Positions 1 to 64,000 of a DNA stretch of 64,000 bases are shown here, in pieces. Each line of letters starts with the position of its first letter. The stretch's first letter is position 1. The notes under the pieces are model-generated. The model was given only the letters and a program-made list of their open reading frames with translations, did no database searches and had not been told where the DNA came from. Where the stretch lies: the NCBI GenBank assembly GCA_016839555.1, contig JAEOUA010000003.1, positions 352,001-416,000 on the forward strand, given 5' to 3'. Position numbers and translations under genes: made by a program. The DNA is from Promethearchaeota archaeon. Its GTDB lineage: Archaea > Asgardarchaeota > Lokiarchaeia > Sigyniarchaeales > SOKP01.

Positions 1-149
1 GCTCTCTAAATAAAAATGTTATTTTTAACAAAAAAGAGGTTATGTAATCTTTTGAATTAAAATAATAATCTTTTATTTAAATCCAGTTATATTTTAATTA
101 ATTTCTTATTTAAAGATCATAAAAAATACATTAATAATGAGGATTAAAT

Positions 150-2162
150 TTGAAGTTTTTTAAGCTATTTACGCCGTTTAAAATTAAGGATATGGTTATT
201 TCAAACCGAATTGTAATGCCCGCAATGCACCTAAATTTAGCAAAAAATGGGTTTATGACCAAAAAACTGGTTGCATTTTATGAAGAACGTGCTAAAGGGG
301 GAGCAGGGATGATTATTGTAGGAGGATGCTATGTCGATATTTATGGCAAAGGACTTCCATCTATGATTGCTGTAGATGATGATAAATTTCTGCCAAAATT
401 AAAAAGGTTTACAGAATCTGTTCATAAAGCAAGAGACGATGTAAAAGTCTGCTGTCAGCTGTACCATGGTGGAGCTTATGCTTTCCCACAAATTATTGGT
501 AAGACACCTATTGCTCCCTCTGCTGTTTATAGTAACTTTAGTAAGACCACGCCTAGAGCCATGACAATGGAAGATATCAATAGAGAGCAGCAAGCTTTTG
601 TTGATGCTTCATTAAGAGCAATAAAGGCAGGATTCGATGCTGTAGAGGTATGTGCAAATGCTGGGTATTTATTGGATCAATTCATCTCCCCTAAGACAAA
701 TAAGCGCACGGATAAGTATGGAGGAGACCTTGAAAATCGCTTAAGGTTTCCAATTGAAACTCTTGAACAAATTCGTTCGAATATAGGAGATTTTCCATTA
801 GGCTATAGAATTTCGGGAGACGATTTCGTTCCTGGAAGTAATACTTATAAGGAGAAAGTAGTTGTTGCAGAAGAACTGGCACCATATCTTGATTATTTTA
901 ATGTGACTGGGGGTTGGCATGAAACGAAGGTTCCACAACTTACTATGGATGTACCAGAGGGTTGTTATACCTATTTAGCAGATATGATTAAGAAGCGGGT
1001 CTCAATTCCGATATTTTCGTCTAATAGAATAAATAATCCAGAACTTGCAGAACAAATTTTAATGGCTGGGAAGGCTGATGCTGTGTGTATGGGTCGAGCA
1101 TTAATTGCAGATCCTTATTTACCCATAAAAGCTAAGAAAGGGGAATTAAGAGATATAATGAAGTGTATAGCATGCAATCAAGGATGCTTTGATAATGTCT
1201 TTCGAATGATGCCAGTAACATGCACAAGAAATGCCAGAGCAGGAAATGAAGCACAAAGAGAATTAAGGCCCCTTGATGAAAAGAAAAAGATAATGGTAGT
1301 AGGTTCTGGACCTGCAGGCTTAGAGGCAGCCAGAGTTGCAGCAATCAGAGGTCATGAAGTTCATATTTTTGAAAAAGATGACAAGATTGGAGGCTTGTTG
1401 AATCTTATCTGGATTCCACCAGGAAGAAACGAGTTTAAGAGGATGATCGAAGATTATGGTTATTGGATTCAAAAATATGGAATAAAAGTTCATTTAGAAC
1501 AAGAGGTCGATGTAAATACCGTTCAAGAATTTGATCCCGATGCAATATTTACCGCAACAGGATCGATACCAATCAAACCTCCCATTAAAGGAATTGATCG
1601 CGAAAATGTGTATTGGGCAAATGAGGTATTTAGTGGTGATGCTCCAGTTGGTAAAAATAACGTTGTTATCGGAGGAGGCGCTACTGGGGTTGAATGTGCA
1701 TTGTATTTAGCTAAGTTTGGAACCTTAGATCTTGAAGCTCTGGATTTTCTATTATTTTATAATGCACTTACTCCCGAAAAGGCCTTGGAAATGCGATATA
1801 CAGAAAGAAATAAGGTTACTGTTCTTGAAAGATTACCAAAATTAGGAAGCGCCTTAGGTAAAACAACTAAGTGGGTTTTATTAGATAAATGTGATGCGTT
1901 TGGAGTGAATTTTCTTACTAATGTGAATGTCACAGAAATTGGAGATAATTATGTCAATTATATTGATGCCTCCGGAAATGAAAATGCAGTTAATGATGTT
2001 GATTACGTGTATTACGCAACAGGAGTGAGATCAAATGATACTCTCTTTAAAGAACTTAAAGAGCTAGAAAAATACGAATTAGAGAATGTTGGAGACGCAA
2101 GAAAACCAGAAACAGTATTAGAAGCGGTAGCTATTGCCTACAAGAAAGCCAATAGAATATAA
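150..2162 (+). CDS. NADH:flavin oxidoreductase / 2,4-dienoyl-CoA reductase-like (OYE TIM barrel + 4Fe-4S + FAD domain)
   Basis: NRIVMPAMH, GGAG, NKRTDKYGG, CIACNQGC Fe-S motif, VVGSGPAGLEAA and VIGGGATG Rossmann motifs; TTG start. Confidence 0.9.
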   Translation: MKFFKLFTPFKIKDMVISNRIVMPAMHLNLAKNGFMTKKLVAFYEERAKGGAGMIIVGGCYVDIYGKGLPSMIAVDDDKFLPKLKRFTESVHKARDDVKVCCQLYHGGAYAFPQIIGKTPIAPSAVYSNFSKTTPRAMTMEDINREQQAFVDASLRAIKAGFDAVEVCANAGYLLDQFISPKTNKRTDKYGGDLENRLRFPIETLEQIRSNIGDFPLGYRISGDDFVPGSNTYKEKVVVAEELAPYLDYFNVTGGWHETKVPQLTMDVPEGCYTYLADMIKKRVSIPIFSSNRINNPELAEQILMAGKADAVCMGRALIADPYLPIKAKKGELRDIMKCIACNQGCFDNVFRMMPVTCTRNARAGNEAQRELRPLDEKKKIMVVGSGPAGLEAARVAAIRGHEVHIFEKDDKIGGLLNLIWIPPGRNEFKRMIEDYGYWIQKYGIKVHLEQEVDVNTVQEFDPDAIFTATGSIPIKPPIKGIDRENVYWANEVFSGDAPVGKNNVVIGGGATGVECALYLAKFGTLDLEALDFLLFYNALTPEKALEMRYTERNKVTVLERLPKLGSALGKTTKWVLLDKCDAFGVNFLTNVNVTEIGDNYVNYIDASGNENAVNDVDYVYYATGVRSNDTLFKELKELEKYELENVGDARKPETVLEAVAIAYKKANRI

Positions 2163-2255
2163 AGTATTTTCTTTCTAAATATTTACTTTTTTAAATTTTT
2201 TTAAAAACCCTTTTAACAATAATTATTAATTAGATAAAGAAAGGCGTATTTTGAA

Positions 2256-3125
2256 ATGAGATCAGACAAGCAACATTTTAAAGAAAAATATATTCAAATA
2301 AATGGTATTAAAATTCACACAGTTATTGCTGGAGAAGGAGAGTCAATAATATTGCTTCATGGGTTTCCAGATTTTTGGTACGGTTGGAAGAAGGTTATGG
2401 ATGGATTAAAAAAGGATTTTCAATTAATTGTTCCGGATTTAAAAGGGTTCAATTTATCAGATAAGCCAACAGATGTAAAAGAATATGATTTAGCTATCTT
2501 AGTGAATGATATTAAAAATTTAGCCAGTAAGCTTAACGTAGATAAATTTAGCTTAGCAGGACACGATTGGGGTGGTATAATTGCTTGGGGTTTTGCCGAG
2601 AAATATCCCGAATTATTACGTAAATTAATTATTCTGAATGCCCCACATTATAAAGTGTTTAGAAAAAAGATAAAAGAGCATGAGACTCAAAGGCGCGCCA
2701 GTGGGTATATTTTACAACTAATTCAACCGAACAGTGATGAACTTCTTAAAAGAAATGATTATCAAATGCTTAAATTTGCAGTCTTCCAAAATGCTCGTAA
2801 TAAAGATGCCTTTTCTCAGGAAGATAAAGAAAAATATCTTGAAGCCTGGGCTCAACCGAATGTTTTAAAAACCTCAGTAAATTATTACCGAGCAAATAGA
2901 AGGTATGAAGAATGGTCTGGAATAATAAAAGTTCCGACTTTAGTCATTTTTGGTATGAAGGATAACTATATTAAGCCATTAGTACTGGAGGGACTCTCTG
3001 AATACGTTAATAATTTAAAAATAGTAAAAGATGCAGAATCATCACATTGGATCATGCATGATAATCCAGAACTAGTCGTTTCAAGTATTCGATACTTCTT
3101 AAAAGAACCGAAAGAAAACCCATAA
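2256..3125 (+). CDS. alpha/beta hydrolase, epoxide hydrolase-like
   Basis: LLHGFPDFWY oxyanion motif, GHDWGG nucleophile elbow, C-terminal SHW. Confidence 0.9.
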   Translation: MRSDKQHFKEKYIQINGIKIHTVIAGEGESIILLHGFPDFWYGWKKVMDGLKKDFQLIVPDLKGFNLSDKPTDVKEYDLAILVNDIKNLASKLNVDKFSLAGHDWGGIIAWGFAEKYPELLRKLIILNAPHYKVFRKKIKEHETQRRASGYILQLIQPNSDELLKRNDYQMLKFAVFQNARNKDAFSQEDKEKYLEAWAQPNVLKTSVNYYRANRRYEEWSGIIKVPTLVIFGMKDNYIKPLVLEGLSEYVNNLKIVKDAESSHWIMHDNPELVVSSIRYFLKEPKENP

Positions 3126-3227
3126 TTCTTTAATTTTTTTATAATTGTATAAAATTAAGATTAAACTTTTTAATTTTATAAAAATATATTTAAATTATAA
3201 AGATTATAATAATTAAGGAGAATTAAA

Positions 3228-3791
3228 ATGGCTGAAGAAATTGAAGAGAATCAAGTGGATATCCGTGAATTATTTTTTGATATCCTTGATCTCGTGAAAT
3301 TTGAACTCAAATTTTATAAATATAAAGAGAGCCCGATGTTTGAACGTATTGTGAAAACGAGAGTATTCCAAAATAAGCTTCAAAAGCTTAAGGACTTTAT
3401 TTCAAGTTATTTCGAAATCATGTATGATAATAAAGAGAGTCCAATTAATCAGGCAGCGTTGCAAACACAATTGGAAAATATTGCCAGACTTACTAATTAT
3501 TATAATGATCTTAGTAATTTTTATAAAGATTCAACCAAGGATCTCATCACAAAAAATAAAGTATTGGAATTAATTGAATATTCACATATAGAAATTCTTT
3601 TCCTCATATTTACAAACATTTTGGACTGGGAACATTATAAATCATCTCTACTATTCCCGACAGATAAAGACAAAGAAAAAATGTTAAAAGAGTTTTTAAA
3701 TAAACTTGCAAGCAGTGAGATCAAAGAGATCGAAGACATAATCGATTTAGAAATGTCAATAGATAGATTTATTGAAGGAATAACATCTTAA
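3228..3791 (+). CDS. hypothetical helical protein
   Basis: 187-aa ORF preceded by AAGGAG; no motif recognised. Confidence 0.75.
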   Translation: MAEEIEENQVDIRELFFDILDLVKFELKFYKYKESPMFERIVKTRVFQNKLQKLKDFISSYFEIMYDNKESPINQAALQTQLENIARLTNYYNDLSNFYKDSTKDLITKNKVLELIEYSHIEILFLIFTNILDWEHYKSSLLFPTDKDKEKMLKEFLNKLASSEIKEIEDIIDLEMSIDRFIEGITS

Positions 3792-3985
3792 TTTTCTATT
3801 ATATACTTCTTTAGTTTAGAGATCAGGATTACCCTTAATTTTTTTCTTTTTTCCATTTTAATCATAAAAATAATTTAAATGATTTTTTGACCATATTATA
3901 ATTTAAATGTGAAAATTAATTACTTGATATGAGGTATTTTGTTTATATATTTATTTTAAGGAATAAAAATTAGAGTTAGGATTGA

Positions 3986-4297
3986 ATGGAAGAAGATTGT
4001 ATTAATAAAATTTTAGATTTTTATAATAAACAACAGAAGGACTTAAAATTTGATGTTAAGAGTGAAAAATGGATCCATAATTCAAAATATTTAATGATTT
4101 TAATGGATAATTTGGATAAAAAAATGGAAAATTATAGAACTATAAGGAATTGCTTAATTCTTCTTATAAATTTATGTTTCGATATAGAAAATGCCGATAT
4201 ATATCAAGGTCGGGGCAGATCTACAAGAGATCTTGATAATTCAGAAAAGGCAAAATATAAGTCTTTATTGAGAGAAGAACATCAAAGTTCAAAATAA
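3986..4297 (+). CDS. hypothetical protein
   Basis: 103-aa ORF with host-like composition. Confidence 0.65.
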   Translation: MEEDCINKILDFYNKQQKDLKFDVKSEKWIHNSKYLMILMDNLDKKMENYRTIRNCLILLINLCFDIENADIYQGRGRSTRDLDNSEKAKYKSLLREEHQSSK

Positions 4298-4390
4298 AAT
4301 CTTCTCATATTCATTAAAAATCCCTTCTCACTTTTTAATAAAAAACTTTTAAAAATTGATGAGAATAATTTTTAAAATTATAATACAACA

Positions 4391-6655
4391 TTAAAATACA
4401 TTTAATTTATGAAGTTCGTATAATTCATCAAAATCTTCAAATATATCATCAATTTCTCTTAATAAGAGAGTTAATTTCTTTTTTGTTGATTTATCTTCTC
4501 CAAAAGTGTCCAATATAATTTTATCTAAATTTACTTTATATTCTGAAGTAAGGTTAGAGATCTTCTCTAAATCGTTTCTAGAAATGCCTTGATCCTCTAA
4601 TTTTTCGAGAATATCTTCCATTTGGTTTTTTAAACTGACACAAGCCCATAAGGCATTGGTAGATTTTTTATATAACTTTTTTTCTTTCTCATAAGCGATG
4701 GAATCTTCATCTGAAAGATCGGTTCTTATACCAAGATCTTCAATCCTTTCATTTAATAAATGCTTCACACGATGATAAATCTCTATCGCTCTGTAAATTT
4801 TTCTTAAGGAGTTTAAAAGATTATATTTTCTTAATAATGCTGCATCAACGATCTTTAAATAGGCAGTTTCATAATAGGTTTGAATCGTACCAAAAGTAGA
4901 TTTCGGTACTGATTCTCCAATTTTTAATTTAATCTGATCTAAATCGTCTTTTAATCTTGTTTTTTCTGCATGAGTAATTTTTTTATGGTCAAACCTTTTA
5001 TAAATACTTTTTGCATCTGATTTGATCCTAAGAGCTTGATTTTTTAGTTTCTTGGCTTGTTCTTCAACATTAGTAAGGCTTTTCCTTTCCCCTTTCTTCT
5101 CACAAAAATCCAATATGGAAATAGCATCATCCAATAGATCAAAAACTTTGTTGTGATTTTCATTTAAATAATATTTAGTATCTTGGATTTTTTGAATTGC
5201 TCTATCCATCTGGATTTCTAATTCAAACACATAATCAATCAATGTGGTTTGTCTCCTCTCTTTTAAGATATATGATTTCTCCCTCATATCTTCTACTACT
5301 ACTTTAATTGTTAGATACCACAAAATGCCAGCAGGAATCCAAAATAAAATGGTAATTAATACCATGTTAAAAATACTTCCGAATACTGAAATTAAGAAAG
5401 ATGATAAAAGAAGCGTGAGACCCTTGCCTATTTGTTCAGATAAGTTAAATAAAGATGTCGCAGTGCCTTTATGTTCGGGTAAATTCACATCGATCATAAT
5501 GGCACGTTTATTTGCGACTGGTCCAGAGCTCAAGGTTGAGGCGATTAATGCGAAAATAAAAAAATAAATATAGCTTGGATATACACGAAATATTTCTATA
5601 ATAGATAATAAAATATAGGTCCAAATCTCTTGTGTTGGTATTATCAGCGGATAAGCTACATTGAGCTTATTAGCATCTATAGGTTGAATAGAAAGCATAG
5701 TTAAAAAGCAAAAAGGAATTGTTAAAAACATACATATAGTAGCGAGTCGAGTTCTATTCTTTTCATTCTTCCTAAATAACACATCACCTAGATAAGAGAG
5801 GAAAATATTTCCCAAAACATAGCCGACCCCAACCATTCCAGCGAAAATTGTAGATGTTTGAAGGCGTATTACTTCGGGTAATTCATTAAAATAATGAAGA
5901 TTCAACATTGAAGTTAAAAAGTAAATTAAAACTGTTCCAGGAATAATAGCAAAAAATCCTTGTATTGTTAAATAGAGATTAGTTTTTTTACTAAAGATTT
6001 CTGTTAAATCATCCTTAGAAATTCTATAGCTATATTCTAAATTTAGCTCACTTAATTCTGTTAATTCGGTTTCTTTAGCACCTCTCGAAGGTAATTTAAT
6101 AAAAAACATAAGAAATACAATCGCAATAGAAATGCCTGCCATTAATAAAAAAGGAAATCGCCAAGAAAAAACAGGACCTAAGAAAGAGGATAATCCTTGA
6201 CCAATGGCGTTAGAAGCTGAACTTAATATAGCAATCCATCCGAACCAACCTGAACGCTCTTCAGGTGGTATTGCATCAGATAATATAGAATATCCCACAG
6301 GTAAAACACATCCTAAACCCGCCCCGCTTATTAAACGAGAAATCATTATCATTGGTAATCCCGTTGAAAATCCTGTTAAAAGCATTCCTATTGTCCATGA
6401 AAACCCTCCCGCTAAAATTAATTTTGTTCTATTAATCCGGTCAGTAAAATAGCCCCATATCAACGCAAACGCGGCGCTTATTAAAACAAATAACGAATCT
6501 GGAATTGCTAATAACTCTTCTGGAATTCCAAATTCTTTTTTAATTGCCCCATACGCGGGTATGAGCATGTATGCGCAAGTTATAGAAATAAATAGAAGTA
6601 CGCATACTAAAACAATGGGAATTAAATCATTTTTCTTGATTTTCGTGAGCGGAAT
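4391..6655 (-). CDS. MFS transporter with ~290-aa soluble C-terminal extension; start probably non-canonical, upstream of the ATG at 6568
   Basis: MFS motif A (WGYFTDRINR), RLISGAGLG, SDAIPPEERSG. The frame stays open upstream of 6568 to 6676 and encodes a TM helix (LIPIVLVCVLLFISITCAY). Exact start is uncertain. Confidence 0.8.
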   Translation of the reverse strand: MPLTKIKKNDLIPIVLVCVLLFISITCAYMLIPAYGAIKKEFGIPEELLAIPDSLFVLISAAFALIWGYFTDRINRTKLILAGGFSWTIGMLLTGFSTGLPMIMISRLISGAGLGCVLPVGYSILSDAIPPEERSGWFGWIAILSSASNAIGQGLSSFLGPVFSWRFPFLLMAGISIAIVFLMFFIKLPSRGAKETELTELSELNLEYSYRISKDDLTEIFSKKTNLYLTIQGFFAIIPGTVLIYFLTSMLNLHYFNELPEVIRLQTSTIFAGMVGVGYVLGNIFLSYLGDVLFRKNEKNRTRLATICMFLTIPFCFLTMLSIQPIDANKLNVAYPLIIPTQEIWTYILLSIIEIFRVYPSYIYFFIFALIASTLSSGPVANKRAIMIDVNLPEHKGTATSLFNLSEQIGKGLTLLLSSFLISVFGSIFNMVLITILFWIPAGILWYLTIKVVVEDMREKSYILKERRQTTLIDYVFELEIQMDRAIQKIQDTKYYLNENHNKVFDLLDDAISILDFCEKKGERKSLTNVEEQAKKLKNQALRIKSDAKSIYKRFDHKKITHAEKTRLKDDLDQIKLKIGESVPKSTFGTIQTYYETAYLKIVDAALLRKYNLLNSLRKIYRAIEIYHRVKHLLNERIEDLGIRTDLSDEDSIAYEKEKKLYKKSTNALWACVSLKNQMEDILEKLEDQGISRNDLEKISNLTSEYKVNLDKIILDTFGEDKSTKKKLTLLLREIDDIFEDFDELYELHKLNVF

Positions 6656-6881
6656 ATCTCTTTTCTCTTTTTTAATTTAATTCAAATTAAATTAATTAAG
6701 AAATTATACCTAAAAAAATTTTAATATAGGTAATTAAATAGGTTTTTTTATTATATTTTTATTTTGTGTGTAAATCTTATTTTCATTTAAAGTTTTTAAA
6801 TTTTAAATCAGTAGGGATTTTTCAATCTTTCGATTATTGTTTTTAGTAGGAAAAATTATTAAAAATAAGAAGTATAGTTCT

Positions 6882-8297
6882 CTAATTTTTATTCTTGTCT
6901 CGATAAAGAAATATAAATATCGAAATTTCAATAATAATAAAAGCAATTAAAGAGAATATTTCTTTTTCTATATTGATTATAGTATAGATAAATAAAACAA
7001 TAAATAATAAGGCGGTTCCAGCCATTCCTATGATTGGAAAAATTATATTGCTATTAGTTGATTTTCTTGCTTTATAATTAGAAAAATTAATGATAAAAAA
7101 TATCTGGGCAAAAATAAGTCCTGCTATACCTGCTATAGCTAACGCCCCTCCTGTGAAAATGGTTAATAATATACTCACTATACTTGTTAATATAATTGAG
7201 TTATAGGGAACTTTATTTTTACTCATTTTTGAAAATTTGCTAGGTATTACATTGTCTTTAGCCATTTTATAGGCAAGACGAGAGGATCCTATAATGGTTG
7301 CATTCATGGCACTTAAAGTTGCCAATAAAGCACAGACACTTATAATAATTAATCCTATTATTCCTAAGGCTTTTTGTGCCGCTAACGCAATCGATACTTC
7401 CTTTAGATGACCTCCTTGATTTAGAATACCGGAAACACCTAATATCGCCATGCTTGAAAAAGCAGTTAAAATATAAACTATCATGGAAACAACAAGCGAC
7501 CATTTCATCATTGACAATCCTTTCTCCCTATCTTTCATTTCATGAGAGCCATATGCAATGAGCTGAAAACCTTCATATGAAATGATTATCGATGCACTTC
7601 CAAATAAAATCCCGAGAAAATTCATATTTGAGAACGAATCTATATCTAATCCTTCATTTTCTAAAAAAATTTCCATATTTTGGGATGAATAAAGTAATCC
7701 CGAGATAATAAATAAACTAAGAATCATTAAAATAGAAATTACTAAAATATTTTGTAGTCGAGAAGATTCCTTCACTCCTTTTAAATTTAAAATCGTAATG
7801 AAAATAAATATAATAAAAACAATAATAGATATCAATAAATAATTGAATTCCAAATTAAAAAGATAAATAAAATACACGCTAAATGTATAAGCATATAGAG
7901 CCATTGTTGCGATATAGCCAAAATAGATCAAAAGTCCAGCAAATTTTCCCATTTCCTTCAAATTTGAACTTGATAAAGCCTTTTGTATGCATGTAAATTC
8001 TCCCCCAGGAGTAGACCATTTTAAATTTAATTTATGATAAGAATATACCGTAAATAGAGTAATTATTCCCGTAATCAGATATGATAAATATGTATAAGGC
8101 CCCGTATATTCTGTTATTGCCCCTATTACGCTAAATATTCCTCCACCAACTAGCCCTCCAATACCAATCATCAGGCAGCTAAATTTACTTAGGTGTTGAT
8201 GAAAATCTTTCTCATCGTCTTCCTTCTCTTTTTGTTCTTTTTGATCTACTATAACCGGTTTTTCATATTGTTCTTTTTCTAGCATGTATACTTTCAC
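6882..8297 (-). CDS. APC-family amino acid permease
   Basis: IGIGGLVGGGIF TM1, SYEGFQ TM6, SSRLAYKMAKD; about 12 hydrophobic segments. Confidence 0.9.
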   Translation of the reverse strand: MKVYMLEKEQYEKPVIVDQKEQKEKEDDEKDFHQHLSKFSCLMIGIGGLVGGGIFSVIGAITEYTGPYTYLSYLITGIITLFTVYSYHKLNLKWSTPGGEFTCIQKALSSSNLKEMGKFAGLLIYFGYIATMALYAYTFSVYFIYLFNLEFNYLLISIIVFIIFIFITILNLKGVKESSRLQNILVISILMILSLFIISGLLYSSQNMEIFLENEGLDIDSFSNMNFLGILFGSASIIISYEGFQLIAYGSHEMKDREKGLSMMKWSLVVSMIVYILTAFSSMAILGVSGILNQGGHLKEVSIALAAQKALGIIGLIIISVCALLATLSAMNATIIGSSRLAYKMAKDNVIPSKFSKMSKNKVPYNSIILTSIVSILLTIFTGGALAIAGIAGLIFAQIFFIINFSNYKARKSTNSNIIFPIIGMAGTALLFIVLFIYTIINIEKEIFSLIAFIIIEISIFIFLYRDKNKN

Positions 8298-8643
8298 TCG
8301 TTTTATATTTTATAAAAGCAGTGAATATAAAACTGAATATTTTTTTACTTTATATCCTATACCTATTTTTTGGAAGTAAACAACTTTTAAAATAGGTTAT
8401 AAGAGAGGGGTTATTTGCGCTACATAAGTCATTATATTGTTTTGATACATTGAGTATATCAAAAATCAATTAAGTAAAATATTCATTTAATATATTCTTA
8501 ATTGGATAGAATAATTAAAATAATAATTAAATCTTTTCTATTCCGCCTAAATTTTGTAAAAAATAGGATATCTCTTCAAGACATTAGATTTAGTAATTAA
8601 AATTTAGTCCATGTTGAAATCCGTAAAAATATAAAGAGTTAAA

Positions 8644-8757
8644 TGGGGACTGAGGGATTCGAACCCCCGATCTTCAGCTCACTCCCTTCCCTTTGCTTTT
8701 GGGTTAATTGCTTCGGGTTCTGGAGGCTGTCGCGCTACCGTGCTACGCCAAATCCCC
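8644..8757 (-). tRNA. trnW: tRNA-Trp(CCA) with a 40-nt intron (8680-8719) at canonical position 37/38; CCA end not encoded
   Basis: Minus strand: acceptor GGGGATT/AGTCCCC-A, D arm GCGT/GCGC, anticodon CCA at 8723-8721, T arm GGGGG-TTCGAAT-CCCTC. Splice motif: central helix CUCC/GGAG flanked by AG|A and UG|A. Confidence 0.93.
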
Positions 8758-8890
8758 CTCTTATCTATAAATACAAATAGTTATACTATTATTGTTAATT
8801 TTTAATAATATTTGAAATTTTTTTTATTTTAAAATTTGCTGATGAAAAGAACTAAAAATTGTTATATATATCCGGAGAGAGATAAAGATT

Positions 8891-9394
8891 TTATTTAAGT
8901 TTTCCTCCACACACATCACAGAACTCTTTATCATCTTGATTCGGTTCTAATGGAACTCCACAGTGAGGGCAGACCTTTATCGATTCACTTACTTTTTCAT
9001 TTTCAGGGACATAATCAAATTGGAGGTCCGCGTCATCAGGAATAATCAATATTTTATACTCTTTTCCACATTTTTTACAGACAGTATCTTCCATATTCAT
9101 AATATTCCCACAATTAGAGCATCTTTTAAGTAATTTTAATCCACAGTTTGGACATTTCTCTGCATAAATGCTCACTCGGGTATTACACTGAGGACACCTC
9201 TTATCTGGTCTAAAGAAAAACCCTAAAACAGCCTGAATGCAGATTATTGTCGCAATTTCTAAAGGAACAAGAATTCTCCAATTTATATCAAAATAAAAAA
9301 CTCCTAATAATACTAGAGGAGTAAAAGAAAATAATGTGAGAAGTAAGATTAAGAATCTTGTTTTTATTTCGAGCCGACGTTTTCTATTATTCAT
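8891..9394 (-). CDS. membrane protein with multiple zinc ribbons (DZR-like)
   Basis: Two N-terminal TM helices followed by six CxxC pairs. Confidence 0.8.
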   Translation of the reverse strand: MNNRKRRLEIKTRFLILLLTLFSFTPLVLLGVFYFDINWRILVPLEIATIICIQAVLGFFFRPDKRCPQCNTRVSIYAEKCPNCGLKLLKRCSNCGNIMNMEDTVCKKCGKEYKILIIPDDADLQFDYVPENEKVSESIKVCPHCGVPLEPNQDDKEFCDVCGGKLK

Positions 9395-9495
9395 AACTTG
9401 AATTTTTAAATTTTTCTTACTCTTTAATTTATTAAATGGTAACCAACAAATAAATAATTGCTAATCCACTTATTCTTTTTTTTGAGATAATATGA

Positions 9496-9672
9496 TTATT
9501 TAAGCTCAATTTCATCCTTTTCCAATTTAACTCCACAATAAGGGCAGGTATCTCTTTCTTGATCTTCTGGGCTTAATTTTTCGCCACATGCAAAACAAAA
9601 TTTTACTTTTGTCCCAAATTGGAAATTTTTTTCTGATTCCTTCTTTTTTTGATTATCATCAAGATTACTCAT
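9496..9672 (-). CDS. small zinc-ribbon protein (58 aa), absent from the ORF track
   Basis: Hand translation MSNLDDNQKKKESEKNFQFGTKVKFCFACGEKLSPEDQERDTCPYCGVKLEKDEIELK*; CFACG and CPYCG knuckles. Confidence 0.75.
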   Translation of the reverse strand: MSNLDDNQKKKESEKNFQFGTKVKFCFACGEKLSPEDQERDTCPYCGVKLEKDEIELK

Positions 9673-9848
9673 AGGAGAATAAAGAAATAAAATTATAAAT
9701 AAAATAATAGGAGTCCAATCATTATTTATTAGGAAAAATGCTAAAATTTAAGAAAAAAGATATCTAGATCTATATACAAGATAATATATAAATAGCAAAC
9801 GATTTAAAATAATATTAATAAAAATTTTAATAATGGAGGTAAAAAATA

Positions 9849-10049
9849 ATGCCCGGTTCTCATGGAAGTTTAACTAAGGCTGGAAAAGTGAAGATGCAAA
9901 CTCCAAAAGTTGTAAGAACGGGAGTAAATTCAACTCCAAAAAAGCCACCAAGAATGCGGTATCGAGACTTATACAAAAAACGTTTTGTAAAGGGAAAATA
10001 CGGCGGGCAGCCAGATAGTATAGGAGCTAAGCGAAGCAAATTTAGCTAA
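9849..10049 (+). CDS. rps30e: 30S ribosomal protein S30e (eS30)
   Basis: SHGSLTKAGKVKMQTPKV signature; GGAGG ribosome-binding site upstream. Confidence 0.95.
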   Translation: MPGSHGSLTKAGKVKMQTPKVVRTGVNSTPKKPPRMRYRDLYKKRFVKGKYGGQPDSIGAKRSKFS

Positions 10050-10193
10050 TTTGGCTAAAAGGGAGAATCTTCATTTTTCATTTATTTCAATTTTTTATTA
10101 TTTCAAAGTTATTTTTTATTGAGAATAAATTCTGATTGTCGTTTTGATTTTAGACACTTTGCACGAAAATTTTTAATTTTTCTTGCTGTAACT

Positions 10194-12074
10194 TTATTCT
10201 ATATTTAAAATTATTTCTAATTGCCGTTCTAATTTTCGGCTCTCTTTTAGATAATATGAAGCTTTTTCATTGTTTTTTATTAATAAGTTAAAAAACGCAC
10301 TCATTAATTTATTCCATCTTATGGATTTTTTAATACCTGAGATTGTGTCTGTATGTAAAAAGCGTTTTGTTTGACTGAGATAAAAATTAGCATTCTTTGA
10401 ACTTTTTCGGTGATGAATATAATATTCTGAAAGTTCCAAGAATAAATCTGCTACAAGTTCATGGTATTCGTGGCTGATGCGATCAATCTCAATATTTTTT
10501 ACGCTCATAATAAGCATTTTTTGAGCTTGAGACAATTTTCCAACTTTTTTATAATATTTAGCACGGAGTAAATGATAATTTAATTTAAGTTTAATTGAAT
10601 TTTTTGCTAATTCAAATGCTTTTTTAAAAGTTTCGATAGATTTAGAAATCTCTTCCGATTGTTGATAAATTAATCCCAAGTAGATATAACATAGTCCTAA
10701 ATATTCATTCTTATTTGGGAAAACCAAATTCTTAGTTTCGATAAAATTGGTAATAATTTCAAAATAACTCTTCGCAATAGGAAGGAATTCTAATTCAAAA
10801 TGAATTCTTCCTAATTCATAATGAATCTTTACGATATATGAAACGGGAACCTTTCCTGATTTGGCAATCGAAAGTGCATTTTTGAGATAATTTATTGCAA
10901 CTTCCTTTTGATTTAGAGTGAGGGCAATATCTTTTAATAATAATAAGATTGTGACTACAGCTTTTTTCTGTTTATATTTATTAAATGTCTTGAGAGCTTT
11001 TGTCAAAATATTATTAGCTTCTTTTAGTTTATAATTATTTATTAATTCTTCGGCTTTTGTTAAATAATTTAAATTTTCTATAACTTTAAAATTATTAGGT
11101 GGAGAATTTAATAAATTATGGTGAATAAGATAAAGTTGCTTAGCGATTAAGCTTTCATAATGAAGGGCAGAGAAGGGAAAATTATTTTGTTCGTCAACAA
11201 AATTTTTAGTATCTAATTCTCTTTTTGGATCAAAAGATCTCAATACCCGAGTATTGATTTCCATTTGGTCAATACCATCTAATATAGAATTCAAACTTAA
11301 TCGACTAAATTTTACCCAATTTGTTGATAAATCACATATTAAATCATCTGAATTATATAATGCTTGAATGATATATGGAGTATAACTTTCAAAAAAGGAT
11401 CTAATATAGAATTTTTTATATATAAAATCTTTAAAATAAGTGAAAAATCCTTTCTCTAATATAAAAAACTCATCAATAGGCTCATTCGTAGAAAAGAACA
11501 ATGTTTCAGAAGTCCGCAATTTTGGAATCCCCTTTTCTAATTCCCACGGTAATTGAAATGTAGGCTCTAAACTGCTCTTTTGTAACTCATTATTAATGAT
11601 ATTTATTGTGCTTTCTTTTAAATGTTTTAACTCACTTCGCTTATTCATAAGCGATATGCGAATTCTATTAATCCACGCATTCTCTTTTTCATCATTTATT
11701 ACTTCTGGAATAATTAAATTTAGTAATTCAACTAATTGCTTTTTTTTATCGCTAATTGGTAATTCAATGTTCAAAGAAACTTGCTCACCAAAAGATTCTA
11801 ATGATCCCATCAATTTCTTTAAAAATTCAAGCATATTTTTATCCAAATTCCAAAATTTGAACGCGACTGAAATTTTAAAATTTAGGATTTCAAAAGGAAC
11901 ATTGAATTTCAAGGGAAGATAAATGGGAATTTTTACTGTAAATAAGAAGGTTTTATTCTGCTTAAAACTATAGCGATAGTTATTTTCAACAACACCCTTA
12001 ATGGACCACCCATTTTCTTTCATGAGATTGTGCAATTTTTGAATCTCATTTAGCGATAACAGCGTGTATGACAT
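10194..12074 (-). CDS. TPR-repeat-containing protein
   Basis: C-terminal half has TPR-like units (AINYLKNALSIA, YELGRIHF, YLGLIYQQ...KKAFEL). Confidence 0.7.
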   Translation of the reverse strand: MSYTLLSLNEIQKLHNLMKENGWSIKGVVENNYRYSFKQNKTFLFTVKIPIYLPLKFNVPFEILNFKISVAFKFWNLDKNMLEFLKKLMGSLESFGEQVSLNIELPISDKKKQLVELLNLIIPEVINDEKENAWINRIRISLMNKRSELKHLKESTINIINNELQKSSLEPTFQLPWELEKGIPKLRTSETLFFSTNEPIDEFFILEKGFFTYFKDFIYKKFYIRSFFESYTPYIIQALYNSDDLICDLSTNWVKFSRLSLNSILDGIDQMEINTRVLRSFDPKRELDTKNFVDEQNNFPFSALHYESLIAKQLYLIHHNLLNSPPNNFKVIENLNYLTKAEELINNYKLKEANNILTKALKTFNKYKQKKAVVTILLLLKDIALTLNQKEVAINYLKNALSIAKSGKVPVSYIVKIHYELGRIHFELEFLPIAKSYFEIITNFIETKNLVFPNKNEYLGLCYIYLGLIYQQSEEISKSIETFKKAFELAKNSIKLKLNYHLLRAKYYKKVGKLSQAQKMLIMSVKNIEIDRISHEYHELVADLFLELSEYYIHHRKSSKNANFYLSQTKRFLHTDTISGIKKSIRWNKLMSAFFNLLIKNNEKASYYLKESRKLERQLEIILNIE

Positions 12075-12233
12075 AATTTTCTTATAAATTTAAATCATTA
12101 TTTAGTTTCTGAAAAAATTGGTTTACTCTAGTTTTAAATTCATAAATGATTTTATGATCATTATATAATATAATGGAAGTATAATCTTATTAGTTTGACT
12201 TAATTTGAAGTTGAATATAAGGTTTGACCCCCT

Positions 12234-12953
12234 ATGGATATCTCAAAATTTAATCAAGCTCTAAGTATATTAGTCAATAAAGCAAAAAGATATGAAAGAG
12301 CAGGAAATTTAGAAGAAGCAATAGAAGCATGGCTAAGAGTTTCAGAATTCACTCTCAGAACCTCAAAAATGAGAGATTTAGATAGTTCTTATCGAAATAT
12401 GTTAATTTCAAGAACCGAGGGGATCATTAATAAAATAAAAATCTTAAAAGCGGAACTTAATAAACCCAAAATTGAAGAACCTTCAATTGATAAAGCTGAA
12501 ACTTCAATATTGACCCAAGAAGAGCTCCCTCCACCTGAAGAAACACACTCAGAAGAAAAAACCCAACTAAAACAAAAAGTGACGACGCTCGGTCCTACCA
12601 AGATATCTAAACAAATTCATAAGGCAAAGGGTTCTTCTGAAATGGATCTTAGATCAGAAGTGGCATCTCCAGAAAATGTTGAAGTGATTGAAGAATCAGA
12701 ATTTAAAAATTTACCTAATGGTGTTAAACAAATAAAACCTTCCAAAGATTTTGAGGTTTTGACTCCTTTTGACTCCGAGTTAGTCAAAAGACGACTCGGT
12801 GAAGATATAAATTTGAGTGGAGTTAAAGGTCAAGAAAATACTGAAGCTGATGAAATAAGTAAAAAGCGTAAGATCATTTGTCCCTTATGTGGGGAAGTAA
12901 ATTCCGCAGATAGAGAGATATGTAAGAATTGTGGGACAAAGTTAAAGAATTAA
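12234..12953 (+). CDS. MIT-like domain + low-complexity linker + C-terminal zinc ribbon
   Basis: N-terminal LVNKAKRYERAGNLEEAIEAW three-helix pattern; C-terminal CPLCG...CKNCG. Confidence 0.7.
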   Translation: MDISKFNQALSILVNKAKRYERAGNLEEAIEAWLRVSEFTLRTSKMRDLDSSYRNMLISRTEGIINKIKILKAELNKPKIEEPSIDKAETSILTQEELPPPEETHSEEKTQLKQKVTTLGPTKISKQIHKAKGSSEMDLRSEVASPENVEVIEESEFKNLPNGVKQIKPSKDFEVLTPFDSELVKRRLGEDINLSGVKGQENTEADEISKKRKIICPLCGEVNSADREICKNCGTKLKN

Positions 12954-12974
12954 AAAAAATATACTGTTTCGAAT

Positions 12975-14414
12975 TCATTGCTCATAGGTATTATGGTACC
13001 AATCTTCGAAATCTTCGAAGCGGTCAGAATGAAATTCTGTTAGTAAATTGTTATTTGCATCATTTTTAATTTTTTCAAACAATTGGTCGCAAATATCGGG
13101 ATTTTCTTGTGCAATATTATTTTGCCAGTTAGGATCTTGTGTAAGATCAAATAATTTCTGTTCTGTTTTATGATTTCCCGTAATTAATGCATATTCATCA
13201 TCTTTAAAAAGAGTCCAGAGGGCCATCCCACACGTGATATAATCTCTATCTTCCAAAGCATAATATTTATCATCCAGGAATACAGATAAATCATGACCTT
13301 CTAATTTTTTTGGAATATCTTTGTCAAGAAAGCCAAAAATCGTCGGCAATATGTCAATATCATATATATAAGAACTTTTCACTCGTATTGGACCATTAAT
13401 TTGTTCTGGGGGTTTAATCATAAAGGGTATATCTACTAATTCAGGGAACATGTACTGGGGGACCTTTCCCACTGAACCATGTTCGCCGAAATTATGCCCA
13501 TGATCGCTAATAAAGAATATTAGTGAATCATCATACAGATCTAATTGTTTTAACTCATTAATGAATACTCCAAACCAATGATCACAGAGAGAAACTTCTC
13601 CAGCATAACACGCTTTCATGCTTTCTAATTCCTCTTTAGTGATTAAATCCACACTATTTCCATAAATAGGTTGGATTATTTTATTTCCTAAATAGGATTT
13701 ATCTTTGTAGAGCTCATAATATTTATCTGGTGGATCCCAAGGTTCATGCGGGTCAAATTCATCTACTACACATAGATAATTATTAACATTTTTATTTAAT
13801 TTTGCTGATTCAACAGCCTTTTGGAACGTTTTTGCTGGCATATAATCTTCTTCTGATTTGTAATATTGGGTATTTTTAAAATATTTCTTAAGTAAGATTT
13901 TTTGCAGTTGTACTTCATAATAATTTTCTTCCGTTCGTTCAGGGACATGATTTTTAATAATTTCTCTTAATTTTGATTTACTTGCCTTCCATGTTGGTAT
14001 ATATTTATCATATTCATGCCCTCTAATCAGGTGCCATTCATCGAAACCCAAATGGAAATTCATACAGGGTTTATATTGATGATAAGTACTTGTTATAAAA
14101 GAACTAATATATCCAAAAGCATGTAAATATTCCGAAAGATGCTTTTGATTATGCGGAATGGGAGTCCATCCCGGTGCTTCTACAAAATCATCACTCCTAA
14201 AGTTTAAATCTTTATCAAAAGGAAAGGTTCTTATGCCTGTGTGAATTGCCCTACGTACTGGTATTGTTGGTAAAGCTTCGGGATATGCTTTATCGAATAC
14301 TAAACAATCATTCGCAAATTCATCAAAATTAGGTGTTTGTATCCAATCATTGCCATAGGTCTTTCCGGTGTGGTCCTTTCTAAGAGTATCAAGTATAATA
14401 AGAAATATTTTCAT
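12975..14414 (-). CDS. sulfatase-like hydrolase (alkaline phosphatase superfamily), Thr-type motif
   Basis: ILDTLRKDH, TPNFD, T-I-P-V-R..IHTG, DPHEPWDPP, SDHG. Confidence 0.85.
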   Translation of the reverse strand: MKIFLIILDTLRKDHTGKTYGNDWIQTPNFDEFANDCLVFDKAYPEALPTIPVRRAIHTGIRTFPFDKDLNFRSDDFVEAPGWTPIPHNQKHLSEYLHAFGYISSFITSTYHQYKPCMNFHLGFDEWHLIRGHEYDKYIPTWKASKSKLREIIKNHVPERTEENYYEVQLQKILLKKYFKNTQYYKSEEDYMPAKTFQKAVESAKLNKNVNNYLCVVDEFDPHEPWDPPDKYYELYKDKSYLGNKIIQPIYGNSVDLITKEELESMKACYAGEVSLCDHWFGVFINELKQLDLYDDSLIFFISDHGHNFGEHGSVGKVPQYMFPELVDIPFMIKPPEQINGPIRVKSSYIYDIDILPTIFGFLDKDIPKKLEGHDLSVFLDDKYYALEDRDYITCGMALWTLFKDDEYALITGNHKTEQKLFDLTQDPNWQNNIAQENPDICDQLFEKIKNDANNNLLTEFHSDRFEDFEDWYHNTYEQ

Positions 14415-14556
14415 TTATTTTCTATTTATTATTTCTGGTTAAATATTTTCTATAATATATATTAAAATAAGTTTTAAAATAATTTTAAACTTCTAGTTCA
14501 TTAGAAATAATCTAGAAAAAGTCAATCATATTATTTGTAATGTCATTTAATTAATT

Positions 14557-15354
14557 ATGATTATCGAATTATTAGTAATTGGGAATGAAATTCTTATCGG
14601 TAAAACGCAAGATACTAATTCTAATTGGATTGTTAAAAGAATTGCGAAATACGGGCATAAAACACGGAGAATTACTGTGATTGGAGATGAGATTGAGGAA
14701 ATTTCTTCAGCAATTCAAGAAATTTTAAACCGTAAACCAGATATGATTATTACTTGCGGTGGACTTGGCCCCACATTTGATGACATGACTAATGAAGCGG
14801 TAGCAAAAGGATTAGGACGGAAATTAGTATTAAATGAACATGCTTATAATAGTATTAAAAAAGCATATAAACGAGCTTATGAACAAGGAATTGTAAAACT
14901 TGATGGAATGACTAAAGAGAGGGAGAAAATGGCATATATGCCTGATGGGTCAACACCACTGCCAAATACTAAGGGAACCGCACCAGGAGTAAAAATAAAG
15001 CAAAATAAAATTAATATTTATATCTTGCCGGGTGTTCCTAATGAAATGAAAACAATATTTAGAAATGTTATTTTGCCCATTTTAAAGGATAAACAAGGAA
15101 AATTCTATCAAAAAGGATTTATTTTTTCCGGGATTGGAGAATCTCATATCGCTCCGTATGTGACTGAACTCGAGGAGAAATATCCAGATCTCTGGATAAA
15201 AACACACCCACGAATTGGTCTTTCTGTTGAAGTGGAAATCTCCATCACCTGTTTTGATAAAGACACTTGTGAAGAAAATATTAATAAAGCATTAAAAAAG
15301 CTAAAACAGATAGTTAAAGAATTAGATGGAAAAATAATTAAACAAAATACTTAA
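14557..15354 (+). CDS. CinA/MocF-like (competence-damage) protein
   Basis: IGNEILIG, DTNS, GGLGPTFDDMT, GTAPG, LPGVPNEM. Confidence 0.88.
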   Translation: MIIELLVIGNEILIGKTQDTNSNWIVKRIAKYGHKTRRITVIGDEIEEISSAIQEILNRKPDMIITCGGLGPTFDDMTNEAVAKGLGRKLVLNEHAYNSIKKAYKRAYEQGIVKLDGMTKEREKMAYMPDGSTPLPNTKGTAPGVKIKQNKINIYILPGVPNEMKTIFRNVILPILKDKQGKFYQKGFIFSGIGESHIAPYVTELEEKYPDLWIKTHPRIGLSVEVEISITCFDKDTCEENINKALKKLKQIVKELDGKIIKQNT

Positions 15355-15357
15355 AAT

Positions 15358-15431
15358 ATGATGGCACCTCGCAGGTGAAAATTTCAATAAGCAATCGCTT
15401 CAAGCGTTTGTGCTTATATCATTAACATCAT
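15358..15431 (-). promoter_or_regulatory. eukaryote-like SECIS element in the selD 3' UTR
   Basis: Minus strand AUGAU-AUAAGCA-C-AAA-CGCU-UGA-AGCG-AU-UGCUUAU-UGAA (15422-15383): AUGA/GA core, 7-bp helix, unpaired AAA, apical mini-stem. Confidence 0.88.
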
Positions 15432-16462
15432 TAATAATTTGAAATTTCTATGTTTTCGATTTCTTTAGATATTCTTATTTCTCCCGGTGTTTTATCATCG
15501 ATTTCACCAACGATCCAGTTTGAAATCTTCTTAGTTGAAAGAGCATTCGAAAATTCTTCGACTTTTTCTGAATCAATAGCCATTAACATTCCACCAGCAG
15601 TTTCATGTGCTATACATTCATCAAAAGCATATCCCAATTCATCCGAAAGATCTTTCGAGAGTTTAATCGAAGGAGTTTTGGTTATTATCCCCGAAAGTTT
15701 AGAATGCTGGAGCATTTCTTTAGCATGCCCAGCAAGACCAAATCCTGTAACATCTGACATTGCATGCACAAACGAAAAGTCATTAAATGAATGGATAGTC
15801 CTGATAACATCTTGATTTGGTGTGGTCATAATTTTTATAGCAATATCAATGGAGTTTTGTAGTTCTGTTCTCGAATAATTTTCTAATAATTCCGGCATAT
15901 CCTTTAAAATTCTATAAGCAGCCATTATAGCTTGCAAACCTATAGGTTTTGTAAGGATTAGCTTATCTCCTTTTTTTACTCCACTTTTTCTTATAATTGT
16001 ATCTTTATGTGCTATTCCTGAAGCTTCTCCTCCTATTAATGGCCAATCACAATAAATCGTGTGTCCCCCCACTACTTCTGATCCCACTTTATTTTCCATA
16101 AAATATTTTATCCCCCGAAGAATTCCTTCTGATATATAACTAGGAGTAGTGGTAGTAACTGCTAAAAAAATCAGCATACCACCATTAATATCTAGCACAT
16201 TCATGGCAAAAATATCGTTTGTTACATTGCAAGCTGCTATTTCACCTTGAATTTCTGGCTCATCAACAATAGGGGTAAAAATATCTAAATTTTTCACCAG
16301 AACTAATTCCGTCCCTTTTATGGGAATTACCGCCGCATCATCAATATCACCATATAGCCCCGTTTTAATTAAAAGTTCTTCCAAGTTGGATGCACCTAAT
16401 TTACATGATCATCCATGTATTTTAACCATTGAGGTTAATCTATATTCTTCTTTTGCTTTCAT
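15431..16462 (-). CDS. selD: selenide, water dikinase (selenophosphate synthetase), selenoprotein with Sec18
   Basis: Extending the 16384 ORF upstream gives MKAKEEYRLTSMVKIHG-U-SCKLG (TGA at 16411-16409). Also DDAAV, DIFTPIVD, NDIFAM, GGHT, LILTKPIG, SDVTGFGLAGH. Confidence 0.95.
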
Positions 16463-16604
16463 CACCCACAGCCTTCATTCTTTTTAAATTTATGATTTTC
16501 CTATTTTAAAGAATATAAGATTATATAAAATATTAATGTTTTCGATAAATTAATCGAAGAGATCGATAAATAAATAAAGAAATTATTTTATTTGTAAAAA
16601 AAAT

Positions 16605-19535
16605 TTATAAAAGAATAAAATCAATTTTTTTAAATATAACCTTAGGGATATTATGAGCTCCTTTATAAGAGATTTCAAGATTAATTTCAGAAGGTTCCAT
16701 AGTCTGGCTATTATTTTTTATTTCCTTATCAATTTTAAATAGATATTTAAATTTAAAATCATTACCCGCTTTTAAATCATTAAGTTGGAAATATTTGGGG
16801 TGGCTTTGATCTAATAATTTTATATAAGACGGTGATTTAAGAGTAAAAGATAATTCTTTAAAGTCATAATTAGAAGAATTATTTAATCGTAAATTCATTT
16901 CAAGATGATTTCCAATAGTTTTAATTTTTTTAAATAGAGTAGGCTCCTTAAAGTCGGGAAATTCTAAGCCAATTTTCGGACTAATAATTTTTTCATCAAT
17001 TATTTTTGCATCTAATTTATCTTTATCAATATATTTTAATAATAACTCTTTAATTCGTTCTGTCTCTAACTCAATATAGTTTGAAAGAAGTTCAATTGAG
17101 ATGGGATTCATTATGTTAAGATAATGTTTCACCTGAAATAGAAATAATTTCTCATTATTCTTCATAACAAATTTTTTTAATTTATAGATCATTAGTTCTT
17201 TAGTTTGTTCCCATTTTTCAAGAATGGGATTTATATATAAGTTAAATCCATTAGATTTTGGTTTAAATATTTCTTTAGTTTCGATAATATTATCAATCTG
17301 TTCTTCAGTTTTATCAATAAATAGTTTAATCTGTGAGGAATTCATTTCTAAAGTTTTTTTCGCCTGTTTAAAGTTGCCCTTTCTCATTAAAGCATTTAGT
17401 TTCAATGTCAGATGTTCGAGATTATGATTTAACTTTTTAATTCCATTAATACCATATGTTATTATTTCATTTATATAGGATTGAACTATTTGAAATGTTA
17501 ATTCATTGCTTATGCCATTAATATTATGAATATTTGATAAATCTTCAGAAGATTTAATAGAAAACACGGTTTCAACAATTTTTTGCTTTAATGATTTAAT
17601 TTTTTTATCTATTTTATTTAGATAAATTTGTATGTCTATTTTCACTGAAATCCATTTATTAATAAGATCTTTAAAAAGATCATCAAATTCAATATTATTA
17701 ATAATAGTTTCTCTAATATCTATGTCCAATTTAAATAAATTTTTTCGAATTAAGGAAATATAATTAAATTTTTCTTGAAATTCTTGTTCTGAATAAATAT
17801 CAAGATCTAAAGCTTGGGACCAGGTATCATCCTTTTTAATATAATCAAATTGGGCTTTTAGAATGGTAATTCGATCCATTAAAACATTAATTTTAGATTG
17901 GAGATTTGATATATGCTCTTGCTTTTTTTCCTCACAAATAGATGAGAGACTCACTCGGATTAAAGATAATTCATCAATGATTTGTATTTTAGTTTCCTTC
18001 CAATCTTCAATTAAATCAAAAGCAATTCTCCTATATTGGAAGTTATTTATTCTTTCATTAAATGTATGGATTTTTTTAATAATATCATCATACATTTGAT
18101 TTAGTTGAATTTCGGTAGTATTAAACTTGAAATCATTAATATAAGTATTTATTTTTTTTCGAAATTCTGCGGGAATCCTCTGAAAGTTTTCAATTTTTTC
18201 TCTTAAAAATGAAATTTCTCTCGAAATTTTTTCAATAGTACTTTTAATAGATGGGAAATTTGATTCGATTATTTTTAAAGTATATTCGATTTCCTCCTTA
18301 ACATTTAAGTCATGTTCATTTTCCAAGAATTCATTTAATTCTATATATAACCATATCCCAATTTTCTCATCTTGTAAAATATTGATCAATTTTTCAAGTA
18401 ATTCAACATATTGCTTACGTTTTCTCCAATATTTCGATTCCATCTCATATAATATTTTTATAATCTCTTTTTCAATTTCTAATTGATATTCTTTATATAA
18501 TTGTTTAAAAGTTATGGCAATTGTTTCCCTTATATTTTCAGAAGGATTATCTAATTCTTTAAAGAGATATGGAAAAATTTGTTTAATATGAGTTTGACAT
18601 AATTGATATAATGCCTCTTCTAAAATATAATTATATGAATCTTTACTAGATTCCGATATTAAATTGATTAAATTCGCCCAAATTTGTTCGAAGTTATTTT
18701 CTGCAATAATATTCAAGGCATCAATAACTTCATTCTGAATTCCATATTCTTTATTTTTAAGGAAATTAATAATTTTAGGAATAAAAGGAATTATCTCGGA
18801 TGACTTTTCTTTGCCAATTTCTCCGAATAACCAGATGATTAACTTTTTTACCCTTGGTTTTTCATTATATAAGAGATTTAATAAAACATAGAAAATTTTT
18901 TCTTTTGTCACATAATATTGTCCTAAAAGTTTTAATAATTCTGTTGCTGCTTGAGCAACGTCATCATCCTCATCTCTTAAATTTATTATTACTATTGAGA
19001 GAAGAGGTTCTATACTTTTGATTTTAGTGTAATCTTGATTAATTAATTTCTTAATAATAGTAATGACGATCAGCTTAACTTTCCAATCATTATCCATTAA
19101 TTTCTCTGTAAAATCATCTAAAATTGCTGATAATTTATCAGAATCAATATGAAGAGTTAAAAGTAATTTTCCAATAATTTTAACTGCTAATCGTCGTACA
19201 GAATCATCTCGGTCATATAATCGCAAATCGAATTCATCTAATAAATCTATTAATAAATTAGGCCTATAAATGGAAATCTGATATAAAATCTCGAGAGCAG
19301 CCAGCCTAATCCAAGAATCTTGGTCATTGATTAATCCTCCAATTATTTTAACAGCTTTTAAAGAAATTTTTGGGGATTTATCACATATTAGACTTAAATA
19401 ATTTAGTGCATTATAGAGATTTTCTTGATCATGCTGAGAATGGCAAGTCTCTATTGCTAATAATAAAGCTTTTAAGGCATCGGTGAAATTACCGTCTAAG
19501 ATCAATTTCTCAATATTTTCCAATTTCAAATTCAC
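16605..19535 (-). CDS. HEAT-repeat / coiled-coil / PCI-like winged helix / beta-sandwich multidomain protein
   Basis: HEAT units (LINDQDSWIRLAA, LYDRDDSVRRLA, LMDNDWKVK, LRDEDDDVAQAA); ISIELLS...LDAKI winged-helix pattern; beta-rich C-terminus. Confidence 0.75.
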   Translation of the reverse strand: MNLKLENIEKLILDGNFTDALKALLLAIETCHSQHDQENLYNALNYLSLICDKSPKISLKAVKIIGGLINDQDSWIRLAALEILYQISIYRPNLLIDLLDEFDLRLYDRDDSVRRLAVKIIGKLLLTLHIDSDKLSAILDDFTEKLMDNDWKVKLIVITIIKKLINQDYTKIKSIEPLLSIVIINLRDEDDDVAQAATELLKLLGQYYVTKEKIFYVLLNLLYNEKPRVKKLIIWLFGEIGKEKSSEIIPFIPKIINFLKNKEYGIQNEVIDALNIIAENNFEQIWANLINLISESSKDSYNYILEEALYQLCQTHIKQIFPYLFKELDNPSENIRETIAITFKQLYKEYQLEIEKEIIKILYEMESKYWRKRKQYVELLEKLINILQDEKIGIWLYIELNEFLENEHDLNVKEEIEYTLKIIESNFPSIKSTIEKISREISFLREKIENFQRIPAEFRKKINTYINDFKFNTTEIQLNQMYDDIIKKIHTFNERINNFQYRRIAFDLIEDWKETKIQIIDELSLIRVSLSSICEEKKQEHISNLQSKINVLMDRITILKAQFDYIKKDDTWSQALDLDIYSEQEFQEKFNYISLIRKNLFKLDIDIRETIINNIEFDDLFKDLINKWISVKIDIQIYLNKIDKKIKSLKQKIVETVFSIKSSEDLSNIHNINGISNELTFQIVQSYINEIITYGINGIKKLNHNLEHLTLKLNALMRKGNFKQAKKTLEMNSSQIKLFIDKTEEQIDNIIETKEIFKPKSNGFNLYINPILEKWEQTKELMIYKLKKFVMKNNEKLFLFQVKHYLNIMNPISIELLSNYIELETERIKELLLKYIDKDKLDAKIIDEKIISPKIGLEFPDFKEPTLFKKIKTIGNHLEMNLRLNNSSNYDFKELSFTLKSPSYIKLLDQSHPKYFQLNDLKAGNDFKFKYLFKIDKEIKNNSQTMEPSEINLEISYKGAHNIPKVIFKKIDFILL

Positions 19536-19733
19536 AATCTCACAGTTTAATCAGAAATCTTAACCAAAGTCTACTTTTTGTTAAAATAATATAAAATCAT
19601 TATATTATATTTTACCTTTCATTTGAAATCAAAATAAGAATTAAAGAAAAAAAAGTTATTTTAATGAAAATTCTGAATATATTTAATTTTATTCATATTT
19701 TTCTAAAGTTTTTTAAAAAAAAAGAGAGAATTA

Positions 19734-20282
19734 TTAATTATTTAATTGAATTATTGCGGTACCTTTCATTGCAACTCTGTCTCTATATGTAAGAATCCCT
19801 TTTTCTATTTCTTTTTCATGTACTAAATTTCTTTCTCGATCTTTATCTGAGATGTATCCTCGTTCTCCTGCTTCAAATTGTTCTACAATTTCCCCATTAC
19901 TGTCTTTTATATGTACAGGTGTTATTGTCCTCTGAACCACATCTAAATATACCGTACTTCCTTCTATTTTAGTGACTGTTCCTTCAGTTATAAGCGTATC
20001 GCCACAACGAACCATTCCAACCATATCTACTGCTAATTCAATTAGTTTTCCATCTCTTTCATGATTCAAGAAATCTTCAAATAATTTTGTAATGAAGCCT
20101 AGAGAAAATAGTCCATGAGCGATCACACCTTTTAATCCCGCTTTTATTGCGATTTCATCCCGAGTATGGATAGGATTTGTATCCCCGCTGGCATTAGCAT
20201 AATCTATTAGTAAATCTCTTGTTATTTCATCAAATTCATCCCTTATTACTTGACCAACCTCAATATCAGAAAGATATACCAT
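19734..20282 (-). CDS. MaoC-family (R)-hydratase, catalytic subunit
   Basis: YANASGDTNPIH...IAHG hydratase-2 motif. Confidence 0.9.
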   Translation of the reverse strand: MVYLSDIEVGQVIRDEFDEITRDLLIDYANASGDTNPIHTRDEIAIKAGLKGVIAHGLFSLGFITKLFEDFLNHERDGKLIELAVDMVGMVRCGDTLITEGTVTKIEGSTVYLDVVQRTITPVHIKDSNGEIVEQFEAGERGYISDKDRERNLVHEKEIEKGILTYRDRVAMKGTAIIQLNN

Positions 20283-20283
20283 T

Positions 20284-20784
20284 TTAATACCCTCCTGGCC
20301 GAACGGCCGCTGTTACTGTTGGTTTACATACTAATTCATCATTTTGATTTTTAACGGTGACTAAAAATTCAGCGAAAAGAATCATATTTTTTTCTACTAA
20401 CCATACTTTACCCCATTCAGCGGTTACTGTAAGAGAGTCTCCATCTTTAATATCCACACAATCTTTCCAATCGTATTTATTTCCTGCATGAAGTAGTTTA
20501 GCTGGGTTAATAAGAAATGGTCGCTTTTTTCCATCTTGTTCTATTTTCATTCCAAGAAGTAATTTATATAATGCCTTTACTGTAAAATGATTTGCGAATG
20601 CCTTACATGCAACAATTCCATCCTCTTCAGGACCCACATATTTCGGATCTGATAATCCATATACCTTTGCAAAATCAATTAAATTCTTATATCTACAGCG
20701 AATTCGTACTTGACCAGGTACTTTTTTTCCCGGAAGCTGACTTATTAATGCATCCGCATTTTTTTTCATCTCTTTTTCGTCCAT
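20284..20784 (-). CDS. MaoC/FAS1-like hotdog dehydratase partner subunit
   Basis: LLHAG, IKDGDSL, VKNQNDELVC pattern; 1 bp from the catalytic MaoC gene. Confidence 0.75.
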   Translation of the reverse strand: MDEKEMKKNADALISQLPGKKVPGQVRIRCRYKNLIDFAKVYGLSDPKYVGPEEDGIVACKAFANHFTVKALYKLLLGMKIEQDGKKRPFLINPAKLLHAGNKYDWKDCVDIKDGDSLTVTAEWGKVWLVEKNMILFAEFLVTVKNQNDELVCKPTVTAAVRPGGY

Positions 20785-21227
20785 ATCTATTTCAATCTCA
20801 CAATTTTTTGTTTTTATATTATATAGTTTCGATTTAATGCTATATAATAATTGTTATAATTTAAATCTCATATATTCTCTAAGAAATTTACATAATATTT
20901 TAAATAAGGGTTTTAAACATCAAAATGATACTTCTGTAATAAAGATTAAATAATATCCAAGAAATTTATCAAACTTATCATTATTAAAATCTTTTTAAAA
21001 GATATTCATAAGAGAAATAATTTTAAGAAAAGTGTAAAATTTAATTTTACTTCGATTTATTTTTAATCCTACTAATTTATTTTTACCTTATATCTATTTA
21101 AATTATTTTTAAATAGTTATTTTTTTAACTATAAGTTGCTTCTTCTATAATTGAAAAATAAATTTTATTAGAATAGATTAAGAAAATGAGAAAATATGTA
21201 TTAAATTTTAAAACTTGGTGAAAATTA

Positions 21228-22004
21228 TTGGCAATAATAGAATTAACGCTTGTAGAATTTTTGCAAGGACTTTTTAGCTTTATTATCGTTATTGCAGCAG
21301 CATTAACAGGTATTTTAATTGCATTAAGATATTTTCGGACTAAAATTTGGACCTTTTTAACTATTGGATTGTCCTGGATTGGTTTTGTATCTGGTTGGAT
21401 TCCAGATTCAATTAATTTTGTTATAATTTTTTTTGGTCAACAATTACCATTAACAATATATTTAATAATAGCGATTGGTTTTTATCCTCCAGTAGTGTTT
21501 TTATGGTTAATCGGAATAACAAAGTTACTTAATATTAAGAAGCGAAAAGAATATTTGATTCTTTTTTTAATAATTTATACTATTTTGGAGATAATATTTT
21601 TTATTTTTCTAATAATTGATAAAACTGGATTGGTTGGAGAGTTTATAGGTATTTTTATTGTTGATTTTAAATTATATGGCATAATTATAATACTTTTTTC
21701 CTTAGTGACAATAATCATTTCTGGATTAAAATTTTCTTATGAAGCCTTTTCTTCAGTAGAGCCAAAGGTAAAATTAAAAGGATCTTTTCTTTTAACTGCT
21801 TTTATTTCTGTGACCATTGGTGTTCTCTTAGATCTTATAATAACTGCAATCTCCGGAACTGTTGGTTCAGTATTGTATACATTATTACCTGTTATGATTG
21901 TAATAACAAGATTAATCATAGCTATGTCCTCAATTGCATTTTATTTTGGTTATATATTACCAAAAGGAATAGAAAATCTATTTTTAAAAAAGATTGAAAA
22001 ATAA
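21228..22004 (+). CDS. polytopic (~7 TM) membrane protein
   Basis: About seven hydrophobic segments; no rhodopsin retinal-Lys motif recognised. Confidence 0.75.
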   Translation: MAIIELTLVEFLQGLFSFIIVIAAALTGILIALRYFRTKIWTFLTIGLSWIGFVSGWIPDSINFVIIFFGQQLPLTIYLIIAIGFYPPVVFLWLIGITKLLNIKKRKEYLILFLIIYTILEIIFFIFLIIDKTGLVGEFIGIFIVDFKLYGIIIILFSLVTIIISGLKFSYEAFSSVEPKVKLKGSFLLTAFISVTIGVLLDLIITAISGTVGSVLYTLLPVMIVITRLIIAMSSIAFYFGYILPKGIENLFLKKIEK

Positions 22005-22098
22005 AAGAATATAATTTAATTTTTTTTTTTATATTACTCGATATAGTTTTTGCTATTTTTCTTCCTAGATTTCCTAAAATTCCATCTTTTTAGTAATA

Positions 22099-22869
22099 CT
22101 AAAATTCATAACTTATTTTAGTATATATTTTATCTCTCTCTGAAGACAATGTAAAATATTGAATAATTCGAGGGTTTGAGTCAGACCCATTTAATATAAT
22201 TATGTGAATTTTATTTTTTTGTATTAATTTCAACAAATACGAGTCGATTGGTGTATACATTTTTAGTTTGTCAAAATTTGAAGGAATTACAGCTATTTTT
22301 TTTGTTTTTCTAAATCTTTGGTATTTTTTTATGGTAAGCTCCTTAACTATTTTATAATCTTTATCTAGAATCCCATCAATATCCTTTATTAAAAAACATT
22401 GATTTAATCCTAATTTTGAGGCAATATGAATAGCTATTGAATCAGATGTTACTTTCCAACTATGAGGCAATCTATCTTCATTGTATAAAAAAGAAAATGA
22501 TTGGAATAGAATAATTTTTCTATCTTTTGAATTTTTATTGAGATAATTAATTAATTCTGATAACTCTGAAAAAAGGGTTATTTCAGGAAATTTGGTATGC
22601 AACTTAAAACAATTCCAATCCATGGCAAGAATTGCCTCCCAATGTGCTAAGTTATCACCAATATCCAATTTTTTATCAACTAATCTGACAAAATTAGCAC
22701 AAGAACCTCCTCCAGTGAGAATTATTACTTTATTAATTTTTTTTTTTTTAAAAACTAATGTTTTTAGTTGATTAATCGTGGAAGATAAGTTATTTTGATT
22801 CTCTAAAATTTTTCCTCCAATTTTTACTAAAATTGTTGATTCATTCATAATATTAATAAAATCATTCAT
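22099..22869 (-). CDS. mfnE: amino-acid-kinase-family protein, probable methanofuran biosynthesis kinase
   Basis: VKIGG, GGGSCANFVR, AHWEAILAM, LPHSWKVTSDSIA, KDIDG; overlaps the mfnF stop. Start is 22869 or 22848. Confidence 0.8.
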   Translation of the reverse strand: MNDFINIMNESTILVKIGGKILENQNNLSSTINQLKTLVFKKKKINKVIILTGGGSCANFVRLVDKKLDIGDNLAHWEAILAMDWNCFKLHTKFPEITLFSELSELINYLNKNSKDRKIILFQSFSFLYNEDRLPHSWKVTSDSIAIHIASKLGLNQCFLIKDIDGILDKDYKIVKELTIKKYQRFRKTKKIAVIPSNFDKLKMYTPIDSYLLKLIQKNKIHIIILNGSDSNPRIIQYFTLSSERDKIYTKISYEF

Positions 22870-23974
22870 TACTTTGAAAATATAAAGCCCCAGCAACCGC
22901 AAATGCTGAAGAATTTATTCGATTGGGAATATTAGTAATTTTTTCATAATATTTAATATTCTTAAACCCCATTTCTTTTAAGACCTTTATAATTAGGAAA
23001 TCTGCTGATAAACCTGTAATTACAAATAGCGGATTTTCTCTAAATCGCGGGTATCTAATTTTTACATTTTCAAAAAAAATATCGATTTCCTCCTTAATTA
23101 ATTCTAATTGTTTCTGATAGATAAAGAGAGCGATATTATCTAATTCCTTCTTTGATATGGTATTTAGATCCATACATATTATCCTCGCTAACCGGGCATA
23201 ACAATCTTCTTTTGATTTTGAGCGATTATCCGCTGTATCATTAAAATACTCTTTTTCAGATATATTTTCCAATATTCTATGAACATCGGAAATTAAAGCA
23301 AATTTTTCAAAAGAAATTCTTACTCTATTACCTTTATAAGGAACAAAATGAGTTATAGAAGGAATAGTAGCCCGCAAACCACCTGTGTAAATTAATTCAT
23401 GATTTAGCAAACGTTCAATATCCGTTTTTCCTAAAGGAACAGGAATAGAGTCAACTATTGGGATAATATCTATAGTTGTTGAACCTGCATCTATTAAAAT
23501 ACAATTTGAGATATATTTTCCCAAAAATAATGAAGTGGATACCCAATTAGCTGCGGCTATAAGCTGATAATTCTCTCTTGCATCCTTCCATTCTAAAAAA
23601 GTGTTATTTGTTGATATAAATCGTAATTTTTGTTTTTTAAAATTACTTGAGAGAGCATCAATAATCATTTCCACACCTTCCTTTTTAGTCTGAAATGCAT
23701 CTGATAATTCTGCTGTCATTGTAATAGCGATATATTCAACATCATCAATTTTGAAGGTTAGATCTGAAAATATATGAGAAATAATACGGTTGAATAAACT
23801 CTCAATTTGGTGTTTTGTTTTTTCCCAAAAAGGAAAATATTCGATGTATGAAAAAGAGTCTAATAATTTACGATTTTGAAAATAAACGAGCGCCGCTTTT
23901 GTATTTGCTCCACCTATATCCAATCCTAATATTAATACCCTATTATCTTTTTCATTCTTATTTTTTGATTTCAT
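22862..23974 (-). CDS. mfnF: hydantoinase/oxoprolinase-family methanofuran biosynthesis protein
   Basis: GLDIGGANTK, TMTAELSDAF.TK.EGV, AAANW, DAGSTTIDIIP, ELIYTG, RLARIICMD. Confidence 0.88.
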   Translation of the reverse strand: MKSKNKNEKDNRVLILGLDIGGANTKAALVYFQNRKLLDSFSYIEYFPFWEKTKHQIESLFNRIISHIFSDLTFKIDDVEYIAITMTAELSDAFQTKKEGVEMIIDALSSNFKKQKLRFISTNNTFLEWKDARENYQLIAAANWVSTSLFLGKYISNCILIDAGSTTIDIIPIVDSIPVPLGKTDIERLLNHELIYTGGLRATIPSITHFVPYKGNRVRISFEKFALISDVHRILENISEKEYFNDTADNRSKSKEDCYARLARIICMDLNTISKKELDNIALFIYQKQLELIKEEIDIFFENVKIRYPRFRENPLFVITGLSADFLIIKVLKEMGFKNIKYYEKITNIPNRINSSAFAVAGALYFQSNE

Positions 23975-23992
23975 ATACTTAAAATATTAATT

Positions 23993-25042
23993 TCATTTAA
24001 TTTTAATCGGTTCAGCGAATTGATTTCGTAAATATAAGAGTATAGGCTCTATATTTTCACCGGTTAATGCATTAGTTAAGATATAATCTTCTTTAGTTAA
24101 GCCCAATGCATTATGCAAATATTCTATTTCTTCTTTGCTGGCTAAATCCATCTTATTAAAAACAACTTTAATTTGAATATTTCTATTTTTAATGAAATCT
24201 CTCTTTATTTCATTAAATAGATTGATCTGGGATTGTATATTATAACCGCAAGCAGGGGTGGGATCAAAAATAAATATTATTAAATCAGAAATTAATCGTA
24301 ATGCTAAGATTGCTTGCATTTCTATATTATTTCTCTCTGAAAGTGGACGATCTAAAATACCTGGAGAATCCATTATTTGCAGCTTTACAGAATCAAACCT
24401 TCGCTGAATTTCCAAATGTCCCAGTATTAATTTTTTTGTGGTAAATGGATATTCTTGAATTAAAATTGATTTTGCTGAAGAGATTTGTTTCACTATACTA
24501 CTTTTACCCACATTGGGAGCGCCAGAGCATACAATACAAGGTAGTGTATAATCAATAGAAGGTATCTCTTTTAATTTACCTCTAATATTATTTAAATATA
24601 CTAAATTTTCATTCTGCTTTTTTATAATTGAAGAAACCCTTCCAAAAACAGCTCTTCTAATTTTATCTCCCTCTTTAGGTTCCTTAATTCGACTCAATTT
24701 TGAAAGATATTCACGTTCAATTTTACTTAATATTGGTAAGATTCCGTTCAACTTTCCAAGAGTTAATTTTAATTTATCAATATCTACTAAAAGAGAAGCC
24801 AATTCTTTATAGAATTTGGGAAGTTCATTAATAATTGGTACCATTTTGATTATTTTCAAGATTCTCTCAACCAATTCATCAATAGCAACCTTTATTCTTT
24901 TAGCTTCTTTTTTTTTAGCTTTAATAATAATCGGCGCATTTGAAGATACTTTTGCAGAACTTTTCATTGCTCTATTGAATGCGATATCTAAGAGTTCTTG
25001 AGCATTTGGTACATGATAAAAATCAGAAAAGGGATTCTTCAT
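23993..25042 (-). CDS. NOG1-family GTP-binding protein
   Basis: GAPNVGKSS, YPFTTK, DSPGILDRP..ERN.IE.QAI.AL, NKMD. Confidence 0.92.
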   Translation of the reverse strand: MKNPFSDFYHVPNAQELLDIAFNRAMKSSAKVSSNAPIIIKAKKKEAKRIKVAIDELVERILKIIKMVPIINELPKFYKELASLLVDIDKLKLTLGKLNGILPILSKIEREYLSKLSRIKEPKEGDKIRRAVFGRVSSIIKKQNENLVYLNNIRGKLKEIPSIDYTLPCIVCSGAPNVGKSSIVKQISSAKSILIQEYPFTTKKLILGHLEIQRRFDSVKLQIMDSPGILDRPLSERNNIEMQAILALRLISDLIIFIFDPTPACGYNIQSQINLFNEIKRDFIKNRNIQIKVVFNKMDLASKEEIEYLHNALGLTKEDYILTNALTGENIEPILLYLRNQFAEPIKIK

Positions 25043-25105
25043 ATTTTTTTATAGTTCTAATTTATATAAATTATATCGAGATTAAATTTCATTAAATCTT
25101 ATAAT

Positions 25106-25657
25106 TTATAATTTTGATTCTATTTCACTTATTTTATTTTTAATTTCTGAAATCTTTTCTCTAACATCCATTTTTTCTGGCGGAATTGAGTTATATAACT
25201 CTAAAACAATCTTATATCGTTCAAGAACTCGACTATATAGTCTTTTCTCTTCTTCTTTCTTAGCTTTCTTTAAAATTAATTCAATTTTATCTATATTCCT
25301 TTGTAATTCCCGAGAGGAGATAGGAACTTTCACTTTAGGTCCTATTTCTTCTGTTTTTTGCAGCGCTTCGAGTCTTTGAGAATAATATTGTTGTTCTCTC
25401 TGTATTTTTTCTTCCTCCATTCTTTTCTGCTTAATATAATCTCTCTTATAATCTTCAAGATTTTTGATTTCCTCATATAACACATCAGCTTGCTCAAACC
25501 AACCAAGCGACTTGAAAATGTCGATAGCTTTTCTATATTCTTCTTTGGCTTCCTGATATTGGTGGTCTTCGACTAGAACTTTTGCTCTTTCCAAAATATT
25601 ATCTGCTTCTTCAATTTTTTTTTCTCTTTCCCTTTCATCCATTTCTTTTTGGCTCAT
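25106..25657 (-). CDS. TPR-like helical protein
   Basis: AKVLVEDHQYQEAKEEYRKAIDIF repeat-like helices; charged composition. Confidence 0.65.
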   Translation of the reverse strand: MSQKEMDEREREKKIEEADNILERAKVLVEDHQYQEAKEEYRKAIDIFKSLGWFEQADVLYEEIKNLEDYKRDYIKQKRMEEEKIQREQQYYSQRLEALQKTEEIGPKVKVPISSRELQRNIDKIELILKKAKKEEEKRLYSRVLERYKIVLELYNSIPPEKMDVREKISEIKNKISEIESKL

Positions 25658-25860
25658 TTTATGTCATCATTTTTTATTAAAAATAATTCTGTATTTTTTT
25701 TTAATTTAGAGATTTAAATTTTATTTCTCAAATAAAAATTATTAAATCAAATTAGAGAACACAAAATTATATAATTTAGGATTATTTTAATATTTAAATA
25801 GAAGAAATGGTAAATTACTTCCAACTAATATTTCAATTAAAAATTGGAGTAAAGAATCAC

Positions 25861-26949
25861 ATGGAAAAATTAAAAATTGGAGTTCTTGGAGCGACTGGTA
25901 TAGTAGGTCAAAATTATCTCCAATTACTTCAAGGCCATCCTTGGTTTGATATAATTGATGTCGCTGCATCACCAAGATCAGCAGGTAAAACCTATGAGAA
26001 AGCCGCTGGGCCTAAATGGCAAATGCCTATTCCAATTCCAGAAAGTTTAAAAGATTTAAAAGTACGTGATGTCCAAGATTATGATGCTATTCCCGAAGAT
26101 GTTAGTTTTGTATTTTCTGCCATCAATATGCCCACAAAAGATATGATAAAGGAAGTGGAATTTGAATATGCTAGAAAAGGAATACCAGTCATTAGCAACA
26201 ATTCAGCTCATCGATGGACTTCCGATGTACCTATGATAATTGGGGAAATTAACAGCCATCATTCCGATGTGATTCCCATCCAGCAAAAAAATAGAGGTTT
26301 TTTAAAAGGATTTGTTGCAGTAAAACCTAATTGTTCTTTACAAAGTTATTTGACTGCAATTTATGCTTTAGAGAAAGCAAATTATAAAGTCGATAAACTT
26401 ATAATCACCACTCTTCAGGCTGTATCAGGAGCAGGATATCCTGGTGTTGCATCATTAGATATGGTGGATAATATTATTCCTTATGTTGGGGGAGAAGAAG
26501 AAAAAACAGAGAAAGAACCTTTGAAAATATTCGGTAAAGTAGGAGAAAAAGGGATTATTAATGATGATTCCATACAAATTAGCTCCACATGTACGAGAGT
26601 GGCAGTAAGAGACGGACATACAGCATCAGTTAATATGAAATTTAAAGATAGAATCCCCAATAGAGAAGAAATAATCAATATTTGGAAAACTTTTAAGGCA
26701 TTACCTCAGGAATTAGGTCTTCCATTTGCTCCAAAACAACCGATTATTTATTTAGAGGATGAAGATCGCCCACAGCCGATAAAAGATCGGAATAACGATA
26801 AGGGTATGGCTCTAACTGTTGGAAGATTAAGAGAGGATAACGTTTTTGATTATAAATTTGTAAGTCTAAGCCATAATACTATACGTGGTGCTGCTGGTGG
26901 TGCTATTTTGATGGCAGAGATGCTTAAAACAAAGGGATATTTAAAATAA
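25861..26949 (+). CDS. asd: aspartate-semialdehyde dehydrogenase
   Basis: GVLGATGIVGQ, KPNCS catalytic Cys, QAVSGAG, HNTIRGAAG; start taken at MEKLK (25861). Confidence 0.95.
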   Translation: MEKLKIGVLGATGIVGQNYLQLLQGHPWFDIIDVAASPRSAGKTYEKAAGPKWQMPIPIPESLKDLKVRDVQDYDAIPEDVSFVFSAINMPTKDMIKEVEFEYARKGIPVISNNSAHRWTSDVPMIIGEINSHHSDVIPIQQKNRGFLKGFVAVKPNCSLQSYLTAIYALEKANYKVDKLIITTLQAVSGAGYPGVASLDMVDNIIPYVGGEEEKTEKEPLKIFGKVGEKGIINDDSIQISSTCTRVAVRDGHTASVNMKFKDRIPNREEIINIWKTFKALPQELGLPFAPKQPIIYLEDEDRPQPIKDRNNDKGMALTVGRLREDNVFDYKFVSLSHNTIRGAAGGAILMAEMLKTKGYLK

Positions 26950-27045
26950 CTATTTTAAGTAAATTCTTCTTAATTTGAATCTAATTTGAGCCTGATTTTA
27001 ACCCCATTTAAAAATGAATATTTTCGAGCTTATATATTAATTTAG

Positions 27046-28620
27046 TTAAAATTCATATTTATCAATAAAAACTTGTAAGAACGTTTTGATCATATAGAAA
27101 TATTGAGTTTTTTTGAGAAATGTATAGATCGGAACTTTAGGATAGATATCAAAATATTTTGTTTTTCTAAATGTCCTTATTAAAGAAATTTTTGAAAATA
27201 AGGTAAATCTTGAGAATTTAAAAATAATTTTATTGAAAAAGGATTCTATAACTTTTTTATCAACTGAAATTACCGCGCTAATAAATCCATATTTCTTACT
27301 CAATTTATTTCTTATATGTTTAAGAGAAAAATTCTCTGAATTTTTAAGGATATCGTTCTTTAGTAAGGATTCAATATTAGTTAAAGCATTATTTTCGATT
27401 TGAAATAAAACTGCTTTTTGAAACCCTATTCTAAGAGACTTTTCTATATTTTTAATATTTTTCTTAGCTAAATCTTGTAAATCAGTGAAAATTACAATTA
27501 TTTTACTATTTAATCCAAAATTCAAATTAAAATTGTTAAAAATGAATTCAGAGATGCCCCAATGGGAAAACTTTTTCAAGTTATAGTTAACCCCCATAAT
27601 TCGAATTATCCATCTCAAAATTGGGTTATAGATTATCGGTCTAGAGTCTCTATACCAATTAATTTCAAAGCTTCTATATCCGTATAATAGCTTTTGAAGA
27701 ATCAACTTTATTTTATTTATATCAAGGGGGATTTCCAGTTCAAATAAATCCTCTATTATTTTTAAGATATGGTTTTGATAAAATAAAAAAGTATTATAAG
27801 GTGCAAATGTTTTATGAACTAGTTTGATAATTTGATTTTCTTTAAGATTTTTAAATTCTAACTCGAGTTCTTCCGGTAATAATATCTGAAAATTTAAATT
27901 AGATAAATTGGACTTATCCTTCTCATTTCTTATTATAATAATAAAAGTAAATTCTTCTGAAAATAAAATTATTGAAATATTTAATTTTGGTAAAAGATCT
28001 ATTAAATATGAAAAGATATTAGACAATTTAAAATCAGCAAGGAAATTTATAATTTCCTTTAAAAAATTCATAATATTTGGTTCTGGATAAATATAAAACA
28101 ATTCATTTTCTACTATATGCTGAAACACATCAATAAATTTTTTGATGAAATCTCTCAAGGATAATTGTCCAATATTTTCTATGAGGTTATTTATTAATTT
28201 TAATGCCTTATCTTTCATTATTCTAATATGAGATATACTTGAATTCGTTTGGGAGTAAATTTCATCTTGCAATTCATCAAAAAAGGTATCTATGTTTTGA
28301 ATTGGATATTTACGAAGCTTTATAATATCTGGATCGATGTCCTTAAAGGATTTATGAATCCCTGCCGTATCAGTGTTATAAAAAAATATCTTTAAAATAT
28401 CCTCCTCATCATTAGATATTATTAGATCAACAATATTTTGTTGATCATTAATAAATCTTGAATAAAGAAGTTTGGATATATTATATAGTAATTTAGCTTC
28501 TATTCTAATAGGTGTAAATGGCAATCTTACTTGTTCTGAATAAAATTCCCCCTCAGAAGGGGAATATTTTTTATTAAAGTTAAGAATTTTTAACCAATTA
28601 TCTAAAAATAGTTTTTCCAT
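27046..28620 (-). CDS. hypothetical protein
   Basis: Long ORF; ATG at 28620 overlaps the upstream TAA (TAATG coupling). Confidence 0.7.
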   Translation of the reverse strand: MEKLFLDNWLKILNFNKKYSPSEGEFYSEQVRLPFTPIRIEAKLLYNISKLLYSRFINDQQNIVDLIISNDEEDILKIFFYNTDTAGIHKSFKDIDPDIIKLRKYPIQNIDTFFDELQDEIYSQTNSSISHIRIMKDKALKLINNLIENIGQLSLRDFIKKFIDVFQHIVENELFYIYPEPNIMNFLKEIINFLADFKLSNIFSYLIDLLPKLNISIILFSEEFTFIIIIRNEKDKSNLSNLNFQILLPEELELEFKNLKENQIIKLVHKTFAPYNTFLFYQNHILKIIEDLFELEIPLDINKIKLILQKLLYGYRSFEINWYRDSRPIIYNPILRWIIRIMGVNYNLKKFSHWGISEFIFNNFNLNFGLNSKIIVIFTDLQDLAKKNIKNIEKSLRIGFQKAVLFQIENNALTNIESLLKNDILKNSENFSLKHIRNKLSKKYGFISAVISVDKKVIESFFNKIIFKFSRFTLFSKISLIRTFRKTKYFDIYPKVPIYTFLKKTQYFYMIKTFLQVFIDKYEF

Positions 28621-30035
28621 TAAAGATCCTCCCATTTGTTTAATTTTTTATTGTACTCAAAAAAATTAGAGGTTCTCAGAGACCTCATAAGGTAATTAAG
28701 ATTTGGTAAATCACTTTTATCATAATATTCAAATATTTGTTTTAAACAGTTTTTAAAATCTGGTGGACATCCTGAGAGGGTCAAGATATTCTTATTTTTT
28801 ACTTCCTTTTCCTTTTTTTTAAGAAGTGTTTTTTTGATTTTAGTATAAAATTTATAGTTTTTAGTGGATTTAATCGCACAATCTCCAAATACAATAACAT
28901 TATTGTTAAATTGTGGTTCTGGAGGGTTTAATCCAACTAAAAAGGAATGATTTGGGATATATTTCACATCCTTTATCATTCTAGAATTCATAAAATTAAG
29001 GAGATGATATGCTTTCAGGAAACAGCCAGAGCAAATCTTACCAGAATTTACAAAGATGTTGGGAATCTTAATATCCTCCAATTTTAGACAAGACTGATTT
29101 AATTTAATCGAGATTTTCCCTAAATCTTCACCAATTAATTTAATATCTGAAATATGTTCGGGTCCTAATGATCTTTCAAATGCTCTTGATAATAGATCAT
29201 TTTTAAACACATCAAATCCTAAAAATCGGAGCGTTATAACATCAACGGAGATAAGATCAGTGCCCATAATTAACACATTAGTCTTCTTTAAGTTTGAATC
29301 TCTATAAATCAAGGGACCAGCCTTTTCTAAAACATAAAATACATCGTTTATTGTCAATATTGGTTTTCTTATGGCATATGTATTTAAAATATTAGAGATA
29401 AGATCTTGTCTAAATAGATCATTTTTAACAATTTCTTCATTTAATATATTATTATCATACTTTATATCTCTAAATTTCGCAGGTAATATTGAAAAATAAT
29501 TAATCAGAGAAAGATCGCACATAAATAAAGGATTAATATTAACTTGAGTGATAACAATAATCTTATCGGAGTTAGTAATAACTTCAGGTACTTTTATTTT
29601 TTTCTCGCCAATATTTATATCTTTTAATGAATCCGCTTTTAGATCTTTTAAATTTTTTACATTTAATTTTTGATTATAATAATCGCTATTATCTAAATAA
29701 ACAAATTCTGCCCCCAGAGTTTTAAAATAACTCTCTAAACCCATTAAATCATCAAATAATTTGAGAGCAATTTTTTCAGATGGAAATGAGCCTATAAATA
29801 TCTTATTTGCGCCTGCTTTTTTACAGGAATAGATAACTTCTTTGACAAGATCCATATTAGAATTCATAGGATAACCCAAAGGAACTCTCAGAGTAATTTT
29901 TAGAAAGACATTATCTCCTTCTTTTATATATTGAGAAATTCCTCCAAGTTTATCAATTCCTTCTAAATAATTTTCCTCTGGAGATTTACCTTTCATAACT
30001 GCAACAAGAGGTTTTTTGGAGTTAGTATCACTCAT
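28620..30035 (-). CDS. DUF362-family protein with C-terminal Fe-S motifs
   Basis: LGGISQYIKEGD.V.LK N-terminus, DLISVD, CSGC, GDC, GCPP. Confidence 0.75.
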   Translation of the reverse strand: MSDTNSKKPLVAVMKGKSPEENYLEGIDKLGGISQYIKEGDNVFLKITLRVPLGYPMNSNMDLVKEVIYSCKKAGANKIFIGSFPSEKIALKLFDDLMGLESYFKTLGAEFVYLDNSDYYNQKLNVKNLKDLKADSLKDINIGEKKIKVPEVITNSDKIIVITQVNINPLFMCDLSLINYFSILPAKFRDIKYDNNILNEEIVKNDLFRQDLISNILNTYAIRKPILTINDVFYVLEKAGPLIYRDSNLKKTNVLIMGTDLISVDVITLRFLGFDVFKNDLLSRAFERSLGPEHISDIKLIGEDLGKISIKLNQSCLKLEDIKIPNIFVNSGKICSGCFLKAYHLLNFMNSRMIKDVKYIPNHSFLVGLNPPEPQFNNNVIVFGDCAIKSTKNYKFYTKIKKTLLKKKEKEVKNKNILTLSGCPPDFKNCLKQIFEYYDKSDLPNLNYLMRSLRTSNFFEYNKKLNKWEDL

Positions 30036-30176
30036 TTTGGTTAAAAAATAAAAATCTTAACTTTATTTAATCGAATAATTTAATAAAATAATGTATAGAT
30101 TTAATTTTAATTTAAGTGATTAAATATAATTAATGAATATTAGTTATATTAATAAGGAGCTAAAGCATAAAATAAG

Positions 30177-31370
30177 TCATGTCTCACTTAAATCAATCAT
30201 TTTTCCTTGACATGGATTTCCATAAGTAGCATAAAAGTGATTATCTTTAATATCAATCATAATTCCAAAACCCGTTGATATTTCTTGTCCATGGTTGCAG
30301 ATGGTATATTCGGATGGCTTATTCTCGGGACCATGACTACATTGAATTTCTTTGTTTAGGAATTCTAATGAGATCTTAGATGGTGCTTCATTTTTTAAAA
30401 TATCAAATGCATTCTTATAGCGAAGGATAGATGATTTATGAACTGGTTTTCCCCGAAGGTATTCTGGTGAACTCTCATTATAGACGGCATTCCGAGGAAC
30501 CTCAATTTGTTGCATAGCAAGCGTAATATAATGATTTGTACAGATCAAAAAGTCTCTTTCTCCATGAACCCCTTCTCTACGTACTTCTATATTTGATGGA
30601 CTTGATTCTATAACAGCAAGATCTCCTATTTTATCTCCAACCATAATATTTGCCCCACCTAATCGGGGATAATTCTCGAAGACTTTTACAGTTTCTTTCA
30701 CCGTACTGCATTGTTCTAAAGCAGCTCGGATTAAAAGCATTGGAGGGATACCTTTTTTGCCAATATTTAGAGGATAAGCATAATTATATACAATTGAGAG
30801 TCCTTTATCATTCATACCATTATTAATTCCCACTAAACCATTCACTCCAGAGCTAATTGTATGATGTTTATTTCCTTCAGAAGACCGTATTCTGCGAAAA
30901 ATGATATTTTCAGCCAAAAATTCGGGGCCATCCCAATTTTTTATCATAAAAATACTTCCGGTTTCCGAGCGTTCCTTGGTAATACCGATAGCACTGCAAT
31001 TATTAATCGAAAATTTAATATGATTTTCTATATAATAATTAGATATTTGTGTACCTAATGAATCTATAGCTTGAAGGAATAGAATTTTATTTATAGATAG
31101 ATTTGCTCCTTTGCTTAAGCCTTTTAAAAATTCCCATTGAGAGGGTAAATTTTGTTTAATAGAATTTTTTATCATTTTGGAAGCAAAACTATTCGCTAAC
31201 TTGATAAACATGAATTTCGGTAAAATGAAAGGTTTTGAGGCTAAGAACTCGTCGGAGTGAGTAAGATTATTATATAATGATGTGATTTGATTTTTAAAAT
31301 GATCTCCTTGCTTAAAGCCCATTTCATATTCTGAACCCTCTAATTGAAAAATATTAATAGGTTTTTCCAT
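30177..31370 (-). CDS. C45-family Ntn hydrolase (acyl-CoA:6-APA acyltransferase-like)
   Basis: GSEYEMG..QG, CSAIG, KNWD, NGMNDKGL, CTNHY, SSILRY, GNPC. Confidence 0.87.
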   Translation of the reverse strand: MEKPINIFQLEGSEYEMGFKQGDHFKNQITSLYNNLTHSDEFLASKPFILPKFMFIKLANSFASKMIKNSIKQNLPSQWEFLKGLSKGANLSINKILFLQAIDSLGTQISNYYIENHIKFSINNCSAIGITKERSETGSIFMIKNWDGPEFLAENIIFRRIRSSEGNKHHTISSGVNGLVGINNGMNDKGLSIVYNYAYPLNIGKKGIPPMLLIRAALEQCSTVKETVKVFENYPRLGGANIMVGDKIGDLAVIESSPSNIEVRREGVHGERDFLICTNHYITLAMQQIEVPRNAVYNESSPEYLRGKPVHKSSILRYKNAFDILKNEAPSKISLEFLNKEIQCSHGPENKPSEYTICNHGQEISTGFGIMIDIKDNHFYATYGNPCQGKMIDLSET

Positions 31371-31490
31371 TAATATTCACACTCATTAAGATAAATTTCT
31401 TTTTATATAATTATTTTTGAATCAATCTACTTCCTAGAGAATATTATTTGGGTCCTCTTTTATATCTTTCTCTTAATTTTTGTTAGTATT

Positions 31491-32879
31491 TCATATATAA
31501 TTTGGAATTTTAAATTTCCTTAGTTTTGCAATTCTATTTCTATATGGTCTTTCCTCTGGTCTTACATGCCAATCAAACCAATTTCTTAGATTTAAAGATA
31601 TATATAATGTTCCATTTTCCGTTTCTATATAAAAAATCTTATCTTTTTCATCCACATACATATATGGAATTAAGGGTACGTCTTTTGTTTCATATTCTTT
31701 TCCATGTTCTATTTCTTTTTCCCATCTATATATTGTATGACTTAATACATATTCCCACTCTCCATCTATTTCTTGAAAAATTGTATGCCTTACATAATGT
31801 TCTATTGGAATTCCATATAGGTTTTGTTTCGATTCTTTTTTTTCGATTTTAAATTTCCCATATCTCTTGCTTTCTTCAGGAGTTAATTCTGGAATTTTCA
31901 AAGAATAAAGAGGATCGAGTTTATATGCATTGGGATGCTTTCGATCATAAACCCTTCTTTCTAATTGTTTCTTTATTCTCAATTGGTTCTCATCTAGGTT
32001 ATAATATTTCATGTCTAATTCTTTCTCAAGATTTTCAGCATTTTTTAAAAATTTATTAATTTCTGCTTCATATCGAGTTCTTAATAAATTTAAATGATCT
32101 TTTTCTAATTCATATTGGACCCACCTAGTTATAAGAGAATTTCTAATATTGTAGAATATTTGTCTTCTATCATTAAGAAGAAATTGAGTTGTTATACTCC
32201 AAAGAGCATATAAAAATGCAATTAATGAATATTGGGCACCAACTGAATCGTATCTATAGGGCCTATTAAAACTTTCTATATCTCGATAATATTCAATAAA
32301 AACTAGGCTTTTAATCCATGGCTCTAGCTGATTAAATAGTTCTTGAAATGCTATTAGAAAGAAAGCAAAAAATAAACTTCTCTTTTTCGGAATTTTTTTG
32401 GTTTTCCATATATCTGAGAGTAAGTATTTATTAAGATGTTCAAGCGCAAAAAGATGCTGATGAAATAAACCAATAATATATTTTACAAAATCCTTTTCAT
32501 AATAAATATACTCTTCTTCTTGTTTTTCTAAATTAATAACTGTTAATGGATGTCTGATGGTAAATATTTGATAATCATGAAAAAGGTTATACTTAAAAAT
32601 ATCATTAATGATTTTTGTACATATAGATATTATTTCATTATTTGGCAATGGAAGAGGTTTATAAAATTCAAAATCTTGATTGAATTCTTGGCTAAAGTAA
32701 TAATTAAAATAAAATAAATCTCTATCTTCCAATAAATATTCAATTTTCCATTTTTTTATTAAATTTTGAAAATAATTTCCTAATTCTTCAATATCATTAT
32801 GTCTAGTATTTACTATTTTTCTTATTTTTTTCTTTCTTTCTTCAATCTCCTTATTCCATACTGCAATCCAATCTGTCAT
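31491..32879 (-). CDS. hypothetical protein
   Basis: 462-aa ORF rich in aromatic residues; no motif recognised. Confidence 0.7.
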   Translation of the reverse strand: MTDWIAVWNKEIEERKKKIRKIVNTRHNDIEELGNYFQNLIKKWKIEYLLEDRDLFYFNYYFSQEFNQDFEFYKPLPLPNNEIISICTKIINDIFKYNLFHDYQIFTIRHPLTVINLEKQEEEYIYYEKDFVKYIIGLFHQHLFALEHLNKYLLSDIWKTKKIPKKRSLFFAFFLIAFQELFNQLEPWIKSLVFIEYYRDIESFNRPYRYDSVGAQYSLIAFLYALWSITTQFLLNDRRQIFYNIRNSLITRWVQYELEKDHLNLLRTRYEAEINKFLKNAENLEKELDMKYYNLDENQLRIKKQLERRVYDRKHPNAYKLDPLYSLKIPELTPEESKRYGKFKIEKKESKQNLYGIPIEHYVRHTIFQEIDGEWEYVLSHTIYRWEKEIEHGKEYETKDVPLIPYMYVDEKDKIFYIETENGTLYISLNLRNWFDWHVRPEERPYRNRIAKLRKFKIPNYI

Positions 32880-32925
32880 AAATATTTTTTATGAAAATAA
32901 TTACTATTGTACTAAAAAAAATCCC

Positions 32926-33168
32926 TTAACCAAAATCTTTCTTTAAGATCCTTATCGCTTCTGGGAGTGTCAAGTGAGTTAAGTTTTGAGCTTTTTCTAA
33001 ATGTTTCGGGCAAAACCAAGCGGCATAAGGAGGATGACCTGTAAAGCCAAGTTTTGATGCTTTTTTATCCCACTTCAAATCATTTGGTCCTTTTTTAAAA
33101 TACAAAAGCTTGCATTCATCATTCTCTCCCATTCTTTTAGAACATACTTCACATATAGGTGGTTTCAA
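32926..33168 (-). CDS. small putative metal-binding protein
   Basis: MKPPICEVC...GHPP...WFCPKH; TTG start. Confidence 0.7.
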   Translation of the reverse strand: MKPPICEVCSKRMGENDECKLLYFKKGPNDLKWDKKASKLGFTGHPPYAAWFCPKHLEKAQNLTHLTLPEAIRILKKDFG

Positions 33169-33307
33169 TATTAATCAACTTATATTTTTAAAAATAAATA
33201 TTTAATGTTTTAGATATAATTATAAAATTGGTTTAAACCTTTAATGAATTTCTCAATTTTCTAAAAAATATAATCTTATAATTTAGCCTTTAATATTAAA
33301 AGATTTA

Positions 33308-33380
33308 GAATGTGTGCCCATTTGGAGATTCCTACTCATTGAAATTTTGAATTCTCATAGAAACACTATAAATGGGCACA
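33308..33380 (-). ncRNA. box H/ACA pseudouridylation guide RNA (single hairpin with K-turn)
   Basis: GUGCCCAUUU/AAAUGGGCAC lower stem followed by ACA (33313-33311); pocket AUAGU / CUCC; upper stem GUUUCUA/UAGGAAU; K-turn UGA...AAUGAG; 14 nt from top of pocket to ACA. Confidence 0.82.
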
Positions 33381-33449
33381 AATAATAATATTGCAACTCA
33401 AAATAATTAAATTTATTATTATAAAAAAAAGAAATAAGAAAAAAAATAC

Positions 33450-34088
33450 CTAAGTAGGTTGTGAATGTTGTTTTAATAAATCTTCATTAGTTTTGCCCAT
33501 TTTTATTGCCAATTCTGCTACAATCGCATCAAGGTAAGTAAATGCAATCTGTTCGAATTGCGTACCTTCAGGCGTGAGAACCGCATGATTTTCCTCATCT
33601 CGATCCTTTTTAGTTCTACCAAGGATTTTAATAGTGATATCACCGATACGCCCAACTACGGTCTCTGGGTGGCTGGTTATACATACTATTGCATGAGGTT
33701 TTATTGTATTTACATAAGTTTTTAATAAACTGACAACAATAGATGTGGTACCCGAACCAGAAAGCACAATTAAAATATCTTTTTTTCTAAGAGCGGGGAT
33801 ATGTCCTAAATTCGTAATCATATGAACTTCTGCCCCTAAATGCACTAATCGCGTTGCAAAACATTGTAAAATAAAGGCACTTCTTCCTGAGGCGAGGAGA
33901 AAGAATCTGCGATTATTAATTATCCCATCATGAATAATATTTATAAATTTTTGCGTGTATTTGAAATTTTGATCAATATGCTCCATATTTTTTTGAAGGT
34001 TGTTCATGATCAATTCCATAGCTTGGAATAGGATTCTTTTTGTCTTACCATTGGTAGGTTGAGACTCAATCTCAATATCATCAGCCAT
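33450..34088 (-). CDS. hxlB: SIS-domain 6-phospho-3-hexuloisomerase-like protein
   Basis: ASGRS, FATRLVHLG, LSGSGTT, ITS, PEGTQFEQ. Confidence 0.8.
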   Translation of the reverse strand: MADDIEIESQPTNGKTKRILFQAMELIMNNLQKNMEHIDQNFKYTQKFINIIHDGIINNRRFFLLASGRSAFILQCFATRLVHLGAEVHMITNLGHIPALRKKDILIVLSGSGTTSIVVSLLKTYVNTIKPHAIVCITSHPETVVGRIGDITIKILGRTKKDRDEENHAVLTPEGTQFEQIAFTYLDAIVAELAIKMGKTNEDLLKQHSQPT

Positions 34089-34346
34089 GATAATACACTA
34101 TAAAAACATTTATTCTATAGTATAATTTAGTTTTCGAGATAAAATATATATTGTTATTAATATACTATTTGGATTAATTGTTTTAAAATACAATAATAAA
34201 AATTTATTGGAAACACTAAGGTTTAATTAATATTGCTTTAGCATTAATAAATATGATTATATTTTTCTTTTTTAAGCAATCTTTATTGATTAGAAAAGAT
34301 TTATGTTTCTAAAATTAGTTTTTAATGATTTTTTTTTTAAACTTAA

Positions 34347-35225
34347 TTATAGCGGCCATTTAAGGAGAGATTTTATCAAGTTCATTGTGCTTAAATCTCC
34401 TTTTGTTAACTTTCCTATAACAGTTTCTCTTTTAAAAGCTCTTTTTAGAACTTTTTTTAAAACTCGCTGCCTATTATTATAATTTTTTACTTCCTCCTTA
34501 TATAAACGATGGATTTTTTGATGTAACTCATTAATCTCCCTTAGTCTTTTTTTTAAAAATTCTCTCCCTTTATAGAGACCATGTCCACTGATAAAAATTT
34601 TAAGGTTTTTCATATGTTCAGTAAAGTTATATAAATTTTTTATTGAATCATAAATAACTGAGATATCCTCTTGGATGTCGCTTGATGCTCCGAAGAGCAT
34701 TTTATATTTGGGTTGTATTCCATCTGCAACAAATGCCCATTCTTGTGTTTTTTCTATTAATGCGATTTGATCTGGCGCATGGCCCGGCATTGGAAATATC
34801 TCAAATCCATAGTCCAGAGAACCAGATTTAATCGTGGAAGGTAAAATTTTAGTCTTTACTGGTAATCTTTTTTCCCCCCACGTAATTTGTCGATATTCTG
34901 GATAAGTAGATTCTTTTTTTAGAATTTCTATTGCTTTTTCATGAGCATATATTGGAATATTGAATTCTCTTTGGAGCATTTGGGCACCACCACAATGATC
35001 TTCGTGAGTGTGTGTCAAAATACACAAATTTATCTCTTTTTCATTCAATTCATCGGTGATAAATTCTCTTAAATCATTTATACATGCTGGTGCTCCCGCA
35101 TCGATAAGTAGTCCATCAACAAGAAAACAGGAGGTATAAAAGGGTTTTGGAATAAGCTTATTATTGGAGGCCCATTTCCATTCTAAGATCTCTTTGTTTT
35201 CATAATAAACTTTTTCAATAACCAT
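34347..35225 (-). CDS. metallo-beta-lactamase-fold hydrolase
   Basis: LIDAG, THTHEDHCGG, PGHAPD, ADG, SGHG. Confidence 0.9.
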   Translation of the reverse strand: MVIEKVYYENKEILEWKWASNNKLIPKPFYTSCFLVDGLLIDAGAPACINDLREFITDELNEKEINLCILTHTHEDHCGGAQMLQREFNIPIYAHEKAIEILKKESTYPEYRQITWGEKRLPVKTKILPSTIKSGSLDYGFEIFPMPGHAPDQIALIEKTQEWAFVADGIQPKYKMLFGASSDIQEDISVIYDSIKNLYNFTEHMKNLKIFISGHGLYKGREFLKKRLREINELHQKIHRLYKEEVKNYNNRQRVLKKVLKRAFKRETVIGKLTKGDLSTMNLIKSLLKWPL

Positions 35226-35426
35226 TGTTTCACTAATCAGGTTTAATTTTATTAGCCAATTTAATGATATTAGTTAAATAAGTGTTCTAAAACTAAAAAA
35301 TATATAGAAAACAATAGAATTTTTATAAACTAAAAAATAAGTCTGAATCCTAGAAGGAGAACAAAATAATTAAGGTTTTGAAGATATACTTTTTAAAATT
35401 TTATATCTTTTTATTATTTTATATTA

Positions 35427-37277
35427 TTATTTATTAATCTTACATTTTTTTAAAAAGACAATAAAATTACTTCCTTTTTTATAATTTCCTGGGATTCTAT
35501 TCTCTATATCTATTTGCCCCCCATATTCCTTCAAAATTTTTTTTACAAGAGATAATCCTATTCCCATTCCACTGGTTTTTTTATGTTTATACTCACGGCT
35601 GAAGATTTGCTCCTTCTGTTTATCTGGAATGCCAATTCCATTATCTTTAAATTCTATTTTTACATAAGTATTCTCTTCTTTTTGAAGCTCGAAGACATTT
35701 ATCCATAACCTTTTTACTTCGCTTTTATTATGAACTATTCCATTAATTAAGATATTTTCAAATGCATCAATTAGGAATTCTCCCCCATAGATCTCTACAT
35801 CTTGATCTAAGGGAGTAAAGTCCATAGAGATATTGCCACTTATATAATGATTTTTTACGCTTTTAATTGATTTTTTTAATACTTCATTAATTTTAACAGG
35901 TTTTATTATTAATTCTTCTTTTTCTATGGCAGAAAGTCTTCTAATATTTGAGATCAAAGATGAGGCGCGATCTATTTGTCTTTCAATAATTTCAATTAAT
36001 TCTTCTATATCTCCAACATCCTTATTCTGTGTAGTTCCCATCTCTATAAGTTCGAAAGAGAATTTTATACTATTGAGGATGTTACTCATATCATGAGCAA
36101 GAATGTCCCGATAAAATTCTGCACGATTAAAGGCCTCTTTATATTTTTGTTCTGATGTTTTCAGTCTTTTTTCCGCTTCAACTTTATCAGTGACATTTCT
36201 TACAAATCCGGAAAATCCTACTTTATTTCCCTTCTCATCATAGCGTAGAGATATAGAGGATTCACCGTATAATGTTCTTCCCTTTTTACTAATAACTCGA
36301 TATTGGAAATTTTTTTGAGACTTTTCCGTTCTAAACACTACGTTAAAAATTTCAAAGGTTTCTTTTGCTTTTTCATGGGTCATATACTCTCGATAATTCA
36401 TTCCCATCATTTCCTCAGATGAATATCCCAACATATCACATAAAGCGGGGTTAAAATAAGTAAAATCTCCTTTTAAATCAACCTCAAAATATCCTTCTAG
36501 TGAAGTTTGAATAATTTTTTTGAATTTTTCTTCTGATTTCTTTAATTGTTGTTTTGTCTCTATTTGAGAAGTCACATCTCGAACGAATCCAGCAAAACCA
36601 ATTTTATTTCCCTCTTCATTATATCTCAAATATACAGAGGATTCACAATATAATGTCTCGCCTTGTTTATTAATAAGTTTATACTGGAAGTTAGTATGAG
36701 ATTTTTCTGTTCTATAAAGTTCATTATATTTTTTAAAAGTCTTTTTTGCTCCCTTTTCAGTCATATAATTTCTATAATTCATCCCCTTCAGTTCTTCAGG
36801 AGTATATTCTAACAAATCACATACAGCAGGATTAAAATAAGTGAAATTTCCCTTTAAATCTACTTCGAAATACCCCTCTTTTGAGTTTTTTAAGATTTTA
36901 TCTGCTTTTTTTAATTTCTGTTCCATCTTGACTCTCTGCGTATAATCCCTAAGGAAGCCAGCAAAACCAATTTTATTTCCCTCTTCATCATATCGTAAAT
37001 AAATAGAAGAATCACAATATATCTCATTTCCATCCTTAGTAATAAATCTATATTGAAAATAAATTCGAGATTTTTCTGTTCTAAACACTTCATTAAATAT
37101 TTGATATGTTTCTTCTGCATTTTCCTCAGTCATATAGTCTTCGTATGAAGTTCCAATGATTTCTTCAGGAGTGTATCCTAATAGTTGAGCGCCTGCGGGA
37201 TTACAATAAGTAAAAATTCCATCTACATTACTCTCAAAATACGCCTCTTTCGTATTTTCCAAAAAATTCTCAATCAC
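35427..37277 (-). CDS. sensor histidine kinase with three PAS domains
   Basis: Three PAS/PAC repeats; H-box LAHDMSN; N-box ENILINGIVH; DNGIGI; GMGIGL. Confidence 0.92.
   Translation of the reverse strand: MIENFLENTKEAYFESNVDGIFTYCNPAGAQLLGYTPEEIIGTSYEDYMTEENAEETYQIFNEVFRTEKSRIYFQYRFITKDGNEIYCDSSIYLRYDEEGNKIGFAGFLRDYTQRVKMEQKLKKADKILKNSKEGYFEVDLKGNFTYFNPAVCDLLEYTPEELKGMNYRNYMTEKGAKKTFKKYNELYRTEKSHTNFQYKLINKQGETLYCESSVYLRYNEEGNKIGFAGFVRDVTSQIETKQQLKKSEEKFKKIIQTSLEGYFEVDLKGDFTYFNPALCDMLGYSSEEMMGMNYREYMTHEKAKETFEIFNVVFRTEKSQKNFQYRVISKKGRTLYGESSISLRYDEKGNKVGFSGFVRNVTDKVEAEKRLKTSEQKYKEAFNRAEFYRDILAHDMSNILNSIKFSFELIEMGTTQNKDVGDIEELIEIIERQIDRASSLISNIRRLSAIEKEELIIKPVKINEVLKKSIKSVKNHYISGNISMDFTPLDQDVEIYGGEFLIDAFENILINGIVHNKSEVKRLWINVFELQKEENTYVKIEFKDNGIGIPDKQKEQIFSREYKHKKTSGMGIGLSLVKKILKEYGGQIDIENRIPGNYKKGSNFIVFLKKCKINK
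36150..37260 (-). repeat. intragenic tandem triplication of the PAS unit
   Basis: A(T/C)TTTATTTCC recurs at 36220, 36601 and 36970 (spacing 381 and 369 nt); protein repeats EGYFEVDLKG.FTYFNPA...RTEKS...LRYDE.GNK.GF.GF. Confidence 0.85.
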
Positions 37278-37628
37278 TGATTTCCTTATTTCTTTTGATT
37301 TCTTGATTTTCTATCCCCTTTCCCTATATCTTTTTTTTCGAATTCTTATTTAACAGATAAAGATCCTACTTTAAAAATCTATATATATAATTTTCTGAAT
37401 GTTTTTCAATAAATACTTTTAATCTAATAAAATAATTATAATACAACTTTAAAAATGCTCTTACCTTTTAGAATACCTCTCTTAATAAGATTTTAATTAG
37501 TAAGAAAAATAAAATTTTCGAAATTTAGAAATAAATTAAGAATGAAATTATATGGAAAAAAAACCACTCTATTATTATTTTAATTTATTAAAATAGGAAA
37601 AAAAAGATTGTAAATATTTTAAAAATTT

Positions 37629-37847
37629 TTACTCGTATTTTAATGCTAAGAGTAGGTCGTTCTTGGTAATTTTTTTGCGGTTTGCGTGCATTGTGAATTT
37701 CTTTGCAGATGATGTGAGACTTTCTGCTTTTTTCTCTAAATGATCAATTAACAGATCAACCGCATCTCGAGCCACAATGCTTGCACCCTCTTGTTTCATT
37801 AATCTACGAATCGGACTCCAAGCAAATGTATGTTTTTTCTTTGCCAT
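37629..37847 (-). CDS. archaeal histone
   Basis: PIRRLMK..GA..VA.DA...HANRKKIT..DL histone fold; GGAGG upstream. Confidence 0.92.
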   Translation of the reverse strand: MAKKKHTFAWSPIRRLMKQEGASIVARDAVDLLIDHLEKKAESLTSSAKKFTMHANRKKITKNDLLLALKYE

Positions 37848-38661
37848 ATTTTTATTCCTCCATTTTATTATTAAATTTTAATTAAAATTTAAGTTTTTAA
37901 TTTTTTTTTTAATTTTTTTTTTATGTTCTTAGATAGTATTATATCTGAAGAGATATTTAAACTTTATGGCATTTTGATAAGATAGTGTTGAGTTAGATTA
38001 AAAAAAATTTCGACAAAAATTTTATGAAATTATTCAATTAAGTAAATTTTCAAATGTAAGTAAATAAGATCATACCTAATTTTTTATCACAATTTATTAT
38101 ATAATAATTATTGAAATGGTAAGTATGAAAAGATCTATTCATAGGTTAGCAAGTTGATGGTATAATTGGTATTAAATAAAAATTTGATAAAATTATTAAA
38201 TCGGTATTATATATCCAGATAACAGAATACTTAATATTTTTCCAAATTTCCATAATTAATTTTGAATAAAAAAGGAGAGAAAAAGTTTAAAAAGATCCTT
38301 ATAGTGTACTATAAAAAATTTAAGTTTCAAATTAAAGTTAGCTAAATAGATTAAAATTGAATTTTTTATGTATTGACGATTTTTTATTAAAAATAACGTT
38401 TTAATAATGACATAAAATTATACTTAGCTTCAAGTATTTAGATTTCATTAATAATGAATCACAAAAGAAAAAAATAAATTCCAACTGTTATTAAGTTCTT
38501 ATATTTCTTATCGAGTAGGGTGAATATTTTTCCAATTACAAGTTTCTACCTTTAGAAAATATATTAATAACCTTATAATTTAATTTTAACTCTAAAATAT
38601 TTTTTTTCCTTGAAAAAAATTTTCTAAAAAATGAGTAATTCTAAAGTATTATAAAAAGAAC

Positions 38662-39279
38662 TTATTCCCCTATCTCTTTAATTTCTAAAAATTTCCCTGT
38701 TGTTCCATCAGCGGTTATTACCAATATATCGATACCATTTCCTGACATTGCATCTCTTTTCATTGCGTTTCTAATCACTTTTTCTATAAGCTTTTCTCCT
38801 TCTGCAACAGTTAAATCTTTTTTATATTCTGCTTCTAAGATTCCCATAGATAAAAGCATACTGGTGCCTGCAGCCCCATAATCTTCTGGAATTAAACTCC
38901 CAATAGCATCAAGTGTATATAATTTGGGACCATCCGTGTCCATCCCAGCAATTAATAAGTTTGTATAAAACGGAGCCATTTTCCTAGAATATAAATAGTT
39001 TGATAATAGTTTTGCCATACTTTTCGTCGAAATTCGTTCATGAGCTTCAAATTTATAAAGCTTCGCTTGTGCCCTAAGGATTTTTGTAATCATTTGAAAA
39101 TCACCTATAAGACCATAGCAGGCAATCCCTATATAATTAGTCACTGAAAAGACTTTTCTGGTTGATTTATTAGTTACAGTATAATTCCATATAGCCCTTC
39201 TATCACTTCCTAATACTACTCCATCCTTACATTTAATTGCAACTGATGCGGCGCCGGGAACGATAATTTCTTGAGACAT
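38662..39279 (-). CDS. psmB: proteasome beta subunit lacking the catalytic Thr
   Basis: VAIKCKDGVVLGSDRR, GLIGDFQ, LYTLDAIGS, RDAMSGNG; GAAS in place of GTT. Confidence 0.9.
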   Translation of the reverse strand: MSQEIIVPGAASVAIKCKDGVVLGSDRRAIWNYTVTNKSTRKVFSVTNYIGIACYGLIGDFQMITKILRAQAKLYKFEAHERISTKSMAKLLSNYLYSRKMAPFYTNLLIAGMDTDGPKLYTLDAIGSLIPEDYGAAGTSMLLSMGILEAEYKKDLTVAEGEKLIEKVIRNAMKRDAMSGNGIDILVITADGTTGKFLEIKEIGE

Positions 39280-39594
39280 TTTTAAATTTAATCTTGAAAA
39301 TATTAATGTGTATTTTTAATTAATAAAATAAATCTACTTTATATTTTTAATTTTATCATAATAATTTAATAGATCCCTAAAGAATTATCTTATGATTATA
39401 TTATTATAGTATTTGAAAGTTTTAGACGCCATAAAAATAGATTTTCAACTAAATCAGAGAATACCCAATATAAAATTTATTAAAAGTATATTATTTTTCA
39501 AAAAAGAACACTTAAATAAGAAAAAACAATAAAAATTTTATTTTGTGAACTATTTTTATATATAATCAGCTTAACATCCCAAAATGAAATAAAA

Positions 39595-41661
39595 TTGAAG
39601 CTTATAGATAATGAATTTGCAGGATTTCGAGAGATACACGGATTTTCAAAGCAAGAACTTTTAGATATTAAAAAACAAATCTCGAGATATAAAGACGATT
39701 ATTTAGATGATAATAAAGTAAAAGAATTACTTGAAAATACATTTCCGACAAAAATTTTAACTATATATTATGATTATATTTCAAATCTTGATAAATTTAT
39801 AGAATTTTATCTAATTAACAATAAGGAACCAAGTTTTAAAGAGTGTGAGGATTTTTTTTATTTAAAATCTGATTTAATAAAAGAGATTAACCACATTGCT
39901 ACAAATCTTTCAAATTTAAATTTAAATATTCAAAATACGAAACGTTTTTTTAAAAAAAATGAATATTTACAGAATTATTCTTCAGAAATTTTTGATTTAC
40001 AAGAAAAATTAAATCAATCCCAGCAAGAACTTAAGAATTCGTTAGGCACCAAACCACAGAGTTATCATTATTCTTCCTATTTATTCTATCAAACAAATAA
40101 AATTAAAAATTCTCGCTTCAAATTAAAAGATTTACCAGAGAATTGCTTACAATGGGAAGAGATTTCAGATCTTTTCAATTATTTAAAGAATTATGGCACT
40201 TTGCTAAAATCTAAAGGAATTTTATCCAAAAAGGAAGTGGAAATACAATTTGAATTTAAAATGTTAATTGATTATTTTAATTCATCAGAACAAGTAAACA
40301 AAATTATTGGCAAAGAATTAGTATATCTTTTGTCTCTTAATAATTTTTTAGAAGAATTAGAATATGATGAAAATATAAGCAAGCCGGAAAGAAAAAATAT
40401 AATAGAAAACTTAAAAATATTCATGCAATCAATTATTAAAGACTTTATCATGGATGAATTAACGGATTATATTGAAAAATTAAGAGAAATAGAAAAAAAA
40501 TATAATTTAATCGATAAAGAGGAGAAAGAATATAATTTAAAAGCTTTGGTTGATAAAAAAGTAAGCAATTTCTTACCTAATTTTGTAGATTATTATATAA
40601 AAGAGTTGGAAGAGAATTATAAAATTAAAAGTACTGAGAAAGAACCTGTAAATGAGCTTAATAACCTCATTTTAGAGTATAAAAATAAAATAGAATTATT
40701 TTATAAAAAAATACAAAATTTAAAGGAGTTAATCTCTGAATATAAACTTTTTCTAAGACCTTTTGGCCATATAATAAATAATTATGAAAAAATATTTGCA
40801 TCTCTTTTAGAGGATATAGAAAGAAGAAAGGAAGATTTTGTTTTTTATCTGAAGACTGTTAAAAACGAATGGTTAAAGGATGATTTAAGAACCTTCACTG
40901 AAGGAAAAAGGGATGAAATCAATCAACTACTAGCAAATTATCGAGATAAATTCGCCAAAATATTAAAAGATGATTTTCCGCAGTTTAAAGAAATAGAGGA
41001 TATACTTAATACTTATCAGACGCAAATTATACAAATGAAGGATGAAGTCTATCAGAAATTTGAAGAATATAATAAAAAAAATTTAAATCAAATTCAGATC
41101 ATTAAGCAATGGGAAACAAACTTTAATAGAACAAAACAGCAAGCAAGCTTCCTTTTAAATCAGTATCTTATGAAAATTTTTAAAAATTTTGATAATATTA
41201 TTGAAAAAGAAAATGCTCTTTTTAGAGGACTCTCTGAAATTTCAAAAAAAAATCGGAGAGATCAAGAATTAGCTCTTAATTATGCCCTATCTGGTTATCT
41301 TTTTGGTAAGTTGAGCCAAAAAGAAATAAAAGAACGCATTATTACTCTAAAAGAAAAAATATTGCAATTACAAACTCAACAAAATCTCTATGAATCAGAA
41401 ATCTCTAAATTAGAAGAAGTTCTAGGCGAAAAAATTAAAATACAAGAAGGAATTTCTTCTACAAGAGTACAATGTGCCATTTGCCATAAGAATATTGACC
41501 TTAAAAAGGATAGATTTATTAAATGCCCTTATTGTGGAACATACTTTCATTATTTATGTATTTATTTCTGGCTCTCGGAATATAACAGCTGCCCTGCGTG
41601 CCAGAACGAATTCCTCGATCCTAATACTGACATGTATTATTTCTCAGAACCACTTAGTTAA
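39595..41661 (+). CDS. long helical/coiled-coil protein with C-terminal C4HC3 RING finger
   Basis: CAIC-x13-CPYC-x4-H-x2-C-x3-W-x6-CPAC. Confidence 0.8.
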   Translation: MKLIDNEFAGFREIHGFSKQELLDIKKQISRYKDDYLDDNKVKELLENTFPTKILTIYYDYISNLDKFIEFYLINNKEPSFKECEDFFYLKSDLIKEINHIATNLSNLNLNIQNTKRFFKKNEYLQNYSSEIFDLQEKLNQSQQELKNSLGTKPQSYHYSSYLFYQTNKIKNSRFKLKDLPENCLQWEEISDLFNYLKNYGTLLKSKGILSKKEVEIQFEFKMLIDYFNSSEQVNKIIGKELVYLLSLNNFLEELEYDENISKPERKNIIENLKIFMQSIIKDFIMDELTDYIEKLREIEKKYNLIDKEEKEYNLKALVDKKVSNFLPNFVDYYIKELEENYKIKSTEKEPVNELNNLILEYKNKIELFYKKIQNLKELISEYKLFLRPFGHIINNYEKIFASLLEDIERRKEDFVFYLKTVKNEWLKDDLRTFTEGKRDEINQLLANYRDKFAKILKDDFPQFKEIEDILNTYQTQIIQMKDEVYQKFEEYNKKNLNQIQIIKQWETNFNRTKQQASFLLNQYLMKIFKNFDNIIEKENALFRGLSEISKKNRRDQELALNYALSGYLFGKLSQKEIKERIITLKEKILQLQTQQNLYESEISKLEEVLGEKIKIQEGISSTRVQCAICHKNIDLKKDRFIKCPYCGTYFHYLCIYFWLSEYNSCPACQNEFLDPNTDMYYFSEPLS

Positions 41662-41834
41662 TTTTTTCTTTATTAAATATTCTCGAATATTTGACACTTA
41701 TATTATCTTAAAAGATTATTTTGCCTATATTTAAAAGAGAATGCTTCATTTAATTATTAATAATATTTGATTATTATTTCTTAGGAGCAAGTTTTTTATT
41801 AATTATAATTTAATTTCTATAGTAGGGTATTTTT

Positions 41835-42665
41835 ATGATAGGGGAGTTAGAATCGTTTAGTGAGCCAACCAGATTTTTTCAATATGATTATGTATTATTT
41901 GACGCTATATTTCTTGGTGTTTGGCTCTTTTTTTTAATAAAAAATAAAAAATGGGCGGCACTCTCCTTTGGATTTATATGTGGAGTTATCGTATATTTTA
42001 TTGATGCTGTATGGTGGTGGAATACACCTTTGAATGCTAATTATCCCCCAGGAACCTTTATTCGTGAATATTGGATCAGAGATATTCAAATGCCGCACCC
42101 ATTGGGAGAATTCTTTTGGAAAAAACTTAGCTGTGACTTTATGATGTGTATTTCATATAGTTTATTTGCCTTTCCATGGATGTGGATTATTTATGAAAAG
42201 ATTTCCAAGAAATCTTCAGAAGAAGATCTTACCAAGGAAGATCGAAAGGAAATTGCTTTTTATACGCTATTTTATTTTGGTGCATGGATGGCAATCCCAC
42301 TTCTTACTTTATTGATTCCTTTTGATGATACTATAATTCATACAGTAAGGCATATGCAAACTCAATTATTAGTGTGGATTATTAATTTTTTTGTTGGATA
42401 CTCAATCTTAGCGATACTTTATGGTACTAATATAGTAAAAAGAAAAAATCCAAAAACGATAGGCTATGTATTTGTTGTGGGATGTGCTGAATCATTTTTT
42501 ATGGAATTTCCATTATTTGTTTCGAGAATTCGCCCAACAGGACCGATATTTTTATTATTTGAAGTAATCTTTTTAGTAAACCAAGGAGCTCCTTACTTAT
42601 ATATTGCATATGATATTATATTTCCCGAATTAGGTAAACAAATAAAGCGGTTGAGGAATAAATAG
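41835..42665 (+). CDS. membrane protein of unknown function
   Basis: About seven hydrophobic segments. Confidence 0.75.
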   Translation: MIGELESFSEPTRFFQYDYVLFDAIFLGVWLFFLIKNKKWAALSFGFICGVIVYFIDAVWWWNTPLNANYPPGTFIREYWIRDIQMPHPLGEFFWKKLSCDFMMCISYSLFAFPWMWIIYEKISKKSSEEDLTKEDRKEIAFYTLFYFGAWMAIPLLTLLIPFDDTIIHTVRHMQTQLLVWIINFFVGYSILAILYGTNIVKRKNPKTIGYVFVVGCAESFFMEFPLFVSRIRPTGPIFLLFEVIFLVNQGAPYLYIAYDIIFPELGKQIKRLRNK

Positions 42666-42762
42666 ATAAATTTTTCATTTTTTATATTTGAACTCAGGGA
42701 TTTAAAAAAGTATTTTTATAGTGAAAGAAAAGAATAAAGAACAAGGCTTTCGAAAGAAAGTA

Positions 42763-43440
42763 TTAAAAAATTATGAACAAATTATAGTTCGGAAAGAATA
42801 ATACCTTTAACGCCATATAGCTTCCGAAGAAAATCATAAAAATCCCACAAATAATTAATACCCATCGATAAACCTTGGGATTCAGCGTTCTACCTCCTAA
42901 ATAACCAAATACTGAAATTGGCCAAAACCAGATGAGGTCTCCCAATTCATGACCAAGAAAGAAAAATAATATACCCAGAGGTTTTTGAAAGCTGACATCT
43001 AATTGAACCATTAAACTAAGCCCAATTCCCGCCCACCACAGTGTCCAGAAGGGGTTCGAAAGGCTTACAATAATACCGCCTAAAAAGCTATTACCCTTAA
43101 AGCCTTTCATATCTTCTTCCTTCATATCACTAAAACTTACTTCAATTGGATTATTATAAGTATTTTTTATAACCACAATACCATATACAATTAATAATAT
43201 TCCGCCGACAATTCCAATTGTGGTATATACATAAGCATTTTGCAAAAAAAAGGAAGCCCCTAATAATAACGCAATAATTAATACTAATTCCAAGGTAGCA
43301 TGCCCTAATGTAATAAATAATCCTGCTAAATAACCCTTCTCACTTTTTAAAGACTTGTAAATAGTAAAAGTAAGAACGGGACCAGGACTTAAAGCTCCTG
43401 TCAGCGCTACCACGAATGATATAAAGAAAATATCAATCAT
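42763..43440 (-). CDS. LysE-family translocator
   Basis: GALSPGP, GHATLE, SLSNPFW. Confidence 0.9.
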   Translation of the reverse strand: MIDIFFISFVVALTGALSPGPVLTFTIYKSLKSEKGYLAGLFITLGHATLELVLIIALLLGASFFLQNAYVYTTIGIVGGILLIVYGIVVIKNTYNNPIEVSFSDMKEEDMKGFKGNSFLGGIIVSLSNPFWTLWWAGIGLSLMVQLDVSFQKPLGILFFFLGHELGDLIWFWPISVFGYLGGRTLNPKVYRWVLIICGIFMIFFGSYMALKVLFFPNYNLFIIF

Positions 43441-43602
43441 GTATGTGGTAATTTTTTTCTAATTATGAAATTATTGTTTTTACTTTATAATTTCCATCAA
43501 AATTTTAATGAGAAAAGAACGAAGATTATACAAAAATTTAATAATTACTATTTTAAAAATATAATTATAATATAATTATTTAATCCACTAATGAGTTAAA
43601 TT

Positions 43603-44460
43603 ATGGTTGATTATAAAAACGTATTAAAGACTCTTCAGAAAAGCTATTCTTACGTGGATAAGATTCTTGTGCTTAAGAATAATGGAAAAATAGAATATTC
43701 AACAGATAATTGGAAAGTTAAGGAAGATATTAAGGGCTTTTTAGCGAGTTGGGCTAGCGGAAATGCACAGTTTGTTGTTATGGATGGAGTCAAATATTCA
43801 ATCTTACAAATGGAGCCAGAAAGATTTGTGGGCACAAACAGACAGAAAAAAGGACATTTAATTGGAGCAGCGACTGCGGAAAGAGATAAATATTTAATTG
43901 CTCATATTGACAATAAGGCAAAAGGTTGGATGCATAATGCGTATCCAATGGTAGCTAGAGCAGCAGTTGCGTTGAATGATACGTCTAAATTAAAATACTT
44001 GGATTCAAGCCAAAAACAAGTCAAACCTGGCAAAGACGCTCAAACGGAAAAGATTTCGAAAAAAATAAAAAAATTAGAAGATAAATTCAAGAAAAACCTT
44101 GATAAGGGGAAGAAAGAAAAAGCAATAGAATATGCTAAAGAACTTATTGAAATGGCGAATTCAATTGGAAAAAGTGATGTAGCGGAAAAATATCAGGATA
44201 TAATAGATGAGCTTCTGGGGAAGAAAAAAGAAAAAACTGAAGAACCAATTGAGCAAATGACTCAAATTAGAGCAGACGCTATATCTACACCTAAAGTCAA
44301 TCCAATTATAACCCAAGAAGTTATAAATTTTCTTCAATGGATTAATGATAGGGAAGGATTAGTGAAGTTTGTCGAATATTATCTTCAACAAAATGATCAA
44401 CAAAAAATTTCTGATTTATCAGATATTTATAAAGAACTCTATCGAATAACAACTGAATAA
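43603..44460 (+). CDS. Asgard-type profilin domain with a long helical C-terminal extension
   Basis: aa 1-125: ILVL..NGKI.YST.NW, GVKYSI......RFVGTN...KGHLI resembles the Lokiarchaeal profilin pattern; about 160 extra residues follow. Confidence 0.72.
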   Translation: MVDYKNVLKTLQKSYSYVDKILVLKNNGKIEYSTDNWKVKEDIKGFLASWASGNAQFVVMDGVKYSILQMEPERFVGTNRQKKGHLIGAATAERDKYLIAHIDNKAKGWMHNAYPMVARAAVALNDTSKLKYLDSSQKQVKPGKDAQTEKISKKIKKLEDKFKKNLDKGKKEKAIEYAKELIEMANSIGKSDVAEKYQDIIDELLGKKKEKTEEPIEQMTQIRADAISTPKVNPIITQEVINFLQWINDREGLVKFVEYYLQQNDQQKISDLSDIYKELYRITTE

Positions 44461-44609
44461 AAGAGATAAGATTAGAAGAAGTAAATTTTTGAAATAAAAT
44501 TCTGTTTATATATCTCTTGTTTTTAGTTAAATTTTTATTAATTTGAATGAATTAATAAAAGAAATTATAGTTTTAATTTATATAAAAGAGTATTTCAAAT
44601 CATAATATA

Positions 44610-45866
44610 TTATTCCCGTATTTGCCCGCTTCCATAAATGATATATTTAGTGGTGGTGAGCTGTTCTACACCCATAGGTCCACGTGAATGAAGTTTTTGA
44701 GTAGATATCCCAATTTCAGCTCCTAAACCGAACACACCCCCATCAGTTAAACGAGTGGCAGCGTTAACATACACGGCAGCAGCATCGACTTCATAGAGAA
44801 ATTTTCTTGCATCACTATAATTTTCTGTTATAATCGATTCAGTATGCTTTGAATCATATTTGGTGATAATATTGATGGCTTCTTCAATATTTTTGACCAC
44901 TTTTATACATATTTTTAAGGAGAGATATTCTGCCCGCCAATCTTCTTCTGTGGCAGGAATTATATCAGGAACAAGATCTTGTGTTTGTTGATCTCCTCTT
45001 ACTTCAACACCATTTTCTCGCAGCAACTTAACGATTCTTGGAATATACTCATCTTTAATATCCTCGTGAATTAATAGCTTATCTAAAGCATTGCATACTG
45101 CAGGATATGAACATTTGGAGTTAATGATTATTTTATCTGCCATATCTAAATCAGCATCATAATTAACGAATAAGCTGACAATTCCTATTCCTGTTTCGAT
45201 GGTCGGTACCAAAGAGTTTTGAATTACTTTTTGTATTAAACTTTCTCCTCCACGCGGGATAATTACATCAATATAATCCTTTAGCTTGAGCATCGCATCA
45301 ACATATGCTCTATCAGTATCTTTAATGATTTGTATACAATTTTCTGGTAATCCCTCTTGAATTGCAGCTTCATGTAATATATCTGCTATCGCGATATTCG
45401 AGTAGATTGCCTCACTTCCGCCTCTTAGAATAATACTATTTCCCGCTTTAATGCACAACGTCGATGCATCAGCAGTAACATTAGGACGTGATTCATAGAT
45501 AATTCCGATTACACCAAGTGGGACTCTGACTAATCCTATATCCATTCCATTTGGTCTGCGCCACATTTTTATAATTTCATTGATAGGATCGGGAAAATCA
45601 GCTATTTCTTTAATACTTTCTGCTATTTTATTAATTTTATTATCAGTTAAAATGAGGCGATCAATTTTAGCTTGTTCGAAATGTTTTTTTTCAGCATTTT
45701 CAAGGTCAATTTTATTCGCGTTAATAATTTTCGATATATTATTCTCTAATTCATCAGCCATCCGAAGTAATGCATTATTTTTTATAGCTGTTGGAATATT
45801 TTTTAAAATAAATGCAGAATCCTTCGCTTGCTGACCGATCTTTTCCATTTTCTCTTGAATTGACAT
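44610..45866 (-). CDS. proA: gamma-glutamyl phosphate reductase
   Basis: VPLGVIGIIYESRPNV, CNA, GAEIGISTQKLHSRGPMG. Confidence 0.96.
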   Translation of the reverse strand: MSIQEKMEKIGQQAKDSAFILKNIPTAIKNNALLRMADELENNISKIINANKIDLENAEKKHFEQAKIDRLILTDNKINKIAESIKEIADFPDPINEIIKMWRRPNGMDIGLVRVPLGVIGIIYESRPNVTADASTLCIKAGNSIILRGGSEAIYSNIAIADILHEAAIQEGLPENCIQIIKDTDRAYVDAMLKLKDYIDVIIPRGGESLIQKVIQNSLVPTIETGIGIVSLFVNYDADLDMADKIIINSKCSYPAVCNALDKLLIHEDIKDEYIPRIVKLLRENGVEVRGDQQTQDLVPDIIPATEEDWRAEYLSLKICIKVVKNIEEAINIITKYDSKHTESIITENYSDARKFLYEVDAAAVYVNAATRLTDGGVFGLGAEIGISTQKLHSRGPMGVEQLTTTKYIIYGSGQIRE

Positions 45867-45938
45867 AAGAAAATCCTTTTCACTAAAATAATTACTAAAT
45901 CCTAATATTGATATAAAAGAAGCTAATTTAAAAAAAAT

Positions 45939-46727
45939 TTACTTTTGAGCTACGAAGTAGGTACCGATCTCCTGTCCTTCTAATATTTTTTTTACGTTTT
46001 TACTTTTAAATGAGGTGATTACAGTGGGAATCCCAATATTTGTTAATTTTTTGGCAGCATCAAGTTTTGATTTCATTCCTCCAAAACTTACCCCACTATC
46101 TATATCTTCTACTAATTGATCCAGTTTCTTATCGATTTCTTCAACTTGCGTAATTACTTTCGCATCCTCATGAATATTAGGATTCTTATCACATAGCCCT
46201 TCTACATCAGTTAAAATTATTAAAAGATCAACAAAAAGTAAAATAGATACCAATGCAGAGAGATTGTCATTATCACCATAACTTAGTTCTTCAATGGCAA
46301 CCGAATCGTTTTCATTTATGATCGGTATAATTCCTTTATCTAAAAGGACTTGCAGCGTATTTCTTGTATTTGCTCGGCGTGTAGAATCTTTCATATCATC
46401 TGCTGAAAGTAAAACCTGTCCTATATGCAAATCATACTTGCTAAATTCTTCTTGATAAATTTTCATCAGGTATATTTGACCAACGGCCGCCAAAGCTTGT
46501 AGCTGTTTATAATCAGAAGGTCTTTCTTTTAATCCCAATTTGGCCAGACCCGAGCCTATAGCACCACTACTTACTATAATGATCTCATAACCTTCTTTTA
46601 TTAACGAGGCTATTTCCTTTACAAATGATTCAATTTTATCGCAATAAATTTGTGCAACGCCATCAGTGATCATTTGCGTACCGACTTTAATCACGATCCG
46701 CTTAATATTTGAAGGAAAGGTTCTCAT
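45939..46727 (-). CDS. proB: glutamate 5-kinase (no PUA domain)
   Basis: IVIKVG, VSSGAI, AAVGQ, PIINEND, GDNDNLSA, GGMKSK. Confidence 0.96.
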   Translation of the reverse strand: MRTFPSNIKRIVIKVGTQMITDGVAQIYCDKIESFVKEIASLIKEGYEIIIVSSGAIGSGLAKLGLKERPSDYKQLQALAAVGQIYLMKIYQEEFSKYDLHIGQVLLSADDMKDSTRRANTRNTLQVLLDKGIIPIINENDSVAIEELSYGDNDNLSALVSILLFVDLLIILTDVEGLCDKNPNIHEDAKVITQVEEIDKKLDQLVEDIDSGVSFGGMKSKLDAAKKLTNIGIPTVITSFKSKNVKKILEGQEIGTYFVAQK

Positions 46728-46818
46728 AACTTTTTAATTTAGAAAGAAAACAATATAAATTTGGTTTAAATAATTAATTGCTTAATTTAGGTTTTTTCAT
46801 TCAACTCAGAACAAAGAA

Positions 46819-47307
46819 TTAAAAGCTTATCTGAAATACATTAGTTAAAATCCATCCTAAAACAATAATTATAAGCAAGATTGGGATTATGAAAAGAAGG
46901 AATGCATAAGAGCTTCTAATCCAAAATCTGTTCCACAATTTTACGCCTTCTTTAAAATCTTCTCTTCTCTGTTTTTTCCATAGTTCCATGTCTCTTTGGA
47001 TTTTTTGAGTAGTGGTTTCCCATTGTTGTTTTGTCTCTAAATTACGTCTTTCAATATCACTTTTCCATTGTTCTACCTTATTTTCCCAATCTTTTCTTAC
47101 ATCTTGGAAAAATTTATCTACCTTCTCTTTACTCTTTTCAAAATCTTCTAAATTCTTTTTGGATTCATCCTCAAGCGATTTTTTAAAATCTACCCATCCT
47201 TTATTTAAATTATTGACAAACTCATCCCATTTTTGTTTAAAAGGATCTTCTTTAAGTTTATTTGGTTCTGAATTATTTGAATTATTCATATTCTTACTCA
47301 TATCCAT
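46819..47307 (-). CDS. tail-anchored amphipathic helical protein
   Basis: Charged helical body with periodic W/F; single C-terminal TM helix. Confidence 0.7.
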   Translation of the reverse strand: MDMSKNMNNSNNSEPNKLKEDPFKQKWDEFVNNLNKGWVDFKKSLEDESKKNLEDFEKSKEKVDKFFQDVRKDWENKVEQWKSDIERRNLETKQQWETTTQKIQRDMELWKKQRREDFKEGVKLWNRFWIRSSYAFLLFIIPILLIIIVLGWILTNVFQISF

Positions 47308-47588
47308 TGCTTTATATTGAATAGTTTTTCTAATATAAATAAATTATAGTATTTCAGAATTATGATTAAATAAATTATAGTAATTCAGAAATATAATAAT
47401 TGTTTATTTTAAATAACTAAACAATCATCATTTCTTTATATGAAATCATAAGGATTTTTGAACGATATTCAGATTTTTTAAAATATTTTATAGAAATTTC
47501 AGTATTTATTAGTAGAATTAATATTTTTATTAAGAGAGACAAAATTTATTATAAATTGTTCAATAATCAAAATAAAAGTGAAATATTT

Positions 47589-48974
47589 ATGGACTTTAAA
47601 TTACTTGAAAATACTCCCCTATATAAAGCCTTCTCTGAGGTAGGTAAGAGAATCTTCTTACCAGAGGGTATTTTTTATTGGTCTGGGCGAGCAAAAAATG
47701 AGGCGGAATTAATTGGGACGATTGGGTCTGCTTTTGGATATGAAAAAGATTTCATTGAGGATGGGGAGGATAAATGGGTTCCTTGCTATTTAAAAGAGAT
47801 TAAAAAATATTCTAATCTAAATGTTGAACAAATTGTTCCTTATGCGTCTATTGGCGGATTGCCCGAGCTCAGAAAAATATGGAAAGATTGGATAATAGAA
47901 AAAGCGCGTTTTAATTCTGGAGAGGATAAAAAGAACATAGATTATCTTACAAAATACATAACAGACCCCCTTGTGACTGCTGGAGTGACTAATGGTATAT
48001 ATCTGGTATGCTCTCTTTTTTTAAATAAAGGAGAGAAGATCATTTGCCCTAATAAACGATGGGGAAACTATGATAATATCATTGTAAAAAATATCGGAGC
48101 TCAAATTGAATCATTTGAATTCTTCCGCAATAAAAAAATTAATCTGGATGGTTTAAGAAAGGCAATCCAGGAACTTGATAGAGTACAAGATAAAATAGTA
48201 ATAATTTTAAATTTTCCTAATAATCCTACAGGATATGTACCAACCAAGCAAGAGGCACTAGATTTAATAAATCTGCTCCAGCAACTTCAATTAGAAATCA
48301 AAAAACCCTTTATTATTTTAGTTGATGATGCTTATGAGCCTTATATCTATAATTTTCGAGAGGATATCTTAGATGTTTCCATCTTTTATCAACTTCAGCA
48401 ATTGGAAGAAGAAATAATACCCATCAAGCTAGATGGTATTACTAAAGAATTACTTTTCTATGGAGGTAGAATCGGTTTTGTAACTATTGGGCTAAAACCT
48501 ATTTGGGTTCAAGATAAATATAGTCTTTCCACATTAAAGGATGAAATAAATAATAAATTGGAAGGATTCAATAGAAGCTCAATATCTAATTCAAATCATT
48601 TTTATCAAACAGTTGCAATCAAATTATTTCAAGATTCTGGCAAAGAGAAGATTATAGAATCAAGAAATAAAGTTAAACTGCTATTAGAAAAAAGATGCAA
48701 AAAAATAAACCAAGAATTAATGAAAATTAAATCAACTGATATCTCTGTAGATCCGAATTCGGGTGGCTTTTTTATATTTGTGAATTTAAACCCTGAAAAA
48801 ATTAAAGCATCCGAGTTTGCGGATTATTTGTTAACACAGCATAAAGTAGGAGTCATCCCTATAGAAAATCCTCGGGAAAATATAAATGGAATACGAATCG
48901 CTTATTCTTCGATTAACTTAGATCAAATACCCGAATTTATAGAGAGAATTAAGAAGGCATTATCTAATTATTAA
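47589..48974 (+). CDS. class I/II PLP-dependent aminotransferase
   Basis: NFPNNPTG, DDAY, DGITKE...GGRIG; start taken at MDFK (47589). Confidence 0.9.
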   Translation: MDFKLLENTPLYKAFSEVGKRIFLPEGIFYWSGRAKNEAELIGTIGSAFGYEKDFIEDGEDKWVPCYLKEIKKYSNLNVEQIVPYASIGGLPELRKIWKDWIIEKARFNSGEDKKNIDYLTKYITDPLVTAGVTNGIYLVCSLFLNKGEKIICPNKRWGNYDNIIVKNIGAQIESFEFFRNKKINLDGLRKAIQELDRVQDKIVIILNFPNNPTGYVPTKQEALDLINLLQQLQLEIKKPFIILVDDAYEPYIYNFREDILDVSIFYQLQQLEEEIIPIKLDGITKELLFYGGRIGFVTIGLKPIWVQDKYSLSTLKDEINNKLEGFNRSSISNSNHFYQTVAIKLFQDSGKEKIIESRNKVKLLLEKRCKKINQELMKIKSTDISVDPNSGGFFIFVNLNPEKIKASEFADYLLTQHKVGVIPIENPRENINGIRIAYSSINLDQIPEFIERIKKALSNY

Positions 48975-49150
48975 AACAAAAATTTATGCCAATTTTAATG
49001 ATGACACTGTATTCAAATTCTGAGTAAAGAAAGCTATTATATTAGAGAGTTTTTATAATTGCAATATAAAAAAATTAAAAAAATAACCTCTATTAATATT
49101 AATAGCATATTTTTAATATTATTTAAATTAAAAAAGTTGGATTATATAAT

Positions 49151-50041
49151 ATGGAAACTTCCTTTTACATTTTAGGTGTTTTTTTAGCCATTATAAGTGG
49201 ATCAGTAAATAATATTGGTTCAGTTTTACAGAAAAAAGTAGTGAATGAACTTCCTACGGAAGCTAAATTTTTCAGGAGTTTAATCAAAAAACCGCTTTGG
49301 TTAATGGGTTTAATAATGCAAATGGGAATTGGGTCAATTTTCTTCATGGTTGCCCAATTATATATTGGTCCTGCTCTCATTCCCGGCCTCATGGCATTCG
49401 GATTAGTTTTCTTAGCTATTGGTTCAGCAAAAATTGTTAAAGAATCTCTAAAAAAAGTAGAAATAACGGGAATCATCCTCATGATCAGTGCAATATTTTT
49501 TTTGGGATTATCGGAATTAATAATTGATATCACCCAGATAGATATACTCCAACCAATGGTTATCCTTAATATGACAGTCTTTACTATTAGTTTATATATG
49601 GGTTCGTTAATATGTGAAATCCTTCAAAGAAGGAGTCAAAAATATAAAGGAATCTTACTGGCAATTGCTTCGGGATTTCAAGTTTCATTAACTAATTTCT
49701 GGATTGCACCAATGATGGCCTTTTTTGTTGCAGTATTTACAGGTACGGCGAGTTTGGGGGAGATAATTCTATTCGTTATTACTTCAATAATATTAGTCAT
49801 TTCCAGCATGACTGGGATTGCAAAGATTCAGCAATCATTTCAAGTGGCAAATGCAAGCCGAATGATACCAATTCAACAAGTTCCCATCCAAATAATGCCT
49901 ATTTTTGTGTATTTCTTGGTATTTTCGTTGATTGCACCTAGTATCATGTCAATTTTTTTTATGGTAATAGGAGTATTTTTTATAATTATTAGTTCCTTTT
50001 TGTTGGCTAAACGTCAAGCACAATTAGAAGCAATGAAATAG
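49151..50041 (+). CDS. DMT-superfamily membrane transporter
   Basis: GSVLQKK, PLWLMG, IVKESL...E..G; about nine TM segments. Confidence 0.7.
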   Translation: METSFYILGVFLAIISGSVNNIGSVLQKKVVNELPTEAKFFRSLIKKPLWLMGLIMQMGIGSIFFMVAQLYIGPALIPGLMAFGLVFLAIGSAKIVKESLKKVEITGIILMISAIFFLGLSELIIDITQIDILQPMVILNMTVFTISLYMGSLICEILQRRSQKYKGILLAIASGFQVSLTNFWIAPMMAFFVAVFTGTASLGEIILFVITSIILVISSMTGIAKIQQSFQVANASRMIPIQQVPIQIMPIFVYFLVFSLIAPSIMSIFFMVIGVFFIIISSFLLAKRQAQLEAMK

Positions 50042-50055
50042 AGGTGAAATAGAAA

Positions 50056-50844
50056 ATGGTAAAAATAATCTTTGTTCAACCACATCCAGATGATTTAGAA
50101 TTAAATTGTGGGCATTTAATGCATTATCTATCAACTAAAAGTAATAAAAATTATGTAATCAAAGTTGCTTCCACCACCTTGGGAGAATATGGCCTTCCTG
50201 GAGCACAATATGATAAATTTAAAGGAGATTTCTTGGCTAAAGTGCGTTTACGTGAATTACAAAATGCATTGAGTATTCATAAAATTCCCGCTGAGAATAT
50301 TACCTATTTAGGATACATAGATGGCTTAGTTCCCTTTAATAGAGAAATGATTTCTAAGTTTGCGAATTATTTAAAAAAAGAGCAACCTGATATTATTTTT
50401 GGTCCCGAGGCAATTTATACTTCTTACTATCACATGGATCATGTTAATACAGGGAAAGTTCTTTTTTATTGTATTTATCATAATTTAATTGGATGTCGAC
50501 CAATCCTCTATTATTATCAAACGCTTAGCCCAAATTTTTATTTTGGTTTTAAAGAAGAAGATTTTCATTTAATAGATCAATTGCTTGCTTGTCATAAAAC
50601 GCAGTTCTGGTTAATTAACAGAGTTAAGATGATGTATAAACCTAAATCCCGCTTAGCTGGCTTTAATTTAGCGGGGTGGAAGTATGCTGAAAAATATAGA
50701 AGGGTTTATTTCAATAGTAAGAATCAGAATAAAAATAAACCCTCATTGCGAGTAAAGATAAGGAGTCATTGGTATTCTAGCATGCCATGGTTCCAAGCAA
50801 AATATCCCCAAGATATATTAAAGGAGCTAAACAAAAAAAGCTAA
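50056..50844 (+). CDS. PIG-L/LmbE-family deacetylase
   Basis: PHPDDLE, TLGE.G, R..E, HMDH. Confidence 0.9.
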   Translation: MVKIIFVQPHPDDLELNCGHLMHYLSTKSNKNYVIKVASTTLGEYGLPGAQYDKFKGDFLAKVRLRELQNALSIHKIPAENITYLGYIDGLVPFNREMISKFANYLKKEQPDIIFGPEAIYTSYYHMDHVNTGKVLFYCIYHNLIGCRPILYYYQTLSPNFYFGFKEEDFHLIDQLLACHKTQFWLINRVKMMYKPKSRLAGFNLAGWKYAEKYRRVYFNSKNQNKNKPSLRVKIRSHWYSSMPWFQAKYPQDILKELNKKS

Positions 50845-51203
50845 ACAAAATAAAACAGCGAATTATTAACAATTTTATCAATGCAAAACAAATAAAATTC
50901 TTTTTTATTTTTTAATTACCATCTTTTTTAATTTTCAAGTTAAGATTTATGGTTTTTCTATTTTTTACTTAACATTGATAAGTAGAGGAAAAAAGAGGAG
51001 AATTTCCTAAAAAAAAATTAAAGTAAAAGATTAAAATTTATATACTCTCCATGCTAAAAAATACAAATTTTTTAGGAATAAGAAATGGAGCAATAATACT
51101 GAAAAAAAAATAGAAATTATAGTAATATTTTCATTTCTAATAATTATATAAACTATCACGAAGAATAAATAATTGATATCTTTATTATTAATGTGATTAA
51201 AAA

Positions 51204-52328
51204 ATGCAACCGATTGGATTCAATAAAGAAAAAGCATCAGCTGTTTTAAAGAAATATGACATAGATGTTTTAATTGCTTCTTCTCCTGTTAATGTATTCT
51301 ATTTAACAGGCTTGCCCACTCTACATGTTGCGCCTAATCCCATTTTGTACGTATTATCGAACCAATATCCCAGCCTGGCCTTAGTTAAAAATGATGGAGA
51401 AGAAAGCCTAATAACTTGGATAACTTATAGAAGTATCGATAATTTTTCCTGGGTTAAAGATGTTCACGGAATAGGGTCTCCAAAAGCGGCAATGGTAACA
51501 ATTTCTGATAAAATAAAAGAATGGGAGTTTTCAAATAAAAAAATTGGATATGAATCGCACATGCCCACGTATCAATATCAATATTTAAAGAATGAATTTC
51601 CAAATGCCACGTTTATTAATGGAGATCAAGCTTTTTTAGACATGAGATTAGTTAAATCAGAAGAGGAAGTAAAACGGATTAGAAAATCAACTGAAATTTC
51701 TGAAAAGGCAATTAAAACAATGATTGAAGAGGCGCATGAAGGAATTACAGATAACGAATTACTTCAGATCGCTCGCCGCACAATCATTAATGAGGGAGCG
51801 GAAGGATGGGATCACCTAACTATGGGCATAGGTTCATCAGACCCAGAAGCTCCTGGCACAGGTATTCAAATGAAGCCAGGAGATATAACTCGATTTGATA
51901 TTGGTACTATCTGGAAGGGATACGTATCAGATGTAAGCAGAGAGGTAGTGATTGGTAAAATTCCAGAAGGAGCTCAAGAAATAATAGAAAGACTAATTCA
52001 AGTACAAGAATTTTGCGTGGAAAACATCAAACCAGGAGGATATCCAAAAGAGCTATATAAAAATACTATGGATTTCAATAAATCTTTAACAAAATTCGGA
52101 AGGTGTTTTATTACTGGACATAGCATTGGTTTGGAATGTGAGGAAACGCATATATTTAGTCCAATTAAGAAGCTTGATATCTCTTTCGAAGAAAATATGG
52201 TACTTGATGTTGAAATATGGCAAAATTTTAAAAATCAAGGACTTATAGGGGTAGAAGATTGTTATCGAATTACTAAGTCAGGCTGCGAAAGGCTTTCAAG
52301 TTTGGATAAAAATATATTTGTAAAATAG
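51204..52328 (+). CDS. M24 Xaa-Pro peptidase family
   Basis: RLVKSEEE, FDIG...GYVSDVSR, GHSIGL, GVED. Confidence 0.9.
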   Translation: MQPIGFNKEKASAVLKKYDIDVLIASSPVNVFYLTGLPTLHVAPNPILYVLSNQYPSLALVKNDGEESLITWITYRSIDNFSWVKDVHGIGSPKAAMVTISDKIKEWEFSNKKIGYESHMPTYQYQYLKNEFPNATFINGDQAFLDMRLVKSEEEVKRIRKSTEISEKAIKTMIEEAHEGITDNELLQIARRTIINEGAEGWDHLTMGIGSSDPEAPGTGIQMKPGDITRFDIGTIWKGYVSDVSREVVIGKIPEGAQEIIERLIQVQEFCVENIKPGGYPKELYKNTMDFNKSLTKFGRCFITGHSIGLECEETHIFSPIKKLDISFEENMVLDVEIWQNFKNQGLIGVEDCYRITKSGCERLSSLDKNIFVK

Positions 52329-52401
52329 AAATAGAAAAAATAAGATTATTTTTAGTTAATGATTTTTAAAATAATATTAAAAATATGGAGGCTAAATTTT
52401 T

Positions 52402-53538
52402 ATGACTGAAAACGTTAAGTTTGGAATAATTGGGACTGGGGGGGTATGGAGATTTCATAAATTAGGCGCTAAGAACCATTCCATTGTTAATTTTGTTTCT
52501 GCTTACGATGTGGATGAAAAAAATTTACAGAAAACGGCCAAATATTCAAAATTAACAACTTACTCTAATTTAAATGAATTCTTAAAAAGCGATATAGATG
52601 CGGTTCTAATTATGGTTCCCCATTATCTTCATAAAGAGCTTGTGATAGCTGCTGCTGAGGTAGGTAAAAATGTAATCTGTGAAAAACCTATGGCGACTAC
52701 ACTTGAGGATTGCGATGAGATGATATCTGCAACAAGGAAAGCAGGGATAAAATTTATGATCGCAGAAAATCATCGCTTTCTTCCCGCTCATCAATATATA
52801 AAAGATATATTGGAACAAGGATATATTGGGGAAGTATTTTTGGGAAGAACCTATGAAGGAGCATATGCTACTCCTCAATTCTTTGATGAAAATTATTGGC
52901 ATTTTACTTTTGATAAAGGTGGGGGTGGCGTGGTAATGGATCAAGGTGTTCATAAGTTTACCATGTTGAATTGGTTTCTTGGGGAAGTTGATTCAGCACA
53001 GTGTTGGCTAAGTAAATCTTTAAACTCACCTCCGAGTAAAGCAGAAGATACAGCAATTGTATTATTACGATATAAAGGAGGAGCGATAATTACCGTTGAT
53101 ATCTCCTCGAGTACCATTCATCCTCTAACAAATAGAACAGAATTACACGGAACAAAAGGAAGTGTACTTGAGGATCATTCTTGGAACGATCCAGTTCAAA
53201 TATTTTCCTCTCATCCTGAAGCAGAAGTAAAAGGTGAATTTTTTAGTCCAAAAATAGAACATGGGCCATTTCCTGAGTACTATAAAATATCCATGGGACA
53301 TGAAGATGCTTATTTTGCTAGGTGTATTTTAGAAGACAAAAAACCTGAATTTACCCCCGAAGAAGCCAGAACAGGAATTGCAGTTGTTCTTTTAGCATAT
53401 CTTTCGGCAAAAAATGGAAGAATTACTTCCATGGACGAATTGATGAAAATTTATAAGACTGAAGGAACAAAAAATATTATTAAAGGAGTTAAGGAAGTAA
53501 TCCAGCAAAATTATGGTGAAATGAATTGGGAAATATAA
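52402..53538 (+). CDS. Gfo/Idh/MocA oxidoreductase
   Basis: GIIGTG, CEKPMA, GGGVVMDQGVH. Confidence 0.92.
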   Translation: MTENVKFGIIGTGGVWRFHKLGAKNHSIVNFVSAYDVDEKNLQKTAKYSKLTTYSNLNEFLKSDIDAVLIMVPHYLHKELVIAAAEVGKNVICEKPMATTLEDCDEMISATRKAGIKFMIAENHRFLPAHQYIKDILEQGYIGEVFLGRTYEGAYATPQFFDENYWHFTFDKGGGGVVMDQGVHKFTMLNWFLGEVDSAQCWLSKSLNSPPSKAEDTAIVLLRYKGGAIITVDISSSTIHPLTNRTELHGTKGSVLEDHSWNDPVQIFSSHPEAEVKGEFFSPKIEHGPFPEYYKISMGHEDAYFARCILEDKKPEFTPEEARTGIAVVLLAYLSAKNGRITSMDELMKIYKTEGTKNIIKGVKEVIQQNYGEMNWEI

Positions 53539-53615
53539 TTTCCATTTATATTCTTTTTTTTATACTTTTACTCTTAATGTAACACGAATTTAATAAAATA
53601 AAAAAAAAAAAAACC

Positions 53616-55538
53616 TTAAATTCTCGTAATTTTTACGGAATGAAATCCATTTTCTTTTATTTTTATAAAAAGGAGTTGTTCTTCTTCTTTCTTTGTGATC
53701 TCTCCTTCTGAGATTTCAACATTGAATCCATTTGGATATTGAATTTTAGGTACAAATATAACAGTATAATCGGAAATTGAAGAATTTCCTTCAAAATTAA
53801 AAATAAAAATTCCTTCTTTAAATTTAAACTCCATTTTAAGAGGCTTTCCAGTACAATAAATATATCTGGGTCTACAAAAACCATGAATTGCCCTTCCTCC
53901 ACTGTTGAGATCCCCTGGATCGGTTTGTTGATCTCTGCTAAAAATGGAGAGGTCTTCGAGATTCCACATATCACCCCATTCATTAGTATTATCAAAAGTA
54001 TAATTCCACTGTGTAGAATTTAATAAATTGGCATCCAATGCATTATAATACATGCTTAAAGCTTGAACATGGGTGTTCCATGCTTCTTCAGGATTGTTTT
54101 TAAAAATTTTGTATGCTTCTTTATTGTTAATGTCATAAGCTAGTCCAAATTCTCCTATAATCGTAGGAATACCCCCAAAGTAAATATTGGAGTAATTTTT
54201 TACGGCTTCTAATTGAGATATGAACATTTTTTTTACATTCCCTTTACCAACAACGGGTTTTCCAGTAATAAGGTTATAATTCGCCTTTAGCATTGCTTTT
54301 TTAGTACCCACCGTAGCAACATCAAACCAATGTGCTCCATGTACACTATTGTCCGGACTTTCTATATCCAAGCTTTCTCCCTTTAAAACATTTTCTGAAG
54401 GACCTGTAAAGAAAATCATTGTATCGGGAAAAACATCTCGAATTGCTTCAGAATAATTTTTTATAAAAGGCGATAGATAATCCCTATAAAAATTTACTTT
54501 TTTTCCGTTTTTCATCATGAAATATTCATTTTTTAAGATAATAGGATTATTTTCTTTATCTAATCCCCATATTCCTTCTTTTTTCCAAATATCTTCAACA
54601 CCCTCTAACCAACAGGAGATATTATATTTATTTAGTTCATCTTTACGGGTTTCTTTTATGCCAAATCTCTTAATTTCTTGATATCCTACAGTTCTAGTAT
54701 AGCCTGCTCCCGTTAACATGGCATCAAAGGGGGTAAAAACGTGTCCAAGTACTTCTGATTTTCCTTCCCATTGACTTCCATCCACAAATTTTCCTATCCA
54801 TCCTTCTGAAGGTTCATCTAAAATATCAAATCCAAGCACTTCAGGATAATCTTTAACTCTCAAGGCAACTTGCTTAATCGCTTCAAAAAAATGTTCTTGC
54901 AAATAACTCTGAGCAGAACTTCCATTCACTTTACATGAAGAGGCGAAATCATTACTCGCAAAAAACAATGTCCACATGGTTCCATTTGCAAACCTATAAT
55001 TATTATTCGTCCAATAAAGCGGGGGAAATTTACTGGGGTCTTGAGGATCATATCGATTTTGCATTATAAAAGTAGCTTCTGAAGCCTCAAATTTAGTAAA
55101 ATCCAATCCTACTTTCTCAAATGTCCATCCTGGAGCTCCATCTCCCCCAGTCATTCTGCTCCAAACATCTTGATGGGGATCAATGAAAATATAGAAACCA
55201 TATTCTATAGCTAACTTTATAAATTCTTCGATATAATCTAAATATTCGTTATCATACTTTTTAGGACCCTCATGTTCTATTGCTTCCCAAGTAGTTAATA
55301 TTCTCAAACAATTAAATCCCCAATGCTTTAACCGACTTAAATGATCAGGGGCCTCATTGAGGGGTATGGGACGACCTACAAAAGAAACCTCCTGGTGATC
55401 TCTAAAGTCAGTTTTTATGTGAGTTGCACCATTTGGTTTGAATGGAACTTTAGAACTCCCACTTAAGTTCACGCCTCTTAAGAGAACAGTCCTTCCTTTT
55501 TCATCAATAAACCATTCTTTATCAATTTTTAATTTCAT
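53616..55538 (-). CDS. GH5 glycosidase, endoglycoceramidase-related (EGCrP-like)
   Basis: LRGVNL, WEAIEH.GP..YD, IDPHQDVWSR..GGDGAP, DEP acid/base, IGEFG nucleophile, QWNY, WNLEDLS. Confidence 0.87.
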   Translation of the reverse strand: MKLKIDKEWFIDEKGRTVLLRGVNLSGSSKVPFKPNGATHIKTDFRDHQEVSFVGRPIPLNEAPDHLSRLKHWGFNCLRILTTWEAIEHEGPKKYDNEYLDYIEEFIKLAIEYGFYIFIDPHQDVWSRMTGGDGAPGWTFEKVGLDFTKFEASEATFIMQNRYDPQDPSKFPPLYWTNNNYRFANGTMWTLFFASNDFASSCKVNGSSAQSYLQEHFFEAIKQVALRVKDYPEVLGFDILDEPSEGWIGKFVDGSQWEGKSEVLGHVFTPFDAMLTGAGYTRTVGYQEIKRFGIKETRKDELNKYNISCWLEGVEDIWKKEGIWGLDKENNPIILKNEYFMMKNGKKVNFYRDYLSPFIKNYSEAIRDVFPDTMIFFTGPSENVLKGESLDIESPDNSVHGAHWFDVATVGTKKAMLKANYNLITGKPVVGKGNVKKMFISQLEAVKNYSNIYFGGIPTIIGEFGLAYDINNKEAYKIFKNNPEEAWNTHVQALSMYYNALDANLLNSTQWNYTFDNTNEWGDMWNLEDLSIFSRDQQTDPGDLNSGGRAIHGFCRPRYIYCTGKPLKMEFKFKEGIFIFNFEGNSSISDYTVIFVPKIQYPNGFNVEISEGEITKKEEEQLLFIKIKENGFHSVKITRI

Positions 55539-56017
55539 TTTTGTTATAAGAATTTCCTTAAATCTAAAATTAGAATATGGGTATTTAATATTTTTATCTT
55601 TTTTAAATTTTCAGTATTTAATCAATGATCTATGAAAGTACAATATCTGAAGATCTTTCCGATGAGGCCATTTTAAAAGCCTTAAAGGAGGAAGATTATG
55701 GTCGTTACGTATATGTTTGTGATAATGATCAAGTTTCTTCTCAAGTAACTATTATTTCTTTTTTAATTCGTTCGGGAATTTATCTCGGCTCGGGAACGAA
55801 CTCGTCTTTTATAAAGTCTATCAAATCGGTAATAGTTTCCATGTAACACGTGTATATTACAAGGCTCTATGGAACAGTGTGATATGTAGAAAATATGAAA
55901 AAAGTAAGGTTTTATTACTATTCTAGTATAACCTTATAATATTGATTAAAAAGTTATATAACTATCTTCTAATTATTTTATATACGTAAAATTATTAATT
56001 ATTCGAGTGTGAGTCAT

Positions 56018-56359
56018 ATGGCTACTCCTGAAGAATTAAAAAAGGAATTAGAAAAATGGGTTAAAATGTTAGATAATCCCGAAATAGCAGCAGAATTTGA
56101 AGGTTATAATAAGACTATGCAGTTCACTTTTCCCGATATCGATTATAAATTAAAATTTATCTTTGAAAATCAAACTGCGCGACTCGAAGAAGGTCTTGAT
56201 ACTAATGCAGCTATGGGCTTAGAAGTAAACTCTGATCTTTTTTTAGGAATTTTAACGGGTGAGGTTGACCCGATGGAAGCTTTTATGGAAGGAGAACTGA
56301 AAACTAAAGGAGACATGAATGCCCTTCAAAAATTAGAAATCTTTATGGAAATTGATTAA
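56018..56359 (+). CDS. SCP2 sterol/lipid-binding domain protein
   Basis: FLGILTGEVDPMEAFMEGELKTKGDM signature; GTG at 56009 is an alternative start. Confidence 0.9.
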   Translation: MATPEELKKELEKWVKMLDNPEIAAEFEGYNKTMQFTFPDIDYKLKFIFENQTARLEEGLDTNAAMGLEVNSDLFLGILTGEVDPMEAFMEGELKTKGDMNALQKLEIFMEID

Positions 56360-56955
56360 GGACTAATTATTTAAATTTCCTATTCTTATTTTTTTTTCTC
56401 TTATTTTATATCGAAACCTTATGATCGTTAAAAATAAGCTAAAATTTTAAAAAAAATGAATGTAATCTTTTCTTATTTTCATATATTTCTAGAAATAAGA
56501 TAATAAAATAAAGAAATATTCTTTAAATTTAAAAAGAGGTTTTAAAAGAAATTTTTGTATAAATTCTTTCCAATAAGCATAAATTTTAATTATCTAACCT
56601 TAAAAGCTCTAAGAGAAACAAAGGAGAAAATAATCGGAAAAAAAAAATTCCAATTTTAAAGTTTTTCGATGATTTTTGTAGAATTAAAATATTATGTTTT
56701 TTATTCATTTAACATGTTTTAGATAAGTTGATATTTTAAAGATATTTTAATCAAATTGTCTTTCTTTTAACTATAAAAAAGGAAATATATCATAAATCTT
56801 AATCAATAATAAGTATGATTCCATTTTTCTGTATTAATATGAGATGAAAAGTGAGAGTTAAATTAAAAATCTTATAGAAAACCACAATTTAGGATGTAAA
56901 CATTTTTTATATAGGAATTTCATATTTAATATAAAAAAGTTTTGTGATTTAAAAA

Positions 56956-57948
56956 ATGACACAACCAAAGCTATATTTAATTAAACAAGGAGAATTGAAG
57001 CATATCAAAAAGCCGGTGTTTTCGACTGGAGATGCATACCTTCTCGACGATGAACATACTATATACGTGTGGATTGGAAGTAAATGTTCCGTGGATGAAA
57101 AAACAAGCGCAGCAGCATTAGCACGTTCATTAGATCAAGAACGAGGCGGTTCTGCGAAAATAATCACTGTGGATCAAGGTCAAGAAACCAAAGAATTTGT
57201 AAAATTAATCGCTACTATGGGCGCAATGAAAATTGTTGAGAAGAATATTGCAAAAACAATGCTTAAAGATGTATATACTGGTGATTTTGCGGGATTCACC
57301 GAGCATAAAAATGTGTTATATAGAGTAAGTTCTGAAGAATTTGAAGATATTAATGCTATGAAAATGATACAAGTCCCTTATTCAGTTGATTCGTTAGATT
57401 CAGAAGATAGTTATGTATTGGATTTAGGAACAAAAGTATATATTTGGCAAGGAAATGCCTCTAATGTGAAAGAAAAAGTTAAGGCAGGACAATGGGCAAG
57501 AGGAATTGATGTTGAACGAGCAGGTGCTCAAAACGAGGTAATTTTTGAAGAAGGTAATGATGCGAAATTTATCGAAGCATTAAAAAAGGGACCAGATTAT
57601 AAAGAATCTGAAGCTGCTCAATTACAAGCAGAATCAGAATTAGAAGAAGAGGAGGAGGAAAAACCAAAAATGGAACCTGAACCTGAAGCAGAAAAAGAAG
57701 AAGTAGAAGAACCAAAGGTTGAAGAAGAAGTAGCGGCAGCAAAAGAAAAAGCTCCCGTAAAAAATGAAGAAGGAGTATTAATCATTGAAAAAAAGGAAGG
57801 GAGGAGAGTATGCCCCAATTGCGGAGAAGAAAATCCTCATATGATCCATGAAAGTACGGATAAAACTAATATAGTCATGGATTATCCGAGAGTGTACGGA
57901 AAAAAGTACAAATGTGGAAGATGTGGCACTGAGTGGAAGGAAAAATAA
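56956..57948 (+). CDS. two-domain gelsolin with acidic linker and C-terminal zinc ribbon
   Basis: FSTGDAYLLD...IYVWIGSKCSVDEK..AA and LDSEDSYVLDLGTKVYIWQG....VKEK gelsolin repeats; CPNCG...CGRCG. Confidence 0.9.
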   Translation: MTQPKLYLIKQGELKHIKKPVFSTGDAYLLDDEHTIYVWIGSKCSVDEKTSAAALARSLDQERGGSAKIITVDQGQETKEFVKLIATMGAMKIVEKNIAKTMLKDVYTGDFAGFTEHKNVLYRVSSEEFEDINAMKMIQVPYSVDSLDSEDSYVLDLGTKVYIWQGNASNVKEKVKAGQWARGIDVERAGAQNEVIFEEGNDAKFIEALKKGPDYKESEAAQLQAESELEEEEEEKPKMEPEPEAEKEEVEEPKVEEEVAAAKEKAPVKNEEGVLIIEKKEGRRVCPNCGEENPHMIHESTDKTNIVMDYPRVYGKKYKCGRCGTEWKEK

Positions 57949-58093
57949 AGTTTAATTAAGATTCTTTTTTTTATTTCTTTTTTATTTTGTATTATTTTTC
58001 AAGTGAAGAAATATTCTTCAAAATCATTAATTTTGATTAGATTTTTTAACTTTTTAATAAATTCTTATATAGAAATAAAAACAAAGTGATACT

Positions 58094-59248
58094 ATGAATA
58101 GTTTTGAAAGAATGTGGACAGCTTTAAATTTAGAAGAACCAGACATGATGCCCATTCATACTATAAACATCGATGGAAATGTTGCCGATAAAATTTTAGG
58201 TACTACGGATCGGAGTGCATTTAATGTGATTGATGATTTGGAAGAGAAGTTTCCAGATACATGGGTAGATAAGGTCAATGCTATCCTTGATGATATAGAA
58301 ATTGGCGTATTTGCGAAATGTGTGAGAGCTGGATATGAATTGGGATTTGACGGGGTTGGTGTGCAATATATTCCTTTTATATTTGAGAGCAGAGAAGAAA
58401 TGACTGATATATTTGGAAAAAGACATAAGATTAGAGATATTGATGGTAATCCGTATCCTGATTATTATGGGGGATATATTAAAAATCGTGAAGATTGGGA
58501 GGATTATCCAAAACCCGATTTAGATGAAGAATATAAAAAGGCGAAGAGATTTTATAAAGGAGTATTACGTAAATGCCGAGATATTAAAGATGATATCTGC
58601 ATTGTTGCTCAAAATGCATTAACTTCTGTTTTCCCCCCGGTATGGCAGGGGATGGGGATGGCTAATTTTGCCCGCGCTCTAAAAAACGATCCGAAGCTGA
58701 TCGAGGAACGCTTTCGATTTACGACCGACTACACTCTCAAAACATTTGAAGCCTATAAAGATTGTGGGGCAAAGATTTTTTTGGAAGGTGGTGATATTAG
58801 CCATAGTCACGGTCCAATGATAAATCCAAAATATTTTGATAAATATCTATTACCGCGATATCAAGAGGTGGCCGATCAATTGCATGAATGGGATTGCAAA
58901 TATATCCTTCACACCGATGGCGATATAACTTCCTTATTAGACTTCATCGTGGAATCGAGATTTGATGGGCTCCAATGCTTAGAACCCCCATTTGTTGATC
59001 CATATTTAGTAAAAAAGAAAGTGGGAGATAAAATATGCTTATCTGGCAATATTGATACTCGACACATATTATATGATGCGGAAAAGCAGGAAGTGGAAGA
59101 AGCGGTAAAAGATGCAGTAAAAGCTTTGGGACCGGGTGGGGGTGGCATGCTCTCTCCAGCTAATTTCCATCCGGAGATTGCTGTGAAGAATTTAAAATGG
59201 ATGATAGAAGCCGCTAAGAAATATGGAAAATACCCATTGGAGTTATAA
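58094..59248 (+). CDS. uroporphyrinogen decarboxylase / MtaA-CmuA methyltransferase family
   Basis: ER...AL..EEPD, GDI....GPMINP, HTDG, LSGNID. Confidence 0.85.
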   Translation: MNSFERMWTALNLEEPDMMPIHTINIDGNVADKILGTTDRSAFNVIDDLEEKFPDTWVDKVNAILDDIEIGVFAKCVRAGYELGFDGVGVQYIPFIFESREEMTDIFGKRHKIRDIDGNPYPDYYGGYIKNREDWEDYPKPDLDEEYKKAKRFYKGVLRKCRDIKDDICIVAQNALTSVFPPVWQGMGMANFARALKNDPKLIEERFRFTTDYTLKTFEAYKDCGAKIFLEGGDISHSHGPMINPKYFDKYLLPRYQEVADQLHEWDCKYILHTDGDITSLLDFIVESRFDGLQCLEPPFVDPYLVKKKVGDKICLSGNIDTRHILYDAEKQEVEEAVKDAVKALGPGGGGMLSPANFHPEIAVKNLKWMIEAAKKYGKYPLEL

Positions 59249-59346
59249 GCTTAAAATTAAAAAATTATTAAATTTTAGCCAAAGACATCAATTATTCAAG
59301 CATAATTTATAATTTTAACGAAAGAATTCAAAAAAGAGGAAAATGT

Positions 59347-60069
59347 ATGACAGAATCTAAAAATAATGTGGAAAAGGAAAAAATGGGTCCTACTTGTTAT
59401 AAATGCAATTCTATTAATTATTGTTCTGTGGGGCGGGCAAGTAAGATTTTAGATAATTGTCCCATGAAAATATTCCCTGAAATAGAGAAGCAAGCTAAAG
59501 AATTATATCAAAAAGATGAGAAAATCAAAAAAACAACAAAAGAAGCTTCTATAGTCGAAGCAGAAGGTTATATAAAATGGCCTCGATTGAAAGACACGGT
59601 GGAGTTTGCCAAAAAAATGAAATTTAAGAAACTCGGGCTTGCTTTTTGTGTTGGACTTATTAAAGAAGCTGAAAGAGTAGCAGAAATTCTGGAAAAATAT
59701 GGATTTAATGTAGTGGGGGTTTGTTGTAAAACAGGGTCTTTGAAAAAAACTGAAATTGGGATTCCCGAAGAATATACAATGATATCCAAAACAGGATATA
59801 CCATAGGATGGATCACCTGCAATCCCGTTGCTCAAGCTTTAATTTTAAATAAAGTGAAAACAGACATGAATATTATATGTGGTCTTTGCGTGGGACATGA
59901 TATTACATTCACCCAGCTTTCTGAAGCACCCGTCACCACTCTAATCGCTAAAGATAGATCGACGATACATAATCCCGCTTCAATATTATTCTCACATTAC
60001 GGGCAAGAATTCTTTAGCAAAGAATTCAAAGAAATGAGAAAAAAAGAATTAGAGTCAAATAAAAAGTAA
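59347..60069 (+). CDS. DUF1847 Cys-rich metal-binding protein
   Basis: KKLGLAFCVGL, CCK, CNPVAQA, GLCVGHD, APVTTLIAKDR. Confidence 0.88.
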   Translation: MTESKNNVEKEKMGPTCYKCNSINYCSVGRASKILDNCPMKIFPEIEKQAKELYQKDEKIKKTTKEASIVEAEGYIKWPRLKDTVEFAKKMKFKKLGLAFCVGLIKEAERVAEILEKYGFNVVGVCCKTGSLKKTEIGIPEEYTMISKTGYTIGWITCNPVAQALILNKVKTDMNIICGLCVGHDITFTQLSEAPVTTLIAKDRSTIHNPASILFSHYGQEFFSKEFKEMRKKELESNKK

Positions 60070-60121
60070 AGAAAGAAAAAAATATAAGAGGATTATTTTT
60101 TTTTGAAATTTTTTATTAGAT

Positions 60122-61744
60122 CTAAATTACTCTTATAGTTCTTTTAATAATTCCAACGTTTCCAAAATTATCTGTTACTTTAAATTTCACATCGTATATA
60201 CCTGGTTTATTATATGCATGTTTTGTAAGGATAATGTTGCTCGTGTCTCCATCACCAAAATCCCACTCAAAATCTATTGCAATACTTTCTGGACAATAAA
60301 AGACTGTAGGAAAAAAAATAGCAGAATAGCCTACTGGAACTGGATAAGGTAATACTTCAAAAAATCCAGAAGGAGTTTCGATTCCTTCTTTCTTTTCTAT
60401 AAATTGTTGAAGATTTTTTAAATTTCCATCGCTTTCTTTTATTTTTTTTGTTGGAATATTTAAAATTCTCTCTATTATTTCGATATGTGCTTTTGTAGCT
60501 CTTTCAAGTCTATCTGGTGGACATTTTTCAATCGTATCCTCTTTCGTATGATAAAAAATAGATTTACCAATGATCATTATTGATGGAACGTTGGAAAAAA
60601 CTAATGGTCCTAAATCACTAACCGGTAAAGTTTTTGCAGAAACATAAGCAGCGGGTAACATTTTATATTTAAGAATAGCATCCATAACTATAGGAGTTAA
60701 TATAGGATTATCTGTAATAAATAAACCCCGTTTTTCATCCCTACCTGTCTTAACAACTCCTCCATCAGCTTGATTATAATAACCATTAGAAGCTAAGCCA
60801 TCCAGCATAATAAAGGTTGCTATTTTTTCAAGCATATCTTGATGCATTTTAACAAATTTATTTACTCCAATCAGACCTGCTTCATGTCCAGTCCATCCGA
60901 CAAACTTGATAGTCTTATTTATTTTATCTTGTGGAAGGTCCGCAAAATATTTCGCCATAGCAATCATGCCCGCATTGGCAGCAGCATTATCCATCGCTCC
61001 CGTAAATGTTGAATCAGTATGAGTACCCACCAAAATAATATCATCGGTTTCACCCGGAATAGTACCTATAATCATATTACTTGTAGCTTTTTCTGTTTTA
61101 ACGTACTGAATGAGATTTACTTTCAATTTATTATTATTTCTTAAACAAAAGGATTTTAAATACTGTCCATCCTTATTGTTGACAGAAAGAGCAGGTAATC
61201 TTCGCTTCCAACCATACATTGACATATAAAAGATATAAGTTAGTAGATCCAGAGGAGATCCATTAATAAAAATGGCCCCTAATGCTCCATTCTCTTTTGC
61301 TATTTCTAAAGAATTAAATATTCGATCCGTATAAGAAGGATAAAAATTAAGAACCATTTTTCCTTCTACTAAAACGATTTTATTTTCAACCGAAATATTT
61401 TGAAAATCAACCGCCGTCCCATTACCTAAATAAACTAATTCTGCGGTGATCCCCTCAGGTTCAGTGGATCCACTTAACCAAACAGGAAATGATTCAATAA
61501 TCTGATCATTTGAAATAGAGGGGATGTTTTCACTTAAAATCTTAAGCTTATAATCCTCGGCCCACCATCTTCGGAATTTAAATTCTTCCTTTTGAACATC
61601 AGATAAGCCAATATTTTTTAGCTCTTGAAAAATATACTCTTCTGCTTGGAGAGCTGGTTTAGTTCCTGCTCTACGATAACCAAAATCGCATAAATTTTTC
61701 ATATGATTATATATTTCTCGCCCATTTATATCATTAATATTCAT
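60122..61744 (-). CDS. M28 peptidase with PA and C-terminal PKD domains
   Basis: RRAGT, GTHTDS, GAMDNAA, GHEAGL, YHT..D; WDFGDG...HAY..PG.Y.V...VTD. Confidence 0.88.
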   Translation of the reverse strand: MNINDINGREIYNHMKNLCDFGYRRAGTKPALQAEEYIFQELKNIGLSDVQKEEFKFRRWWAEDYKLKILSENIPSISNDQIIESFPVWLSGSTEPEGITAELVYLGNGTAVDFQNISVENKIVLVEGKMVLNFYPSYTDRIFNSLEIAKENGALGAIFINGSPLDLLTYIFYMSMYGWKRRLPALSVNNKDGQYLKSFCLRNNNKLKVNLIQYVKTEKATSNMIIGTIPGETDDIILVGTHTDSTFTGAMDNAAANAGMIAMAKYFADLPQDKINKTIKFVGWTGHEAGLIGVNKFVKMHQDMLEKIATFIMLDGLASNGYYNQADGGVVKTGRDEKRGLFITDNPILTPIVMDAILKYKMLPAAYVSAKTLPVSDLGPLVFSNVPSIMIIGKSIFYHTKEDTIEKCPPDRLERATKAHIEIIERILNIPTKKIKESDGNLKNLQQFIEKKEGIETPSGFFEVLPYPVPVGYSAIFFPTVFYCPESIAIDFEWDFGDGDTSNIILTKHAYNKPGIYDVKFKVTDNFGNVGIIKRTIRVI

Positions 61745-61999
61745 AATTAATTCGCCATATAATTTGAATTAAGATTTGATATAAAATGTTACTTTTTCAA
61801 TTTTAGAAAAATTCTCTAGAAAATAGCATCTTTTTCAAATTTAAAGGATACTCTATAGAGGAAAGCATAATAAGAAATTAATAAGAAAGTAGAAAATAAA
61901 AAAAAGTGGAGGATTATTATTTTTTGAAAAATGATAAATTGCAATGATAAATATTGATGGATTTAATCCATTTTCTATTAATCATTTACATTCTATAAC

Positions 62000-62230
62000 C
62001 TACATTTTGGAACCGCATCCAATTATTGTCTGACATTTACTACAGACATATACCTCGAGCTGCTTTTCTTTAATAAGTCCAGCACTTATATAAATGGGTG
62101 TTGTTATACGCATTGAAAAGATATCTTCTGATTTTGCTCTGCCTTTATTATCAAGGAAAACCTTAATCTCATTTTTACAAAAGGGACAGATTACTGTGGG
62201 GGGTAATTTACTTGAAGCCATATTTATCAC
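62000..62230 (-). CDS. small zinc-finger protein
   Basis: CPFC...CSKC; probable start at MASSK. Confidence 0.65.
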   Translation of the reverse strand: MINMASSKLPPTVICPFCKNEIKVFLDNKGRAKSEDIFSMRITTPIYISAGLIKEKQLEVYVCSKCQTIIGCGSKM

Positions 62231-62451
62231 TCCTTTTTTTAATTTAAAATAATAATATAAATAACAAAGAAATATTGATAATTTAATAAATTATCTAATG
62301 AAAATTTTGGTATGCAAAGGGAGGTTCTTTAAAATATTTCGTTATTTAGAAAATGCTTCTAGTAAAATTTTTAAAAGAAAATTTAAAAATATTAGAAATT
62401 TATAGTTTTAAAATGATTAATAAGAGAGAATAGAATATATTTCCTTTACGA

Positions 62452-63783
62452 TTAGGATTTTGATAAATCTCTTCTTAAAATCTTTATTTTCTTTTTAAGT
62501 TCAACGATTTCCTTATCTTTTTTTTCAATTGAAGTTTCCAATTTCAAGTTCTTATCTTTAGTTTCTTGCAAATCAGTCAGTATTTTGTCTTCAATTTTCT
62601 CTCCCTCCATTAACTTCATTTTTAATTGTTCATTTTCATTTTTCATTGTTTTTAGTGATTCATCTCTTTCTTCCACCATGTTTCTCAAATTCGAGATTTC
62701 CACCTCAAATTTACCAAATTCCTTGCCGGTTTGTTGATCCTTTTGTTCAAGTTTTGTTTCCAAACGATTTATATATTCTTGCTTTGAAATAATATCTTGC
62801 TTTAATTTTTCATTATTTAAAACTAATGTGTTTAGTTTTTCTTTTTTAGTTTTAAGATCTTTTTCAAGTAAATTCATATTTTCTAATTGCTGCATTAGCT
62901 CCCCTTTATTATCGTTCAATTGAGCTAAGGAGTTTTGGAGTTCAAAAATCTCCTTTTCCTTTTTTGTAAGAAGCTCATCTTTTTTTTCCACTAAAATTTC
63001 TAATTTTTCATATTTAGCTTTTTGAACAGAATCACGTTTTATATATTGGATTTGCTCTTTTAAATCATCAATTTCTTGCTTTTTTTCCTCTATCTGGTTC
63101 ATTAGAACTACACTTTCTTTTTGCGTTGTTTTTAATGATTCTAATTTATTCCTTGTTTGCTTAAGCTCTTGATTTTTTTCTTTTAATGAATTATTAATTT
63201 GTTCAATTTGGTTTTGAAGAATTTTAATTTGAGAATTAAGATTTTGAATAGATTTTTCCTTATCTTCAAGTTGAGTGTTTAATTCATCAACTTCTTGCTC
63301 CTTATTAGTTAATTCCTGTTTTAGATCTTTGATTTCAATTGCTTGGGCTTCTTTAACTTCAATCTCTTGATTTAATTCTTCTGTTGTTGTTTCTAATTTT
63401 GTGATTTGCGTCTCCTTTTCTTGAATAGAATTCTCTTTATTTTCAAATTGGGAAAGTAATTCTTCAATTTCCTGATCCTTATTTTTTAGATCTTCTTTTA
63501 AATTTCGTATCTCATCCGATTGAGTTTCTTTTTGAACAATATCCTCAGTTATATCTTTAATTTTTTGTTCTAATTCATTTTTCTCTTCTGAAAGCGTATT
63601 AATTTGTTCTTTTAATTTTTTATTTTGCTCTTGTAATAAATTCAGCTGCTCTGAAACAGTTTTCTCATCTTTGAGGTCTGACTTTTTTGTTTCCTCTTCC
63701 ACCCACCCTAAAGAAGAGAGTGCATCTGAGATGGGATTATCTTCTTTCTTTTCTTCGGAATTATTATTATTATTTTCTCCCAT
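62452..63783 (-). CDS. long coiled-coil protein
   Basis: Continuous E/K/Q/L heptads with internal repeat (EIxxLKxxLxNKxQExxEL..Q.E.KE.SIQ); no ATPase head. Confidence 0.8.
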   Translation of the reverse strand: MGENNNNNSEEKKEDNPISDALSSLGWVEEETKKSDLKDEKTVSEQLNLLQEQNKKLKEQINTLSEEKNELEQKIKDITEDIVQKETQSDEIRNLKEDLKNKDQEIEELLSQFENKENSIQEKETQITKLETTTEELNQEIEVKEAQAIEIKDLKQELTNKEQEVDELNTQLEDKEKSIQNLNSQIKILQNQIEQINNSLKEKNQELKQTRNKLESLKTTQKESVVLMNQIEEKKQEIDDLKEQIQYIKRDSVQKAKYEKLEILVEKKDELLTKKEKEIFELQNSLAQLNDNKGELMQQLENMNLLEKDLKTKKEKLNTLVLNNEKLKQDIISKQEYINRLETKLEQKDQQTGKEFGKFEVEISNLRNMVEERDESLKTMKNENEQLKMKLMEGEKIEDKILTDLQETKDKNLKLETSIEKKDKEIVELKKKIKILRRDLSKS

Positions 63784-63832
63784 ATATCAAGTTCACATTT
63801 TAAGTTTGATAGAATATATATAGAAATTTTTC

Positions 63833-64000
63833 CTAAAATTCTTTATCTTTCTCATCTGAAATTTTAAAGACAAATTTTCGATCAAGAAAAAATTTCGTAA
63901 TATAACCTACTGATAATGCTACTACAATACTTACCTCTAATGGGGTTTGAATAAAATTCGTAAGAAGGAATTGAATTCCGATATTTTCCAAGGTTGTCAA
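63833..64000 (-). CDS. GtrA-like membrane protein, 3' part only (runs off the window)
   Basis: Hand translation ...VSIVVALSVGYITKFFLDRKFVFKISDEKDKEF*. Confidence 0.65.
   Translation of the reverse strand: MTTLENIGIQFLLTNFIQTPLEVSIVVALSVGYITKFFLDRKFVFKISDEKDKEF

Follow-up and report, generated by a model that had tools for sequence, protein, structure and literature searches.

A putative single-hairpin box H/ACA guide RNA with predicted specificity for the closing uridine of 23S rRNA helix 69 in Loki-type Asgard archaea

Main finding

The window analysed here, a 64,000-nucleotide stretch of the genome of a Promethearchaeota archaeon, contains on its minus strand an unannotated hairpin which, together with a terminal ACA box, spans 69 bases (33379..33311). 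The RNA at this position is very probably an uncatalogued member of the archaeal box H/ACA guide class, judging from its fold and from the conservation of its parts among relatives. The reading that we favour, with a probability of about 0.78, is that of an independently transcribed single-hairpin archaeal box H/ACA sRNA of about 70 nt, which would guide pseudouridylation of the uridine in helix 69 of 23S rRNA equivalent to U1911 of E. coli. For this reading we infer, from sequence, the expression of the RNA, its assembly into an RNP and the modification itself. The type of RNA is an ordinary single-hairpin H/ACA sRNA; a guide for the 1911 equivalent, as predicted here, is not among the archaeal cases that we found.

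Architecture of the hairpin

The preliminary description of this DNA had placed a box H/ACA guide RNA at 33308-33380, which corresponds to the hairpin plus 1-3 flanking bases, and both the minus-strand sequence and the fold that it gave are borne out by our analysis. The 10-bp basal stem, two-sided pocket, 7-bp upper stem, K-turn and ACA box that it had claimed are all present. Read on the minus strand from 33379 to 33311, the RNA is GUGCCCAUUU-AUAGU-GUUUCUA-U-GA-GAA-UUCAAAAU-UUC-AAU-GA-G-UAGGAAU-CUCC-AAAUGGGCAC-ACA, with the following parts:

33370..33379, minus strand: 5' strand of the lower stem (P1), GUGCCCAUUU, forming 10 perfect pairs with AAAUGGGCAC
33365..33369, minus strand: 5' guide, the pocket strand AUAGU, complementary to ACUAU of host 23S helix 69
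33358..33364, minus strand: 5' strand of the upper stem (P2), GUUUCUA, forming 7 pairs with UAGGAAU, two of them G-U
33355..33357, minus strand: non-bulged strand of the K-turn, U (3n), G (2n) and A (1n)
33341..33354, minus strand: canonical stem of the K-turn, GAA/UUC, with an 8-nt apical loop
33335..33340, minus strand: bulged strand of the K-turn, a 3-nt bulge AAU followed by G (1b), A (2b) and G (3b)
33328..33334, minus strand: 3' strand of the upper stem (P2), UAGGAAU
33324..33327, minus strand: 3' guide, the pocket strand CUCC, complementary to GGAG of helix 69
33314..33323, minus strand: 3' strand of the lower stem (P1), AAAUGGGCAC
33311..33313, minus strand: ACA box, which follows P1 directly on the 3' side, 14 nt below P2

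The minimum free energy of this fold is -24 kcal/mol, compared with -11.7 +/- 2.6 kcal/mol in dinucleotide shuffles (z = -4.65), and none of 200 shuffles is as stable. We searched both strands of the 3.74-Mb genome with an H/ACA descriptor, which specified a K-turn or K-loop, an upper stem of 5-8 bp, an ANA triplet at 13-16 nt and a lower stem of 7 bp or more without mismatch. This search returned 11 matches, whereas reversed-sequence controls gave 4. Among the 11, the hairpin at 33379..33311 is the only one whose lower stem has 10 perfect pairs. The covariance-model score is 92 bits on the sense strand and 26 bits on the antisense strand, and the G-U pairs, the K-turn and the ACA box work only on the minus strand, which is therefore taken as the RNA strand. 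Comparison with Rfam gave no match at the gathering score over the whole window, and nothing relevant up to E = 10 over 33100-33600.

Two small features are seen at the ends of the RNA. Its 3' end (33311-33316, minus strand) reads CACACA, so that it contains two ACA triplets that overlap, one 12 nt and the other 14 nt below the upper stem. At the other end, U33380 can pair with the first A of the terminal ACA, which would extend the lower stem to 11 bp.

Agreement with published H/ACA rules

The preliminary description had also claimed an archaeal H/ACA architecture with its 14-16 nt rule, and the spacing, the position of the K-turn and the length of the pairing all agree with this. The published rule for ACA-to-target spacing is 15 +/- 1, counted as P1b plus the paired part of PS2 (PMC7075261). 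In the window RNA, 10 nt of P1b and 4 nt of CUCC sum to 14, which puts the target at n+15; copies that have a 1-nt bulge show a spacing of 15. The ANA-to-U distance of 14-15 nt given for archaeal guides (PMC2377435) is likewise found in the RNA at 33379..33311. The distal G:A pair, usually 9-10 positions from the base of P2 (PMC7075261), is at position 10, and eight bases on the 5' side separate the proximal P2 pair from the G:A pair located distally, which is the geometry of H. volcanii SL1 (PMC7075261). The bulge AAU conforms to the usual archaeal pattern of a U at the 3' end of the bulge (PMC7075261). At least 8 bp of guide-target pairing are required (PMC7075261, PMC2377435), and the window RNA can form 9-11.

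Two dimensions lie toward the edge of what has been described. The upper stem falls among the longest that are permitted; compared with the 5-6 bp of Pyrococcus H2 (PMC2377435) it is probably 1-2 bp longer, depending on the way in which H2 is counted. The 3' guide forms a short arm, of 4 bp in the window copy and of 3 bp in f2. In Pyrococcus this arm was found to be more important than the 5' one, and a weak arm of 4 bp did not work there (PMC2377435).

Conservation and covariation

In relatives, the pocket, the K-turn and, mostly, the ACA box are kept while the stems covary, as the conservation claimed in the preliminary description would have it. The covariance-model search that it had proposed revealed both compensatory stem changes and conserved guides. 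BLAST against 40 relatives identified 13 homologs of 77-89% identity, with flanks and an apical loop that could not be aligned. We built two covariance models, R1 from 14 copies and R2 from 41 copies. R1 finds one copy in 111 of the 131 genomes of the same family (f1) and weaker copies in a sister family, and R2 has matches in three families other than f1 (4 of 13 genomes in f2, 2 of 3 in f4 and 1 of 2 in f7), f7 belonging to a different order of the same class. In G032, a genome assembled as a single contig, the copy lies at 1403398-1403475. H/ACA stems drift fast in sequence, so the phylum-wide search with R2, which found no copy in 124 genomes outside the class, shows only how far the model reaches. 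In one genome (G042) the RNA and the SIS-domain gene next to it are each present twice, on separate contigs (C6 and C129), and this could reflect duplication, strain heterogeneity or contamination of the bin.

Standard pairs occupy 92.9% of the cells in the alignment of 41 copies, and compensatory double changes are seen in 17 of its 21 pairs, a value reached by none of 500 column shuffles. When the 3' partners are slid by 1-3 columns, pairing drops to 32-50%. The alignment was made by fitting the copies to the model, but the same covariation is visible in the raw sequences. In P1, 9 of the 10 pairs show compensatory double changes among the 41 copies. Versions of the lower stem include GCGCCGA/UCGGCGC, GCACCUG/CAGGUGC and AGCCAAGAG/CUCUUGGCU, and the raw homologs add further 5' strands such as GUGCCCA, AUGCUCU and UGGCCUAUC. 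In P2, double changes are found in 6 of 8 pairs over the same copies: position 3 is U-A, A-U, C-G or G-C across copies, and position 5 is C-G, U-A or A-U in the alignment and G-C in one further genome (G028).

The length of P2 is constant in every copy, while the apical loop varies between about 4 and 30 nt and the flanks diverge freely. A constant P2 below a variable loop is as expected if the distance between K-turn and pocket acts as a ruler. Within the K-turn, none of the 41 aligned copies departs from UGA in the bulged strand or from A(1n), and G(2n) is changed to A or U in 6 of them. This follows the usual hierarchy of K-turn conservation. In the canonical stem, the closing G-C pair is kept in 39 of 40 copies and the other pairs covary. 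The 5' guide AUAGU is identical in 45 of 45 copies, and the 3' guide CUCC is intact in 38 of 41. The box is mostly ACA, with AUA or AAA in some homologs, and about 8 of the 45 carry a triplet other than ANA (ACU, GCU, AUU, UCU, GGA or CUC). In H. volcanii the ACA is dispensable for typical single-hairpin guides (PMC7075261).

Predicted target in helix 69

Analysis of the guides points to the 1911-equivalent uridine of 23S rRNA as the predicted target, an assignment which is well-supported but unproven. The host 23S rRNA is available as a fragment at the edge of contig C12 in genome G000, which we found by pattern search. The contig starts inside the 23S rRNA, its bases 1-878 are 87% identical to LSU positions 2082-2959 of a relative, and it carries the 3' third of the molecule including helix 69. 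A whole-genome search with RF02540 reported no LSU match in spite of this fragment, which is a false negative; such a search can therefore miss truncated rRNA at contig ends.

Absence of a GGAG-U-N-ACUAU site from the host RNA had been named beforehand as a finding that would speak against the guide. The site is present as GGAG-U-A-ACUAU within bases 17-40 of contig C12 (CGGGAGUAACUAUAACUCUC), in the helix 69 context CGGGAG-U-A-ACUAUAAC. The helix had been described as eukaryote-like. This is right for the 5' stem, GGGAG, and wrong for the loop, which is UAUAAC as in E. coli and not UAUGAC; a pattern that assumed the eukaryotic GAC (GGAGTNACTATGAC) had no match in 41 genomes, the actual sequence being AAC. 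The pairing of 4 + 5 bases put forward in the preliminary description holds, with CUCC on GGAG (4) and AUAGU on ACUAU (5), all Watson-Crick, flanking an unpaired U-A. Its 5' part can grow to 7 bp, since two U's located 5' of AUAGU can pair with AA to give 4 + 7 pairs if the top of the lower stem opens.

The target sequence is identical in the 19 relatives in which the region is assembled (17 genomes plus G048 and G057), and in the full LSU and SSU rRNA of two relatives the helix 69 site is the best site. No alternative site is present in SSU rRNA and none of at least 8 bp in 28 tRNAs. When shuffled guide pairs were compared with LSU and SSU rRNA, counting Watson-Crick pairs only, 5 of 3000 reached 11 bp and 18 of 3000 reached any 4+5 match.

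The guides vary between copies in a manner that follows the rRNA. The 3' arm occurs as CUCC (4 bp), CUCCC (5), CUCCCG (6), CUUCC (5, one of them G-U) and CUC (3), and the 5' arm ranges from UAUAGU (6) to GUUAUAGU (8-9 bp including a terminal G-U). Every one of the 45 copies can form 10-13 bp in total, with 31 copies at 11 bp and 10 at 12 bp, and the added guide bases are exact complements of CGGGAG and ACUAUAAC, so that the same site is addressed throughout. This tracking of helix 69 by the varying guides is the strongest argument for the predicted target. The unpaired U aligns with position 1911 of E. coli, which pairs with A1919 and closes the helix 69 loop, and whose pseudouridine stabilises the hairpin (PMC3973299).

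A second perfect complement of the pocket, GGAGUAACUAUAAA (GGAG-U-A-ACUAUAAA), lies on the minus strand of contig C4 in genome G000 at about 229194-229207, in the sense strand of a 132-aa ORF. The 10-base core has nine genome-wide matches, approximately the chance expectation in 7.5 Mb. The complement on C4 is probably due to chance, and an mRNA target is conceivable.

Proposed mechanism

In the favoured reading, L7Ae would bind the K-turn in the upper stem, and Cbf5 together with Nop10 and Gar1 would bind the lower stem and the ACA box. The pocket strands would then pair with helix 69 of 23S rRNA, CUCC with GGAG and (UU)AUAGU with ACUAU(AA). The U-A dinucleotide would stay unpaired at the base of the upper stem, and because of this position its U would be the one that Cbf5 isomerises to pseudouridine. 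Cbf5 (424 bits, TIGR00425), Nop10, Gar1 and L7Ae are all encoded in the genome, with scores above the curated cut-offs. No gene of the RluA/RluD family (PF00849) was found in the genome; as the assembly is 92% complete, this does not prove the absence of an RluD-type enzyme.

Genomic context and a promoter-like element

The RNA is situated between two minus-strand ORFs. The upstream one (33450..34088) encodes a SIS-domain protein, and the hairpin begins 70 nt past its stop codon; the downstream one (32926..33168) would encode 80 aa with no Pfam match. In several relatives, deposited as Promethearchaeota or Promethearchaeia MAGs, the SIS-domain gene also adjoins the RNA. DNA of the window occurs in marine sediment and marsh metagenomes and was found in no RNA run. 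Between the SIS-domain gene and the hairpin we noticed the following element:

33402..33414, minus strand: AATTTAATTATT, a BRE/TATA-like promoter element upstream of the hairpin (22-33 nt)

We aligned 45 upstream regions without gaps at the 5' end of the hairpin. In this profile, positions -33..-31 are A-rich (60-76% A) and positions -28..-22 contain 91-98% A+T, as compared to 53-58% at -36..-34. In the GC-rich flanks of three copies (G029, G027 and G154) this element is the sole AT-rich block. The signal agrees with an archaeal BRE/TATA promoter from which transcription would start close to the hairpin base, suggesting that the RNA may form its own transcription unit. On the 3' side, a run of at least four T's within about 35 nt after the RNA is present in only 23 of 45 copies, and the window copy has no terminator-like T tract after the stem.

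In four genera (g11, g5, g6 and g2) a GC-rich block that begins with GGCGCCAATTGC, located about 10 nt past the ACA box, opens a conserved stretch of more than 150 nt:

L012:1590-1750 and L009:1585-1745: GC-rich conserved stretch downstream of the RNA

This stretch contains no tRNA and has no Rfam match in g11, g5 and g6, and it resembles the terminal part of a convergent protein gene. No such stretch lies downstream of the window copy, so the 3' neighbour of the RNA differs between genera.

Other elements

The H/ACA descriptor also selected a second hairpin, at 336929-336988 of contig C10 in genome G000 (plus strand), in which a lower stem of 7 bp is combined with a K-loop-like UGA...GA and with ACA at 14 nt. 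We regard it as a probable false positive, as the similarity in relatives continues into the flanks on both sides, in the manner of coding sequence, and no target in rRNA was found to fit. A regular-expression search for guides to the 1915 and 1917 equivalents proved highly unspecific. Elsewhere in the window, a 114-nt tRNA match (Rfam, 50.6 bits) lies at 8644-8757 on the minus strand, and ARAGORN reports the same tRNA as tRNA-Trp(CCA) at C1:360644-360757, so that it carries an intron of about 37 nt, which is ordinary for archaea.

Alternative explanations

The RNA could be a genuine H/ACA-type RNP RNA and still not modify U1911, either because it serves another RNA such as an mRNA, or because it acts on helix 69 as a folding chaperone without catalysis. 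Room for such a role is left by the shortness of the 3' arm (4 bp) and by the fact that no archaeal pseudouridine is known at the 1911 equivalent, and, in the case of another target, by the perfect complement GGAGUAACUAUAAA within the 132-aa ORF on contig C4. We nevertheless hold this to be unlikely. The helix 69 site is the same in all 19 genomes and the guide variants track it, a random rRNA match of this quality is rare (the 5 of 3000 given above), and the unpaired U-N sits at the canonical n+15; for another target in particular, matches to the 10-base core are about as numerous as chance would produce in 7.5 Mb.

It is considerably less probable that the hairpin is a structured 3'-UTR, a terminator or an L7Ae-binding regulatory element of the upstream SIS-domain gene, as its place 70 nt past the stop codon and the adjacency of gene and RNA in several relatives might suggest. 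A BRE/TATA-like signal at a fixed distance stands between that gene and the hairpin, and the 50-nt flanks of two distant copies (G029 and G154) are unrelated GC-rich sequence. A terminator would leave the invariant pocket bases, the ACA box and the complementarity to rRNA without a role, and the T tract typical of one is missing after the stem. Hairpins are common in AT-rich DNA, and this genome has a G+C content of 29.6%, yet a chance hairpin in intergenic DNA is hardly credible given conservation with covariation across four families and the excess of descriptor matches over controls (11 against 4). The same very low probability applies to a box C/D RNA: AAUGAG resembles part of a C box, but neither RUGAUGA nor CUGA occurs within 33311..33379, and the K-turn is internal to the hairpin.

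Implications

On the sequence data at hand, we consider it somewhat more likely than not that Loki-type Asgard archaea pseudouridylate the closing base of helix 69 (the 1911 equivalent) with a dedicated H/ACA guide. If so, RNA-guided modification of this position would already be present in archaeal relatives of eukaryotes, and the RNA family would show, as a clean case from nature, that a guide can function with a 3' arm of 3-4 bp. The natural variation of the arms (one pairs over 3-6 bp and the other over 6-9 bp, with the total always 10-13 bp) bears on the minimum pairing that a guide needs. Helix 69 lies in intersubunit bridge B2a, and the RNA predicts a specific pseudouridine at its 1911 equivalent. 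It also offers a data point on how the cluster of helix 69 pseudouridines came to be made under RNA guidance instead of by protein alone. To our knowledge, both gene callers and Rfam overlook the H/ACA guide RNAs of most archaeal lineages; the covariance models R1 and R2 can be used to annotate this RNA gene across Promethearchaeia.

Comparison with known systems

A search of the literature revealed no paper or catalogue of Asgard H/ACA RNAs, and no archaeal pseudouridine or guide at the 1911 equivalent, the known archaeal helix 69 sites being 1915 and 1917. In eukaryotes, human 28S rRNA is modified at the 1911 equivalent, and animals make this pseudouridine with a snoRNP; bacteria use the protein RluD.

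Two archaeal guide hairpins for helix 69 have been described, stem-loop 2 of sR-h45 in Haloferax volcanii (PMC7075261) and motif 3 of Pab40 in Pyrococcus abyssi (PMC2377435). The former targets positions 1940/1942 of H. volcanii (PMC7075261) and the latter position 2016 of P. abyssi (PMC2377435). Both thus address loop uridines equivalent to E. coli 1915/1917, whereas the window RNA is predicted to address the 1911 equivalent. Both also belong to RNAs of two or three hairpins, while the window RNA has a single one; moreover, stem-loop 2 of sR-h45 uses an atypical UNUN configuration, in contrast to the typical UN of the window RNA. Haloarchaeal 23S rRNA carries helix 69 pseudouridine only at the 1915 and 1917 equivalents (PMC2584109).

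The predicted product is the same as that of E. coli RluD, a pseudouridine at the loop-closing position which pairs with A1919 (PMC3973299). RluD, however, is a protein-only synthase for 1911, 1915 and 1917 that reads helix 69 without a guide RNA (PMC3973299). Yeast snR191 and human U19 resemble the window RNA in that they direct pseudouridylation of helix 69 through an RNA-guided Cbf5/dyskerin enzyme (bioRxiv 10.1101/2024.02.02.578723, PMC7075261), but they consist of two hairpins with H and ACA boxes, lack a K-turn and target the 1915/1917 equivalents. Yeast modifies the equivalents of 1915, 1917, 1921 and 1923, and not that of 1911 (PMC7277114).

The single-hairpin H/ACA sRNAs of Thermococcales (Pab91 and Pab160/Pf9; PMC2377435) are another close parallel. 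Compared with these, the window RNA has stems rich in AT instead of GC, its 3' arm is shorter (4 bp), its upper stem is among the longest that are allowed and its rRNA target is a different one, and it has no detectable sequence or Rfam similarity to them. The plan is nevertheless shared: in both, a lower stem and a pocket are followed by an upper stem with a K-turn or K-loop and by a 3' ANA, the ANA-to-target spacing is 14-15 nt, and the same four-protein RNP is implied.
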